DNA from: an uncultured Kiloniellaceae bacterium
GTDB lineage: Bacteria > Actinomycetota > Acidimicrobiia > Spongiisociales > UBA11373
Length of the DNA stretch: 53,281 bases
NCBI GenBank assembly: GCA_964194935.1
Contig: CAXMOL010000148.1
Location: 1 to 53,281 of the forward strand
Reading direction: 5' to 3'
Below are positions 1 to 53,281 of this stretch, one piece after another; the stretch's first letter is position 1; the number at the start of each line of letters is the position of its first letter. The translations under genes and the position numbers were made by a program. The notes beneath the pieces were generated by a model. That model was not told where the DNA came from and made no database searches. It worked only from the letters and a program-made list of their open reading frames with translations.

Positions 1-276
1 GTCTTCGAGCGGGTGCTACGCAGTGGAGATGTGGTCGTCGAATCGGCCGGAGAGAAGGGGCAATCCACCTTTGCCGACATCCCCGAACCCGAGGACTTCC
101 ACAGCCTGGTCTACAAGGTTCGAGAAGTCCGTTCCCGCGACCTGGCCGACGGTCGAGGGGTGGAGGGGAGCGACGGCGTCTCCAAACTGGAACGTCTCGG
201 ACGATTGCTGAAGGAAGGCCTCATCACCCAGGAGGACTACGACTCCAAGAAGCAAGGCTTCCTCGACGAGATTTGA
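1..276 (+). CDS. Partial (5'-truncated) PH-domain (bPH_2-like) protein with C-terminal SHOCT domain
   Basis: Frame open from base 1. 'ERVLRSGDVVVESAGEKGQSTFADIPEP' resembles bacterial PH domains. 'KLERLGRLLKEGLITQEDYDSKKQGFL' is a typical SHOCT motif. Confidence 0.7.
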   Translation, partial: VFERVLRSGDVVVESAGEKGQSTFADIPEPEDFHSLVYKVREVRSRDLADGRGVEGSDGVSKLERLGRLLKEGLITQEDYDSKKQGFLDEI

Positions 277-277
277 T

Positions 278-390
278 CTAGAACGAGGCGCCGAGCTTGG
301 CGAGGCACGATCGAGGGTCGGTTCGACGCCGGGGAGGGTTCGAAGCGTCCTGAGCAAGATCTGTGCGGCCTTGTCGCTAGAACGAGGCGC
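278..390. repeat. 14-bp direct repeat CTAGAACGAGGCGC (278-291 and 377-390)
   Basis: Two exact copies 99 bp apart in the intergenic region. Confidence 0.7.
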
Positions 391-452
391 TGGGGTTCTG
401 ATGCCCTTCGACGCGATCGGTAGGGTCGTCGCCGTATCAAGGAGGACCTGCC

Positions 453-2075
453 GTGCCCCACATGATGGACGACTTCCCTTTGTTGTTGTCCACCCTCTAC
501 GACCGATCGGTGTTCCTGTATCCCGAACGTGAGATCGTTTCGGTCGAACACGATCGCAGCGTCGTCCGCACCAACTTTCGAGAAACCGATGACCGGATCA
601 GGCGCCTGGCGACGGCGTTACGCGACCGGCTCGGAATCAATGAGGGTGATGCGGTAGGCACCTTCGCCTGGAACAACCGACGCCACCACGAGATCTACTG
701 GGCCACGGCCAATACCGGCAGGGTCTGCCACACGTTGAATATCAGGCTGTTTCCGGACCAGCTCGACTTCATCGTCAACCACGCCGAGGACCGCGTGATC
801 TTCGTCGATCCCGATCTGGTGCCGTTGGTGGAGCGGTTTGCGCCGCGTGTCCGCAGCGTCGAGGCGTACGTGATCATGGGTGATTCCGTTCCCGAGACGA
901 CCCTGCCCAATCCGATCGCCTATGAGGACCTGATTGCCGACATCGAGCCCTGGGGTGAGTGGCCGCTGCTCGATGAACGATCGCCGATGATGCTTTGCTA
1001 CACCTCCGGGACGACCGGTAATCCGAAAGGCGTGGCGTACACGCAGCGGTCGACATACCTCCACACGATCAGCAACCTCGCGGTACGTCCGCTGGGGACG
1101 GATGATGTCATGTTGCCCGTCGTGCCGATGTTTCATGCAGCTGCCTGGGGGTATCCGTTTATTGCAGTAACCGCGGGGGCCAAGATCGTGTATCCGGGCC
1201 CCGACATGTCAGCAGAAGGGCTGGTCGGGCGGTTTCAGGGCGAGGGGGTCACCTTCTCGATCGGGGTGCCCACCGTCTGGTACAGCATCCAGCAGTACCT
1301 CATGGATCACCCGGAGGCCGATATCTCATCGATTCACACTTTCCTTTGCGGAGGATCAGCCGTTCCGCGATCTCTGATCGAGTGGTTTGCGACCGAGCGC
1401 GACATCCTGGTCCTTCAGGGCTGGGGCATGACCGAGACCAATCCGGTCGCCTCCGCTGCCATGCTCAAGCCCGAGCATGAAGGCCTATCTCTGGATGAAC
1501 GACTCGACCGGCTGGAGACCGCCGGAATTCCGGTCGCCGGTCTCCAGGTCAAGATTGTCGATGAAGCGGGTGACGAACTGCCGTGGGACGGCGAAGCCTT
1601 TGGGGAGCTCCTGATTCGGGGCCCCTGGATTGCCGCTGAGTACTACAACGATCCAAGATCCCCGGAGTCGTTCCAGGATGGATGGCTCAAGACCGGTGAT
1701 GTCTGCAAGATCACACCTGAGGGCTACATCGTGATCACCGATCGGGCCAAAGACGTCATCAAATCGGGCGGTGAGTGGATTTCGTCACTTGATCTGGAGA
1801 GGGAACTGATGGCCCATCCGGCAGTGGCCGAGGCCGCAGTGATTGGGGTAAAGCATGTCAAGTGGCAGGAACGCCCGCTTGCGCTTGTGGTGCGCCGCCA
1901 AGGTATGGAGGTGAGCGCCGAAGAGCTCCTCGAGCATCTGCGCCATCGGGTTGTGGCGTGGTGGCTGCCTGATGTGATCGAGTTCGCAGACGAACTCCCA
2001 AAGACGGGAACCGGAAAGTTCGACAAGAAGGTGGTGCGCAACCAGTACGCGGATCTTCTGCTGGACGGAGAATGA
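453..2075 (+). CDS. Medium/long-chain fatty acid--CoA ligase (AlkK/DmdB-like AMP-binding enzyme)
   Basis: AMP-binding motif YTSGTTGNPKG, plus QGWGMTE, TGD, DRAKDVIKSGGEWISS and PKTGTGKFDKK. AGGAGG RBS upstream of the GTG. Confidence 0.9.
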   Translation: MPHMMDDFPLLLSTLYDRSVFLYPEREIVSVEHDRSVVRTNFRETDDRIRRLATALRDRLGINEGDAVGTFAWNNRRHHEIYWATANTGRVCHTLNIRLFPDQLDFIVNHAEDRVIFVDPDLVPLVERFAPRVRSVEAYVIMGDSVPETTLPNPIAYEDLIADIEPWGEWPLLDERSPMMLCYTSGTTGNPKGVAYTQRSTYLHTISNLAVRPLGTDDVMLPVVPMFHAAAWGYPFIAVTAGAKIVYPGPDMSAEGLVGRFQGEGVTFSIGVPTVWYSIQQYLMDHPEADISSIHTFLCGGSAVPRSLIEWFATERDILVLQGWGMTETNPVASAAMLKPEHEGLSLDERLDRLETAGIPVAGLQVKIVDEAGDELPWDGEAFGELLIRGPWIAAEYYNDPRSPESFQDGWLKTGDVCKITPEGYIVITDRAKDVIKSGGEWISSLDLERELMAHPAVAEAAVIGVKHVKWQERPLALVVRRQGMEVSAEELLEHLRHRVVAWWLPDVIEFADELPKTGTGKFDKKVVRNQYADLLLDGE

Positions 2076-2539
2076 CTACCGAGACTCCGGCCACCCTGGC
2101 GGTGACCGCCGCCGGAATCAGTCATCGGGTGGTCGAGTACGGCGAGGTGGCGAGCCTGGAGGAAGCGGCCCGCAAGCGTGGGGTGGCGGTCGAAAAGGTG
2201 ATGAAGTCCCTGGTGGTTCGTACCGGCGAAGACCAGTTCGTGATGGTCATCGTTCCGGGAGATCGGGTTATCGACTGGCCGAAGCTGAGGGCTGTGGTCG
2301 GCGTCTCCCGTATGTCGCTCGCTCCTGCCGATGAGGCGCTCGCAGTGACCGGATATCCCCGCGGGGCGATCACTCCCTTCGGGTCGAAGCGCGCTCTCCC
2401 GGTGATCTGCGACGTTTCGTTGGAGGGCGAGGTTTCGCTTGGCGGAGGTGCCCACGGAATGTCGATCCATCTCGACACAGCAGACCTGGTCGCTCTTACG
2501 CAAGCCCGGGTGGCCGACGTCACCAAACAGGCCGATTGA
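2072..2539 (+). CDS. YbaK/EbsC family aminoacyl-tRNA deacylase
   Basis: 'KVMKSLVV' and 'TGYPRGAITPFG' motifs plus a GGG loop. ATGA overlap with the ligase. Confidence 0.85.
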   Translation: MTTETPATLAVTAAGISHRVVEYGEVASLEEAARKRGVAVEKVMKSLVVRTGEDQFVMVIVPGDRVIDWPKLRAVVGVSRMSLAPADEALAVTGYPRGAITPFGSKRALPVICDVSLEGEVSLGGGAHGMSIHLDTADLVALTQARVADVTKQAD

Positions 2540-2599
2540 AGGTCTTTTGGCCCTGATCCGGGTGGCGCTTTGGTCCGGGTCGTCGGTACCTTGGCCCAA

Positions 2600-4063
2600 A
2601 TGAAGGTGCTCGTGACCGGGGCGACCGGTTACATCGGAGGACGGCTGGTTCCCAGGCTCCTCGACAGCGGGTTCGAAGTCCGCTGCATGACCCGGGATCC
2701 CAGTCGATTGGACACGGCTCCGTGGCGGGATCGGGTGGAGGTGGTCGCCGCCGACGCTCTCGATCACTGGACGGTCCCCGCCGCGGTCGAAGGCTGTGAC
2801 GCGGCTTTCTATCTCATTCACTCGATGGGGGGAGCTTGGGATTTCGCCGAAGCCGATCGTCGCGCTGCAGAGAACTTCGCGGATGTTGCCGCAGCTGCCG
2901 ATCTGAAGAGGATCGTCTATCTGGGTGGCTTGGGCACGCCGGGGAGCGAGTTGTCAGATCATTTGTCCAGCCGACACGAGGTCGCCGAGGTTCTCGTCGG
3001 CGGGAAGACGCCGGTCACGGTGCTCCGGGCGGCAGTCATCATCGGCTCCGGTTCGGTGTCTTTCGAGATGATGCGACACCTCACCGAGATACTCCCGATC
3101 ATGGCTCGACCCAGGTGGATTCGAACCAAATGCCAGCCGATCGGGATTCGGAATGTTCTTGCCATCCTCGTTGCCGCGATCGACGATCCCGAACCCGAAG
3201 ACCATGTGTACGACATCGGCGGGCCCGACATTCGCACCTACGAGGAGCTGATGCAGGAATACGCCGCCATAGTCGGCCTGCGAAAACGCCTGGTGGTTCC
3301 ACTGCCGATCTTCAACGCTCGCATCTCTAAGTGGTTCGTGGGTCTGGCCACTCCGTTGCCCCCCGGCATGGTCGGCCCCTTGATCGCCAGTCTGACCTAC
3401 GACGTGGTGGTGGAAAACGAGTCACCTCCCGGTTTCGAGCCGTCAGGCCTTCTGTCATATGCAGACTCGGTGCGGCTGGCGCTCAGACGAGTCCAATACG
3501 AAGGAGTGGAGACCCGGTGGTCGGACGCAGCCACCCGCCCGGCAGCCCCCATGCCCCACGATCCGGTGTGGTCGGGCGAAAAGATGTTCATGGATCGCAA
3601 GGTGGCGGAGTCATCCGCCGTGGCGAATGATCTCATGTGGGCAGTAACCCGGGTCGGTGGCGATGTGGGCTATTACGTGATGAATTGGGCGTGGATCCTG
3701 CGCGGTTGGGTGGACAAGATCGTCGGAGGGGTGGGGTTGCGCAGAGGACGGCGCCATCCTGAGGAGCTGCGCCTGGGCGAGGCCTTGGATTTCTTCCGGG
3801 TCGTCGAGATCGATCGGAAGCATCGCCGGCTCACTCTCGAAGTAGAGATGAAGGTGCCGGGGACCGGGTGGCTCGGTTGGGCCATCGAGCAGACTCCCCG
3901 TGGGTCACGCTTGATCCAGTCGGCCAGGTTTGCGCCGCGGGGGCTTCTTGGTCGGCTCTACTGGTACTCGATGTTGCCGTTTCACGGCTTCATCTTCGGG
4001 CGGATGGCGCGGCGTATCGCTCGGACTGCGGAACGCAGGTCTCGAACCCAAACAACGGGGTGA
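2600..4063 (+). CDS. NAD(P)-binding SDR-like oxidoreductase with C-terminal DUF2867 (YbjT-like)
   Basis: MKVLVTGATGYIGGRL Rossmann motif. C-terminal 'GGVGLRRGRRHP..LDFFRV..EMKVPG..GLLGRLYWY'. Start moved to ATG 2600. Confidence 0.85.
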   Translation: MKVLVTGATGYIGGRLVPRLLDSGFEVRCMTRDPSRLDTAPWRDRVEVVAADALDHWTVPAAVEGCDAAFYLIHSMGGAWDFAEADRRAAENFADVAAAADLKRIVYLGGLGTPGSELSDHLSSRHEVAEVLVGGKTPVTVLRAAVIIGSGSVSFEMMRHLTEILPIMARPRWIRTKCQPIGIRNVLAILVAAIDDPEPEDHVYDIGGPDIRTYEELMQEYAAIVGLRKRLVVPLPIFNARISKWFVGLATPLPPGMVGPLIASLTYDVVVENESPPGFEPSGLLSYADSVRLALRRVQYEGVETRWSDAATRPAAPMPHDPVWSGEKMFMDRKVAESSAVANDLMWAVTRVGGDVGYYVMNWAWILRGWVDKIVGGVGLRRGRRHPEELRLGEALDFFRVVEIDRKHRRLTLEVEMKVPGTGWLGWAIEQTPRGSRLIQSARFAPRGLLGRLYWYSMLPFHGFIFGRMARRIARTAERRSRTQTTG

Positions 4064-4158
4064 CCGCCTCTCATCAGGTCTTCAGGTTCAGCAGATGGTG
4101 TTCTTACAGATTGCTGAGATGCTTGATCTAGGAGACAGAGACGACCGGGGAGTGTCCC

Positions 4159-5772
4159 ATGCGACATCGAAAGACCATTGTGGGAATGGCGGCCCTTTGC
4201 GTGGGACTGACGGCGTGCACCGCGGCCGACGAAGCCGTGACTACGACTACGACTACGACTGCGATGGACATGGGTACTGCGGCGACGGCCGTCACCCCCA
4301 GCTTGGCTGGATCGGACGCATCAAGCGGTGTGGCCACCGATGAAGAGGATTCATCAGCGATTGTGACGTACCCCATTGCCGATACGGGTCAGCGTGCTTG
4401 CTACGCCGACTCAGGGGAATCGGCCCCGTGCCCCGCCCCTGGCGAGGACCTGTTCGGTCAAGACGGGAACTATGTGGGACTCGGACTCTCGTACATAGAC
4501 AACGGCAACGGCACCGTGACAGACGTCGTCACCGGACTCACTTGGCAACAAGATCCAGGGTCCAAGATGACCTACGACGAGGCGGTCGTGGCGGTCGATG
4601 CTCTCGTGCTAGCCGGGTACGACGATTGGCGGCTGCCGACGATCAAGGAGCTGTACTCACTGATCGATTTCAATGGCACCGATCCCAGCTCTTGCGACAC
4701 GATCGAAAATTGTGCTGCGACGCCGTTCATAGATGTCGAGTTCTTCGACTTCTCCTATGGCGACACCAGCAGCGGCGAGCGTGTCATCGATGCGCAGTAT
4801 CTGAGCTCGACGCTCTATGTGGACACGACCATGTTCGGTGACGCCACTGCATTCGGAGTCAACTTTGCCGATGGGCGGATCAAGGGCTACGGCCTCACCG
4901 ATCCCCGCGGAGGCGAGAAGGCGTTCTTTGTCATGGCAGTTAGGGGTCAGGATCGGTATGGGGAGAACGTTTTTGTCGACAACGGCGACGGAACGGTGAG
5001 CGACGTCGCGTCAGGACTCGTCTGGCAGCAGTCCGACGATGGCGTCGGCAGGGACTGGTCCGAGGCGATCGACTATTGCGAGACGCTCGTGCTGGGGGGA
5101 AAGCAAGATTGGCGGCTTGGCGACATCAAGGAACTGCAGAGCCTCGTCGACTACTCCCGATCGCCTGACATCAGTCAGGACTACTCCCGATCGCCTGACA
5201 TCAGTCAGTCTGCCGCGATCGATCCGGTGTTCTCGACGAGCGTGATTACCGACGAGGGTGGCGAAGACAACTTCGGTTTCTATTGGTCATCGACGACACA
5301 TGTGTCGCTCATGGGTGGGATGAGTGCCGCATATATGGCCTTTGGCGACGCACTCGGATGGATGCAGGACTTCGGTGGCAACTACGTGCTGTTGGATGTC
5401 CACGGTGCCGGTTCACAGCGCAGTGATCCGAAGCTGGGAGATTCGGCGGACTATCCGTTCGGACGTGGCCCGCAGGGCGATGTGATTCGCGTCGACAACT
5501 TGGTGCGATGTGTACGTAGTGGAGGCCAAACCGTCACATCCGGCACCACTGCGGCGGCCTCGCCGGATGCTGGCGGGGCGACGGATCAGGGTACGGTCGC
5601 CGGTGGCCCGCTGGCCGATGCGGCGGCGATGCTCGGTGTGACTGAGCAGGCGCTTGTTGATGCGCTTGGCCCTCCCGGAGATGGTGAGCCGGATCTCGCA
5701 GCGGCTGCTGTGATCCTTGGGATAACCGAGTCGGAGCTCAGAGAGGCACTTCCGCCCCCGCCTGTCCCCTGA
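4159..5772 (+). CDS. Lipoprotein with two DUF1566 (Lcl C-terminal, C-type lectin-like) domains
   Basis: Lipobox LTAC and a Thr-rich linker. Two 'DNG(N/D)GTV(T/S)D..(T/S)GL(T/V)WQQ...DWRL..IKEL.SL' units, plus YWSST and VRCVR. Confidence 0.8.
   Translation: MRHRKTIVGMAALCVGLTACTAADEAVTTTTTTTAMDMGTAATAVTPSLAGSDASSGVATDEEDSSAIVTYPIADTGQRACYADSGESAPCPAPGEDLFGQDGNYVGLGLSYIDNGNGTVTDVVTGLTWQQDPGSKMTYDEAVVAVDALVLAGYDDWRLPTIKELYSLIDFNGTDPSSCDTIENCAATPFIDVEFFDFSYGDTSSGERVIDAQYLSSTLYVDTTMFGDATAFGVNFADGRIKGYGLTDPRGGEKAFFVMAVRGQDRYGENVFVDNGDGTVSDVASGLVWQQSDDGVGRDWSEAIDYCETLVLGGKQDWRLGDIKELQSLVDYSRSPDISQDYSRSPDISQSAAIDPVFSTSVITDEGGEDNFGFYWSSTTHVSLMGGMSAAYMAFGDALGWMQDFGGNYVLLDVHGAGSQRSDPKLGDSADYPFGRGPQGDVIRVDNLVRCVRSGGQTVTSGTTAAASPDAGGATDQGTVAGGPLADAAAMLGVTEQALVDALGPPGDGEPDLAAAAVILGITESELREALPPPPVP
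5149..5208 (+). repeat. Perfect 30-bp tandem duplication (DYSRSPDISQ x2) inside the DUF1566 gene
   Basis: GACTACTCCCGATCGCCTGACATCAGTCAG at 5149-5178 and 5179-5208. Confidence 0.95.
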
Positions 5773-5821
5773 GTCTGGGGATGGAGACGGGTTGGTCGCC
5801 GGACACCTAGCATCACGCCCG

Positions 5822-6178
5822 ATGAGATCGCTCCACGGAAACTGGTTCTATGTCGCCGTTATCAGTAACGGCCTGGTCGGTCTGTGGGGTCTTGGCCTGC
5901 TCGCCCTGAAGAAGCCTGTCACCAGGGTGTTCAATTGGGCGACCGGTGTGGCGGTGGTGGTAATGCTGATCCAGGTTGGACTGGGACTGCTCGTGTACCA
6001 GCAGGGCCACAGACCGGGCAACGACTTTCACCTCTTCTATGGCTTCGTGATTCTGTTCACCTTTACGTTCGCCTACATCTATCGCACCCAGATGAGCAAG
6101 CGTCCGGCGCTGTCGTGGGGGTTGCTGCTGCTCTTTGTAATGGGGCTTGGCCTGCGGGCCTGGTCGAACGTGAACTAG
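5822..6178 (+). CDS. Small integral membrane protein (about 4 TM), unknown function
   Basis: Four hydrophobic segments and an 'FHLFYG' motif. Fills the gap before fabI. TAGCAT -10 lies 8 nt before the ATG. Confidence 0.7.
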   Translation: MRSLHGNWFYVAVISNGLVGLWGLGLLALKKPVTRVFNWATGVAVVVMLIQVGLGLLVYQQGHRPGNDFHLFYGFVILFTFTFAYIYRTQMSKRPALSWGLLLLFVMGLGLRAWSNVN

Positions 6179-6186
6179 GAGGATCC

Positions 6187-6981
6187 GTGCTGCTCGAAGG
6201 AAAACGGCTAGTGATCACCGGAGTGCTGACCGACGACTCGATCGCCTGGCACACCGCCAAGCTCGCCCTCGAGCAGGGGGCTGACGTCGTGCTCACTGGT
6301 TTTGGCCGCGGGTTGAGCCTCACCAAGCGAGCGGCGGGCCGGCTCCCAAGAACTCCCGATGTGATCGAGCTCGATATCAACGACGACGCCCACATGGAGG
6401 CACTCGTCGCTGATCTCACATCGCGCTGGGGCGCGGTCGATGGGGCGCTTCACGCCATTGCGTTTGCCCCCGCCGACGCCCTTGGAGGGGCCTTCCTCAC
6501 GACGCCTGCGGAGAGCGCCGCTATCGCCTTCACGACTTCAGCCTTCTCATACAAGACGCTTGCAGTGGGGCTCCTGCCGCTTCTGAAGGAGGCCGGGGGC
6601 GGATCGATGGTCACCCTCGATTTCGACAACACCAAGGCGTGGCCGGTGTATGACTGGATGGGGGTTGCCAAATCGGCGCTGCAGTCCGTTACGCGGTACC
6701 TGGCTCGCGATCTCGGCGCTTACAACATCCGAGTCAATGCGGTGTCAGCAGGGCCCCTGGCGACGGTGGCCGCAAAGAGCATTCCCGGATTTGACGTTTT
6801 TGAGGCTGAGTGGGCCAAGCGAGCCCCGTTGGGATGGGACGTGGCTGATCCCGACGCCGTGGCGCGCATGGTCGCCGTTCTCCTCAGCGATTGGGCTCCG
6901 ATGACTTCCGGTGAGATCGTCCATGTGGACGGAGGTTTCCATGCGGTTGCGGCTGGGCCGGGTGCTCCGGCAGGGGAGTAG
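6187..6981 (+). CDS. fabI: Enoyl-ACP reductase (InhA/FabI type)
   Basis: 'LLEGKRLVITGVLTDDSIAW', catalytic 'YDWMGVAKSAL' and 'GEIVHVDGG'. AGGAGG RBS before GTG 6187. Confidence 0.93.
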   Translation: MLLEGKRLVITGVLTDDSIAWHTAKLALEQGADVVLTGFGRGLSLTKRAAGRLPRTPDVIELDINDDAHMEALVADLTSRWGAVDGALHAIAFAPADALGGAFLTTPAESAAIAFTTSAFSYKTLAVGLLPLLKEAGGGSMVTLDFDNTKAWPVYDWMGVAKSALQSVTRYLARDLGAYNIRVNAVSAGPLATVAAKSIPGFDVFEAEWAKRAPLGWDVADPDAVARMVAVLLSDWAPMTSGEIVHVDGGFHAVAAGPGAPAGE

Positions 6982-6984
6982 CTG

Positions 6985-8001
6985 ATGGCTCGGGTCGCGG
7001 TTGTCTTTGGTGGTCGGTCGGAGGAGCATGAGGTGTCGTGCGTGTCGGCCGTGTCGACCCTTGCAGCGCTCCAGGAGATGGGCCACGAAACTGTTGCGGT
7101 CGGAATAGATCGGCAAGGCACCTTCCACCTGGCCGACCCCGACCTCGACCCCCTGGTGGCCGCGGGCCCCACGGTGACGGTTGAAGTTCCCGGGGGGCGC
7201 TTGTTGGCCGACGGTGAGGCTCACGAAGTGGATGTGGCATTCCCGGTGTTGCACGGTCCGTTCGGCGAGGACGGGACCATCCAGGGCCTGTTCGAAATGT
7301 CGGGCCTTCCCTATGTGGGCTCGGGAGTACTCGGCTCGGCGATCGGTATGGATAAGGACGTCGCAAAACGCCTCTGTCGCGAGGCGGGGATCCCTGTCGG
7401 GGACTACCTGGTGGTGAGACGCCGAGAATTTCTCGCTGAGCCGGGGTTGACGGCTGCTCGGATCGGCGAAGAACTTGGGTTCCCGGTGTTCGTAAAACCA
7501 GCCAACCTTGGCTCTTCAGTTGGGATCAGCCGCGCGGTCGACGACGAGTCACTAAAGGATTCGATTCACGCCGCTCTCGAACATGATCGCAAAGTGGTGG
7601 TTGAGGCCGAGGTGCTTGGCAGGGAGATCGAAGTCGCAGTGCTGGAAGGTCCGCGGGCGTCGATGGCTGGCGAAATCATCGTCGACGGTGGTTGGTACAC
7701 CTATGAGGCCAAATACCGGGACGATGCGACCAGGATCGAGGTTCCGGCTCAACTGAGCGACGCCGCCATGGAGACGGTTCGTGACCTTGCGAACCGAGTA
7801 TTTGCGGCGCTGGAATGTGGCGGGTTGGCTCGGGTCGACTTCTTCTACGAGGAGGGAGGCCGGGGGTTCATCCTCAATGAGCTGAACACCATGCCCGGGT
7901 TTACCCCACGATCCATGTTCCCGATGCTGTGGGCGGCAACCGGGATGCCCTATCCAGATCTGTGCAATGAGTTGGTGACACTTGCCCTCGAGAGGGATTG
8001 A
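6985..8001 (+). CDS. ddl: D-alanine--D-alanine ligase
   Basis: FGGRSEEHEVS, LHGPFGEDGTIQG, KPANLGSSVG, YEAKY and ELNTMPGFT motifs. Confidence 0.95.
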   Translation: MARVAVVFGGRSEEHEVSCVSAVSTLAALQEMGHETVAVGIDRQGTFHLADPDLDPLVAAGPTVTVEVPGGRLLADGEAHEVDVAFPVLHGPFGEDGTIQGLFEMSGLPYVGSGVLGSAIGMDKDVAKRLCREAGIPVGDYLVVRRREFLAEPGLTAARIGEELGFPVFVKPANLGSSVGISRAVDDESLKDSIHAALEHDRKVVVEAEVLGREIEVAVLEGPRASMAGEIIVDGGWYTYEAKYRDDATRIEVPAQLSDAAMETVRDLANRVFAALECGGLARVDFFYEEGGRGFILNELNTMPGFTPRSMFPMLWAATGMPYPDLCNELVTLALERD

Positions 8002-8006
8002 GGCCT

Positions 8007-8042
8007 GATCCTTTGCGCGATCCTTTGCGCGATCCTCGGCGC
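8007..8042. repeat. 12-bp tandem repeat GATCCTTTGCGC x2 plus a degenerate third copy
   Basis: Copies at 8007, 8019 and 8031, between convergent genes. Confidence 0.85.
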
Positions 8043-8077
8043 GACGCCACCCGGGTCCGAAAAGACCGCGAGTTGCT

Positions 8078-8311
8078 CTAGAGCTTTACTACCGGGCAGG
8101 TGAGGGTGCGGGTGATCCCCTCGATCGCTTGAATCTTTGCGACGACGAGCTTGCCCAGCGAATCTACGTCCTCGGCCGAGGCGTGCACGATGGCGTCATA
8201 CGGTCCGGTGACCGCCTGTGCCGCCGTTACGCCGTCAATCTTGTCCACCGACATCGCGACCTGGGCGGCTTTGCCGACCTCAGTCTGGATCAGCACATAG
8301 GCTTCGACCAT
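8078..8311 (-). CDS. Stand-alone Lrp/AsnC ligand-binding domain protein
   Basis: 'MVEAYVLIQTEVGKAA...VTGPYD...IEGITRTLTCPVV' is a conserved actinobacterial family found near ddl. AGGAG RBS. Confidence 0.9.
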   Translation of the reverse strand: MVEAYVLIQTEVGKAAQVAMSVDKIDGVTAAQAVTGPYDAIVHASAEDVDSLGKLVVAKIQAIEGITRTLTCPVVKL

Positions 8312-8398
8312 CACGCTCCTTGTTCGTGTGGGCGCGGACTATACCCGCGGCGGGCGACACCGATTTGAGCGTGTAGCTCGGCGGCGTACCCTTTCTCG

Positions 8399-9577
8399 GT
8401 GTCGATTGTCCTCCTGATTGTTGGTGTGCTGCTCGCCGGCTTGGCGCGCGCCGCTAGCCGTCGCCAGCGCGGCCATCGGCCGCTTTGGATCGCGGCCATG
8501 GCGGGTTCTGAATTGGCGGGTTGGTTCTTGGGCTCAGCCGTCGCTATCGGGAGCGGGTTCGTTGCCCTCGGGTGGTCGGGTGGTCCATTTGGATCGGTGG
8601 GACTCGCGCTCGTCTTGGTCGCGACGGCCGGCTTCGGTGTTGCCCTATTGCGCGGCTTTGCGGCTCGTCGGTATGCAGAAACTGCCGTCGCCGACTTCAC
8701 CGGCGTTGTCTCCCCGATCAAATATCGTCGGTTGGCTGCGGTGGTTTCCCCGGTGGCGCGGCCGGGGCGGGGTGTTCGGCTCAACCCCGCGATCGAATAC
8801 GGACCGCATCCCCGTCATCTGCTTGATCGGATTGGTGGTCACCCCGGTGGCGACGCGCGTCCTGCCCTGATCTACGTCCACGGTGGCGGTTGGTGGCGGG
8901 GCCGGCGCGAGACCCAGGCTCGCCCTGCGCTGTATCACTTGGCCCGGTTGGGATGGGAGGTGTTTGCGCCTTCCTACCGCCTGAGCCCGGAGGCGACGGT
9001 CCCCGATCATGTCATCGACATAAAGCGGGCGGTGGCTTGGGTCAGGGGCAACGCCGCCGAACTTGGGGTCGATCCTGGGTTTATCGCGATCGCCGGTGGA
9101 TCGACGGGCGGCAATATTGCTGCCCTGGTGGCGTTGACGCCGGGCGAAGCCTTACTTCAGCCGGGTTTCGAGCAGGTGGATGCCTCTGTGCAGGCTTGCA
9201 TTCCCCTGTACGGGGTCCACGACATGCTCAACGAATCTGGCGAGCCGCTGTGGGCCTACCTGGCGACGAGGGTCATGAAGAGCACGCCTGAAACGGATGC
9301 CGAAGCTTGGCGCCGTGCGTCTCCGGTTCGGGCGGTGACGGCAAACCGACCACCATTCTTCGTGGTCCATGGAGCGATGGACACTTTGGTCCCCGCCGAT
9401 CAGTCTGCGCGCTTGGTAGGTGCGCTTCGCGCCGCTGGTGGACCAGATGTTGGTCACCTCGTCGTTCCGTGGGCCAACCACGGGTTTGATTTCTTTGCCG
9501 GCCCGCGGGGCAGAATCACGGCCGAGGTGATGGCAACTGTGCTCGACTACATCTATACGACCAGGAGCGAGTCATGA
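8399..9577 (+). CDS. Alpha/beta hydrolase (HSL-family esterase/lipase) with N-terminal membrane segments
   Basis: HGGGW oxyanion motif, GGSTGG nucleophile elbow, HGAMD(TLVP) and NHGFD. Confidence 0.85.
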   Translation: MSIVLLIVGVLLAGLARAASRRQRGHRPLWIAAMAGSELAGWFLGSAVAIGSGFVALGWSGGPFGSVGLALVLVATAGFGVALLRGFAARRYAETAVADFTGVVSPIKYRRLAAVVSPVARPGRGVRLNPAIEYGPHPRHLLDRIGGHPGGDARPALIYVHGGGWWRGRRETQARPALYHLARLGWEVFAPSYRLSPEATVPDHVIDIKRAVAWVRGNAAELGVDPGFIAIAGGSTGGNIAALVALTPGEALLQPGFEQVDASVQACIPLYGVHDMLNESGEPLWAYLATRVMKSTPETDAEAWRRASPVRAVTANRPPFFVVHGAMDTLVPADQSARLVGALRAAGGPDVGHLVVPWANHGFDFFAGPRGRITAEVMATVLDYIYTTRSES

Positions 9578-10128
9578 AGCCGGTCGGGTTGGCTGCAGGC
9601 GTCGTGATGCGGGAATACCAGGCATCGGATGCGAGTGCTCTCCTGACGGCGGTCGACGCTTCTCGCAGACGGCTCGCTCGTTGGATGCCATGGGTTCCGT
9701 TTGCCACGACGGTTCAAGACTTCGAGGATTTCATCCGCGTGGCAACCAGGCAAGGGCGCGACGGATCGGGACAGCACCTTGGCTTGTTCGATGACCACGT
9801 GGTGGTTGGCGCCGTGGGTGCGTCGATCGGTTCGCTCAACTTTTACGAGGCAGACGTTGGCTACTGGTTGGCCGAATCACATGAGGGATTGGGTCTGGTG
9901 TCTGCTGCCGTCGCACATGTCATCGAGTGGTTGTTTGCCGAACGTGACATGTACCGCATCACGATCCGTGCTGCAGTCGACAACCAGCGCAGCCGGGCTG
10001 TGGCCAAACGCCTTGGGTTTACGTTTGAAGGAATCCTCAGGGGGTCGTTGCTGCTCGATGGCGTGCACGCCGATGCGGCGTTGTATTCCCTGCTCGCCCC
10101 CGACTGGAACTTAAAGACTGAAGACTGA
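9574..10128 (+). CDS. GNAT N-acetyltransferase, RimJ/RimL family
   Basis: 'LARWMPW', 'VGYWL..HEGLGLVS' and 'N.RSRAVAKRLGFTFEGILR'. Confidence 0.88.
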   Translation: MKPVGLAAGVVMREYQASDASALLTAVDASRRRLARWMPWVPFATTVQDFEDFIRVATRQGRDGSGQHLGLFDDHVVVGAVGASIGSLNFYEADVGYWLAESHEGLGLVSAAVAHVIEWLFAERDMYRITIRAAVDNQRSRAVAKRLGFTFEGILRGSLLLDGVHADAALYSLLAPDWNLKTED

Positions 10129-10135
10129 AGACTTC

Positions 10136-10351
10136 TTAGTACCCGTCAGATCCGATGCGAACCGATGAGGCGTAGGTCTTGTCGCCTTCGGTAGCGACTT
10201 CGAAATTGATCCGTTGGCCCTGACGCAGCAGCCGAAAGATGCTGTCCTTTAGTGATCCGGGCCGCAACAGGATTTCGGACTTGTCGGCATCACTCACGAT
10301 CACGCCGAATCCCGTCTTGGGGTCGTAGACCTTGACGACGCCTTGGGCCAT
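10136..10351 (-). CDS. Cold-shock-like OB-fold protein with degenerate RNP motifs
   Basis: 71 aa, 'MAQGVVKVYDPKTGFGVI...RLLRQGQRINFEV'. Lies just downstream of rpmB. Confidence 0.75.
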   Translation of the reverse strand: MAQGVVKVYDPKTGFGVIVSDADKSEILLRPGSLKDSIFRLLRQGQRINFEVATEGDKTYASSVRIGSDGY

Positions 10352-10358
10352 AAGGGCG

Positions 10359-10547
10359 TTACGCCTTCTCGATCTTTCCGGCCTTGATGCATGATGTGCA
10401 AACACGCATCCGACGGGAGTTACTGCCATCGCGTACTCGGACGCGTTGAATGTTGGGCAGCCAACGGCGGCTGCTGCGGCGGTGGGAGTGGCTGACTTGC
10501 TTGCCGAACCACGGCTCTTTGCCGCAAACTTCACATCGATAAGACAC
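10359..10547 (-). CDS. rpmB: 50S ribosomal protein L28 (Zn-binding CxxC form)
   Basis: 62 aa, '[27 protein letters not shown]...[10 protein letters not shown]'. GAGGAGG RBS before the GTG. Confidence 0.96.
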
Positions 10548-10631
10548 GGAGAGAAACCTCCTCGGGAACGGCGAGAGGATACCAGCCATCTTGCCAAGCG
10601 CCAGATCGGCGCTCCTTATACTCCGCGGGCG

Positions 10632-12275
10632 ATGGGACACAACCGACTCATTCTGCGGCCCCAAGACCTCAAGCAGGTGCTTACCCGCTACCTGGGGCGG
10701 CTCCGGCAGTACCGCGAAGCCCTCAACCGGTTGAACGTCTACCCGGTCCCAGATGGCGACACCGGAACCAACATGACCCTGACGGTCGAGGCTGTTGTTG
10801 CCGAGGTCGAAGCGGCGGAGAGTATGGAGGAGGTCGCCACCGCTTTGGCCCACGGTTCGCTGATGGGAGCCCAAGGCAATAGCGGCATCATTCTCAGCCA
10901 GATTCTGCGTGGACTCGCTGATGCGTTCCGCAGCGCTATCGACCTCGGCACTGCCCACCTGGTTGATGCGCTCGACAGAGCCTCGGTGGCGGCTTACAAG
11001 TCGGTCGGTCGGCCGGTCGAGGGAACCATCCTGACCGTCTTGCGCGAGGCTGCCGAAGCTGCTCGGGAGGAAGACACCGCCGAAGGCGAAGACCTGGCTG
11101 ATTTGCTTCATCGGGTGTATCGCCGGGCTGAGATTTCGCTGCGGAACACCCCGGAGTTGCTCCCGGTGCTCAAAGAGGCCGGAGTCGTGGATGCCGGTGG
11201 TGCGGGGTTCCTGCTGCTGCTCGTGGCATTCCTCGAGGAGGTGACCGGTACCGATGTGGTGATTCCAGATGCGATATTTGCTGTGGCCGCGGCCCAGCTT
11301 GGTTCATCTTCCGGTGTCGAAACGGACCCGGTGGCCGACCTGCGTTACGAGGTGATGTACCTGCTGCACGCCGACGATGAGTCCAGTGGAGACCTTCTGC
11401 GCGACTCCTGGGCCACGATGGGCGATTCGGTGGTTGTTGTTGGCGGCGGTGGGGTGTGGAACTGCCATATCCATACCGATGACATCGGGCCTGCGGTGGA
11501 GGCCGGGATCGCGCTGGGACGACCGGAGCGGATCAAGATCACTGATTTACTCGATCAAACAGCTGCGGAAGCGTTTCACCGGGCACCCGGATTCGAACCT
11601 CTTGTCGAATTTGCCGATGCCGCCGTCGGGGTGGTTCCGGTAGGAGTCGGCGCCGGAATCGTCGGGCTGTTTCGCGACGCCGGTGCCCAAGGGATGGTTA
11701 CAGGTGGGCAGACGATGAATCCGTCGGTCCGCGACGTGCTGGAAGTGGTAGAAAAGGTGGCCAGCGATGACGTGATCGTCTTGCCCAACAACAAGAACAT
11801 TGTTCCGGTTGCCGAACAGCTGGATGCGCTGACCACCAAGCGGGTACACGTGGTACCGACTCGATCGGTGCCCGAAGGATTGGCGGCGATGCTTGCCTAC
11901 CTTCCCGGCGGGAATGCAGAAGCAACCGTCGCGGCCATGGCGGCCGCGGCTGGCGACGTGACCGCCGGCGAGGTGACGATGGCGGTCCGTGATGCAACGA
12001 CACCTGCGGGATCGATCGCTGAGGGTGATTGGCTGGGAATTGTCTCCGGCGACGTAGAAGTGATTGCTGCAGACTGTGCCGACGCGGCCTGGCAGGTATT
12101 GGATCGGATGGTTGGAGGAGATTCAGAAGTGGTGACGATCATCACAGGCAACGACGCCGATGAGACGATCACAGACGTGATCACATCGCGGTTTTCTGTG
12201 GCCCATCCGGAAGTCTCGGTAGAGGTCGTAAGCGGTGAGCAGCCGCTGTATCCGTATTTGTTCGGGGTCGAGTGA
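10632..12275 (+). CDS. DAK2-domain protein (YloV/FakA fatty acid kinase-like)
   Basis: '[15 protein letters not shown]', 'GNSGIILSQ', 'GVVDAGG', 'GGQTMNPS' and 'LPNNKN'. Divergent from rpmB, upstream of recG. Confidence 0.92.
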
Positions 12276-14353
12276 GCGGTAATTCGCTCGCCCAACTCGC
12301 CGGAGTCGAGATCGAGCGAGTAAAGGGTCTCACCGGCAAGCGGGGCGAGAAGCTGCGTGAGGCGGGAATCAAGACTGTTGCCGACCTGCTGCTCCATGTG
12401 CCACGGCGCTACGTCGATCGCAGTCGAACTCTGCCTCTTTCCGACGTCCCGCTCGACGAAGAGGTGACGGTTGTCGGAACGGTGAAGAAGGTATCCGTGC
12501 GCCGGCCCCGGCGGGGCCTGGTGATCGTGGAAGCGACGATCTATGACCAGACGGGCATTCTCAAGGCTGTGTGGTTCAACCAGGCGTTCCGGGGGCGACA
12601 ACTAGTAGAAGAGTCAGAGGTCGCACTGTCGGGGACCGTGACCCGCTATCGGGGAGCGCTACAGATGCAGTCCCCTGATGCGGATGTGTTGGATCGGCCG
12701 TCGGAGTCGCTGGTCACCGGCCGGGTGATGCCGGTTCACCCCACTGTCGGGGGGATAGGACCCGGTCACCTGCGGCGAACAATCCACTCGGCGTTGCTCA
12801 AGGCACGTCCGATGCCGGACCCGCTGCCAGTCGAGATGCGAGAAAGGCTTGGTCTGGTTGATCGGGACACCTCCTTGGGTGACATTCACTTCCCCGAACA
12901 ACTCGAACAGGCCCATGCTGCTCGTGCTCGGTTGGTTTTCGACGAGCTGTTCCGGCTCGAGGTAGCGCTCGCAGTTCGCAAACACCGCCAAATAGATGAG
13001 GCCGAGGGCATTGCTCACGACCTGACCGGAGGCTTGGTCGAGTCTTTCGTTGAGGCTCTTCCGTACGAGCTGACCGGTGCTCAGTCGAAGGCGATCGCCG
13101 AGCTACAGCGCGACATGGCGGCTCCGCATCCAATGCATCGGCTCTTGCAGGGAGAGGTCGGTTCCGGCAAGACGGTGGTGGCCATGGCCGCGTTGCTCAC
13201 CGCGGTGCAGGGTGGATTCCAGGGTGCGGTGATGGCCCCTACTGAGGTCCTGGCAGATCAGCATTATCTGGGCCTTGCTCCTCTCGCCGAACTGGTCGGG
13301 GTGAGGATGGCTTTGCTCACCGGCTCGTCGAGGGATCGCGTTGACACGCTCGAAGCTGTTGCAGCCGGCACGGTCGACGTGGTTGTCGGGACTCACGCCC
13401 TCATCCAGGAGGGGGTTTCATTCTCCAACCTGGGAGTGGCTGTGGTCGACGAGCAACATCGCTTTGGAGTGAACCAGAGGGTTGAACTGCGCGAGAAGGC
13501 CACCGGGCCGCAACCGGACATGCTCATCATGACGGCCACACCGATTCCGCGGACGCTGTCGATGACGCTCTACGGAGATCTCGATGTCACCGTGCTGGAT
13601 GAGATGCCGAAGGGGCGCAAGCCGGTGAGCACCGAAACCCTCACGCCTGCCGCGTCTGCGCTCGAGGCGGTGTACGCGGTGATGCGGTCCGAGGTCGAGG
13701 CCGGGAGGCAGGCGTTTGTCGTCTGTCCTCTGGTGGAGGATTCGGCAAAGCTTCAGGCCGCATCGGCCACCGCCGAGCACGTTCGCCTATCGGCGGTCTT
13801 TGCGGATCTCAGTGTTGGTCTGCTCCACGGCCAGATGAAGTCGGCCGACAAGGAAGCGGTGATGACCAAGATGCGTGCCGGCGAGATCGACATCCTGGTG
13901 GCCACGACAGTCATCGAGGTCGGTATCGATATTCCCAATGCCACCGTGATGGTCATTGAAGACGCCGATCGGTTCGGGTTGAGTCAGCTCCATCAGCTGC
14001 GCGGTCGAGTCGGACGAGGCGAGCACCCGGCGAGATGTTTCCTTGTCGCCGACCCCACCACCCCCGAAGGCGAGCAACGGATCGCCGCCATGGTGGAGAC
14101 GACCGACGGGTTTCGTCTCGCCGAAGAAGACCTTCGGATCAGGGGCCAGGGAACCGTTTTCGGCGCCCGCCAGGCCGGCATGGCGGATCTAAAGCTCGCC
14201 GATGTGCTGGCGGACATCGACACCCTGGTCGTCGCCAGGCGCGAGGCCTTTGATCTGGTGGCAAATGACCCGAAACTGAGCGCCCACCGCGAGATTGCCC
14301 ATGAGGCTTCGGTGCTGCTCGGGGGCTCCGAGGAGTGGTTGTTCATCTCATGA
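12272..14353 (+). CDS. recG: ATP-dependent DNA helicase RecG
   Basis: QGEVGSGKT, DEQHRFG, MTATPIPRT, QLHQLRGRVGRG and DLRIRGQG. Confidence 0.97.
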   Translation: MSGNSLAQLAGVEIERVKGLTGKRGEKLREAGIKTVADLLLHVPRRYVDRSRTLPLSDVPLDEEVTVVGTVKKVSVRRPRRGLVIVEATIYDQTGILKAVWFNQAFRGRQLVEESEVALSGTVTRYRGALQMQSPDADVLDRPSESLVTGRVMPVHPTVGGIGPGHLRRTIHSALLKARPMPDPLPVEMRERLGLVDRDTSLGDIHFPEQLEQAHAARARLVFDELFRLEVALAVRKHRQIDEAEGIAHDLTGGLVESFVEALPYELTGAQSKAIAELQRDMAAPHPMHRLLQGEVGSGKTVVAMAALLTAVQGGFQGAVMAPTEVLADQHYLGLAPLAELVGVRMALLTGSSRDRVDTLEAVAAGTVDVVVGTHALIQEGVSFSNLGVAVVDEQHRFGVNQRVELREKATGPQPDMLIMTATPIPRTLSMTLYGDLDVTVLDEMPKGRKPVSTETLTPAASALEAVYAVMRSEVEAGRQAFVVCPLVEDSAKLQAASATAEHVRLSAVFADLSVGLLHGQMKSADKEAVMTKMRAGEIDILVATTVIEVGIDIPNATVMVIEDADRFGLSQLHQLRGRVGRGEHPARCFLVADPTTPEGEQRIAAMVETTDGFRLAEEDLRIRGQGTVFGARQAGMADLKLADVLADIDTLVVARREAFDLVANDPKLSAHREIAHEASVLLGGSEEWLFIS

Positions 14354-14895
14354 GGATCGTTGCCGGAGCCGCCAAGGGCCGCAGGCTGAAGGCACCCAAG
14401 GGTCCGGAGACCCGTCCAATGATGGATCGCGTGAAGGAGGCGATCTTCTCCAGTCTCGGGGCGACGGTCACGGGCGCTTCAGTGCTCGACTTATACGCGG
14501 GGTCGGGCAGCCTGGGTTTGGAAGCGTTGAGCAGGGGGGCGCGGCGCGCCGTTTTTGTCGAGTGGCGTCGCACCGCTCGCCGGATCATCGAGCACAACAT
14601 CGCCACAATCGACCTCGGTGGCGAGGTGGTGGCGGCCAAGGTCGAGGACTTCCTGGGCCATGGCACTGGTTCGTACGATCTTGCATTCGTTGACCCTCCG
14701 TACGACCTGGCACTACCGTCCGTGGAGGCGGTGCTTGGACAGCTCGTTCAATGGCTCGCCGACGATGCCACAGTCGTCGTTCACCGTCGGTCGGGGAGCG
14801 GCGCGATACCCGGGATTCCGGGTCTGGTGTTGTCTGACCGGCGGAAATACGGCGATGCCGAGATCACGCGTTTTACGAAGGAGGCGAAGGCATGA
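14350..14895 (+). CDS. rsmD: 16S rRNA (guanine966-N2)-methyltransferase
   Basis: MRIVAG..KGRRL, TRP..DRVKEAIF, LDLYAGSGSLGLEALSRGA and DPPY. Confidence 0.93.
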   Translation: MRIVAGAAKGRRLKAPKGPETRPMMDRVKEAIFSSLGATVTGASVLDLYAGSGSLGLEALSRGARRAVFVEWRRTARRIIEHNIATIDLGGEVVAAKVEDFLGHGTGSYDLAFVDPPYDLALPSVEAVLGQLVQWLADDATVVVHRRSGSGAIPGIPGLVLSDRRKYGDAEITRFTKEAKA

Positions 14896-15365
14896 CCACA
14901 GCGCTCGTGCCGGGCAGCTTCGACCCACCGACCAACGGTCACCTCGATGTCGTGTCGCGCTGTGCTTCGATCTTCGACGACGTCGTGGTTGCGGTTGTGC
15001 TCAATCCGTCCAAGGATTCGTTGTTCTCTCCAGAAGAGCGCAAGCAAATGCTCGAAGAGCACTGCCCGTGGCCCAATGTCAGAGTGGATGGTTTTGACGG
15101 TTTGCTTGTCGACTTCGCAAAGGTGGTCGGTGCGGATGTGGTTGTGAAGGGTTTGAGGGCGATTACCGACTTCGATTACGAACTCCAGCTCGCCCAGATG
15201 AACAGGCATCTTTCTGGCATCGTCACGATGTTCGTACCCACCAAACCCGAGCTTGGGTACCTCTCGTCATCTCTCGTGAAGGAGGTGGCCCGCCTCGGCG
15301 GGGATGTCACCGAGTTGGTGCCCGAATCTGTTGGGGTGGCGTTGCGGGAGAGGATGGAATCGTGA
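14892..15365 (+). CDS. coaD: Phosphopantetheine adenylyltransferase
   Basis: PGSFDPPTNGHLD, KGLRA.TDFDYE and SSSLVKEVA. Confidence 0.96.
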   Translation: MTTALVPGSFDPPTNGHLDVVSRCASIFDDVVVAVVLNPSKDSLFSPEERKQMLEEHCPWPNVRVDGFDGLLVDFAKVVGADVVVKGLRAITDFDYELQLAQMNRHLSGIVTMFVPTKPELGYLSSSLVKEVARLGGDVTELVPESVGVALRERMES

Positions 15366-15892
15366 GCGACGAAGTCGATCTGAACCAGATGGAGGAGACT
15401 GCGGCCCCGGCTCGGGCAGGCGAACTGCTCGATCTCGTCGACGAGTTGATCATCGGAGTCGAAGGTGCTCGAAATGTCCCGTTGTCGAGCAATGTCATGC
15501 TCGACCGCGAGGTCCTTCTCGAGATGCTGTATCGACTGCGCGACGACCTCCCCGAGGAACTTAGAGCTGCCCGATGGATGGTCCGAGAGCGTGAAGCGTT
15601 TGTCGCCCGGACCAATGAATCGGCTCGCGAGATGTTGGATCGAGCCCGGAACCAGAGCGAAGAGCTGATCTCCGAGTCATACATCGTCAAGGAAGCGGTC
15701 GACGAAGCGAATGCCCTTACGCGCCATGCCGAGGCTGAGGCGACCCGCATCCGATTGGAAGCTGAGGACTACAGCGAACAGGCGATGGAGCAGACCGAAG
15801 CGGTACTCGCCGACCTACTCGCTCAGGTGAGGGAACGGCGCGCCGAACTTCGCCAGGCCAGGCGCCGAAACCCCGAGCTTGAAGAGGACTGA
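15362..15892 (+). CDS. Coiled-coil protein (SepIVA / ATP synthase b-like family found between coaD and yceD)
   Basis: 'ARNVPLSSNVMLDRE..LPEELRAARW' followed by a long heptad helix. Conserved position. Confidence 0.75.
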   Translation: MSDEVDLNQMEETAAPARAGELLDLVDELIIGVEGARNVPLSSNVMLDREVLLEMLYRLRDDLPEELRAARWMVREREAFVARTNESAREMLDRARNQSEELISESYIVKEAVDEANALTRHAEAEATRIRLEAEDYSEQAMEQTEAVLADLLAQVRERRAELRQARRRNPELEED

Positions 15893-15913
15893 GCGACCGT
15901 TACAGTTGCTCGG

Positions 15914-16408
15914 ATGACGTCCTCGCCGTTCGTTTTTCCCATCTCCGACGTACTCTCGGATTCCGGTTCTCGCCGCGCGATCGAGGTCGATACGTCTATT
16001 GACTGGGGTTTTGAGACGGCGGCGGTCGGCCCACATCTGAAGGCCGAGTTGGTGCTGGAAAACGCTTCAGGGGTTCTCATCGTGCGCGGCCCGGCCGAGA
16101 CCACGCTCAAGTTGACTTGTGACCGCTGTCTCACCGTGTGGGCTGAGGCCCTGAGAGTCGAGATCACAGAGGCTCTCGGTTTCGACGGTGACGGTGACGG
16201 ATATGCCCTCGAAAGGGACACAGCCGACCTGGAACCGGTGCTGCGCGATGCTCTGTTGCTGGAGGTTCCGCTTCGTCCGATGTGCCGCGATGATTGTCTT
16301 GGACTTTGCGCTACGTGCGGAGCCGACTTGAATACGGCAACCTGTCCCGGGCATGACGAGGAGAGCACTTCGCCCTTCGCTGCGCTCAAGGATTTGCTAG
16401 AACCCTGA
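15914..16408 (+). CDS. yceD: YceD/DUF177 family protein
   Basis: CDRCL and 'P.RPMCRDDCLGLCATCGADLN..C' motifs. Lies upstream of rpmF. Confidence 0.9.
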   Translation: MTSSPFVFPISDVLSDSGSRRAIEVDTSIDWGFETAAVGPHLKAELVLENASGVLIVRGPAETTLKLTCDRCLTVWAEALRVEITEALGFDGDGDGYALERDTADLEPVLRDALLLEVPLRPMCRDDCLGLCATCGADLNTATCPGHDEESTSPFAALKDLLEP

Positions 16409-16431
16409 CCAGACTTGTTGAAAGGCGCGCC

Positions 16432-16605
16432 ATGGCGGTCCCGAAAAAGAAAATGTCTCGCTCCCGTACCCGGCGGCGGAAAGCGACGTGGAAGGTGACT
16501 CGCACTCACACCACGCGTTGTCCGCAGTGCGACTCGCCCAAACTTCCGCACCGCGTGTGCCCGGAGTGCGGGACGTACAAGGGCCGGGAGGTCATCCCGA
16601 GCTAG
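16432..16605 (+). CDS. rpmF: 50S ribosomal protein L32 (Zn-binding form; 57 aa, absent from the ORF track)
   Basis: Manual translation: MAVPKKKMSRSRTRRRKATWK...CPQC..PKLPHRVCPECGTYKGREVIPS*. Confidence 0.96.
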   Translation: MAVPKKKMSRSRTRRRKATWKVTRTHTTRCPQCDSPKLPHRVCPECGTYKGREVIPS

Positions 16606-16612
16606 GGCTCAT

Positions 16613-17593
16613 ATGGCCCGCATAGCCCTCGACGCCATGGGTGGGGATCATGCCCCACAGCAGGCGGTGTTGGGCGCCCTCGACGCCGCCGAGCGTGGCG
16701 TGGACGTCGTTTTGGTGGGCGATGAGACGGCTCTTCGAGCCGAGCTAGAGGCTGCCGGTGCTTCCCTCGTCATCGTGCACGCCCCCGAGGTCATTGACAT
16801 GGCCGAGGACCCGGCGGCCGCCATCAGGGCAAAGAAGGGGGCCTCAGTAAGCGTTGCCGCCGACCTGGTTTCTTCTGGTGGGGCGGTCGGCATGGTCTCG
16901 GCTGGTTCGACTGGTGCCGCTCTTGCCGCGGCCGCATTTGGGATCGGCAGGATCCCCGGAGTGTCTCGTCCGGCGATCGCGACGATCTTTCCGCTGGGGA
17001 CGCCGACCGTGGTCCTCGATGTCGGAGCGAACATCGAGGTCAACGCCGGCAACTTGGCACAGTTTGCAGTCATGGGGTCGGTCGTGGCTCAGGTGTATCT
17101 CGGTGTCGATGATCCCCAGGTAGGACTGCTCAACATCGGCGAGGAAAGATCCAAAGGGAGAGACCTCGAAAAAGAGGCCTTCAAGCTGATCGAGGCGCTT
17201 CCGCTTCGGTTCGCAGGCAATGTCGAAGGCCGCGATCTCGGACGCGGCATCGCCGATGTCGTGGTGGCGGACGGATTTACGGGCAACGTGTTGCTGAAGA
17301 CGGCCGAAGGAACTTCACTTGCTGTGGGCCGCTTCATCATGGAGGCGCTGGCCGGTGCCGACGATCCGGTGGTTCAGGAAGCCGCCAAGGTTGTGCTTCC
17401 GCTGCTGCTGCAGCTGCGCGAGCGGTTCGATCCCGAGGCCTATGGCGGCGCTCACCTTGTCGGAACCCGGGGGACCGTCGTGATCGCTCACGGCTCGTCT
17501 TCTCGGGTGGCGATAGCCAATGCTCTTGTCTTGGCGAGCGAAGGCGCGGAACACGATCTGGTCGGTCGGATCGAGGCCGGGATACGTGGCTGA
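16613..17593 (+). CDS. plsX: Phosphate acyltransferase PlsX
   Basis: IALDAMGGDHAP, SAGSTGA, LLNIGEE..KG, DGFTGNVLLKTAEG and HGSS. Confidence 0.95.
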   Translation: MARIALDAMGGDHAPQQAVLGALDAAERGVDVVLVGDETALRAELEAAGASLVIVHAPEVIDMAEDPAAAIRAKKGASVSVAADLVSSGGAVGMVSAGSTGAALAAAAFGIGRIPGVSRPAIATIFPLGTPTVVLDVGANIEVNAGNLAQFAVMGSVVAQVYLGVDDPQVGLLNIGEERSKGRDLEKEAFKLIEALPLRFAGNVEGRDLGRGIADVVVADGFTGNVLLKTAEGTSLAVGRFIMEALAGADDPVVQEAAKVVLPLLLQLRERFDPEAYGGAHLVGTRGTVVIAHGSSSRVAIANALVLASEGAEHDLVGRIEAGIRG

Positions 17594-18257
17594 CCTGGAA
17601 GCAAGGCTGGGCTACTCCTTCGACGATCAGTCGCTGCTCGACCTCGCTCTCACTCATCGGTCGCATGCCGAAGACGCGGCGGGAATCTCCAATGAGCGAC
17701 TCGAATTCCTCGGCGACGCCGTTCTCGGCCTGGTGATCGCCGATGAGCTGTACTCGGGTGGTGCCCTCAATGAAGGATCGATGGCCAAGGTTCGAGCTGC
17801 CGTGGTCAGCGAGGCTGCGCTTGCCGACGTGGCACGTGATCTCGAGCTTGGAGCCCACCTGCGGTTGGGCAAAGGGGAACGGGACTCGGGTGGGAGTGAC
17901 AAGACGTCGATTCTCGCCGACTCCCTCGAAGCTGTGATAGGCGCCATCTATCTCGACGGTGGGTTCGACCCGGCACATCGCTTTGTTGTCGAGTTCTGGG
18001 AAGAGTTGGTCGTGGATCGAGCTGCAGCCCCCGGAGAACAGGATTACAAGACCCGGCTACAGGAGGTCGTTGCCAAGAGCGGTGGCGTCCCGGAGTACGC
18101 CGTGGCCGGTGTGGGGCCCGATCATGTCCGTGAGTTCACAGCCGAGGTCACCGTGGGAGGTTCGGCTCTGGGTGTCGGCACTGGGACTTCGAAGAAGCGG
18201 GCCGAGCAAGAGGCCGCTCGCGAGGCGCTGGTGGCTCTCGAAGAGGCAGATGCCTGA
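17586..18257 (+). CDS. rnc: Ribonuclease III
   Basis: LALTHRS, NERLEFLGDAVL and a dsRBD (DYKTRLQE..GPDH..SKKRAEQEAA). Start moved to GTG 17586. Confidence 0.96.
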   Translation: MADLEARLGYSFDDQSLLDLALTHRSHAEDAAGISNERLEFLGDAVLGLVIADELYSGGALNEGSMAKVRAAVVSEAALADVARDLELGAHLRLGKGERDSGGSDKTSILADSLEAVIGAIYLDGGFDPAHRFVVEFWEELVVDRAAAPGEQDYKTRLQEVVAKSGGVPEYAVAGVGPDHVREFTAEVTVGGSALGVGTGTSKKRAEQEAAREALVALEEADA

Positions 18258-19080
18258 GCTACCGGAGGTAGAGACGACTCGGCGTCACCTCGAGCCGATT
18301 CTCGTTGGGGCCCGAATCGCTGATGTGGATGTGCGACGGGATCGGATGGTGCGCCGCCAGGAGCAACCGGCTGACTTTGCAGCCCGACTGACCGGACGGC
18401 GTGTTGCTGGCTTGGACCGCGTCGGGAAGTTCATGCTTGCTCGAGTCGAAGGTGATATCACCTGGGTTACCCACCTCGGGATGTCCGGCCGCATCCAGAT
18501 CGCAGAGCCGGGGGAGATCGAGGAAGCACACACCAACGTCGTAGTGACTCTGGTTGGCGGTCGCGAGATTCGCTTTGTCGACCCCAGAACCTTCGGGTTC
18601 ATGGTTGCGTTCACCCCTGACGAATTGAAGGAGTCGAGTGTCTCCGCGTTGGGTCGAGACGCTCTCGATGACCTACCTAGATCGCCGGAGTTGGCCAGGC
18701 TTCTCCGCGGTCGGTCTGCTCCGATCAAGGCCTTGTTGCTCGATCAGCATTTCATCGCAGGACTGGGGAATATCTACGCAGACGAGGTCCTGCATCGCGC
18801 CAAGATCTCACCGCATCGTCCTGGCGGATCGCTCGACGCCGAGGAGATAAAGGCGGTTCGCCGGTCTATTCGGCCGATTCTCCGAGCAGGCTTGGCCGCC
18901 GGGGGCACCAGCCTCGATGACATGGCGTACCTGCTGCCCGATGGCAGGTCGGGTGACTACATGGTTCGACTCAGGGTCTACGGCCGTGCCGGACATGCAT
19001 GCCATCGATGCCGTACGGTCATTGCATCGACGGTGCTGCGCGGGAGGACTACGGCTTGGTGCCCCGGATGCCAGAAGTGA
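18250..19080 (+). CDS. mutM: Formamidopyrimidine-DNA glycosylase
   Basis: N-terminal MPELPEVET, HLGMSG, GLGNIYADE and a C-terminal CxxC..CxxC Zn finger. Confidence 0.96.
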   Translation: MPELPEVETTRRHLEPILVGARIADVDVRRDRMVRRQEQPADFAARLTGRRVAGLDRVGKFMLARVEGDITWVTHLGMSGRIQIAEPGEIEEAHTNVVVTLVGGREIRFVDPRTFGFMVAFTPDELKESSVSALGRDALDDLPRSPELARLLRGRSAPIKALLLDQHFIAGLGNIYADEVLHRAKISPHRPGGSLDAEEIKAVRRSIRPILRAGLAAGGTSLDDMAYLLPDGRSGDYMVRLRVYGRAGHACHRCRTVIASTVLRGRTTAWCPGCQK

Positions 19081-19742
19081 GGCGTTTCGTCATCGCCGTC
19101 GGACTCATCATGACCGTGCTCGTCGCCGCCTGCAGCAGCGGATCGGAACCCGCCATCACCGTCACTACCACTGAATCATTCGGTGCTGCGGCGAATGAGT
19201 ACGCGATTTCGGCCGAGCGCGCCCTCGCCGGAACCGTGTTCGAACAGGTGGGACCTGAGGCACTTGCGGGCCTGGTTGTCGGCCTGTGTGAAGGGTTTGG
19301 CATCGGGGCCATCCCGGCGACGGTCGACGGGATAGGGCTTGCAGCGTCGGTGGGGGACCAGGAGATCATTGCGGAGGTGCTCATCGTCGGTGTCGTCCAG
19401 GTCTGTCCGGATGGTGCTCCCGTCGATCTCACCGGGTTCTATCTCGATGCCGTGGTGGGAACGGCTGAGACCGCCGGAGCGCTGGGTGCCTTCGATGAGG
19501 CAGACGTGGTGCGAGCGGGGCCGGTTGTGTGTGATGTGCTGAAATCGGAAGCCGGCGTCGAAGCCGCACTCCTGGAGGTCGTAGAGAGATTGTTTGGTGT
19601 GGCCGTAGCCGACATCGATTCGTTGGTCGGGTCGATAGACGATGATCAGGGTGTGGTGGCGGGCGCTGTGCTCGCTTCGGCTACGGCGGTGTTGTGCCCG
19701 CAATACGCCGCTGCGGTCGAGGCATTCATGGAGTCCCTGTGA
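19077..19742 (+). CDS. Putative lipoprotein with two DUF732-like Cys-paired helical repeats
   Basis: Lipobox VAAC-SSG. Repeats 'LCEG...VCP' and 'VCDVL...LCPQY'. Overlaps both neighbours. Confidence 0.65.
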   Translation: MRRFVIAVGLIMTVLVAACSSGSEPAITVTTTESFGAAANEYAISAERALAGTVFEQVGPEALAGLVVGLCEGFGIGAIPATVDGIGLAASVGDQEIIAEVLIVGVVQVCPDGAPVDLTGFYLDAVVGTAETAGALGAFDEADVVRAGPVVCDVLKSEAGVEAALLEVVERLFGVAVADIDSLVGSIDDDQGVVAGAVLASATAVLCPQYAAAVEAFMESL

Positions 19743-20008
19743 TGGCTCGAAGGGCGGTTGCCTCCGGGCGGGTCCAGGGCGTCGGGTTCCGGTGGCACGC
19801 TCGGCAGCGAGCCGCCCAACTGGGGGTAGCGGGTTGGGTGCGGAATACGGCTAGCGGAATGGTCGAGGTTCATGCGGAGGGGGATGAAGAATCGGTCGAT
19901 TCGTTCGTGGAATGGCTGGCTACGGGTCCGGCCGCTGCCCACGTCACCAGCCTGGATGTGGTCACTGTGGCACCAATCGGTGCCGAGTCGTTCGACATCA
20001 CCATGTGA
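19742..20008 (+). CDS. acyP: Acylphosphatase
   Basis: SGRVQGVGFR and GWVRN..G.VEVHAEG..GP motifs. Confidence 0.93.
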   Translation: MARRAVASGRVQGVGFRWHARQRAAQLGVAGWVRNTASGMVEVHAEGDEESVDSFVEWLATGPAAAHVTSLDVVTVAPIGAESFDITM

Positions 20009-20048
20009 ACCACAATGGTGTGATTCGGGTGATAGCCTGGATGCACCC

Positions 20049-23000
20049 GTGCATCTGAAGACACTCTCACTCGCCGGCTTCAAGTCGTTTGCCGATCGCA
20101 CCAGGATCGAGTGCGAACCAGGCGTGACCGTCGTCGTCGGCCCCAATGGCTCAGGAAAATCCAACATTGTCGATGCGATTGCTTGGGTGATGGGGACTCA
20201 GGCAACAAGTGCCCTGCGGACCGAAAAGATGGACGATGTGATCTTCGCCGGAACCGCCGTCCGGCCAGCGCTCGGCAGGGCGGAGGTATCCCTGACGCTC
20301 GACAATGGTTCGGGCCGACTGGCGCTCGATCTGGCTGAAGTGACGGTGACTCGTCGCCTTTTCCGGGACGGGACCAGCGACTACGAGATCAACGGCACCC
20401 CGTGTCGCCTGCTCGATATCCAAGAACTCCTCGGCGACAGCGGGGTGGGCCGACATCAGCATGTGTTGGTCGGGCAGGGTCGGGTCGACAGCGTCCTCAA
20501 CGCAGGGCCGGAGGAACATCGGGCAATCATCGAAGAAGCGGCAGGTGTGATCAAGCACCGCCACCGCAGGGACCGATCGATTCGACGACTTGAAGCAACT
20601 GATATCGACTTAGCGCGTCTCCAGGATCTCTTGTCTGAGCAGCAACGCCTCATGAGACCTCTCAAGCGTCAGGCCAAAGCGGCAGAAAAGCATGAGTCGG
20701 TCACCGCAGAGTGGCTTGCGCTTCGGTTGTGGCTGGGCGGCGAGCGCCTGCGCGCGGTACGTGACCGCCTTGCGGAGATCAAGGTGGCCTCGAGGGCAGT
20801 TGCCGAGGAACTTGATGCGGCCGTTTCGGAACGTGAGCAAATCACCGCATCGTTGGGAGGTCTCCAGGCTGCTGCCGGTGACACGGGAGAGGCGCTCGAG
20901 CGCGATGCCGCAGCCGTCGGGCGACTCGAGACATCCAACGAGCGATTGCAGCGGATCGCCTTGGTGGCTCGAGAACGCCGGTTGGGCCTTGAGCACAGAT
21001 TGGTCGGTGCCTCGGAGCGTCGCAGCGATCTCGAAGCCGAGAGAGAGCAGTTGGTCGAATCGATCGCGGCCGTTCGGGTCGAGGAAGCCGCTGCCGGCGA
21101 AACCGCAGAACGGTTGGCGATCACGTTGCGGGCGCTCGAAGACGAAGAGCGGTCTCTGGCCGATGCCGACCGTCTTCCGGCTGACGGCCTCGCCGCATCT
21201 CTTCAGGGCGATCTCGCATCCTTGGACGCTGCCTCCGTCCGCGACGAGAGGGAATCCGCCGACCTCTCGCGGCGCCGTGGCGCCGTGGCGGCGATCATCG
21301 ACGAGGAAGTCGCCGAGACCACTCGCCTCCGTTCCCAGAGCGACGAAGCCGCTGCCGCTCTCGAGTCTGCCGAAACGGACTTTGAGCGCGTCAAAGATGC
21401 ACTGGCAGTCGACGAGGCCGCTGCCGCGCAGACCGACGAGACACTCCGCACCGCCGAGCGCGGTGTGGCCGCGGCCATCGCACGGGTCGAGGCTCTCGAG
21501 GCTGCCCGCGCCGGTCTCGCCGATCCGGAGACGAGAACGGCTGCGTCGAAGCTGGGCCCTGTTGTTGGAACAATCGCGGCTCGGCTCGACGTGCCGCCCG
21601 ATCTGGTGGCCGCGGTCGATGCAGCCCTGGGTTCCTGGGCCGACTCTTACGTTGCCGGCGATGCCGCTGGCGTCGTGGCCGCTGCCGGGGTCTTCAAGGA
21701 GTCCGGTCGCGGCGGCGTTGCGTTCGTCGCTGCGCTCGGTGGGCAGAGCGTCCCGGCGCGGGCGGCTGCGGCTGATGAGGGCGGCTCTGCGCTTGTCGAT
21801 CGTCTCGGTTCTGCCGCAGATGTGGCGTTGGCGGCGACGCTCCTCGGCGACGTCGCACTCGTCGGGTCGTGGACGGCTGCCACCGAGTTGGTGGCAGCCC
21901 ATCCCGAGATCCGGGCCGTAACTCCGGACGGTGACCTGGTGACCGCCGCCGGCATCGTCGCGGCTCACCCGGAGGGCGCCGGACCTGCCGTTATCGAAGC
22001 TTCCCGTGCGGCCGCCGAGGCTGCCGAGACGGCGAGGGCGCGTGCCGCCAGCCTCGCGTCGACTGCGGTCAGGGGCCGGGATGCGTCGCACGTCGCTTCA
22101 GAAGAGGCACGTTCTGGATATGAGCACATCAGGCGGAAGATGGCGGGAATCGAGGAGACCCTGGCACTCTTTGACCGATCACGCGATGAACACCAGTCCG
22201 AACTCGATCGCCTCGATGCCAGAGCGCGTGCTCTTGCCGAGGCGGCGGCAACGCGAACCGAACGGTTAGCGGGACTGAGGAGTCGATTGGCGAGGATCGA
22301 CGGCTCGGTCGACACCAATGTGCTTGTAGACCTGTCGGTGCGGCGCGAAGAGGTGGCCAGACGCAGAGACGAAGCGCAGCATCGCCGTCAGGAAGCTGCC
22401 TCAGCGGCGGCCGCGGCGACGGAGCGTCGCACGCTCATGGGAGCGAGGGTGGCTGAACTTGCGACATTATTCGACGCCGATGATGAACCACTCGACCCCG
22501 AAGGCTTGCAGCGGTTGACCCGGATCGAAGAGCAGGCGGTGCGGGCCCGTGTGCTCGTCGGGGTGCACATCGAAACTCTGAGAGAGAGGCTTCGCGACCT
22601 CCGTGAAGCTGTAGGTGATGCTGGTTCGAAGCTGGAGAGAGCTCGCGCCCGGCGCGATCTGCTTGGCGATCTGACGGCAGAGATGAGGGAGCGGGCGTCG
22701 TCCATGGCGGTCGAAGAAGCCGAGTTGAGGGTCCGTGAAGAGGCTGTAGCCGAAGGACTGCGACGTGACGCCGATGCCGAAGAAGACGACGCTCTGGTAG
22801 CGCCACGTCCCGACATCGATGAGTCTGATCTCGATGCTCAGCTCGATTCGCTAGCGGCGAAGCTCAAGAGGTTGGGCCCAATAAACCCGCTCGCTGCGGC
22901 CGAGTACAAAGAACTGAACGAGCGCGCCGGCTTCCTCGAGACTCAGTTGTTGGATCTGGAGGAGTCCAAGACGGAACTGCGCAAGGTTGTTTCGGCACTG

Positions 23001-23483
23001 GACGACGAGATCGGACGATTGTTCAGAGAGGCGTTCGATGAGATCGCATCCCATTTTGCTGAGAACTTCTCGGTGTTGTTCCCCGGTGGAACCGGCAAGA
23101 TCACGCTGTCGACTCCCGATGAGCCGCTGAGCACCGGAGTCGACATCTTTGCGCAGCCGATGGGCAAGAAGGTCGACCGACTCCAGTTGCTTTCCGGTGG
23201 CGAGCGTTCGCTTGCGGCGCTGGCGTTTCTCTTTGCTGTATTCCGTTCGCGACCCAGCCCTTTTTATGTATTGGACGAGGTCGAAGCCGCCCTCGACGAT
23301 GCCAACTTGAGTCGGTTCCTGCGGTTGGTGGAGACGTTCCGAGGTACATCGCAACTCGTGATCGTGACTCACCAGCAACAGACGATGGAGGCGGCCGATG
23401 TGCTCTACGGTGTCACCATGGAACCTGGCGAGAGCAGCCGCGTCCTTGCCAAGCGGATGGCTGATCTCGTTTCAGAGGCGTGA
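20049..23483 (+). CDS. smc: Chromosome segregation protein SMC
   Basis: GFKSFAD, Walker A GPNGSGKSN, long coiled coils with a hinge, LSGGERSL and LDEVEAALD. Start moved to GTG 20049. Confidence 0.96.
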   Translation: MHLKTLSLAGFKSFADRTRIECEPGVTVVVGPNGSGKSNIVDAIAWVMGTQATSALRTEKMDDVIFAGTAVRPALGRAEVSLTLDNGSGRLALDLAEVTVTRRLFRDGTSDYEINGTPCRLLDIQELLGDSGVGRHQHVLVGQGRVDSVLNAGPEEHRAIIEEAAGVIKHRHRRDRSIRRLEATDIDLARLQDLLSEQQRLMRPLKRQAKAAEKHESVTAEWLALRLWLGGERLRAVRDRLAEIKVASRAVAEELDAAVSEREQITASLGGLQAAAGDTGEALERDAAAVGRLETSNERLQRIALVARERRLGLEHRLVGASERRSDLEAEREQLVESIAAVRVEEAAAGETAERLAITLRALEDEERSLADADRLPADGLAASLQGDLASLDAASVRDERESADLSRRRGAVAAIIDEEVAETTRLRSQSDEAAAALESAETDFERVKDALAVDEAAAAQTDETLRTAERGVAAAIARVEALEAARAGLADPETRTAASKLGPVVGTIAARLDVPPDLVAAVDAALGSWADSYVAGDAAGVVAAAGVFKESGRGGVAFVAALGGQSVPARAAAADEGGSALVDRLGSAADVALAATLLGDVALVGSWTAATELVAAHPEIRAVTPDGDLVTAAGIVAAHPEGAGPAVIEASRAAAEAAETARARAASLASTAVRGRDASHVASEEARSGYEHIRRKMAGIEETLALFDRSRDEHQSELDRLDARARALAEAAATRTERLAGLRSRLARIDGSVDTNVLVDLSVRREEVARRRDEAQHRRQEAASAAAAATERRTLMGARVAELATLFDADDEPLDPEGLQRLTRIEEQAVRARVLVGVHIETLRERLRDLREAVGDAGSKLERARARRDLLGDLTAEMRERASSMAVEEAELRVREEAVAEGLRRDADAEEDDALVAPRPDIDESDLDAQLDSLAAKLKRLGPINPLAAAEYKELNERAGFLETQLLDLEESKTELRKVVSALDDEIGRLFREAFDEIASHFAENFSVLFPGGTGKITLSTPDEPLSTGVDIFAQPMGKKVDRLQLLSGGERSLAALAFLFAVFRSRPSPFYVLDEVEAALDDANLSRFLRLVETFRGTSQLVIVTHQQQTMEAADVLYGVTMEPGESSRVLAKRMADLVSEA

Positions 23484-24463
23484 CCGTCTACCTCCTGGTG
23501 GGGGCCCTTGTCGGAGTTGCGGTGATCGGCTGGTTCTTGCTCCGCAGGCGTCCTCGTCTCCAAGTTCCGCTCCGCCGCGATGCCCCCACCTTTGAGGCGG
23601 CTACATCGCCCCGGCAGCGCCTTGGGACCCGACTGGGGGAGATCTTCAACCGCCAGATCGATTCTTCGTTCTGGGGTTCGCTCGAAGAAGCGCTGATAGA
23701 GGCTGATGTCGGTGTGGCGTTGACCACGTCGATTGTCGAGCGAGTGAGGTCTGCGGATCCGTCTGATACTCGAGAGGCTCGGTCCATCCTCAGAGAGATG
23801 CTGGTAGCAGGGTTCGAGGTCAGGGACCGGTCGATCGCGACGGTGGGGAGCCCGACGGTGATCGTGGTGGTCGGCGTAAACGGATCCGGCAAGACCACGA
23901 CGATCGCCAAGATGGCAGCGAGTCATATCGGCGCCGGGCGATCGGTGCTTGTCGCCGCCGCCGACACATTTCGAGCTGCGGCGGCGGAGCAGATGGTTTC
24001 GTGGGCAGACCGGATCGGCTTCGACATCGTCCGGGGTTCTGACGGAGCGGACCCGGCGGCGGTGGCCTTTGATGCTCTCTCGGCTGCTGAAGCTCGTGGA
24101 GTGGACGTGCTCATCGTGGACACTGCCGGTCGGTTGCACTCCAAGCAGAATCTCATGGACGAGCTGGCAAAGATTGTGAGAGTCCTGGCCCGCGACTCGG
24201 GATCGGTTGACGAGGTCCTGCTCGTACTCGACGGTTCCACGGGTCAGAACGGGATAGCTCAGGCGAAGGCGTTTACGGCAGCTGTTGGGGTGACTGGCAT
24301 CGTTGTGACCAAGCTCGATGGGAGTGCCAAGGGCGGATCAGCGCTCGTTGTCGAACATGACCTTGGTCTTCCGCTGAAGCTCATTGGTGTCGGTGAAGGC
24401 TCGGAAGACCTGCTTCACTTCGACCCGGGCGCATTCGTTGACGAGTTGCTGGGAGACGCATGA
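23480..24463 (+). CDS. ftsY: SRP receptor FtsY with N-terminal TM anchor
   Basis: GVNGSGKTTT, DTFRAAA, DTAGRL and TKLDGSAKGG. Confidence 0.95.
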   Translation: MTVYLLVGALVGVAVIGWFLLRRRPRLQVPLRRDAPTFEAATSPRQRLGTRLGEIFNRQIDSSFWGSLEEALIEADVGVALTTSIVERVRSADPSDTREARSILREMLVAGFEVRDRSIATVGSPTVIVVVGVNGSGKTTTIAKMAASHIGAGRSVLVAAADTFRAAAAEQMVSWADRIGFDIVRGSDGADPAAVAFDALSAAEARGVDVLIVDTAGRLHSKQNLMDELAKIVRVLARDSGSVDEVLLVLDGSTGQNGIAQAKAFTAAVGVTGIVVTKLDGSAKGGSALVVEHDLGLPLKLIGVGEGSEDLLHFDPGAFVDELLGDA

Positions 24464-24834
24464 CGGAAGAACTCATGGCGCGGGCACGATCCCGAGCCGA
24501 ACACGCTTACGCCCCGTTTTCGAACTTTCGAGTCGGGGTGGTGGTTGTCGCAGCCGACGGGACGACTTACGAAGGTGCCAACGTCGAAAACAGTGCATAC
24601 GGCTCGAGCATGTGCGCCGAAGCCACTGCTATCGGCAACGCCGTGAGCGACGGCGTGCGCAAGATCGACACGGTCGTCGTGTCGTGCATTGACGCCAACG
24701 AGCCTGGTTATCCATGCGGCAACTGCCGCCAGTTGATGGTGGAATTCGGCGTGGAACGGATTCTGGTCGACGGACCCGACGGGATTGCCGAGCACACTCT
24801 CGACGAGATTCTCCCCAACGGATTCAAACTTTAG
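24460..24834 (+). CDS. cdd: Cytidine deaminase (tetrameric type)
   Basis: AYAPFSNF.VG, GANVEN, CAE and PCGNCRQ Zn ligands. Confidence 0.93.
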   Translation: MTEELMARARSRAEHAYAPFSNFRVGVVVVAADGTTYEGANVENSAYGSSMCAEATAIGNAVSDGVRKIDTVVVSCIDANEPGYPCGNCRQLMVEFGVERILVDGPDGIAEHTLDEILPNGFKL

Positions 24835-24941
24835 AAGAACGTCTTCGAAGAACGTCTTCGGTCTTCTGTCCTCAGTCGCAAATCGGAAGCGGAATCGGCA
24901 GCGGGGGTGAACTGAGGACTGATGACTGTCGACTGATGACT
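24834..24941. repeat. Intergenic repeat element: 13-bp tandem repeat plus inverted arrays of GACTGA(A/T/G)-like heptamers
   Basis: GAAGAACGTCTTC x2 (24834-24859). Arms 24854-24876 and 24911-24933 are reverse-complementary at 18/23 positions. Confidence 0.7.
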
Positions 24942-24944
24942 CTT

Positions 24945-24971
24945 CAAGGTTTTTCGCGATCGCTCCGATAT
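24945..24971 (+). promoter_or_regulatory. Putative sigma28/WhiG-type promoter CAAGGTTT-N11-TCCGATAT
   Basis: Fits the TAAAGTTT-N11-GCCGATAA geometry. ATG 24979 follows 7 nt after the -10. Confidence 0.5.
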
Positions 24972-24978
24972 CGATCTC

Positions 24979-25227
24979 ATGACTACACAGGTGCAACGTG
25001 ATTGGAAGGTGACGGTGAGCTACCGGAACCTGGTACGGATTGGTTGGGCGATTATCTTCGTGGCGATCTATTTCGCAGCTGCCGCGGCAGTGCTCGATTC
25101 GATGAGTGTGTGGTGGATCGTTGTCGGACTCGCCGTAGCGGTCCTGCTGCTCGTGTCGGTGCTTCCTGAGCCGCTTCCAATTGATTTCATCACCGGGAGC
25201 TCGGCGAAGCCGTTGCTGCACCGGTGA
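24979..25227 (+). CDS. Small two-TM membrane protein, unknown function
   Basis: 82 aa with two clear hydrophobic helices. Occupies an otherwise empty gap. Confidence 0.65.
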   Translation: MTTQVQRDWKVTVSYRNLVRIGWAIIFVAIYFAAAAAVLDSMSVWWIVVGLAVAVLLLVSVLPEPLPIDFITGSSAKPLLHR

Positions 25228-25270
25228 TCTAGAACGACTCGTCGGCGGTGTCTCACGCCGTAGCCAAGGT

Positions 25271-26224
25271 TTATCGGGTCTTCAAAGCCTCGATCAGCTT
25301 GGGCAGGACCTTGTGAACGTCGCCGATGATGCCGAGGTCGGCTACTCCAAAGATCGGCGCCTCCTCGTCCTTGTTGACCGCGATGATCGTTCCGCTGTCC
25401 TTCATTCCGACCAGGTGCTGCATTGCTCCGGAGATTCCCAACGCGATGTAGACGTTTGGCTTTACCGTCTTGCCCGTCTGGCCTACCTGTAGCGAGTAGG
25501 GGACCCAGCCCGAGTCGACAACCGCACGGCTGGCTCCAACAGCCGCCGATAGCAGCCCGGCCAGTTCCTCTACTCCGGCGAATTGCTCTTGGCTGCCCAT
25601 GCCGCGGCCGCCGGCGACGATGATCTCGGCATCCTCGAGTCTGGGGCCCGTGGATACCTCGGCGTGTCGCTCCACGACCATCGCGCTCCCCGAGTGACCG
25701 GTCTCGGGCACGGTTGCCGTGATCACGTTTGGATCGCCACCGGCACCGGGCTCGGCTGCAAACGACTTTGGCCGGACGACTACGAGGTGCGGCCCAGAGC
25801 CGACGAAGGTCGTCTCTATGAGAGTCGCACCTCCCAAGATCTCGTTGATGATCAATATCGAATCAGCTGTCATCACGATGTCGATAGCGTTCGACAACAC
25901 CGGGATCCCCATGCGTCCGGCCAGACGACCGGCGACGTCGCGGTCGGTCGGCTGCAAGCCGAACATGACTAGATCGGGGTTCTCATTGTCCGCTAGTTCT
26001 GCCAGTGCAGCGGCTGCCCCCGCCGATGGCAGCGCGTCTCCCGGATCGAGGTGGTAGACGGTGGTCGCTCCATAGGCACCGAGTGTTCCGAGCGTCTCGG
26101 CTGATCCGGCTCCGACCAGGAAGGCTGCAATGTCATCGCCGAGCGATCGAGCTTTGGTCAACATCTCCAGGGCCAGCGATGTCGGTGCACCGTCGATTTC
26201 TTCTGCAAATACCCAGATGCGCAT
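25271..26224 (-). CDS. etfA: Electron transfer flavoprotein alpha subunit
   Basis: [14 protein letters not shown] and [25 protein letters not shown]. Confidence 0.95.
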
Positions 26225-26225
26225 C

Positions 26226-26996
26226 TCAGATCGCTTTCGCTTGGTCGAGCAGCTTGATGATTTCTAGATGGGCCTCGCCCTCGTCCTGAACCTTTGCTCC
26301 GGCGGCGCGTTCTGGCGCCGGTCGAACGGAGGCGATCGTCTGCCCTGAACCAGCCGCTCCGATTCCCTCCACACCAAGGTCTGCGCAGCTCGGCTGATCG
26401 ACGGGTTTCTGCTTTGCCGCCATGATTCCCTTGAAGGTCGGATAGCGGGGCTCGACGGCTCCAGAAGTGACTGTGACCAACGCCGGGAGCGTTGCTTCGA
26501 CCACGTCGTAGCCGGTGCTCGTCTGACGTTCGATCCGGATCGTTCCGTCGTCGTGTTCCACGCGGCGGGCGAAGGTGAGAGCCGGCATCCCGAGGAGTTC
26601 CGACATCATTTGGGGCACGACGCCGGCGTATCCGTCGGTGGATTCGGTTCCTGCGATGACCAGGTCGACGCCCTCGCGTTCGATCGCCGCCGCCAAGACC
26701 CGGGCGGTTACCAGAGCACCCGAGCCACGCAATGCCTCATCGCTTATGACTACAGCCTTGTCGGCTCCCATGGCGAGAGCCTGGCGGATTCCTTGAAGGC
26801 TTCCGGCAGGACCCATTGAGACCAGGACAACCTCGCCCTCGGTGGCTTCGGCCAGTTGCAGGCCCATTTCGACGCCGTATCGATCGGTGTCGTCGAGGAC
26901 TTGGTCTTCTGGGCGCACCACAAAATGACTCTCGGGGTCGAGTTCGTACGGTGTGGCTGGGTCCGGAATCTGCTTTACGCAGACCGCGATCTTCAT
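26226..26996 (-). CDS. etfB: Electron transfer flavoprotein beta subunit
   Basis: [17 protein letters not shown] and [17 protein letters not shown]. Confidence 0.95.
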
Positions 26997-27054
26997 CTTG
27001 CTCCTTGGTGACGGCCGGAGTCGATGTTAGAGCGCCTACGTGGCCTCACAGCCG

Positions 27055-27882
27055 TCAGCGGGAGGCGAGTTGGGGAAGGAGCGCGTCAATCAGACGGGTA
27101 AATCGCCCGCGCGCCTCATCGGCGGCCGCGGTCACTTCTTCATGGCTGAGCGGTGTCGGTGAGATGCCTGCTGCGAGGTTGGTAACGAGAGACATTCCCA
27201 TGACCTCGGCGCCCATGTGGCGGGCTGCGATCGCCTCGGGCACGGTTGACATGCCGACCATATCGGCACCCATCCTCTTGGCCATCTGCACCTCAGCCGG
27301 CGATTCGTACGACGGACCGAGGAACCACGCGTACACGCCTTCATCCAGAGGTACGCCCATCTCGTCTCCAACAGTGCGCGTCAGTTCGCGTAGGTCCTTG
27401 CTGTAGACGTCGCTCATGTCGGGGAACCGAGGCCCGAGCCGGTCGTCGTTCGGACCCATGAGCGGGTTACGGCCCGTGAGGTTCAGGTGATCGCTGATGA
27501 GTACGAGATCACCCGAGGCCATGCCGTCGCCGAGGCCGCCGGCGGCATTGGTAAGGGCGATAGTTGAGCATCCTGAGGCTATTGCGGTCCGGACGGCAAA
27601 TACAACGTCGGTGAGATCCCAGCCTTCGTACGTGTGGACTCGCCCTGCCAGCACTAATACCGGCTTATTGCCGAACTCTGTCGAGAACAGCGACCCGGAG
27701 TGTCCCTCGACCTGAGGCACCGGAAAGTTGGGGATATCGCGGTACGGGATCTCGATCGCCCCGGGCAGCGAAGCCGCGTAGCTGCTGAGGCCCGACCCGA
27801 GCACGATCGCCGCGTGGTGCTTCGGGCGGTCGGTCGCCGCGGCGATGGCGGTTCTTGCCTCCTGGATAGCCTCGTAGTTCAT
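27055..27882 (-). CDS. punA: Purine-nucleoside phosphorylase (trimeric PunA type)
   Basis: VLGSGL, GRVHTYEG, TNAAGG, GPSYESPAE and VGMSTVPE. Confidence 0.93.
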   Translation of the reverse strand: MNYEAIQEARTAIAAATDRPKHHAAIVLGSGLSSYAASLPGAIEIPYRDIPNFPVPQVEGHSGSLFSTEFGNKPVLVLAGRVHTYEGWDLTDVVFAVRTAIASGCSTIALTNAAGGLGDGMASGDLVLISDHLNLTGRNPLMGPNDDRLGPRFPDMSDVYSKDLRELTRTVGDEMGVPLDEGVYAWFLGPSYESPAEVQMAKRMGADMVGMSTVPEAIAARHMGAEVMGMSLVTNLAAGISPTPLSHEEVTAAADEARGRFTRLIDALLPQLASR

Positions 27883-29183
27883 CGAACTTCAGCGTGGACC
27901 AGCGGCGCCATCTCGGCGGGCCCATCACCGATTACGAATGCGGCCTCGGTTAGTTCGATGGCGTTGGCGAGGTTGGCGTCGTTGTTGTATCGAAGCGTGG
28001 CGAGGACGGCCCCGGCTTCTATCTCGTCACCGATTCGTGCCGCGACCGTTGTTCCGACTCCCGGGTCGATCACGTCTTCCTTGGTCTCCCGCCCTGCTCC
28101 AAGCCGCGCTGCGCCGACACCGATGTCGAGAGCGTCGGCCTTGATGACGATGCCGGAACGGTCGGCAATGATGGCGTGGCTGTTTTGGGCTGTCGGGAGC
28201 AGTCCCGGATCGTCCAGCACCGATGTGTCACCGCCCTGGGCCGCGACGACTTGCTGGAACTTCTCGAACGCTGCTCCTGATGCAACTACTGCCTCCATTT
28301 GGGCAAGTCCGGCAGAGAGATCGTGAGCAACACCGCCGAGTACCAGCATCTCAGATCCAAGGCGCAAGGTGAGTTCGACCAGATCGGATGGGCCTCCGCC
28401 GCGCAACACCTCGATCGACTCGCGCATCTCATTGGCATTGCCCACCTCTTTGCCGAGTGGTTGCGACATGTCTGTGATCAACGCCGTAACCGTGGTTCCG
28501 TGAGAGCGACCGATCCCCACCATGGTCGACGCCAATTCGTGGGCCTGATCCAGACCCTTCATAAACGCACCGCTGCCGACCTTTACGTCGAGGACCAGAC
28601 CGTCGAGCCCTTCGGCCAGCTTCTTCGACATGATCGACGACGAGATGAGTGGGATCGAGGGGACCGTGCCGCTTACGTCTCGAAGGGCGTAGATGCGACG
28701 GTCTGCCGGAACCAATGTCTCGGATTGGCCGGCCATGACCATCCCGTGCTGTTCCAGTATTCGAGAGAATTCGGGTGGATCGAGTGCGGTTCGGAACCCG
28801 GGGATCGTCTCCAGCTTGTCAAGTGTGCCGCCTGTGTGACCGAGGCCGCGGCCGCTGATCATGGGCACGGCGATGCCACACGCAGCCACGATCGGAACCA
28901 GTGGGATGCTGACCTTGTCGCCGACGCCTCCGGTCGAGTGCTTGTCGATCTTGGGTGCGGAGACGTGGGAGAAGTCGAGTGTGTCGCCGGAGTGGAGCAT
29001 GGCATCGGTCCATGCAGCCAACTCGTCGGAATCGAGTCCTTCTTTGAATACCGCCATGAGCATCGACGACATCTGATAGTCCGGGATTCGGTCGGCAGAG
29101 AATTCGGTGATCAGCCAGTGGATCTGTTCATCGGAGAGGCGACCGCCGTCCCGTTTGATCTGAATCAGGGAAATAAAGTTCAT
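27879..29183 (-). CDS. deoA: Thymidine/pyrimidine-nucleoside phosphorylase
   Basis: DKHSTGGVGDK, SGRGLGHTGGTLDKLE, SIMSKK and DVKVGSGAFMK. Start moved to ATG 29183. Confidence 0.95.
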   Translation of the reverse strand: MNFISLIQIKRDGGRLSDEQIHWLITEFSADRIPDYQMSSMLMAVFKEGLDSDELAAWTDAMLHSGDTLDFSHVSAPKIDKHSTGGVGDKVSIPLVPIVAACGIAVPMISGRGLGHTGGTLDKLETIPGFRTALDPPEFSRILEQHGMVMAGQSETLVPADRRIYALRDVSGTVPSIPLISSSIMSKKLAEGLDGLVLDVKVGSGAFMKGLDQAHELASTMVGIGRSHGTTVTALITDMSQPLGKEVGNANEMRESIEVLRGGGPSDLVELTLRLGSEMLVLGGVAHDLSAGLAQMEAVVASGAAFEKFQQVVAAQGGDTSVLDDPGLLPTAQNSHAIIADRSGIVIKADALDIGVGAARLGAGRETKEDVIDPGVGTTVAARIGDEIEAGAVLATLRYNNDANLANAIELTEAAFVIGDGPAEMAPLVHAEVR

Positions 29184-29461
29184 CGCTGACTCATTCTGGC
29201 CACCCTGCCGCCTTCGACCAGCACACCTTCGGCCAGAAGAAGCTTTTTCTGCTCGGCTTCGGCACCCGGCACCAATCGTCCGGCGGCGTTTACGATCCGC
29301 CACCATGGGTACTGGCCGTGCGATTCGGCGAGAATCCGTCCAACGGCTCGGGCCGCCCTGGGCCGGCCTGCTTCGGCCGCCACCTCGCCGTAAGTGGTGA
29401 CGTCTCCCGGTTCGAGACGCGCCAACACTTCGGATACGCGGTCGACGAAATCTTCGCTCAT
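29180..29461 (-). CDS. Alkyltransferase-like (ATL, MGMT-family) DNA-binding protein
   Basis: 'PGDVTTYGEVA..AG.PRAARAVG..PWWRIV'. PWWR replaces the catalytic PCHR. Confidence 0.88.
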   Translation of the reverse strand: MSEDFVDRVSEVLARLEPGDVTTYGEVAAEAGRPRAARAVGRILAESHGQYPWWRIVNAAGRLVPGAEAEQKKLLLAEGVLVEGGRVARMSQR

Positions 29462-30075
29462 GTGGTTCCGAACAGGCGGTCCCCCATATCGCCCAGGCCC
29501 GGTTGGATATAGAAGTTGTCGCTGAGATCTCGGTCGAGAGATGCCACGAAAATGTCGACATCGGGATGTTCTTGTCCAACTCGCTCGACGCCTTCGGGTG
29601 CGGCCACAACGCATAGGCAGATCACCCGCTTGGCCCCTGAGTCCTTGGCCTTTCCGATGGCCCAGGAGAGGGAACCGCCGGTGGCGAGCATCGGCTCCAG
29701 GATGAGGACCGTCGCTTCGGCGAGATCAGGAGGTTTGAAGTAGTACTCCATCGGCTGGGCCGTTTCCTCGTTGCGCTGCACCCCGGCAAACCCGACCTTT
29801 ACGTGGGGGATGAGATCGATCACCGCATCGAGGAGACCGAGTCCGGCGCGCAGCACGGCGATGGCGACGACCTTGGAGGAGCGGAACCCGGTGGTTTCTT
29901 CGAGCGGAGTGCGGATGGTGAACTCCTCGATGGGGAGATCCCGGGTCGCCTCCATCACGAGTGAGTAGCAAAGCCTCCGGGCGGCATTGCGGAATTCTTC
30001 TGGTTCCGTGTCTCGGTCGCGCAGCACAGTGAGGTAGTGCTTGGCGAGCGGATGGTCCAGCGTTGTCAGTTTCAT
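29458..30075 (-). CDS. upp: Uracil phosphoribosyltransferase
   Basis: HPL...LTVLRD, VLRAGLG, PMLATGGS and PGLGDMGDRLFGT. Confidence 0.96.
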   Translation of the reverse strand: MKLTTLDHPLAKHYLTVLRDRDTEPEEFRNAARRLCYSLVMEATRDLPIEEFTIRTPLEETTGFRSSKVVAIAVLRAGLGLLDAVIDLIPHVKVGFAGVQRNEETAQPMEYYFKPPDLAEATVLILEPMLATGGSLSWAIGKAKDSGAKRVICLCVVAAPEGVERVGQEHPDVDIFVASLDRDLSDNFYIQPGLGDMGDRLFGTT

Positions 30076-30148
30076 CTGGCCTCCCCGGATACGACCCCCC
30101 GGATCGTAGTTGGGGATTCGATCGGGATCGTCGGCAGCGATGCAGCGA

Positions 30149-31198
30149 TCAGGCGGCTATGGCTACCTGATTGCGCCCGGCCCCTTTGGCGATATAGAGG
30201 GCTTCGTCCGCGGCCCGAACCAGGTCGTCGGCAGTGCCGTCCTCTCGCCACGTGGCCACACCGAAGCTGGCGGTGATCGGACGTTGCTTCCATGGACCTT
30301 CCTCGACTGCCCGTCGTAACCGCTCAGCGAATATCTCCGCTCCCTCAAGTGATGTCGCCGGGACGACGATCCCGAATTCCTCACCACCATGTCGGGCGAC
30401 GGTGTCGCTCGACCTCGAGTTGTCGTTGAGAATGCGCGCTACCTGTTGCAGGGCAATATCGCCGGCTGGATGTCCGAATTCGTCGTTGAAGAGCTTGAAG
30501 TGGTCGACGTCGAGCAGGACGAGAGACGTCGACAAGCCGGATCGAGAGGTGCGGTTGAGTTCGGCTTCGATGGCCTCCAGGAACGCCCGTCGGTTCCGCA
30601 ACCCGGTGAGTGGGTCGGTACGACTCAGATGTGAGATTCGTTTCAACTCGAGTTCGAGGCGGCCCTCGTGTTGACGGCGTTTTTCGATGTCATCTTCCAG
30701 GCCGGCGGCGAGACGACGCAGTTCGAGATGTGCGATCACCAGGCGAGAGAGTGCTTGCAGGGCTTCTTGTTGGCTGGCGGTGAGGTCCCGTGGGATTCGA
30801 TCGATGACACAAAGTGTGCCGATGGCAGCCCCCGTCGACGTCACCAGCGGTGCGCCCGCATAGAACCGGAGGGAAGGATCCGCGAGGAGCAGAGCGTTGT
30901 CGGCGAACCGCTCATCGCTGGTCGCATCGTTGATGAGCATGACATGGCCCGGCTCGATGATGGCGTGGGCACAGAATCCATGGTTGCGGTCCGTCTGCTT
31001 CGTCTCCAGGCCCGTGGCCGACTTGAACCATTGTCGCTCGGCGTCCACCAGGCTGATCAGAGCGATTGGGGTGTCGCATATCTGGGATGCGAGAAAAGTG
31101 ATGTCGTCATAGGCCTGCTCGGATCGCGTGTCGAGGATCCCGAAAGATTCCAGCTCCTCGAGGCGATCCTGCTCGTTGATCGGGACGGGATGGCTCAC
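30149..31198 (-). CDS. GAF-sensor diguanylate cyclase (GGDEF)
   Basis: GAF domain (RQWFKS, FCAHAI, RFYAGAPL, GTLCVID). TDPLTGL.NRR, DVDHFK..ND..GH..GD, I-site RSSD and active site GGEEF. Confidence 0.93.
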   Translation of the reverse strand: MSHPVPINEQDRLEELESFGILDTRSEQAYDDITFLASQICDTPIALISLVDAERQWFKSATGLETKQTDRNHGFCAHAIIEPGHVMLINDATSDERFADNALLLADPSLRFYAGAPLVTSTGAAIGTLCVIDRIPRDLTASQQEALQALSRLVIAHLELRRLAAGLEDDIEKRRQHEGRLELELKRISHLSRTDPLTGLRNRRAFLEAIEAELNRTSRSGLSTSLVLLDVDHFKLFNDEFGHPAGDIALQQVARILNDNSRSSDTVARHGGEEFGIVVPATSLEGAEIFAERLRRAVEEGPWKQRPITASFGVATWREDGTADDLVRAADEALYIAKGAGRNQVAIAA

Positions 31199-31204
31199 CG
31201 TGAT

Positions 31205-31231
31205 ATATCGGCGCCAATGCCGAGTGCATGA
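31205..31231 (-). promoter_or_regulatory. Putative sigma28/WhiG-type promoter TCATGCAC-N11-GCCGATAT
   Basis: The minus strand reads TCATGCACTCGGCATTGGCGCCGATAT-atcacg-GTG (cyclase start). The -10 matches GCCGATAA at 7/8. Confidence 0.6.
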
Positions 31232-31291
31232 GCAGTTGCCCGAGCCAGACGCTGATGCTCCCAGGTCGGGACGGCTCTACGCTCACGGTCG

Positions 31292-32623
31292 ATGTTCGAC
31301 AATCTGACAGAGCGATTCGGAGGCATCTTTTCCCGTCTCCGATCCAAGGGCCGGTTGACGACTGACGATGTGGACGTAGCTCTGCGCGAGGTGCGACTGG
31401 CGCTACTCGAGGCCGATGTGCACGTAAAGGTCACCAAGGAGTTCCTGGATCGAGTTCGAGAGCGTTCCATCGGCTCAGAGGTGGTCGAGAGCCTGACACC
31501 CGGGCAGCAGGTAGTAAAGATCGTTCAGGAAGAGCTGGTGACGACCCTCGGAGCAGAATCAGTTCCGCTTGCCACCGGTTCGCCTCTGGTGGTGGTGATG
31601 GTGGGCCTGCAGGGGTCGGGCAAGACCACGACCAGCGCCAAATTGGCGGCACGGCTCAAGGGGCAGGGAAGCCACCCTCTGCTTGTCGCTGCCGACCTGC
31701 AGCGTCCGGCTGCGATCGATCAGCTGGAAGCCTTAGGTGCCCGCCTCGATATTCCGGTCCATGCCGACCGTTCCGCCAAGGCGCCCAAGCTTGTCAAAGA
31801 AGCACTTCGGCGGGCAGGCGCTGATGGGTTCGATGTTGTCATCATTGATACCGCTGGTCGACTCCAGGTCGATGTCGATCTGATGGCCGAGCTCGCCGCG
31901 GTGAGAAAGGCTGCCGATCCTGACGAGGTTCTGCTGGTCGTTGATGCGATGACCGGACAAGATGCGGTGAACGTTGCTGCGGGATTCCTCGAGCACGCTG
32001 CGCTGACCGGGCTGGTCTTTTCGAAGCTTGACGGAGATGCCAGGGGAGGAGCGGCCATATCAGCCAGAGCGGTGACCGGACTTCCGATCAAATTCGCGGG
32101 AGTTGGTGAGGGCACCGGAGACCTCGAGGTGTTCCATCCGGAGCGGATGGCATCGCGGATCCTGGGGATGGGTGATGTGATGACGCTCATCGAAAAGGCA
32201 GAGGAGAACTGGGATGAGGAGCAGGCAAATGACGCCGCCGAGAAGCTAAGAACGGCTTCATTCACCTTCGAAGACTTCCTCGAGCAGTTTCAGCAGATGC
32301 GGCGGATGGGGGATGTCGGCCAACTGGTTGGTATGCTTCCCGGCGCATCGGCCCTCAAACAGGCCAATGTGTCTGACGCCGACCTTGCCAGGGTCGAAGC
32401 GATCATCCGATCGATGACACCGGCAGAGCGACGCGACCCGAAGACGATCGACGGCAGCCGTCGACGGCGGATCGCATCAGGTTCAGGAACTACGGCGCAG
32501 GATGTGAATGGACTGCTCAGGCAGTTCGCTGAGACCAAGAAATTGATGAAGGCCTTCGCCGAGGGTCACAGCCCCATCCCGGGGCTGGAGATGCCGGGGC
32601 GAAGACGAAAAAGGAAGAGGTGA
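31292..32623 (+). CDS. ffh: Signal recognition particle protein
   Basis: MFDNL, GLQGSGKTT, DTAGRL, KLDGDARGGAA, RMASRILGMGD and an M domain. Confidence 0.97.
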   Translation: MFDNLTERFGGIFSRLRSKGRLTTDDVDVALREVRLALLEADVHVKVTKEFLDRVRERSIGSEVVESLTPGQQVVKIVQEELVTTLGAESVPLATGSPLVVVMVGLQGSGKTTTSAKLAARLKGQGSHPLLVAADLQRPAAIDQLEALGARLDIPVHADRSAKAPKLVKEALRRAGADGFDVVIIDTAGRLQVDVDLMAELAAVRKAADPDEVLLVVDAMTGQDAVNVAAGFLEHAALTGLVFSKLDGDARGGAAISARAVTGLPIKFAGVGEGTGDLEVFHPERMASRILGMGDVMTLIEKAEENWDEEQANDAAEKLRTASFTFEDFLEQFQQMRRMGDVGQLVGMLPGASALKQANVSDADLARVEAIIRSMTPAERRDPKTIDGSRRRRIASGSGTTAQDVNGLLRQFAETKKLMKAFAEGHSPIPGLEMPGRRRKRKR

Positions 32624-32626
32624 CCG

Positions 32627-33238
32627 ATGGCGGTCAAGATTCGCCTGACACGCAAGGGCAAGAAGAAGCAGCCCACCTACCGGGTGGTGGTTGCTGATGA
32701 ACGCAGCCCTCGCGACGGTCGATACATCGAACAAATCGGCCGGTACGACCCGCGCCAGGAGCCCTCGGTCGTCGAGATCGAAAACGAGCGAGCTGAGTAT
32801 TGGCTCTCGGTCGGCGCCCAGCCGTCAGATGCAGTCCGCAAGTTGCTTGAGATCTCAGGTGCCCTGGAGGCCCGACCGGTAAAGGTGAAGGATCCGAAGG
32901 TTCACGTAGTCGATGAGGTCGCTCAGGCCGTCGACGCCGAAGAAGACGAAGCCGTGATCGAAGCCGCCGTGGTCGAGGATGTCGTCGAGGTTGAAGATGC
33001 CGTGGAAGTCGCAGCAGAAGTCGCAGCAGAAGTCGCAGCAGATGTCGAGGTGGCCGATACTGACTCCTCTGAAGTCTCTGTAGAAGAGGCCGCTGTGGAT
33101 GCCGAACCTGACGACGGTGAGTCGGTTGTCGACTCGGCCGAGGAGGCAGTCGCTGCAGTTGCCGATGTGATCCAGGATGTCGTCGAGGAGATCTCCGGCG
33201 ACGATGAAGAGCCAGCAGCCGAGGAGGAGTCCTCATGA
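32627..33238 (+). CDS. rpsP: 30S ribosomal protein S16 with long acidic C-terminal tail
   Basis: [34 protein letters not shown], followed by a >100-aa E/D/A/V tail. Confidence 0.96.
33005..33040 (+). repeat. 12-bp tandem repeat GAAGTCGCAGCA x3 (EVAA) in the rpsP tail
   Basis: Exact copies at 33005, 33017 and 33029. Confidence 0.9.
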
Positions 33239-33483
33239 AGGGCGAAATCGTCAATCGAGTAGTCGAGTACATCTCCAAGGAGATCGTCGAGAACGCCGAT
33301 GAAGTGGAAGTCACGATCGTCGAGGAAGGCCCCGACGAGGTGACTGCCGAGGTGCGGGCAGCCAAGAGCGACATGGGTCGGGTCATTGGCCGGCGCGGTC
33401 GGGTAGCTAAGGCGATTCGAGTCGTGGCTCAGGCCGCTGCCGACGAAGAAGGCTTGCAGGCTGAGGTTGAGTTCATCGACTGA
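33235..33483 (+). CDS. khpA: KH-domain RNA-binding protein
   Basis: [17 protein letters not shown] motif. Located between rpsP and rimM. Confidence 0.92.
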
Positions 33484-33976
33484 CCGGATCGTTGTAGGAC
33501 GGATCGGCAAACCCCACGGGCTCAATGGGGAAGTCACTGTGCTTCCCGATACCGATGACCTTGGGCGTTTTGTCGTCGGGTCGACCTTTGAAACTGACAC
33601 CGGCCGCTCACTCGTGGTCGTATCCGCCAAACCGTTTCGGGACAAGGGTTTGCTCATTCTCTTTGAGGGGTTTGCTCGCCGCGATGCGGCCGAAACGCTG
33701 CGAGGCCAACTGCTGACTGTGGATTCTGCAACCCGACGACAACTTGCCGATGACGAGTTCTGGCCGGCCGATCTGGTCGGGCTCGCCGCAGTTACACCGC
33801 AAGGGGCGACGCTGGGGATCGTCGATCGCCTCGAGTTCGGACCTGGCCAGGATCGGCTGGTGGTCGTCACTCCCGACGAAAGAGAAGTTCTTGTGCCGTT
33901 CGTGTCCGACATCGTGGCGGATCCTGCGGACGGACAGATCGTCGTCGACGCCCCCGAGGGGCTTTTTGGTGACTGA
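33467..33976 (+). CDS. rimM: Ribosome maturation factor RimM
   Basis: VGRIGKPHGLNGEV, DEFW..DLVG and EVLVPFV..APEGL. Confidence 0.94.
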   Translation: MSSSTDRIVVGRIGKPHGLNGEVTVLPDTDDLGRFVVGSTFETDTGRSLVVVSAKPFRDKGLLILFEGFARRDAAETLRGQLLTVDSATRRQLADDEFWPADLVGLAAVTPQGATLGIVDRLEFGPGQDRLVVVTPDEREVLVPFVSDIVADPADGQIVVDAPEGLFGD

Positions 33977-35084
33977 GGATCGCAGCGCCAGTTTCGTCGA
34001 ATTGTTCTTCGACCTCGTATTCGTCTTTGGCGTCACCCAGGTCGTGTCGTCGATCCACGGTCATCTCGACTGGGCGACGCTGTGGCGCGCCGCGGTCGTC
34101 CTCACGCTGCTGTGGTGGGCGTGGTCGCAGTACACCTGGCTTGCCGGCCATACCGATTTCGACGACTTCGGTCCCCGGATCGTCATCCTGTTCGCTACTG
34201 CCGGAGCGTTTCTCACCGCGGTGGCTGTAAGGGGGGCCTGGGGGAGCGACGGGCCTTTCTTTGGCGCCGGCTACTTCGGGGTGATGGCTCTCGGGGGAGT
34301 GTTCTACTGGGTGCGGGTACGGGGCACGGAGCGCATGCAGGGAGTGCTGATATACGTGCCGCAGATGTTGGCCGGAGCAACCCTTGTCCTCGCCGGCGGG
34401 TTTGTCGAAGGGGACGCACGGAGCTGGTTCTGGATCGGCGGGGTTGTCGCCAACCTCGTGGCTGCGCTCGCCGCCGGCCGGTTCGAGTTCGAGATCAGCG
34501 CCGCCCACTTCGCAGAACGTCACGCCCTGTTCGTCATCATTGTGTTGGGAGAGGCTTTGATCGCTATTGGCGTCGGAACTGTCGGACACGACGGCACTGC
34601 CGAGTTCTATCTGGCTGGGACGGCAATGCTGGGCATCGTGCTCGGATTGTGGTGGTCCTACTTCGATTGGCTGTCTCAAGTGGGGGAGCAGGAACTAAAG
34701 ACCGCAACCGGACTCCAAAAGGGCAGGCTGGCGAGAGACGCCTACACGATGTCCCACCTCCCCCTGATAGCCGGCGTCATCTTGTTCGCGGTGGGAACCG
34801 AGGAGCTTCTGGTCCATCCAGAACGTGCCCTCGACGAGGCGGCGCGCTGGGCCTTTCTGGGTGGCCTCATGCTCTTCTTCGGTGCCCAGATCCTGATGGC
34901 TTGGCGATTGGTCGGCCAGATGGCATGGGAGCGGATCGGTCTGATAGTCGGCTTGGCCGCAATCGGGTGGGCCCTCGGTTCGGCGGCCGGTGTAGTGATG
35001 GTGGGATTGGTTGCCACCCTCGTACTGGCAGTGCTTGGCGCCGAGTCAGTTCGATTCCGGGAGGAGCTGCGGAGCTTTCACTAG
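33969..35084 (+). CDS. ltrA: Low temperature requirement protein A family membrane protein
   Basis: ELFFDLVFV, WWAW, HFAERH.LF.IIVLGE, LWWSYF and HLPL. Start moved to GTG 33969. Confidence 0.88.
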   Translation: MTEDRSASFVELFFDLVFVFGVTQVVSSIHGHLDWATLWRAAVVLTLLWWAWSQYTWLAGHTDFDDFGPRIVILFATAGAFLTAVAVRGAWGSDGPFFGAGYFGVMALGGVFYWVRVRGTERMQGVLIYVPQMLAGATLVLAGGFVEGDARSWFWIGGVVANLVAALAAGRFEFEISAAHFAERHALFVIIVLGEALIAIGVGTVGHDGTAEFYLAGTAMLGIVLGLWWSYFDWLSQVGEQELKTATGLQKGRLARDAYTMSHLPLIAGVILFAVGTEELLVHPERALDEAARWAFLGGLMLFFGAQILMAWRLVGQMAWERIGLIVGLAAIGWALGSAAGVVMVGLVATLVLAVLGAESVRFREELRSFH

Positions 35085-35875
35085 GCCGCGCCCTTGGGTA
35101 TCAATGCCAGCTGACGAGATTGGGCGACGAGTCGACCCGACTCGTCCCACAGTTCACCGTCTTCTTCGAGGAATCCTCCTGTTATGAAACGCGTCGTAAA
35201 GGCGCAGCGGAGCCATCCCGGGAGGGGCCGAGCGCGGATGTGGGCAGTGAGTTCGATAGTGGGGGTCCAGGAGATCGGCAGATTGGCGTTGAAGATCGTG
35301 GGTGGAAACGCATCAACGGCCACCAGGAGAGCCATCGTGTCGAGGGGCTCGTCGTCGCGCAGCCGGAACCATCCCTGAATGTGCGGCCGGCCGCTCGGGT
35401 TTCCTCCTGCAAACAGCGAGTCGGCTGGGTCAAGCCTGATTTCGACCCGCCCCATAAACGGCGGGGGAAAGGTCTCGGTGGGTTCTATAGGCGTGCATTC
35501 CTCCGGAGGGGGCAGGTCTGGAGGACCTGACTCCAGCCGCTCGACGCTCTCGGACGGTTCCAACGTCCCGTAGGTTCCGAGCACGGCGACGAGGGTCTTG
35601 TCGGCCGCCATCGTCGAACGGGCGACGGAGAACCGTCGCCCGGATCGCAACAGGTCCGTCTCGATGGACACCGGTCCGGGCTTGCCCGGCCGGAGGTAGT
35701 GAGCCGTAACAGAGACGGGATCCGGTCGATCGGCTGCGTGGGCAGCAGCTCGGGCAGCAATGGAGAGCAGATATCCACCATTGGCTCTGCCCATGATGTC
35801 CCAACCCGGCTGAATTTCGCCGGAGTAACTGCCACCACCGGTCTCGGCGACAGCGGTGGCTTCGGCCAGGTTCAC
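35081..35875 (-). CDS. TesB-like double hotdog acyl-CoA thioesterase family protein
   Basis: 'W..MGRANGGYL', 'VTAHYLRP', 'DAFPP..WTPTIELT' and 'EEDGELWD..G.LVAQSRQLA'. GTGA overlap with the gap stop. Confidence 0.85.
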   Translation of the reverse strand: MNLAEATAVAETGGGSYSGEIQPGWDIMGRANGGYLLSIAARAAAHAADRPDPVSVTAHYLRPGKPGPVSIETDLLRSGRRFSVARSTMAADKTLVAVLGTYGTLEPSESVERLESGPPDLPPPEECTPIEPTETFPPPFMGRVEIRLDPADSLFAGGNPSGRPHIQGWFRLRDDEPLDTMALLVAVDAFPPTIFNANLPISWTPTIELTAHIRARPLPGWLRCAFTTRFITGGFLEEDGELWDESGRLVAQSRQLALIPKGAA

Positions 35876-36885
35876 GTGGTTGGCTGGAGTTGGCCGAGGC
35901 GCTCGATGAGGTCGACCACCCGATTCGAGTAACCCCACTCGTTGTCGTACCAGGAGAGCACCTTTACGGTGTTCCCGGCGAGGACCTGGGTCGACGGGGC
36001 GTCGAAGATGCTCGAGTGCGGATTGCCGATGATGTCGGTCGACACCAGTGGAGCTTCGCTGTATTGGACGATCCCTTTCATCGGGCCCTCTGCAGCCGTC
36101 CGCACCGCTGCGTTTACCTCGGCGACCGTGACATCGCGGTCCAATTCGACTACTAGATCCACGGTGGATCCGTCAGGGACCGGTACTCGCATGGCAATGC
36201 CATCGAGTTTCCCGTCCAACTGGGGCAGAACCTTGCCAACAGCCTTTGCTGCTCCCGTTGTGGTCGGGATGATGTTCTCGGTCGCTGCCCGGCTCCTGCG
36301 GAAGTCCTTGTGGGGGACATCGGCCAGCCGTTGGTCGTTGGTGTATGCGTGGACCGTGGTCATCACGCCGCGTTTGATTCCGAACGAGTCGTCGAGAACC
36401 TTTGCTATCGGAGCGAGACAATTGGTGGTGCATGAGGCGTTCGACACGACGTGGACATCTGAATTGAGGTCCTGTTCATTTACGCCGAGCACGATCGTCG
36501 CATCAAGCTCGTCCTTGGCAGGAACGGTGAGGATCACCCGTTTTGCGCCGGCCTCGACATGCTTCATGACGGCATCTCGCGTCCGGAACACGCCGGTTGC
36601 CTCGATAACGACATCTACGCCCATTTCAGCCCACGGCAGGTCGCCGGGATCGCGCTCGGTGAGCAGCTTCGCCCTATGCCCACCGGCCTCGATATACCCG
36701 TCGGTGAGGGTGACCTCGCCGGGGAACTCGCCCATGACGGTGTCGTACTTGAGGAGGTAGCCAGTCATCTCGTCGTCGGCGAGATCGTTGATGGCAACGA
36801 TCTCGATTCCGGCCTCCGGCCGCTGTGCGACGACTCGAAAGACGCTTCGGCCGATCCGGCCGAACCCATTGATGGCGATCTTCAT
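35872..36885 (-). CDS. gap: Type I glyceraldehyde-3-phosphate dehydrogenase (canonical)
   Basis: INGFGRIG, catalytic SNASCTTNCLAP, TTVHAYT, TTTGAAK, MRVPV and WYDNEWGY. Start moved to ATG 36885. Confidence 0.97.
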   Translation of the reverse strand: MKIAINGFGRIGRSVFRVVAQRPEAGIEIVAINDLADDEMTGYLLKYDTVMGEFPGEVTLTDGYIEAGGHRAKLLTERDPGDLPWAEMGVDVVIEATGVFRTRDAVMKHVEAGAKRVILTVPAKDELDATIVLGVNEQDLNSDVHVVSNASCTTNCLAPIAKVLDDSFGIKRGVMTTVHAYTNDQRLADVPHKDFRRSRAATENIIPTTTGAAKAVGKVLPQLDGKLDGIAMRVPVPDGSTVDLVVELDRDVTVAEVNAAVRTAAEGPMKGIVQYSEAPLVSTDIIGNPHSSIFDAPSTQVLAGNTVKVLSWYDNEWGYSNRVVDLIERLGQLQPTT

Positions 36886-37907
36886 GATGAGGCTCCCTGA
36901 CTTGCGAACGACGCCATGCGCTCGATGGCGTCCACGACCCTGGCGGCGTAGCCCCAGCCGTTGTCGAACCACACGATTCCCTTGATCATCGTCTCGTCGA
37001 TGACCAACGCGGCTAGCCCATCCCACAGGGCGCTGTTGGGACTCCCGATGACGTCGCTGGAGACGATCGGGTCCTCCGTGTAGCCAATGACCTGGTTGCC
37101 TTCGGCTGCGGCGCGCATCGCGTCGTTTAGTCCCTCGATCGTGGTCGGGGTGTTGACGAAGGCGACCAGATCGATGTTCGACCCGTCGGCGACGGGAACG
37201 TTTAGCGCCATGCCTGCCAGCTTGCCGGCAAATTGGGGGAGAACCTTTTCAACGATCTCTGGCGAATTGGTGCCGGTCGGGATTATGTTTTCGGCCGCGG
37301 CCCGCGACATACGAAGGTTGTCGCCGGGTACGTCGGCCAGGCGCTGCTCGTTGGTAAATGCGTGGACGACGGTGAACATCGCGCGGTCGAGGCCAAAGTG
37401 CTCATCGAGCACCTTGAGAATCGGTGCCAGCGCATTGGAAGTGTTCGAGCCAAGAGCGATGACATCGTCGTCGGGTCCGAGCACCTCATCGTTGACACCG
37501 ACGATCAGGGTGTCCATCTCGTTCCAATCCTCGGGTGTAGAAGCCAGCACGACCTTTGACGCCCCGGCGTCCAGGTGTCGGCGGCACTCGGCGAGTGTTC
37601 GATGGCGACGGGTGGCCTGAACGACGATGTCGACCTTGTGGGCACTCCAGTCGACCTCGCCCGGTTCTGCTCCGTCGAGAATTGGAATCTTGCGGCTGTC
37701 AACGACGAGGTCTGATCCGTCGAGATCGACGTCCCCGGGGTATCGCCCAAAAATAGTGTCGAACTCCAACAGATAGACGAGTGCAGCCGGGTCGGCGATG
37801 TCGGCGATTGCCGCCACCTCGATTCCCGGTTTCTGCTCGAGTTGGCGAAATACGTTGCGTCCGATGCGGCCGAAGCCCATCAATCCGACGCGAATCGGGT
37901 CGGTCAT
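36882..37907 (-). CDS. GAPDH paralogue lacking the catalytic Cys (probable pseudoenzyme)
   Basis: Full-length GAPDH fold (GFGRIG, VHAFTNEQRLADVP, RAAAENIIPT, WFDNGWGY), but the active site reads GSNTSNALAP. Confidence 0.88.
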   Translation of the reverse strand: MTDPIRVGLMGFGRIGRNVFRQLEQKPGIEVAAIADIADPAALVYLLEFDTIFGRYPGDVDLDGSDLVVDSRKIPILDGAEPGEVDWSAHKVDIVVQATRRHRTLAECRRHLDAGASKVVLASTPEDWNEMDTLIVGVNDEVLGPDDDVIALGSNTSNALAPILKVLDEHFGLDRAMFTVVHAFTNEQRLADVPGDNLRMSRAAAENIIPTGTNSPEIVEKVLPQFAGKLAGMALNVPVADGSNIDLVAFVNTPTTIEGLNDAMRAAAEGNQVIGYTEDPIVSSDVIGSPNSALWDGLAALVIDETMIKGIVWFDNGWGYAARVVDAIERMASFASQGASS

Positions 37908-38039
37908 CAGGTCCCTTCTTCAGTGAGCTCAGCGTACCGCTCCACGGTTCACAGTCGGCCGCGAGATCGTCGCTGTCGCTTAGTCGATGGCGGGGGTCGA
38001 TCACGAGCGGCCGATTCAGGTGATTGATGATTCGTAGGT

Positions 38040-39155
38040 TCAGCCCTGGCGGTGGATCGCGCCTTCGGCGACCCAGCCCTCGGCGCCTTCGGCGGCGACC
38101 ACATGTGCCCAGCCGCTCAGGGTTCGTTTTGCCAGGTACCAGTTGCCCGGCGCCAGTTCGGCAATCGTCTTCGTGTGGTCGGTGAGGTCGAATACATCGG
38201 TGGGGGCCATCACATAGCACCAGTAAGGCCCGCTCCGCGGCACGGGTTGAGGCACGTGTTCGGTGGCTGTTTGGTCGGTCATCTTGTCGGTGTCCGGATC
38301 TGGAGCCGCGGGTTCGTCCGTAGTTTCCGATTTCGGCTGAGCTGACGGCTCGGATGGATGAGCCGGCGCAGCCGGCGGAGCGGGTACAGCCGGCGGAGCG
38401 GGTACAGCCTTTGGCGCCGAAGGCGCGGGCTCCGGCTTAGAACTTTGGCGGGCAGCAGGAATGCTGCCTGATCGCTGCTCCTCTCGCCGCTGTTGCTTGA
38501 TTGTCGGATTGATCAGGGAAGCGAGGATGAAGCCCAGCCCTGCTGTGGCCGCGGCGATGCCGGCCAAGGACGGATAGGAGACCTGGAATCGTCCGAACTC
38601 CTGACCGATGAGGGTTAGACCGGCTCCGGTGGCGATGCCGCCCAACGCCGCTGCCGACCGGGCCCAACGTCGGCGCGATGCAATTGCGCCGAGTTGACCG
38701 GTGATGCCTCCAAGGGCCAATCCCAGCGCGGTGAGCCCGGTCAGCGTGGCGAGCGGGAATCGTCCGGATACCCGAACCCAGACCGAGGCGGTGCATCCGT
38801 CTGTGGAGCCTTCGGCGCGGAACAGGCCGACTCCGTATGGACTCACGTCGTCGAGCGTGATAGTTGCGAGGAACTCCTGCTCCGGAGTCGCGTAGGTGGT
38901 GGTGTTCGACTCCACTGTGACCGGCCCGATGATCATCTTTAGTTCTGCTGACCTGGTTCCCGCGGGATCTGACCCTGAGAAGATGAGAGTGTCGTCGGTG
39001 TTCAGTTCGAGTGGGCTACTGAGCGAGTCGATTCGATCCGCCTCGACACCATTGAAATCGACGGTGCACGATCCGGATACCTGGGCCTGCGCAGGGGTCG
39101 CTCCGATGAGCACCGCACTACACACGAGCAAGAACGAGGAGAGTCTCCGAGCCAC
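38040..39155 (-). CDS. Membrane protein: signal peptide, beta-rich domain, about 3 TM, Pro-rich linker, C-terminal SH3-like domain
   Basis: 'PAQA|QVSG' cleavage-like site, Gly-rich TM helices and 'GWAHV....EGWV' SH3b-like tail. Start moved to GTG 39155 (TATCGT 6 nt upstream). Confidence 0.7.
   Translation of the reverse strand: MARRLSSFLLVCSAVLIGATPAQAQVSGSCTVDFNGVEADRIDSLSSPLELNTDDTLIFSGSDPAGTRSAELKMIIGPVTVESNTTTYATPEQEFLATITLDDVSPYGVGLFRAEGSTDGCTASVWVRVSGRFPLATLTGLTALGLALGGITGQLGAIASRRRWARSAAALGGIATGAGLTLIGQEFGRFQVSYPSLAGIAAATAGLGFILASLINPTIKQQRREEQRSGSIPAARQSSKPEPAPSAPKAVPAPPAVPAPPAAPAHPSEPSAQPKSETTDEPAAPDPDTDKMTDQTATEHVPQPVPRSGPYWCYVMAPTDVFDLTDHTKTIAELAPGNWYLAKRTLSGWAHVVAAEGAEGWVAEGAIHRQG
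38369..38404. repeat. 18-bp tandem duplication in the Pro-rich linker
   Basis: CAGCCGGCGGAGCGGGTA x2 (AVPAPP repeats on the minus strand). Confidence 0.85.
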
Positions 39156-39207
39156 CCGGTGACGATACAGGGCGGTTTCACAGTCGGTGCGCCGATACTC
39201 TCCGTCT

Positions 39208-39960
39208 GTGCGCATAACGATTGTCACTCTGTTTCCGGCCTTCTTCGACTCGCCGCTCGATGTCAGCATCGTCGGTCGAGCGATTGAGGCTGGGTTGATC
39301 GACCTCGACATCGTCGATCTCAGACAGCATGGACTGGGTCCGCATCGACAGGTGGATGACGCACCGTTCGGGGGTGGACCCGGCATGGTGATGATGGTCG
39401 AACCGCTCGCCACAGCGCTAAAGCCGTTGAATGATTCTCATCGCGTGTTGCTGACGCCGGGTGGTGATCCAATGACCCAGGACCACCTCGATCGTTGGGC
39501 GCAAGCCCCTCATCTCACTTTGGTGTGTGGCCGTTTCGAAGGAGTCGATGAGCGGGTTGCCGAACATCTGATCGACGAGCAGGTCTCGCTGGGGGACTTC
39601 GTGATCGCCGGAGGCGAAGCGGCTGCCGTTGCAATTGTTGAGGGAGTTGCCCGTCTGCTTCCGGGGGTCATTGGGAATCCTGAGTCGACTGAATCGGAGA
39701 GCTTCCGCGATGGACTGCTGGAGGAAGCGCAGTACACCAGGCCGGCGGAGTACCAGGGGTGGTCCGTTCCCGAGATTCTGCTGAGCGGTGACCACGGCAG
39801 GATCGCCCAATGGCGCCACCAACAGCGCCTGGAGCGCACCAAGCGCCGCCGCCCCGATCTCGTTGAAGAATTCGTCGTGACCGAGAGGGAAGGGTATGAT
39901 CCGGCGGCGCCGGACGGCCGTCCGCGCTCCTCCGAAGGGACTCCCGATGAACACGCTTGA
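39208..39960 (+). CDS. trmD: tRNA (guanine37-N1)-methyltransferase
   Basis: [38 protein letters not shown] and LLSGDH. Confidence 0.96.
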
Positions 39961-40294
39961 CCAGGTCGAGGCTGAATTCCTCCGCGACGACATTCCTGAT
40001 TTCAGCCCCGGGGACAACGTAAAAGTCCACGTGCGAGTTGTCGAAGGCGGTCGCGAGCGCGTTCAGGTGTTCGAGGGTGCCGTGATCTCCCGTGATGGCG
40101 GAGGCCTCAGCGAGACCTTTGCGGTCCGCAAGATCAGTTTTGGTGTCGGGGTCGAGCGGATCTTCCCGCTGCACGCACCGATCATTCACGAAATCGAAGT
40201 GACTCGGCGAGGCGACGTTCGCAGAGCAAAGCTCTACTACCTGCGCGACCGGGTCGGCAAGTCCGCTCGCATCAAGGAGAAGCGGGACTCCTAG
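39947..40294 (+). CDS. rplS: 50S ribosomal protein L19
   Basis: [35 protein letters not shown] and [10 protein letters not shown]. Confidence 0.97.
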
Positions 40295-40333
40295 CGGCTG
40301 CTCGCAGCAGCGGGTCCCCGGTAATCTCCAGCC

Positions 40334-41086
40334 GTGCCCACCGACCCAACCGATTTCCCGACGGCGGATCAGTTCGACCAGGCTGATCCGGTCGTCGAGG
40401 CTTTGACGCCGTTCGGTGGTGACCCGCCGTCTGACCCTTTCCAAGTAGATCCTGAGACGGAAGCTCTGCGCGTCGCGGCGCGACTTCGTAGCAAGAAGGC
40501 AGACGCCACACGAGCGTTTTGGAAGGAACTCCCGGTTCTCATCGTTGTGGCGCTGGTTGTTGCGGTTCTCATCAAGACGTTCCTCGTGCAGGCGTTCTTT
40601 ATCCCGTCTGCCTCGATGCGTGACACGCTGCTCGAGGGTGATCGGGTGATGGTCAACAAGCTCGCGTACCGATTCGGCGATCCCGGTCATGGTGACGTGG
40701 TCGTGTTCGACTCACCGCTTGGAGAACCGAGCGATGGCGAGAACTTGCTCGGAGCCGTGTTTCGCAACATCGGGGAGTCGCTCGGATTGTCTACCCCGGA
40801 CACCGCGTTGATCAAACGTGTCATCGCCTTGGGCGGCGACACGATCGAGATTCGGGACAACACCGTCTTTGTCAACGGCTCGCCCATCGATGAGCCATAT
40901 CTGAGCCCGACGGTGCAAATGCCCGACTTCGGGCCATTGGAGGTTCCTGCCGATCACCTGTTCATGATGGGGGACAACCGGAACCAGAGCGAGGACAGCA
41001 GGAGATTCGGTCCGGTCCCCGAGTCGTCTGTCATCGGTCGAGCGTTTGTTCGTGTCTGGCCGCCAAGCAGGTGGGGAGGACTGTGA
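40334..41086 (+). CDS. lepB: Signal peptidase I
   Basis: IPSASM..TL..GDRV (Ser), LIKRVI (Lys) and GDNRNQSEDSR. Confidence 0.94.
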   Translation: MPTDPTDFPTADQFDQADPVVEALTPFGGDPPSDPFQVDPETEALRVAARLRSKKADATRAFWKELPVLIVVALVVAVLIKTFLVQAFFIPSASMRDTLLEGDRVMVNKLAYRFGDPGHGDVVVFDSPLGEPSDGENLLGAVFRNIGESLGLSTPDTALIKRVIALGGDTIEIRDNTVFVNGSPIDEPYLSPTVQMPDFGPLEVPADHLFMMGDNRNQSEDSRRFGPVPESSVIGRAFVRVWPPSRWGGL

Positions 41087-41204
41087 GGAGTGCTCAATCC
41101 TTGTCCTACCTCTGGCTCACATTGGTGTTGAACACGCAGAACGCAGGATCGGCGGCAGGGTTACCATCCCCGCTCGATCACATTGTGGGCCCGCAGGAGA
41201 GGCG

Positions 41205-41519
41205 ATGAGCGAAGAAGACCTCGAGCGATACGAATCCGATGTCGAGCTCCAGATCTATCGCGAGTACCGCGACGTGCTCCCGATGTTTCGCTATGTCGTC
41301 GAAACTGAGCGTCGCTTCTACCTGGCCAACGGTGTCGACATGAAGACCCAGCAGGCCGGGAGTTCCGTGTTCTTCGAAATCGAACTCGAGGATGCATGGG
41401 TATGGGATATGTATCGACCGGCTCGGTTCCTCAAGAAGGTCACGGTGCTCACCTTCCGCGACGTAAACGTCGAGGAAGTGGAACACCCCGATCTCGAGCT
41501 GCCCACCGACGACGCCTAG
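41205..41519 (+). CDS. DUF2469 family protein
   Basis: 'MSEEDLERYE..ELQIYREYRDV...YVVETERRFYLAN...DAWVWDMYRPARF' is an actinobacterial signature. Confidence 0.92.
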   Translation: MSEEDLERYESDVELQIYREYRDVLPMFRYVVETERRFYLANGVDMKTQQAGSSVFFEIELEDAWVWDMYRPARFLKKVTVLTFRDVNVEEVEHPDLELPTDDA

Positions 41520-41818
41520 GCGACTTCGGCGAGGAGATTGCGGCGCGGTTTCTCGTGCAAAGAGGTTGTGCCGTTCTCGGACGCAACATCCGGGCCGGCC
41601 GTGGAGAAATCGACTTGATCGTCAAGGACGGAAGCGTGATTGTTGCCGTCGAAGTAAAGACAGGCACGACCGCGTTCGAACACTTCACCGATGCCAAGGT
41701 CGAAACTCTTCGTCGAACGATGCAGCGGCTGCGCCCCTCGCCTCGCCGTCTTGATCTCATCACCGTCACGCCCCATGCAGGGCGCGCCACGATCCGCTGG
41801 TACCGCGACGCCGGCTAG
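41396..41818 (+). CDS. yraN: YraN family (UPF0102) nuclease-like protein; start uncertain
   Basis: 'LGDFGEEIAARFL..G..VLGRN.R..RGEIDLI...VAVEVKT'. The only in-frame ATGs (41396/41402) lie deep inside DUF2469. Confidence 0.75.
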   Translation: MGMGYVSTGSVPQEGHGAHLPRRKRRGSGTPRSRAAHRRRLGDFGEEIAARFLVQRGCAVLGRNIRAGRGEIDLIVKDGSVIVAVEVKTGTTAFEHFTDAKVETLRRTMQRLRPSPRRLDLITVTPHAGRATIRWYRDAG

Positions 41819-42018
41819 CGACCGTGGCGTCGACGCTGCTCCAAATACCAGCACCCCCGGTGCCAGTGGCGACGCAGATCGGGCTCGAATTCTGGAACGA
41901 CGACAAAGTGACCCTCACCGGCCTCGATGTTTCCATCACATCCGGGGCAGACGTAGCGCTTGCGGGCGGCGTACGGCTGGACCGGGGTGACGACCTCTAC
42001 CCCGAAAGAGTGGCCCAC
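41815..42018 (-). CDS. Small CxxC...HxxC zinc-finger-like protein (conserved actinobacterial family)
   Basis: 'ARKRYVCPGCDGNIEAGEGHFVVVP...DLRRHWHRGCW'. Nearest in-frame start is GTG 42018. Confidence 0.7.
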   Translation of the reverse strand: MGHSFGVEVVTPVQPYAARKRYVCPGCDGNIEAGEGHFVVVPEFEPDLRRHWHRGCWYLEQRRRHGR

Positions 42019-42110
42019 GCCAGAAGCACCACGACGACGAGCAAGGTCCCGACGATCATGACGATGTCGATTGCAGACTTTTGCTGGGAGCGGAAGGGGT
42101 TGAAGCCCAT
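41997..42110 (-). CDS. 37-aa single-TM microprotein
   Basis: MGFNPFRSQQKSAIDIVMIVGTLLVVVVLLAWATLSG. TACCAT -10 lies 7 nt upstream of the ATG. Confidence 0.6.
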   Translation of the reverse strand: MGFNPFRSQQKSAIDIVMIVGTLLVVVVLLAWATLSG

Positions 42111-42144
42111 GAGCGGCATGGTAGGTGCCGGTATTGTTCCTGCC

Positions 42145-42912
42145 ATGTTCGTGGTGAGCGACGACAAGGCGATCCGCACTCTGACCATCGATAACCCGTC
42201 GCGTCGTAATGCGATTCCGGCCGATCAATGGGGCGCATTGGCCGATGCTTTGGAGGCATTTGAGGATTCGGATGCCCGTGTTCTGGTCATCATCGGTTCC
42301 GGTGGGAACTTCTGTTCTGGTCTCGATGTGGGCTCGAGCACGTCTGTGGGTGGCGTCAGTTCCTGGTACCAATCGATGTCGGAGCTCGGTCGAGCCACGC
42401 GGGCACTCCATGCGACGACGAAACCAACAGTTGCGGCTGTGGATGGAGTCGCGGCCGGAGCCGGAATGAACCTTGCGCTTGGATGCGACATCCTGCTGGC
42501 CACCGACCGGGCCCGCTTTACGGAAATATTCGTAAAGCGCGGGTTGACCGTCGACTTCGGCGGCAGCTGGCTGCTACCGCGAAGGGTTGGGATTGCCAGG
42601 GCGAAGGAGCTTGCGTTGACCGGGCGCATCATCTCGGCGGCGGAGGCGCTCGAATACGGGATCGCCACCCGGGTCGTGCCGATTGAAGAATTGTCTGCTG
42701 AGGTCGAGACTTTGGCTACGGATCTGGCAGCGGGCGCCCCGCTGGCGCAGCGTTTTATCAAGGCCGGGTTGGATCGCTCGTTCGAGATGTCTTTCGATGA
42801 AGCCCTTGCCTACGAGGCTCAGGCGCAGGCCATCCTGCTGACGTCCGAAGACGCCGTAGAGGGGCTGATCTCATTTCTGGAGAAGCGGCCACCGGACTTC
42901 AAGGGCAGCTGA
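42145..42912 (+). CDS. Enoyl-CoA hydratase/isomerase (crotonase, PaaG-like)
   Basis: FCSGLD, KPTVAAVDGVAAGAGMNLALGCD, GLTVDFGGSWLLPR and FLEKRPPDF. Start moved to ATG 42145. Confidence 0.9.
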   Translation: MFVVSDDKAIRTLTIDNPSRRNAIPADQWGALADALEAFEDSDARVLVIIGSGGNFCSGLDVGSSTSVGGVSSWYQSMSELGRATRALHATTKPTVAAVDGVAAGAGMNLALGCDILLATDRARFTEIFVKRGLTVDFGGSWLLPRRVGIARAKELALTGRIISAAEALEYGIATRVVPIEELSAEVETLATDLAAGAPLAQRFIKAGLDRSFEMSFDEALAYEAQAQAILLTSEDAVEGLISFLEKRPPDFKGS

Positions 42913-42966
42913 TACCTATCGGTCTCGGGTTGGAGCGGCCCGCCGTCAAGACGCCTGTCTAGACCC

Positions 42967-42988
42967 AGTCACACCCGCTCCATATCTT
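42967..42988 (+). promoter_or_regulatory. Possible RecA-NDp/PafBC-type promoter (aGTCACAC-N8-TATCTT)
   Basis: The 12-nt GTC-to-TAnnnT spacing equals that of tGTCRGTG-N8-TAnnnT. The comM GTG follows 6 nt later. Confidence 0.35.
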
Positions 42989-42994
42989 GACAGT

Positions 42995-44473
42995 GTGTTT
43001 GCGTCCGTAACTTCGTCGGCCCTGGTGGGCGTCGAACCCTGTCCGGTCCGAGTCGAGGCACACGTCTCGGGTACGGGCAAGTCGGTCTTTACCATCGTCG
43101 GTCTCCCCGACGCGGCTGTGCGGGAGGCTCGGGAGCGGGTTCGCTCTGCGATGTTGGCGAGCGGGTTCCCCTTCCCCGCGGGCCGGGTGACAGTCAATCT
43201 CGCCCCTGCCGATCTTCCCAAGGTGGGATCGGCTTACGACCTCCCCATCGCGCTGGGATTGCTCGCAGCCGCTCGAACGATCCCACCGGGGGTGTGCGAT
43301 GTGGTCGCCCTCGGAGAGTTGGCTCTCGACGGATCGGTAAGGGGGCAGCGGGGCTCGCTCGCCGCTGGGATCGTTGCCCGCCGCCGGGGGCTGCGTTGTG
43401 TGGTCGCTGCTGATGGAGCGGCGGAGGCGGCACTGGCGGGTGGCGACGTTTGTGGAGTCGCTTCGCTGGCTGAAGCTGTGGTGGGGGCGGTCGCCGAGCC
43501 TGCTGAGGTCGGCGAGTTCCAACCCCAACCGTCACAGGCGATCGATGAGGCCACGCTCGATTTAGCTGCGGTTCGCGGCCAGCCGGTTGCTCGGCGGGCT
43601 CTGGAGATCGCCGCCGCCGGCGGACACCATCTGCTGCTGAGCGGTCCACCCGGCTCGGGAAAGACGATGTTGGCTAGATCGCTGCCCACGGTCCTGCCGG
43701 ATCTCGATAAGGAGGAACAACTCGATGTCGCCCGCGCCAGGGCGGCTGGTGGGCGGCCGCCGCTGCTGTCGACGCGTCCTCCGTTTCGTACCCCGCACCA
43801 CAGCGCCACAACGGCAGCGATCCTTGGAGGTGGATCCGGTGTCCCGGTCCCGGGAGAACTGACGCTGGCGGATCGTGGTGTGTTGTTTCTCGATGAATTG
43901 GCTGAGTTTCCGCCACATCTGCTCGATTCGCTGCGACAGCCGATAGAGGAAGGCGTCGTCCACGTGGCCCGCAAGGGAATATCTGTGGCGTTTCCGGCTC
44001 GCGTCCAGTTGGTAGCTGCGACCAATCCGTGCCCGTGCGGCTACCTGGGAGATGAACGCCGTCCTTGCCGCTGCTCGTCTGGCGTTGTTGAACGGTATCG
44101 GCGCCGGCTCAGCGGCCCGCTCATCGACCGTTTCGATCTTCGAGTCTCCGTTCCACGAGTTGCGGCCGATCAGTTGGGCGGCCCGCCCGGGGAGGGTTCG
44201 GCTGCCGTTCGTCGGCGGGTCCTGGGAGCAAGACGGGCTCAATCCGAGCGGAGCCGACTCAACTGCCATCTCGATCGGCCGGCTCTCGATGCGATGTCAT
44301 GGTCGACCAAGGCTCAGGCAGAGCTCCGCCGCGGAGTCGATGTTCTCGGTCTGACCGGACGGGGTTGGGATCGGGTTCGTCGAGTCGCCCGGACCATCGC
44401 CGATCTCGATGGGAGGTCTCCGATCGAGGTGGGTGATGTGGCGCAGGCCTTGGATCTGAGGGGTGAATTGTGA
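42995..44473 (+). CDS. comM: YifB/ComM Mg-chelatase-like AAA+ ATPase
   Basis: GLPDAAVREARERV, VNLAPADLPK.GS.YDLPIA, GPPGSGKT, LFLDELAEF, NPCPCG and SGPLIDRFD. Confidence 0.93.
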   Translation: MFASVTSSALVGVEPCPVRVEAHVSGTGKSVFTIVGLPDAAVREARERVRSAMLASGFPFPAGRVTVNLAPADLPKVGSAYDLPIALGLLAAARTIPPGVCDVVALGELALDGSVRGQRGSLAAGIVARRRGLRCVVAADGAAEAALAGGDVCGVASLAEAVVGAVAEPAEVGEFQPQPSQAIDEATLDLAAVRGQPVARRALEIAAAGGHHLLLSGPPGSGKTMLARSLPTVLPDLDKEEQLDVARARAAGGRPPLLSTRPPFRTPHHSATTAAILGGGSGVPVPGELTLADRGVLFLDELAEFPPHLLDSLRQPIEEGVVHVARKGISVAFPARVQLVAATNPCPCGYLGDERRPCRCSSGVVERYRRRLSGPLIDRFDLRVSVPRVAADQLGGPPGEGSAAVRRRVLGARRAQSERSRLNCHLDRPALDAMSWSTKAQAELRRGVDVLGLTGRGWDRVRRVARTIADLDGRSPIEVGDVAQALDLRGEL

Positions 44474-45303
44474 GTTCCGATGCATGCCTGCGACTCGCGT
44501 TTCTCGGCCTGCATCCCGAGCGGGTGCAGCGTCTGTTGGAACGCCATGGAACCGCTGATCGGGTAGTCACTGCAGTCGAATCTGGAGTCGAGGCCGTTGC
44601 TAACCCGCTGCTTGGTGCCGACGAGTGCCGGCTGAGAGTCGCCGGTGCCGGAGTCGCCTTCGATGTCGCCGCCAACGCACCATGGGCGACATCGTTTGGG
44701 CATGTGGCCGATCCCCCTTTGTGGCTGTTCAGGGAGGGGGTACTGCCGACCGAGAGGCGAATCGCCATCGTGGGGACCAGGCGGTGCACCGAGTACGGCA
44801 GGAGACTCGCTTTCGAGTTCGGTGCCGCGTGTGTTGGCGCCGGGTGGGTCGTCGTGTCCGGATTAGCTCGAGGCATTGATGGTGCTGCCCACCGTGGGGC
44901 GGTGGCAGCCGGCGGACGGACGGTGGCTGTCCTTGGGTGTGGATCCGACGTCAGCTATCCACGTCAGCATGCGTCGCTGCGGTCCGACCTCCTTGCTACA
45001 GGTGGGAGCGTCGTCACGGAATATCCTCCTGGGGCGTCGCCCCTGGCATGGCGGTTTCCTCCTCGAAACAGGATCATCTCGGGACTGTCGACTGCGGTTG
45101 TAGTGGTTGAGTCAGCGGCGACCGGAGGGTCGCTCAGCACTGCGGCTCGCGCCGTGGCTCAGAACCGAACGGTGTTTGCGGTTCCGGGGGACGTGGATCG
45201 AACGGCTTCGGTCGGGTGCAATCTCCTTATTCGCGATGGAGCGATACCCGCACTGGGCGCTGATGACCTGGTTGAAGCCTTGAGCGTTGTTGCCGATGTG
45301 TGA
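44470..45303 (+). CDS. dprA: DNA-processing protein DprA (short, no C-terminal winged helix)
   Basis: AIVGTR..T.YG, VSGLARGIDGAAH, FPPRNRIISGL and SVGCNLLIRDGA. Confidence 0.93.
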   Translation: MSSDACLRLAFLGLHPERVQRLLERHGTADRVVTAVESGVEAVANPLLGADECRLRVAGAGVAFDVAANAPWATSFGHVADPPLWLFREGVLPTERRIAIVGTRRCTEYGRRLAFEFGAACVGAGWVVVSGLARGIDGAAHRGAVAAGGRTVAVLGCGSDVSYPRQHASLRSDLLATGGSVVTEYPPGASPLAWRFPPRNRIISGLSTAVVVVESAATGGSLSTAARAVAQNRTVFAVPGDVDRTASVGCNLLIRDGAIPALGADDLVEALSVVADV

Positions 45304-45312
45304 CTTCGGTTG

Positions 45313-45341
45313 TTGACCCGTTTGCGAGGAACGGCCACGAT
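45313..45341 (+). promoter_or_regulatory. Housekeeping sigma promoter TTGACC-N17-CACGAT for xerC-whiG (leaderless)
   Basis: -35 at 45313-45318, -10 at 45336-45341, GTG start 6 nt later. Confidence 0.6.
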
Positions 45342-45347
45342 GGGTGA

Positions 45348-46241
45348 GTGAGCGACGACTCGAACCTTCCAAGCTGGGCAAGCCACGCCGTGGAGTCGTT
45401 TCTGGATCGCATGGTCACCGAGCGCGGGTTGTCACCTCACACGGTCGATGCCTACCGCAACGACCTTGCCCAATTCTTCGGATTTGCAGCCAGATACGGC
45501 GTCACCGATCTCGATGGGGTCGATCGCAATGTGTTACGTCGTTTCCACGCCAACTTGCTGACCAGGGGCTACGCGCCGCGATCGGTCGCCCGTAAGGCCT
45601 CCGCAGTCAGATCGTTCTACTCGGACGCCATCAAAAGGGGCATCACCGATTCTGACCCTTCCGCCTCACTACCGACCCGCAAACGTCCGCAGCGCCTTCC
45701 TCGGCCTATGCAGGCGGGGACGCTCGCAGACTTGCTCGATTCGCTCGATGGCGATGACCCGATCTCGTTGCGGGATCGAGCACTTCTCGAGGTGTTGTAT
45801 GGCACCGGGATGCGGGTCTCCGAACTCGCCGGCCTGAGTGTGGCCGACGTGGAGGGTGTCGAGCTGGTGCAGGTGCGGGGCAAGGGAGGACGCGACAGGG
45901 TTGTTCCGCTCGCCGGACCGGCTCGCGAGGCGGTTGATCGGTATTTGGCTGCCGGGCGCCCGTCACTCAACAGATCGAGGCCGACCGAGGCGTTGTGGAT
46001 CGGGGCGCGCGGCGGTCGACTCGATACCAGGGGAGTGCGTCGGGTGGCCAAGGCTCGCCTCGGAACCTTTCCCCACGCCCTACGACATTCCTTTGCGACT
46101 CATCTCCTTGAAGGGGGTGCGGACCTGAGAACCGTGCAGGAGCTTCTAGGCCACGTTGAACTTGCGACCACCCAGATTTACACTGCTGTGTCCCGCCGTC
46201 ACCTGAAGGCGACATATGAGCGATCGCATCCGCGCGCCTGA
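45348..46241 (+). CDS. xerC: Tyrosine recombinase XerC
   Basis: YGTGMRVSEL, GKGGRDRVVP, HALRHSFATHLL and LLGH..LATTQIY. Conserved position after dprA. Confidence 0.9.
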   Translation: MSDDSNLPSWASHAVESFLDRMVTERGLSPHTVDAYRNDLAQFFGFAARYGVTDLDGVDRNVLRRFHANLLTRGYAPRSVARKASAVRSFYSDAIKRGITDSDPSASLPTRKRPQRLPRPMQAGTLADLLDSLDGDDPISLRDRALLEVLYGTGMRVSELAGLSVADVEGVELVQVRGKGGRDRVVPLAGPAREAVDRYLAAGRPSLNRSRPTEALWIGARGGRLDTRGVRRVAKARLGTFPHALRHSFATHLLEGGADLRTVQELLGHVELATTQIYTAVSRRHLKATYERSHPRA

Positions 46242-47004
46242 ACCCAGCGACTCCGAGTTGGAGGGGTTCTGGGAGCGCTTTAAGAAAGAAGACGACCAGC
46301 AAGCCCGTGAGGGGTTGATCCTTCACTACTCGCCACTCGTGAAGTTTGTCGCGGGCCGGCTTGGTGTGGGACTGCCGCGCAGCGTGGAGCAGTCCGACCT
46401 GATTTCCTATGGGATGTTTGGACTGATCGACGCCATAGACAAGTTCGATCTCGAGCGCGAAATAAAGTTCGAGACCTACGCCGTAAACCGAATCCGAGGG
46501 GCAATTCTCGACGAGTTGCGCGCACTCGACTGGGTGCCTCGATCGGTCCGGGCGCGGGCCCGTGAGATCCAGCGTTCGCTCGACGAACTCGAACACAGGC
46601 TCAAGCGCAGTGCGACTGAAGATGAACTTGCAGAGCACATGGGCCTGGCGGTGCCGACGTTGCAGACCCAATTGGGAGAAATCGCAGGTCTCGGATTTGT
46701 AGCCCTAGATGAGTTGCTCGATCCCGGGGAGAGGTCATCGGCGACGATCGGCGATCTCTTGTCAGATGCACGCATGGGAGCGCCGGGGGAGTCGTTCGAA
46801 AAGCAAGAGACGCGCTACTTCCTATCCGATGCGATCAACCGTCTGCCAGAACGCGAGCGCCTGGTTATAACGCTCTACTACTACGAGGGACTCACTCTCG
46901 CCGAGATCGGAGGGGTGCTCGGAGTGACTGAGTCGCGCATCTGTCAGATACACACGAAGTCCGTGATGAGCCTGCGCAACCGGATGATCGAGCCGGGCCA
47001 TTAG
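46216..47004 (+). CDS. whiG: FliA/WhiG family RNA polymerase sigma factor
   Basis: ILHYSPLVKFVAGR, FETYA..RIRGAILDELRALDWVPRSVR and TLAEIG.VLGVTESRICQIHTK. Confidence 0.9.
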   Translation: MSDRIRAPEPSDSELEGFWERFKKEDDQQAREGLILHYSPLVKFVAGRLGVGLPRSVEQSDLISYGMFGLIDAIDKFDLEREIKFETYAVNRIRGAILDELRALDWVPRSVRARAREIQRSLDELEHRLKRSATEDELAEHMGLAVPTLQTQLGEIAGLGFVALDELLDPGERSSATIGDLLSDARMGAPGESFEKQETRYFLSDAINRLPERERLVITLYYYEGLTLAEIGGVLGVTESRICQIHTKSVMSLRNRMIEPGH

Positions 47005-47043
47005 TTGATCTGACAGCGCCGGACGAGGGCTACACTCCGGCTC

Positions 47044-47151
47044 TATTACGCACGTCTGCCGCAGACTCCCGCGGTCAGAGCACGCTAAGCGCGGACTCTG
47101 GGGATGTTCGAAGGGCAGGCGGAGGACCAACCGCGAAACAAGGAGGCCCAA
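47044..47151 (+). promoter_or_regulatory. rpsB 5' leader (S2/t44-like structured leader)
   Basis: TACACT -10 at 47031. Stem 47053-47060 pairs with 47114-47121 and is followed by GGAGG. CGCGGT 47070-47075 is complementary to ACCGCG 47130-47135. Confidence 0.65.
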
Positions 47152-47883
47152 GTGGGCAACGTCACTATGCGACAACTACTGGAGGCTGGAGTCCATTTCG
47201 GGCACCAGACCCGGCGGTGGGATCCCAAGATGCGTCCGTATATCTTTTCGGAGCGCAACGGGATTCACATCATCGATTTACGCCAAACACTCGAGGCGGC
47301 TCAGCGCGCCCATGACCTGTGCCGCGACACCGTTGCCAAAGGGGGAGTGGTTCTCTTCGTCGGAACGAAGAAGCAGGCTCAGGGCGCCGTAATGGATGCC
47401 GCTGTACGAGCTGAGATGCCGTATGTAAACCACCGCTGGCTCGGTGGAATGCTCACCAACTTTGCAACCATTCACACGCGAATCCTCTATATGCGCGAAC
47501 TCGAGCGCATGGATTCGTCGGGTGAAATGGACGCGCTGCCAAAGAAGGAGGCTCTTCGGTTGCGCCGGGAACTCACCAAGCTTCAGACTGTTCTGGGCGG
47601 CGTCGGGGATATGCACCGGAAACCAGATGTGGTGTTTATCGTCGATGTCAAGACCGAAGCGATCGCCGTCAAGGAGGCGTCGCGGATCGACGCCAAGGTC
47701 GTTGCTTTGGTCGACACCAACTGTGATCCCAACCTCGTCGATTTCGTGATCCCGGGCAACGACGACGCCATTCGATCTGCACAGTTGATGGCCGAGCTCT
47801 TGGCCGACGGGTGTATCGAAGGTGCTGAGCTGGCCAAGGCCAAGGCCAAGGATGAACCAGACAAGGATGCCGGCGATGAGTGA
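47152..47883 (+). CDS. rpsB: 30S ribosomal protein S2
   Basis: [28 protein letters not shown] and [20 protein letters not shown] before GTG 47152. Confidence 0.97.
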
Positions 47884-48499
47884 GATCACCGCCAAGGATG
47901 TCGCCGCCCTTCGCAAGGCGACCGGCGCCGGGATGATGGATGCCAAGCGCGCTCTGGAGGAGTCGGAGGGTGATGCAGAACGGGCCGCGGATCTTCTACG
48001 TGAGCAGGGACTGGCTGAGGCTCGCAAGCGGTCGGATCGGGCCACCAATCAAGGAACGATCGGTCACTATCTGCACGTGCAGGCGGAACGCCCTGTCATC
48101 GGGGTCCTTGTCGAGCTCGCCTCTGAGACCGACTTTGTTGCCAAGAGTGACGCGTTCCAGGAGGCGGCCCGAGACATTGCCATGCACGTCGCTGCGTATC
48201 GTCCTCAATGGGTCAATCGTGATGAGGTTCCGGCGGCTGCGGTCGACAAGGAGAAGGAACTCATCGCAGCCCAGGCACGTAACGAGGGAAAGCCTGAAAA
48301 CATCGTGGACAAGATCGTCGACGGCCGCATCAAGTCGTTCTACGAAGACACCGTGCTGTACGACCAGACCTTTGCAAATACCGACAAATTCGAGGGAACG
48401 GTCGGCCAATTGGTCGACCGGCTCATATCTCAGATGGGTGAAAACATCGGAGTGCGACGCTTCGTGAGGATCGGCATCGGGGAGACGGACGAGGGGTGA
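47876..48499 (+). CDS. tsf: Elongation factor Ts (short ~207-aa form)
   Basis: [23 protein letters not shown] and [11 protein letters not shown]. Confidence 0.96.
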
Positions 48500-49200
48500 G
48501 TCACCGAGTTGCGCTCAAACTGTCGGGTGAGGCATTTGCCGACCCTGAACTCGGGTACGGCATTGATCCCAAGACCATTCAATCCATTGCCGCGGAGATC
48601 GCTGGCGTCCATTCCGAGGGCCACGATATCGCCATGGTGGTTGGCGGCGGCAACATCTTTCGCGGACTGTCGGCAGCGGCATCGGGGATGGATCGTGCCA
48701 ACGCTGACTACATGGGGATGTTGGCGACCGTGATAAACGCGCTGGCGTTGCGTGACGCGCTGGAAGCGGCCGATTGCCCCACCCGAGTACAAACGGCGAT
48801 AAAGATCGAACAGGTCGCCGAGCCGTACATCAGGCTGCGAGCCATGCGCCATCTCGAGAAGGGTCGCGCCGTCATCTTCGCCGGCGGTACCGGAAACCCA
48901 TACTTCACGACCGACACAACGGTGGCGTTGCGTGCAGCAGAGATCGGAGCCGATCTGGTGCTGAAGGGCACCAGGGTCGACGGTGTCTTCTCGTCCGATC
49001 CCGAGAAGGATCCGACTGCCGAGATGTTCGATGAGCTGGCATACATGGAGGTGCTCGAGAAAGGTCTGCGGGTGATGGACAGCACTGCCATTACGATGTG
49101 TATGGAAAATGACCTGCCGATTCGGGTCTTCAACATCACTGTTCCGGGCAACATCGCCCGCGCTGTCCGTGGGGAGCCGATCGGCACGCTCGTCCGCTGA
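48496..49200 (+). CDS. pyrH: UMP kinase
   Basis: [34 protein letters not shown] and VMDSTA. Confidence 0.97.
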
Positions 49201-49212
49201 GAGGAGGCGATC

Positions 49213-49764
49213 GTGATCGAGGAACTCCTGGGCGAGGCCTCAACAAAGATGGACCAAGCCGTGGATCACCTCCAGGGCGAGTTTGCAACCGTTCGGACCG
49301 GTCGAGCTAACGCTGCTGTTCTGCACCGCGTCACCGTTGACTACTACGGGACCCCGACACCCCTGCAGCAACTCGCATCGGTTTCAGTGCCCGAGCCTCA
49401 AATGCTTCTGGTACAGCCGTACGACAAGTCTGTCATTGCCGACATCGAGCGGTCCCTGCAGTCATCGGACCTAGGGCTGAACCCGTCGAGTGATGGCAAC
49501 GTGATCCGTCTCGCTTTTCCTCAGCTGAATGAGGAACGTCGCCATGAACTCATCAGAGTGGTTCGGCACATGGCCGAGGAGGGTCGGGTGGCGGTGCGCA
49601 ACGTTCGTCGCCACGTCAAAGACGACATCGAATCGCTTGATGGTGAGGTGTCTGAAGACGCCATCCGACGCGGTGAGCAGGAGCTGCAGGAGATCACCGA
49701 CAAGCACACGAGCAGGATCGACGAGTTTCTAGAACACAAAGAGGCCGAGCTGCTCGAGGTGTAA
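49213..49764 (+). CDS. frr: Ribosome recycling factor
   Basis: RTGRAN, VDYYGTPTPLQQLA, LNEERR and VRNVRR. Confidence 0.96.
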   Translation: MIEELLGEASTKMDQAVDHLQGEFATVRTGRANAAVLHRVTVDYYGTPTPLQQLASVSVPEPQMLLVQPYDKSVIADIERSLQSSDLGLNPSSDGNVIRLAFPQLNEERRHELIRVVRHMAEEGRVAVRNVRRHVKDDIESLDGEVSEDAIRRGEQELQEITDKHTSRIDEFLEHKEAELLEV

Positions 49765-49788
49765 ACCTGAGCAGTTCGAGGAGGCGCC

Positions 49789-52700
49789 GTGACCGGAAGC
49801 GATGAAGACGGGTTCCGTCCGCATCCGGGCGACCCTTGGCACCCTGGGGGGATCGACGACGAGTCGGGCGACGAGATCGAATCGGCCCAAACCGAATCGG
49901 CACTAAGCGATCCCGAATCGCTCGAGCAGGAGCCAAAGAAGCGAAAGCGGCGAACTCGTCGCGAGCGAAAAGCCGACCAGGCGGAAGCCGACGATCTCTT
50001 TGAGCCCGACTTCGACAAGACAACCGTCGATGACGTGGAGGGTTCTTCTGAGGGTGTCGACCTGGTTCCGGCGGATGTTGCGGAGGGTTCTTCTGAGGGT
50101 GTCGACCCGGTTCCGGCGGAGGACGAGAGGCGTGCTTCTGAGGGTGTCGACCTGGTTCCGGCGGATGTTGCGGAGGGTCCTTCTGAGGGTGTCGACCTGG
50201 TTCCGGCGGAGGACGAGAGGCGTCCTTCTGAGGGTGTCGACCCGGTGTCGGCCGACGATCCGTTCGATGCAGTACTGGAGCAGGAGACCCCGGCAACCCG
50301 CTTTCGGGCCGGGAGCGATGAAGAGGGTCCGCCGCCGGCGTGGACGGTCGACAAGCCGCCTGATCCCGAGCAGGTCTTCCCCGTCGAGCAGCCGTCATGG
50401 ATCGGCCTGACAACCGGAGGAGCTCCCGGTGCCGAGACGGTCGAGTTCGAGTCCGAGCAAGTGGAGGATTTGGAGGAGGAGCCGGCGGCATCGAGCAGCG
50501 AGCCGGATGGTTCTGCTGCTGATGAAACGATCGATGTTGACCCGGTGTTTGCGGCTGATCTCCAGGTTGCGGAGGCGCCTGAGGGCGATGACGGAATCGT
50601 CGGAGAATATGGAGTGGCCGGCCCGGAGGCCTTTGACGCTCTTGCGGCGGATGACGCACCTACGGGTGAGACAGACGACTGGGGTTCCTACGAATCAGAG
50701 CCTGAGCCGCGACGTCGCCGTCGCTTCGGGCGGCGCAAGGATTCTCGTGAGGATGGGGTCATCGACGATGGGTTCGTCGGCGCTGCGACCGAACCGACTC
50801 CCTCCGAGACGCCAGATGCAAGCGATTCGACGTTTGGTCGTCCTGCTGAGGCTCCGGCCGGTGTCGAGGCGTTTGACGACTGGTACGAAGACGAACCCGT
50901 TCAAAGGCGCGGCCTATTCCGGCGCCGCAGGAGATCTGAACCCGATGTCATTGACGACGGTTTCGTGGGAGGCGTCGACGATTGGGTGGAACAGCCGGTT
51001 GCGCAGCAGTTCGAAGACGAGATGCCTGCTGCACCTCTTTCCGACTCGGCCATCACCGACGATGCCGCCTATTTGCCGCCGGACGAGGTGCCTTTCTTGG
51101 AGGCCGACGATCTCGAGCCCGAATCCGCGGGTGGCGCGGGAGATGTGGCGGCCGCTCTAACCCAGGCGCTTGAGGGGACCGGGTTCGGCGAACAGGGCGA
51201 TCTCTTTGCGGAACCCGAGGAATCGCGACCGGTGGACCAGCCGAATGCTCAACCGTCGGCCCCTGCTGAGCCGGAAGGCTTGGATCAACTTCCCGACGCC
51301 GAGCTTGAGGATGTAGCTCATTGGCAGGGAGATCCCGGGCGACTTCCAGCCGATTGGATGGCCGATATCGATGAGGACGAGGCGGCGGCGCCTCAGGCGG
51401 CAGAAACACCCGATACCGAGTTGGCCGATGAATCGGATGGGGCGTGGGAGGGCCAGGCCCGATGGCAGGCAGAACCGGTGAACCTCTTCGACATCGAGGA
51501 GCCGGCGGCTGTGGCGGAGCTACCACAAGAACCTGTGGCGATTCCCGAGGGTTACGAGCCGTGGCAGGAAGCCGTGGTGGATGCCGTCGAATCGGGAGCA
51601 GATTCTGAGGCCGATAACGCCGACGGGACATATGAGTACGAGCAACCGTTGTTGCAGGGTGGTCTTCCGCCAGGGTATGAACAGTTTCCGGACGGTGCGC
51701 AAGCCGAACAGTTCGAGTTACCTGAAGAGACGATGCTCTCACACCTCGATACCACCGACGATGGTTGGGTCACCGACGACGTGGACGCCACTGCGATGCC
51801 GACTGAGGCAATGGATGTCCCGTATTCCGGCGATACCGATTTCGACGAGGAGATCTACGCCGCCGGCGGCACCATCGAGCACCGCGATCTGGCTGCATCG
51901 ATTGCCGAGGCAGGTGAGGAACAGACCCAGTGGCAGGCGATCAGTGCAGCGATGCCGGGCATGGAGACCGGCGTGCTCGGGTTTGAGGACGTGGCCGATC
52001 TGGGCAGCGGTGGCGAGTACGTTGCTCCGGTCAGTTCGAATTTCGGGGCAAGGGTGGCGACGGGGTTGGTCCTCGTGGTCTTGCTGTTCGGATCACTGTT
52101 GCTGGCGTCGGAAGCGTTTGCCGTCTTCATCGGTCTCGTTGTCATGGTCGGTTTGGTCGAGTTCTACGGCGCGTTGCGCCGGGCCGGATACTTGCCTCTC
52201 GGATTGTTCGGGATCGTCGGTGGGGCAGGCACCCTGGCTGCCACTTGGTTCCACGGTCCTCTGGCCATTCCGATCGGAGTGCTGCTCACCTCCACGGTCA
52301 CATTCTTCTTCTATGCGTTCTCGCCGACTCGCAGAGATGCGTTGTCGAATGGTGGTCTCACCACCCTCGGTGTCGGCTGGGTAGTAGCGACCGCTGCGTT
52401 TGCGATTCCGATTGGCAGGGCGGAGGACCACGTCGTGCTGGTGTTTGCCATCGTGGCGGTGACGGCTGCCACCGATATCGGCGCCTACTGGTCTGGTCGA
52501 ACCTGGGGCAAGCGCCCATTGGCGCCGGTCCTTTCTCCCAACAAGACCACCGAGGGTCTTGTTGGGGCCATGGCATCTGCTTTCATCGTGGCCGGTTCGA
52601 TTGGCTATTTCGAGTTGGGCCCATTCGACCTGAAGTCGGGCCTCGCTCTCGGAGCCATTGCTGCGTTCCTGGCTCCAATTGGAGATCTCGCCGAGTCGAT

Positions 52701-52839
52701 GATCAAGCGAAGTCTCGGGGTAAAGGACATGGGTTCGATCCTTCCCGGACACGGAGGCATCCTCGACCGAATCGACGCCTTCTTGTTCGTCATCCCGGCG
52801 GCGTGGGTGTTGTACGAGGCGATCGGCTTGTTGGGTTGA
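49789..52839 (+). CDS. cdsA: Phosphatidate cytidylyltransferase with ~750-aa acidic N-terminal extension
   Basis: C-terminal domain: DIGAY..G..GKRPLAP.LSPNKTTEG, GDLAESMIKRSLGVKDMGSILPGHGGILDRID. GAGGAGG RBS at 49789. frr-cdsA-dxr synteny. Confidence 0.9.
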   Translation: MTGSDEDGFRPHPGDPWHPGGIDDESGDEIESAQTESALSDPESLEQEPKKRKRRTRRERKADQAEADDLFEPDFDKTTVDDVEGSSEGVDLVPADVAEGSSEGVDPVPAEDERRASEGVDLVPADVAEGPSEGVDLVPAEDERRPSEGVDPVSADDPFDAVLEQETPATRFRAGSDEEGPPPAWTVDKPPDPEQVFPVEQPSWIGLTTGGAPGAETVEFESEQVEDLEEEPAASSSEPDGSAADETIDVDPVFAADLQVAEAPEGDDGIVGEYGVAGPEAFDALAADDAPTGETDDWGSYESEPEPRRRRRFGRRKDSREDGVIDDGFVGAATEPTPSETPDASDSTFGRPAEAPAGVEAFDDWYEDEPVQRRGLFRRRRRSEPDVIDDGFVGGVDDWVEQPVAQQFEDEMPAAPLSDSAITDDAAYLPPDEVPFLEADDLEPESAGGAGDVAAALTQALEGTGFGEQGDLFAEPEESRPVDQPNAQPSAPAEPEGLDQLPDAELEDVAHWQGDPGRLPADWMADIDEDEAAAPQAAETPDTELADESDGAWEGQARWQAEPVNLFDIEEPAAVAELPQEPVAIPEGYEPWQEAVVDAVESGADSEADNADGTYEYEQPLLQGGLPPGYEQFPDGAQAEQFELPEETMLSHLDTTDDGWVTDDVDATAMPTEAMDVPYSGDTDFDEEIYAAGGTIEHRDLAASIAEAGEEQTQWQAISAAMPGMETGVLGFEDVADLGSGGEYVAPVSSNFGARVATGLVLVVLLFGSLLLASEAFAVFIGLVVMVGLVEFYGALRRAGYLPLGLFGIVGGAGTLAATWFHGPLAIPIGVLLTSTVTFFFYAFSPTRRDALSNGGLTTLGVGWVVATAAFAIPIGRAEDHVVLVFAIVAVTAATDIGAYWSGRTWGKRPLAPVLSPNKTTEGLVGAMASAFIVAGSIGYFELGPFDLKSGLALGAIAAFLAPIGDLAESMIKRSLGVKDMGSILPGHGGILDRIDAFLFVIPAAWVLYEAIGLLG
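50045..50245 (+). repeat. In-frame 45-bp tandem repeat x5 with A/B alternation (90-bp higher-order unit)
   Basis: CTTCTGAGGGTGTCGACC core at 50045, 50090, 50135, 50180 and 50225 (SEGVDxVPA + DVAEGS/EDERRA). Confidence 0.92.
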
Positions 52840-53281
52840 CCCAACTAGTTGTCCTGGGAGCGACTGGGTCGATCGGGCGTCAATGTCTCGAGGTTGCCGA
52901 CCGGCTTGAACTCGATGTCGTGGCGATCGCGGCCAGGGCGCACTCAGAGGCGCTTCTGGCCATCGCCGCCACGTATCCCGACGCCCGTATTGGTGTCGCC
53001 GGACCCACGCCGTCGGAGCGTGATGATCTGATCGCCCGGTTCGGTGACAGGGTGCTGTTTGGCCCGGAGTCGCTCGTCGAGCTGGCAGCGACACCGAATG
53101 CAACGGTCGTAAACGGGACGGTAGGAGTCGCCGGACTTCCGGCATCCGTCTCCGCGCTCGATGCCGGAAACCGGCTGGCGTTGGCCAACAAGGAGAGCCT
53201 GGTCGCCGGCGGAGACGTCGTTCTGGCGGCCCTCGCCGGCGGCAATGGCATGCTCTTGCCGGTGGACAGCGAGCATTCGGC
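52836..53281 (+). CDS. dxr: 1-deoxy-D-xylulose-5-phosphate reductoisomerase (3'-truncated)
   Basis: TTG start, MTQLVVLGATGSIGRQ...LALANKESLVAGG...LPVDSEHS. Runs off the window end. Confidence 0.95.
   Translation, partial: MTQLVVLGATGSIGRQCLEVADRLELDVVAIAARAHSEALLAIAATYPDARIGVAGPTPSERDDLIARFGDRVLFGPESLVELAATPNATVVNGTVGVAGLPASVSALDAGNRLALANKESLVAGGDVVLAALAGGNGMLLPVDSEHS

Follow-up and report, generated by a model that had tools for sequence, protein, structure and literature searches.

To our knowledge, glyceraldehyde-3-phosphate dehydrogenase (GAPDH), which is among the best-studied of enzymes, is regarded as a homotetramer where bacteria are concerned. Epd (erythrose-4-phosphate dehydrogenase, GapB of E. 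coli), a GAPDH paralogue of changed function found in genomes with a true gap, keeps the catalytic Cys. The trypanosomatid prozymes of S-adenosylmethionine decarboxylase and deoxyhypusine synthase are dead paralogues, maintained under selection, that control the active paralogue in a heteromer; HisZ with HisG, and the large subunit of ADP-glucose pyrophosphorylase, are likewise paralogues without catalysis, from bacteria and plants, that play regulatory roles in hetero-oligomers. In the chloroplast GAPDH of plants both subunits are catalytic, regulation acts through a C-terminal extension on GapB that bears a Cys, and the genes do not form an overlapped operon. This enzyme is outlined in PMC11025378 as an A2B2 heterotetramer of the paralogous subunits GapA and GapB, one of which is regulatory. 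The available part of a review (PMC12041015) applies the term 'pseudoenzyme' only to ALDH16, and our literature search, which covered papers without their supplements, found no description of a bacterial Cys-less GAPDH partner or non-catalytic GAPDH subunit.

The DNA analyzed here, a stretch of 53,281 nucleotides referred to as the window, carries two adjacent GAPDH-type genes, A and B, on the minus strand. Residue numbers such as Cys149 follow the Bacillus stearothermophilus GAPDH, in which position 149 is the catalytic one. The features of the locus are as follows.

36882..37907, minus strand: gene A, 341 amino acids with an ATG start, a GAPDH paralogue without Cys149, Arg231, Arg195 and Glu314 (open reading frame and translation, Pfam, profile scores, AF2)
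35872..36885, minus strand: gene B, 337 amino acids counted from the ATG at 36885, a canonical type I gap with Cys149, His176, Arg231 and Glu314 (open reading frame, BLASTP, TIGR01534)
36882..36885, minus strand: ATGA, in which the A stop and the B start overlap (read from the sequence)
36893..36897, minus strand: GGGAG, a Shine-Dalgarno-like motif for B within the 3' end of A (read from the sequence)
37912..37917, minus strand: AAGGGA, a Shine-Dalgarno-like motif upstream of the ATG of A (read from the sequence)
37443..37445, minus strand: codon AAC for Asn155 of A, at the catalytic Cys149 position (BLASTP alignment to B)
37200..37202, minus strand: codon AAC, encoding Asn236 of A, which aligns with the Ps-site Arg231 (alignment)
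36957..36959, minus strand: codon GGC for Gly317 of A, at the Glu314 position, in WFDNGWGY (alignment)
37269..37355, minus strand: residues 185-213 of A, the S-loop, in which QRLADVP is the same as in B (alignment)
35081..35938, minus strand: acyl-CoA thioesterase gene downstream of B (Pfam 4HBT_3 and 4HBT_3C)

The original prediction described A as an intact gene with its own ribosome binding site and an ATGA overlap with gap; the open reading frame, the AAGGGA motif and the coding-strand ATGA at 36882-36885 (TCAT on the plus strand), in which the TGA stop of A overlaps the ATG of B, can all be read in the window. A longer, GTG-started frame for B (35872..37026) is also listed among the open reading frames. 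The two proteins share 150 identities over 335 aligned positions (45%), and B is the sole other GAPDH homologue found besides A in its own genome, which is 88% complete.

Both proteins carry the Gp_dh_N and Gp_dh_C domains, with Pfam E-values of 1e-26 and 6e-43 for A. The AF2 model of the A monomer has a pLDDT of 91, falling to 57-61 along the S-loop stretch, and superimposes on the type I enzyme of B. stearothermophilus (1gd1) with a TM-score of 0.92 at 43% identity (Foldseek; phmmer E 2e-82). A search of the ESM Atlas returned generic GAPDH clusters only. Profile scores set the two proteins apart: against TIGR01534 (cut-off 367.2 bits) B scores 448.7 and A 299.1, and A lies below every NCBIfam GAPDH cut-off. 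It also lies below the cut-offs for Epd (243.7 against 539 for NF010058, and 240.2 against 530.55 for TIGR01532), from which it differs further in having Asn149. Judged from its sequence, A resembles type I GAPDH (GapA) in its two domains, fold, S-loop, His176 and the NAD-binding residues (the GxGxxG fingerprint, Asp32 and Asn313), and departs from it in falling below the TIGR01534 cut-off, in the loss of Cys149, Glu314 and the Ps-site Arg231 and Arg195, in forming its own clade, and in having a true gap directly after it at every locus with downstream DNA.

A replaces Cys149 with Asn, Arg231 with Asn, Arg195 with Met (Met200) and Glu314 with Gly. Arg231 and Arg195 are described in PMC9287727 as the Ps-site arginines that grip the substrate phosphate. 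Every substitution listed in the original prediction, including the AAC codon at 37443-37445, is seen in the BLASTP alignment from B to A (ASCTTNC to GSNTSNA, RRSR to RMSR, TTGAAK to GTNSPE, MRVP to LNVP, DNEWGY to DNGWGY), and the same alignment bears out the retention of the NAD fingerprint (GFGRIGR), the catalytic His and a near-identical S-loop. The best 120 homologues of A, at 63-97% identity, all have Asn at position 149, so that loss of the Cys is not a matter of chance, and the GSNTSNA motif is near-invariant in A sequences from Acidimicrobiia.

The family to which A belongs is large and unnamed, and extends over Acidimicrobiia, Acidobacteriota, Desulfobacterales, Myxococcota and others. 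Among 153 distinct A sequences, position 149 is N in 68, C in 64, S in 9, V in 5, A in 3, I in 2 and D and G in one each, with at least 12 switches between Cys and non-Cys; the Cys-bearing sequences are mostly from Acidobacteriota and Desulfobacterales. Position 231 is Asn in 143 and Arg in one; position 314 is Gly in 145, Ser in 8 and never Glu; Met6 (139/153) and Asn209 (108/153) are further fixed replacements, and Arg195 is retained in 88. His176 is present in all 153 sequences, Asn313 in 152 and Asp32 in 150, and Ser148, Thr150, Thr208, Arg197 and Tyr317 are invariant or nearly so. The best-conserved stretches are the GxGRIGRN loop, whose entropy (0.33) is close to that in B (0.31), the segment His176-Pro188, the NVPV..DLV strand and WFDNGWGY. 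Since 64 members still have Cys149, the loss of Arg231 and Glu314 is what defines the family, and loss of the Cys is secondary and repeated. The substrate grip went first and the nucleophile changed later, at least 12 times, and Cys149 is not needed for whatever the members share. The original prediction named Cys-bearing orthologues as a finding against it, and the wider family, unlike the close homologues, contains them. They weaken its idea that the chemistry was lost in concert, and a residual or different activity is possible in these members.

The pairing of A with gap is conserved across phyla. A canonical gap lies downstream of A in 76 of 80 loci in one scan, three of the remaining four showing a gap start in the bases left and the fourth having just two bases left, and in 79 of 80 in a second scan, where the 80th locus shows a gap start; all of these loci were found starting from A, and B-clade gaps without A are under-sampled. 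At 121 of 140 distinct A/B junctions the stop and start overlap (-4 or -1 nt), and SD-like motifs, from a lenient motif set, occur at 136. Conserved gene order across phyla together with overlap of stop and start is typical of subunits of one complex. Two matches, taken as the pair, occur in 32 of the 36 genomes of about 1 Mb in one family, and in five of these genomes the pair was read directly. The search for longer proteins gave no clean A-B fusion among 40 matches; P0272, P0273 and P0274 carry Arg-rich out-of-frame stretches between A and B and are read as frameshifted assemblies.

One genome of the same family as the window, G129 (95% complete), lacks A and carries just one gap, which indicates that A is not indispensable. 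Its gap sits at another locus and is 63-67% identical to gaps of other phyla and 69% to B of the window. We considered G129 as a natural knock-out of A and set it aside: its gap has a solo-type S-loop, but lies elsewhere in the genome and may be a replacement.

A is under purifying selection and is not decaying. Three locus pairs have an unsaturated dS (0.37-0.49), and their dN/dS lies at 0.092-0.105 in A and at 0.063-0.096 in B. The frame of A is intact in the window and in all complete copies read. In a FastTree phylogeny the 85 A rows all fall on one side, and the 78 B rows together make up a single starred clade, whose internal order mirrors that of A; a mixture-model tree recovers A as a single split with an SH-aLRT of 100. 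An origin of A by recent duplication of B is ruled out by the 45% identity and by the separate clades over several phyla. A single clade of A and B, such as an old duplication in the lineage of B would leave, is not rejected (p-AU 0.49).

The partners have closely similar S-loops (TNEQRLADVP and TNDQRLADVP in the window). RLADVP occurs in A and B alike in 122 of 134 pairs, in none of 13 unpaired Acidimicrobiia gaps, and in five of 61 representatives, all five within the A or B clades. Gene conversion does not account for this, as third-codon-position identity over the S-loop (0.54) matches the background (0.55). The shared loop could simply be inherited, since A and B may form one clade. Only four columns are specific to paired B, two of which A shares, and in the genomes of about 1 Mb the S-loop of B differs (ALAETT) though A is present.

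The pattern of an intact, selected, overlapped and co-inherited A with its motifs retained is that expected of a heteromeric partner. To this extent the original prediction is supported in part, its A2B2 stoichiometry and the roles it offers for A (sensor, scaffold or inhibitor) being putative. We regard it as an evenly balanced proposition that A, in this lineage, is a non-catalytic, NAD(H)-binding subunit in mixed tetramers with B; its NAD(H) binding, the hetero-oligomer, its stoichiometry and the regulatory effect are the parts of the model that we infer. In such a system, a folded, catalytically dead A would be produced together with the only canonical GAPDH of the cell from one overlapped gene pair, and the two would assemble into mixed GAPDH-type tetramers in which glyceraldehyde-3-phosphate is turned over by the B subunits only. 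A would contribute interface elements, chiefly the S-loop that lines the cofactor site of the neighboring subunit, and would add a nucleotide pocket without turnover; in this way it would determine how stable or cooperative B is, or how B responds to NAD/NADH. The prozymes serve as the working model: A has lost catalytic residues while keeping its fold under purifying selection, and it constantly co-occurs and is co-inherited with B at loci sought from A. The prozyme folds differ and are eukaryotic, and an effect of A on B is only proposed. HisZ/HisG and ADP-glucose pyrophosphorylase are similar in principle, in unrelated families. The chloroplast A2B2 enzyme resembles the proposed A and B in combining two paralogous subunits, one of them regulatory; unlike it, A lacks Cys149 and a GapB-type extension, ending in a short, Cys-free tail, and the A and B genes overlap. 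The wider proposal, that in several phyla an obligate two-subunit GAPDH (a 'GAPDH prozyme') runs glycolysis and gluconeogenesis as the housekeeping form, with an ancient degenerate A that binds NAD(H) and exerts control through the S-loop core, is advanced tentatively, as somewhat less than an even prospect.

A different reading of the same conservation takes A for an NAD(P)-dependent protein that works alone, as a homo-oligomer, and whose active-site pocket has been remodelled. It would be either an enzyme that handles its substrate without gripping a C3-phosphate or a metabolite-binding protein, and would lie beside gap only through a shared pathway and co-regulation. The near-invariance of His176, Ser148, Thr150, Thr208, Arg197, Asn313, Tyr317 and the cofactor motifs would be natural in such a protein, as would the near-invariant GSNTSNA of Acidimicrobiia, and the specific replacements Asn231, Gly314, Met6 and Asn209 are also compatible with a ligand pocket remodelled for a separate function. 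The Cys149 retained in 64 sequences forms a dyad with His176, so that members outside Acidimicrobiia could still be enzymes. Against this, position 149 is occupied by eight different residues, with at least 12 switches, and since Val, Ala, Ile and Gly are unable to replace the nucleophile, the A family cannot share one chemistry there. Overlapping genes at so many junctions over several phyla are rare for mere pathway neighbors, and the S-loop, functional only in an oligomer, is identical to that of B over QRLADVP. On balance we consider a stand-alone A unlikely, if the most substantial of the alternatives.

Nucleic-acid binding has been reported for GAPDH, and A might have a moonlighting or assembly role of this kind without entering a stable complex, or act as a chaperone for B or as a decoy for oxidants or inhibitors. 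Co-expression with B and a dispensable Cys149 are compatible with such roles without pointing to them specifically, and Cys-bearing members could absorb oxidative hits for B; the Asn149 forms of Acidimicrobiia cannot be thiol decoys, however, and it is left unexplained why the cofactor motifs and the S-loop are so strictly conserved, which makes these roles improbable. That A is a superfluous copy turning into a pseudogene is scarcely credible: the loss of catalytic and substrate-binding residues and the one relative without A would fit, but the decay that the original prediction held up as the opposite outcome is contradicted by intact frames and a dN/dS of about 0.1, by a family with the same signature residues over several phyla, and by the retention of A in genomes of about 1 Mb.

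The conserved A/B module points to an undescribed two-subunit form of GAPDH. If the mixed tetramer is real, a conserved, translationally coupled subunit without catalysis would amount to a new type of quaternary structure and regulation at a core step of carbon metabolism, and to a clean natural case of an enzyme paralogue turning into a pseudoenzyme; the module occurs in abundant, mostly uncultured lineages of sediment and soil. A genes currently bear the names 'type I glyceraldehyde-3-phosphate dehydrogenase' or 'GAPDH NAD-binding domain-containing protein', and metabolic reconstructions consequently count A as a second GAPDH.

A promoter and terminator scan of positions 34900-38300, which says little in a genome of 62% GC, gave zero promoter-like sites and a single terminator-like match on the wrong strand. 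One 260-nt metatranscriptome contig covers the 3' end of B, and a contig from a run only guessed to be RNA (36809-37017) crosses the A/B junction; contigs of this kind cannot prove a single transcript. The thioesterase gene downstream of B has an alternative GTG start at 35875 that overlaps the stop of B as GTGA. It also follows B in L003, L004, L006 and L007, and a 53-residue piece of it is present at the cut end of L005; it probably shares the A/B operon in the closest relatives only.

Two genes of the glyceraldehyde-3-phosphate dehydrogenase (GAPDH) family, a paralogue lacking the catalytic cysteine (A) and a canonical gap (B), form a tandem pair on the minus strand, transcribed in the order A, B. 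In the region 33467-40294 of the window, a minus-strand thioesterase-B-A-hypothetical block and a plus-strand LtrA gene lie between rimM and trmD/rplS, which usually adjoin in one ribosomal-protein operon.

33467-33976: rimM, flanking the thioesterase-B-A-hypothetical block
35872-36885, minus strand: B (P0002), GAPDH family, 337 aa from the ATG at 36885
36882-37907, minus strand: A (P0001), GAPDH family, 341 aa
38040-39413, minus strand: 457-aa open reading frame upstream of A, with a Pro/Ala-rich middle
39187-39960: trmD, on the other flank of the block, with rplS

The stop codon of A and the start codon of B share an ATGA at 36882-36885, as originally predicted; AAGGGA lies ahead of A, and GGGAG ahead of B within the 3' end of A. 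The two proteins are 45% identical (150/335 in the alignment), and all the residue changes listed in that prediction were seen in A. In the numbering of the B. stearothermophilus enzyme, assigned by motif, Cys149 at the catalytic position is replaced by Asn (Asn155, codon AAC, 37443-37445), Arg195 by Met, Gly209-Ala-Ala-Lys by Asn-Ser-Pro-Glu, Arg231 by Asn and Glu314 by Gly; GFGRIGR, His176, Asn313 and the QRLADVP of the inter-subunit S-loop are unchanged. Both proteins contain two GAPDH Pfam domains. B exceeds the TIGR01534 cut-off of 367.2 with a score of 448.7, while A lies under all NCBIfam GAPDH cut-offs (299.1 for TIGR01534). The AlphaFold2 model of A has a pLDDT of 91 (69 sequences in the alignment), with low values confined to the S-loop region (57-61), and aligns to solved GAPDHs with a TM-score of 0.92. 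A thus has the fold of type I GAPDH but misses its curated score, Cys149 and Arg231; it scores far under the Epd cut-off and lacks the cysteine, and is therefore not Epd. It is also unlike the plant GapA/GapB heterotetramer, in which both subunits are catalytic and regulation resides in a C-terminal extension. Heteromers with a dead-paralogue subunit ('prozyme') are the closest working analogy. Full-text literature searches turned up no account of a Cys-less GAPDH partner in bacteria; the loci that A queries yielded, in three sets of 80, are all metagenome-assembled genome (MAG) records, with no isolates, which may explain this.

A scan with A as query, one genome per species, gave 277 relatives; among the best 80 loci, a canonical gap (SNASCTTNC) lay directly 3' of A in 76, and in the remaining four the contig ended after the first residues of gap (three) or with two bases left (one). 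The nearest loci are labelled as Acidimicrobiia MAGs. A further scan, in which a Holophagales A served as query, gave at least 588 relatives, the best 80 loci coming from Acidobacteriota, Desulfobacterales, Anaerolineales and others; gap was 3' of A in 79, and its start was visible in the 80th. The scans partly overlap, and their union comprises 153 distinct A and 136 B sequences, every B retaining Cys149, Arg231 and Glu314. Across 140 distinct junctions, with the start nearest the beginning of the alignment taken heuristically, the spacing was -4 in 81, -1 in 40 and at most 35 nt in the others. Apparent A-B fusion proteins were read as frameshift artefacts. In two Acidimicrobiia MAGs (L032:5989-7158 and L036:5989-7167) the A frame is about 50 codons longer and overlaps B by 157 nt, the result either of stop loss or of misassembly. 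Four Acidobacteriota MAGs (L173, L176, L177, L179) have B split over several frames, probably through indel errors and not as pseudogenes, the record names suggesting one assembly campaign. Two database representatives (P0123, 2089 aa; P0137, 1455 aa) have two to four GAPDH units per chain with canonical SCTTN motifs.

In the window's own assembly (2.29 Mb, 88% complete), A and B are the only GAPDH homologues found, which makes B the apparent housekeeping gap. In a class sample of 201 genomes (including the unpublished G197, used in this tally alone), at least two matches were present in 7/8 other genomes of the same family, in 23/23, 2/6 and 32/36 genomes of families f2, f4 and f12, respectively, and in 0/10 of family f3, which had one match each, as did many other families. 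The f12 genomes are of ~1 Mb; the pair was read out in five such genomes, where A has SLGSNTANAVAP and Thr231.

The residues that define A are not those of the nucleophile. Among the 153 A sequences, Arg231 is replaced by Asn in 143 and Thr in 5 (Arg in 1), Glu314 by Gly in 145 and Ser in 8, Asn6 by Met in 139 and Gly209 by Asn in 108; His176, Ser148 and Arg197 are each retained in 153/153, Asn313 in 152 and Asp32 in 150. Position 149 is occupied by Asn (68), Cys (64), Ser (9), Val (5), Ala (3), Ile (2), Asp (1) or Gly (1), with at least 12 Cys/non-Cys switches on the A tree. In five columns both families are conserved to at least 90%, but with differing residues (A/B): Met/Asn6, Leu/Ala161, Asn/Arg231, Phe/Tyr311 and Gly/Glu314. 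Judged from these alignments, the hallmark of A is therefore the loss of an arginine of the substrate-phosphate (Ps) site and of Glu314, and not that of Cys149; loss of the nucleophile came afterwards and recurred, with fixation as Asn in Acidimicrobiia. PMC9287727 describes the Ps-site anion as held by Arg195, Arg231 and Thr179. Most Cys-bearing A of Acidobacteriota and Desulfobacterales (for example L157:2492-3511) have SNGSCTAHCAAP. His152 occurs in 79/153 A, often with Cys153 in Cys-bearing forms, and this grouping of Cys, His and Cys near His176 could form a metal or redox site.

The gene for A is conserved and is not decaying. The best 120 homologues (63-97% identity) all have Asn149 in a nearly fixed GSNTSNA motif, and in the three locus pairs with unsaturated dS (0.37-0.49) A has a dN/dS of 0.092-0.105 and B one of 0.063-0.096; the ratios of the other 52 pairs are unreliable, dS being ~1 or above. 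The original prediction named Cys-bearing or decaying orthologues as grounds for refuting it: Cys is present in 64/153 A of the wider family, and the dN/dS of ~0.1 speaks against decay. Entropy in A is lowest in the dinucleotide-binding loop (0.33; B 0.31), from His176 to Pro188, in the NVPV..DGS..DLV strand and in WFDNGWGY.

Both partners carry the S-loop motif RLADVP in 122/134 A/B pairs; the motif is absent from 13/13 unpaired Acidimicrobiia gaps and occurs in 5/61 representatives, all five within the A or B clades. Gene conversion was rejected as the cause, since third-codon-position identity in the heptapeptide (0.54) equals background (0.55). Only four columns distinguish paired B from 56 other canonical GAPDHs; two of these lie in the S-loop (Ala185, Val187) and are common to 98-100% of A, small numbers that common ancestry could also yield.

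FastTree analysis of 237 GAPDHs placed 85/85 A rows and eight database representatives on one side, and 78/78 B rows, two representatives and one unpaired gap in one starred clade; of the other unpaired Acidimicrobiia gaps, nine fell elsewhere and three (L089-L091) were sister to the B clade. Acidimicrobiia and Acidobacteriota/Myxococcota split in the same way inside the A and B groups. With IQ-TREE (47 rows, site-mixture model) A formed one split, SH-aLRT 100, attached beside paired B; holding A and B as one group cost 1.6 log-likelihood units (p-AU 0.49), so that, on this unrooted tree, A may descend from an old duplication inside the B lineage. The unpaired gaps L089 and L090 (genomes G125 and G077) have frames open for ~640 codons, possibly a fusion or high-GC read-through.

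Taken together, the stop/start overlap kept across phyla, the co-phylogeny of A and B, B as sole gap, the persistence of the pair in genomes as small as ~1 Mb, and purifying selection on A with a dispensable nucleophile and constraint on cofactor and oligomer elements suggest, as the leading reading and at about even odds, that A is a folded cofactor-binding subunit, non-catalytic in this lineage, in mixed tetramers with B. A would be co-produced with B and enter mixed A-B tetramers, in which only B subunits would turn over substrate and A would supply S-loop, interface and nucleotide pocket without turnover; binding, stoichiometry and any effect on activity are what we infer from comparative evidence. 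Against such tetramers count the intact Cys/His dyad in 64/153 A, and the B of ~1 Mb genomes, which has ALAETT in place of RLADVP despite the presence of A. The fixation, without drift, of the replaced pocket residues keeps in play a serious rival, namely that A acts on its own as a protein whose pocket has been remodelled (enzyme or ligand binder), which we hold to be appreciably less probable; Val, Ala, Ile or Gly at position 149 rules out one chemistry for the whole family. A moonlighting or chaperone role seems improbable, and decay, given the low dN/dS, scarcely credible. In G129, a 95%-complete genome of the window's own taxonomic family, the only gap has a solo-type S-loop and sits at another locus; it may be a replacement and so shows only that A is dispensable.

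A search for phosphoglycerate kinase (PF00162) gave no hit in the 88%-complete assembly; five relatives encode the enzyme, far from the pair in the four with both places listed (G057, G023, G133, G088). RNA contigs are too small in number to demonstrate co-transcription. Among public runs containing the stretch, marine sediment metagenomes predominate. The acyl-CoA thioesterase has an alternative GTG start that overlaps the B stop as GTGA (35872-35875), a second stop/start overlap in what is probably one operon; only in the closest relatives (L003, L004, L006, L007) does this gene come after B. rimM flanks the pair in many relatives, with trmD on the opposite side in several. The 457-aa frame at 38040-39413 has no Pfam match and is kept beside trmD in relatives at 40-66% identity.
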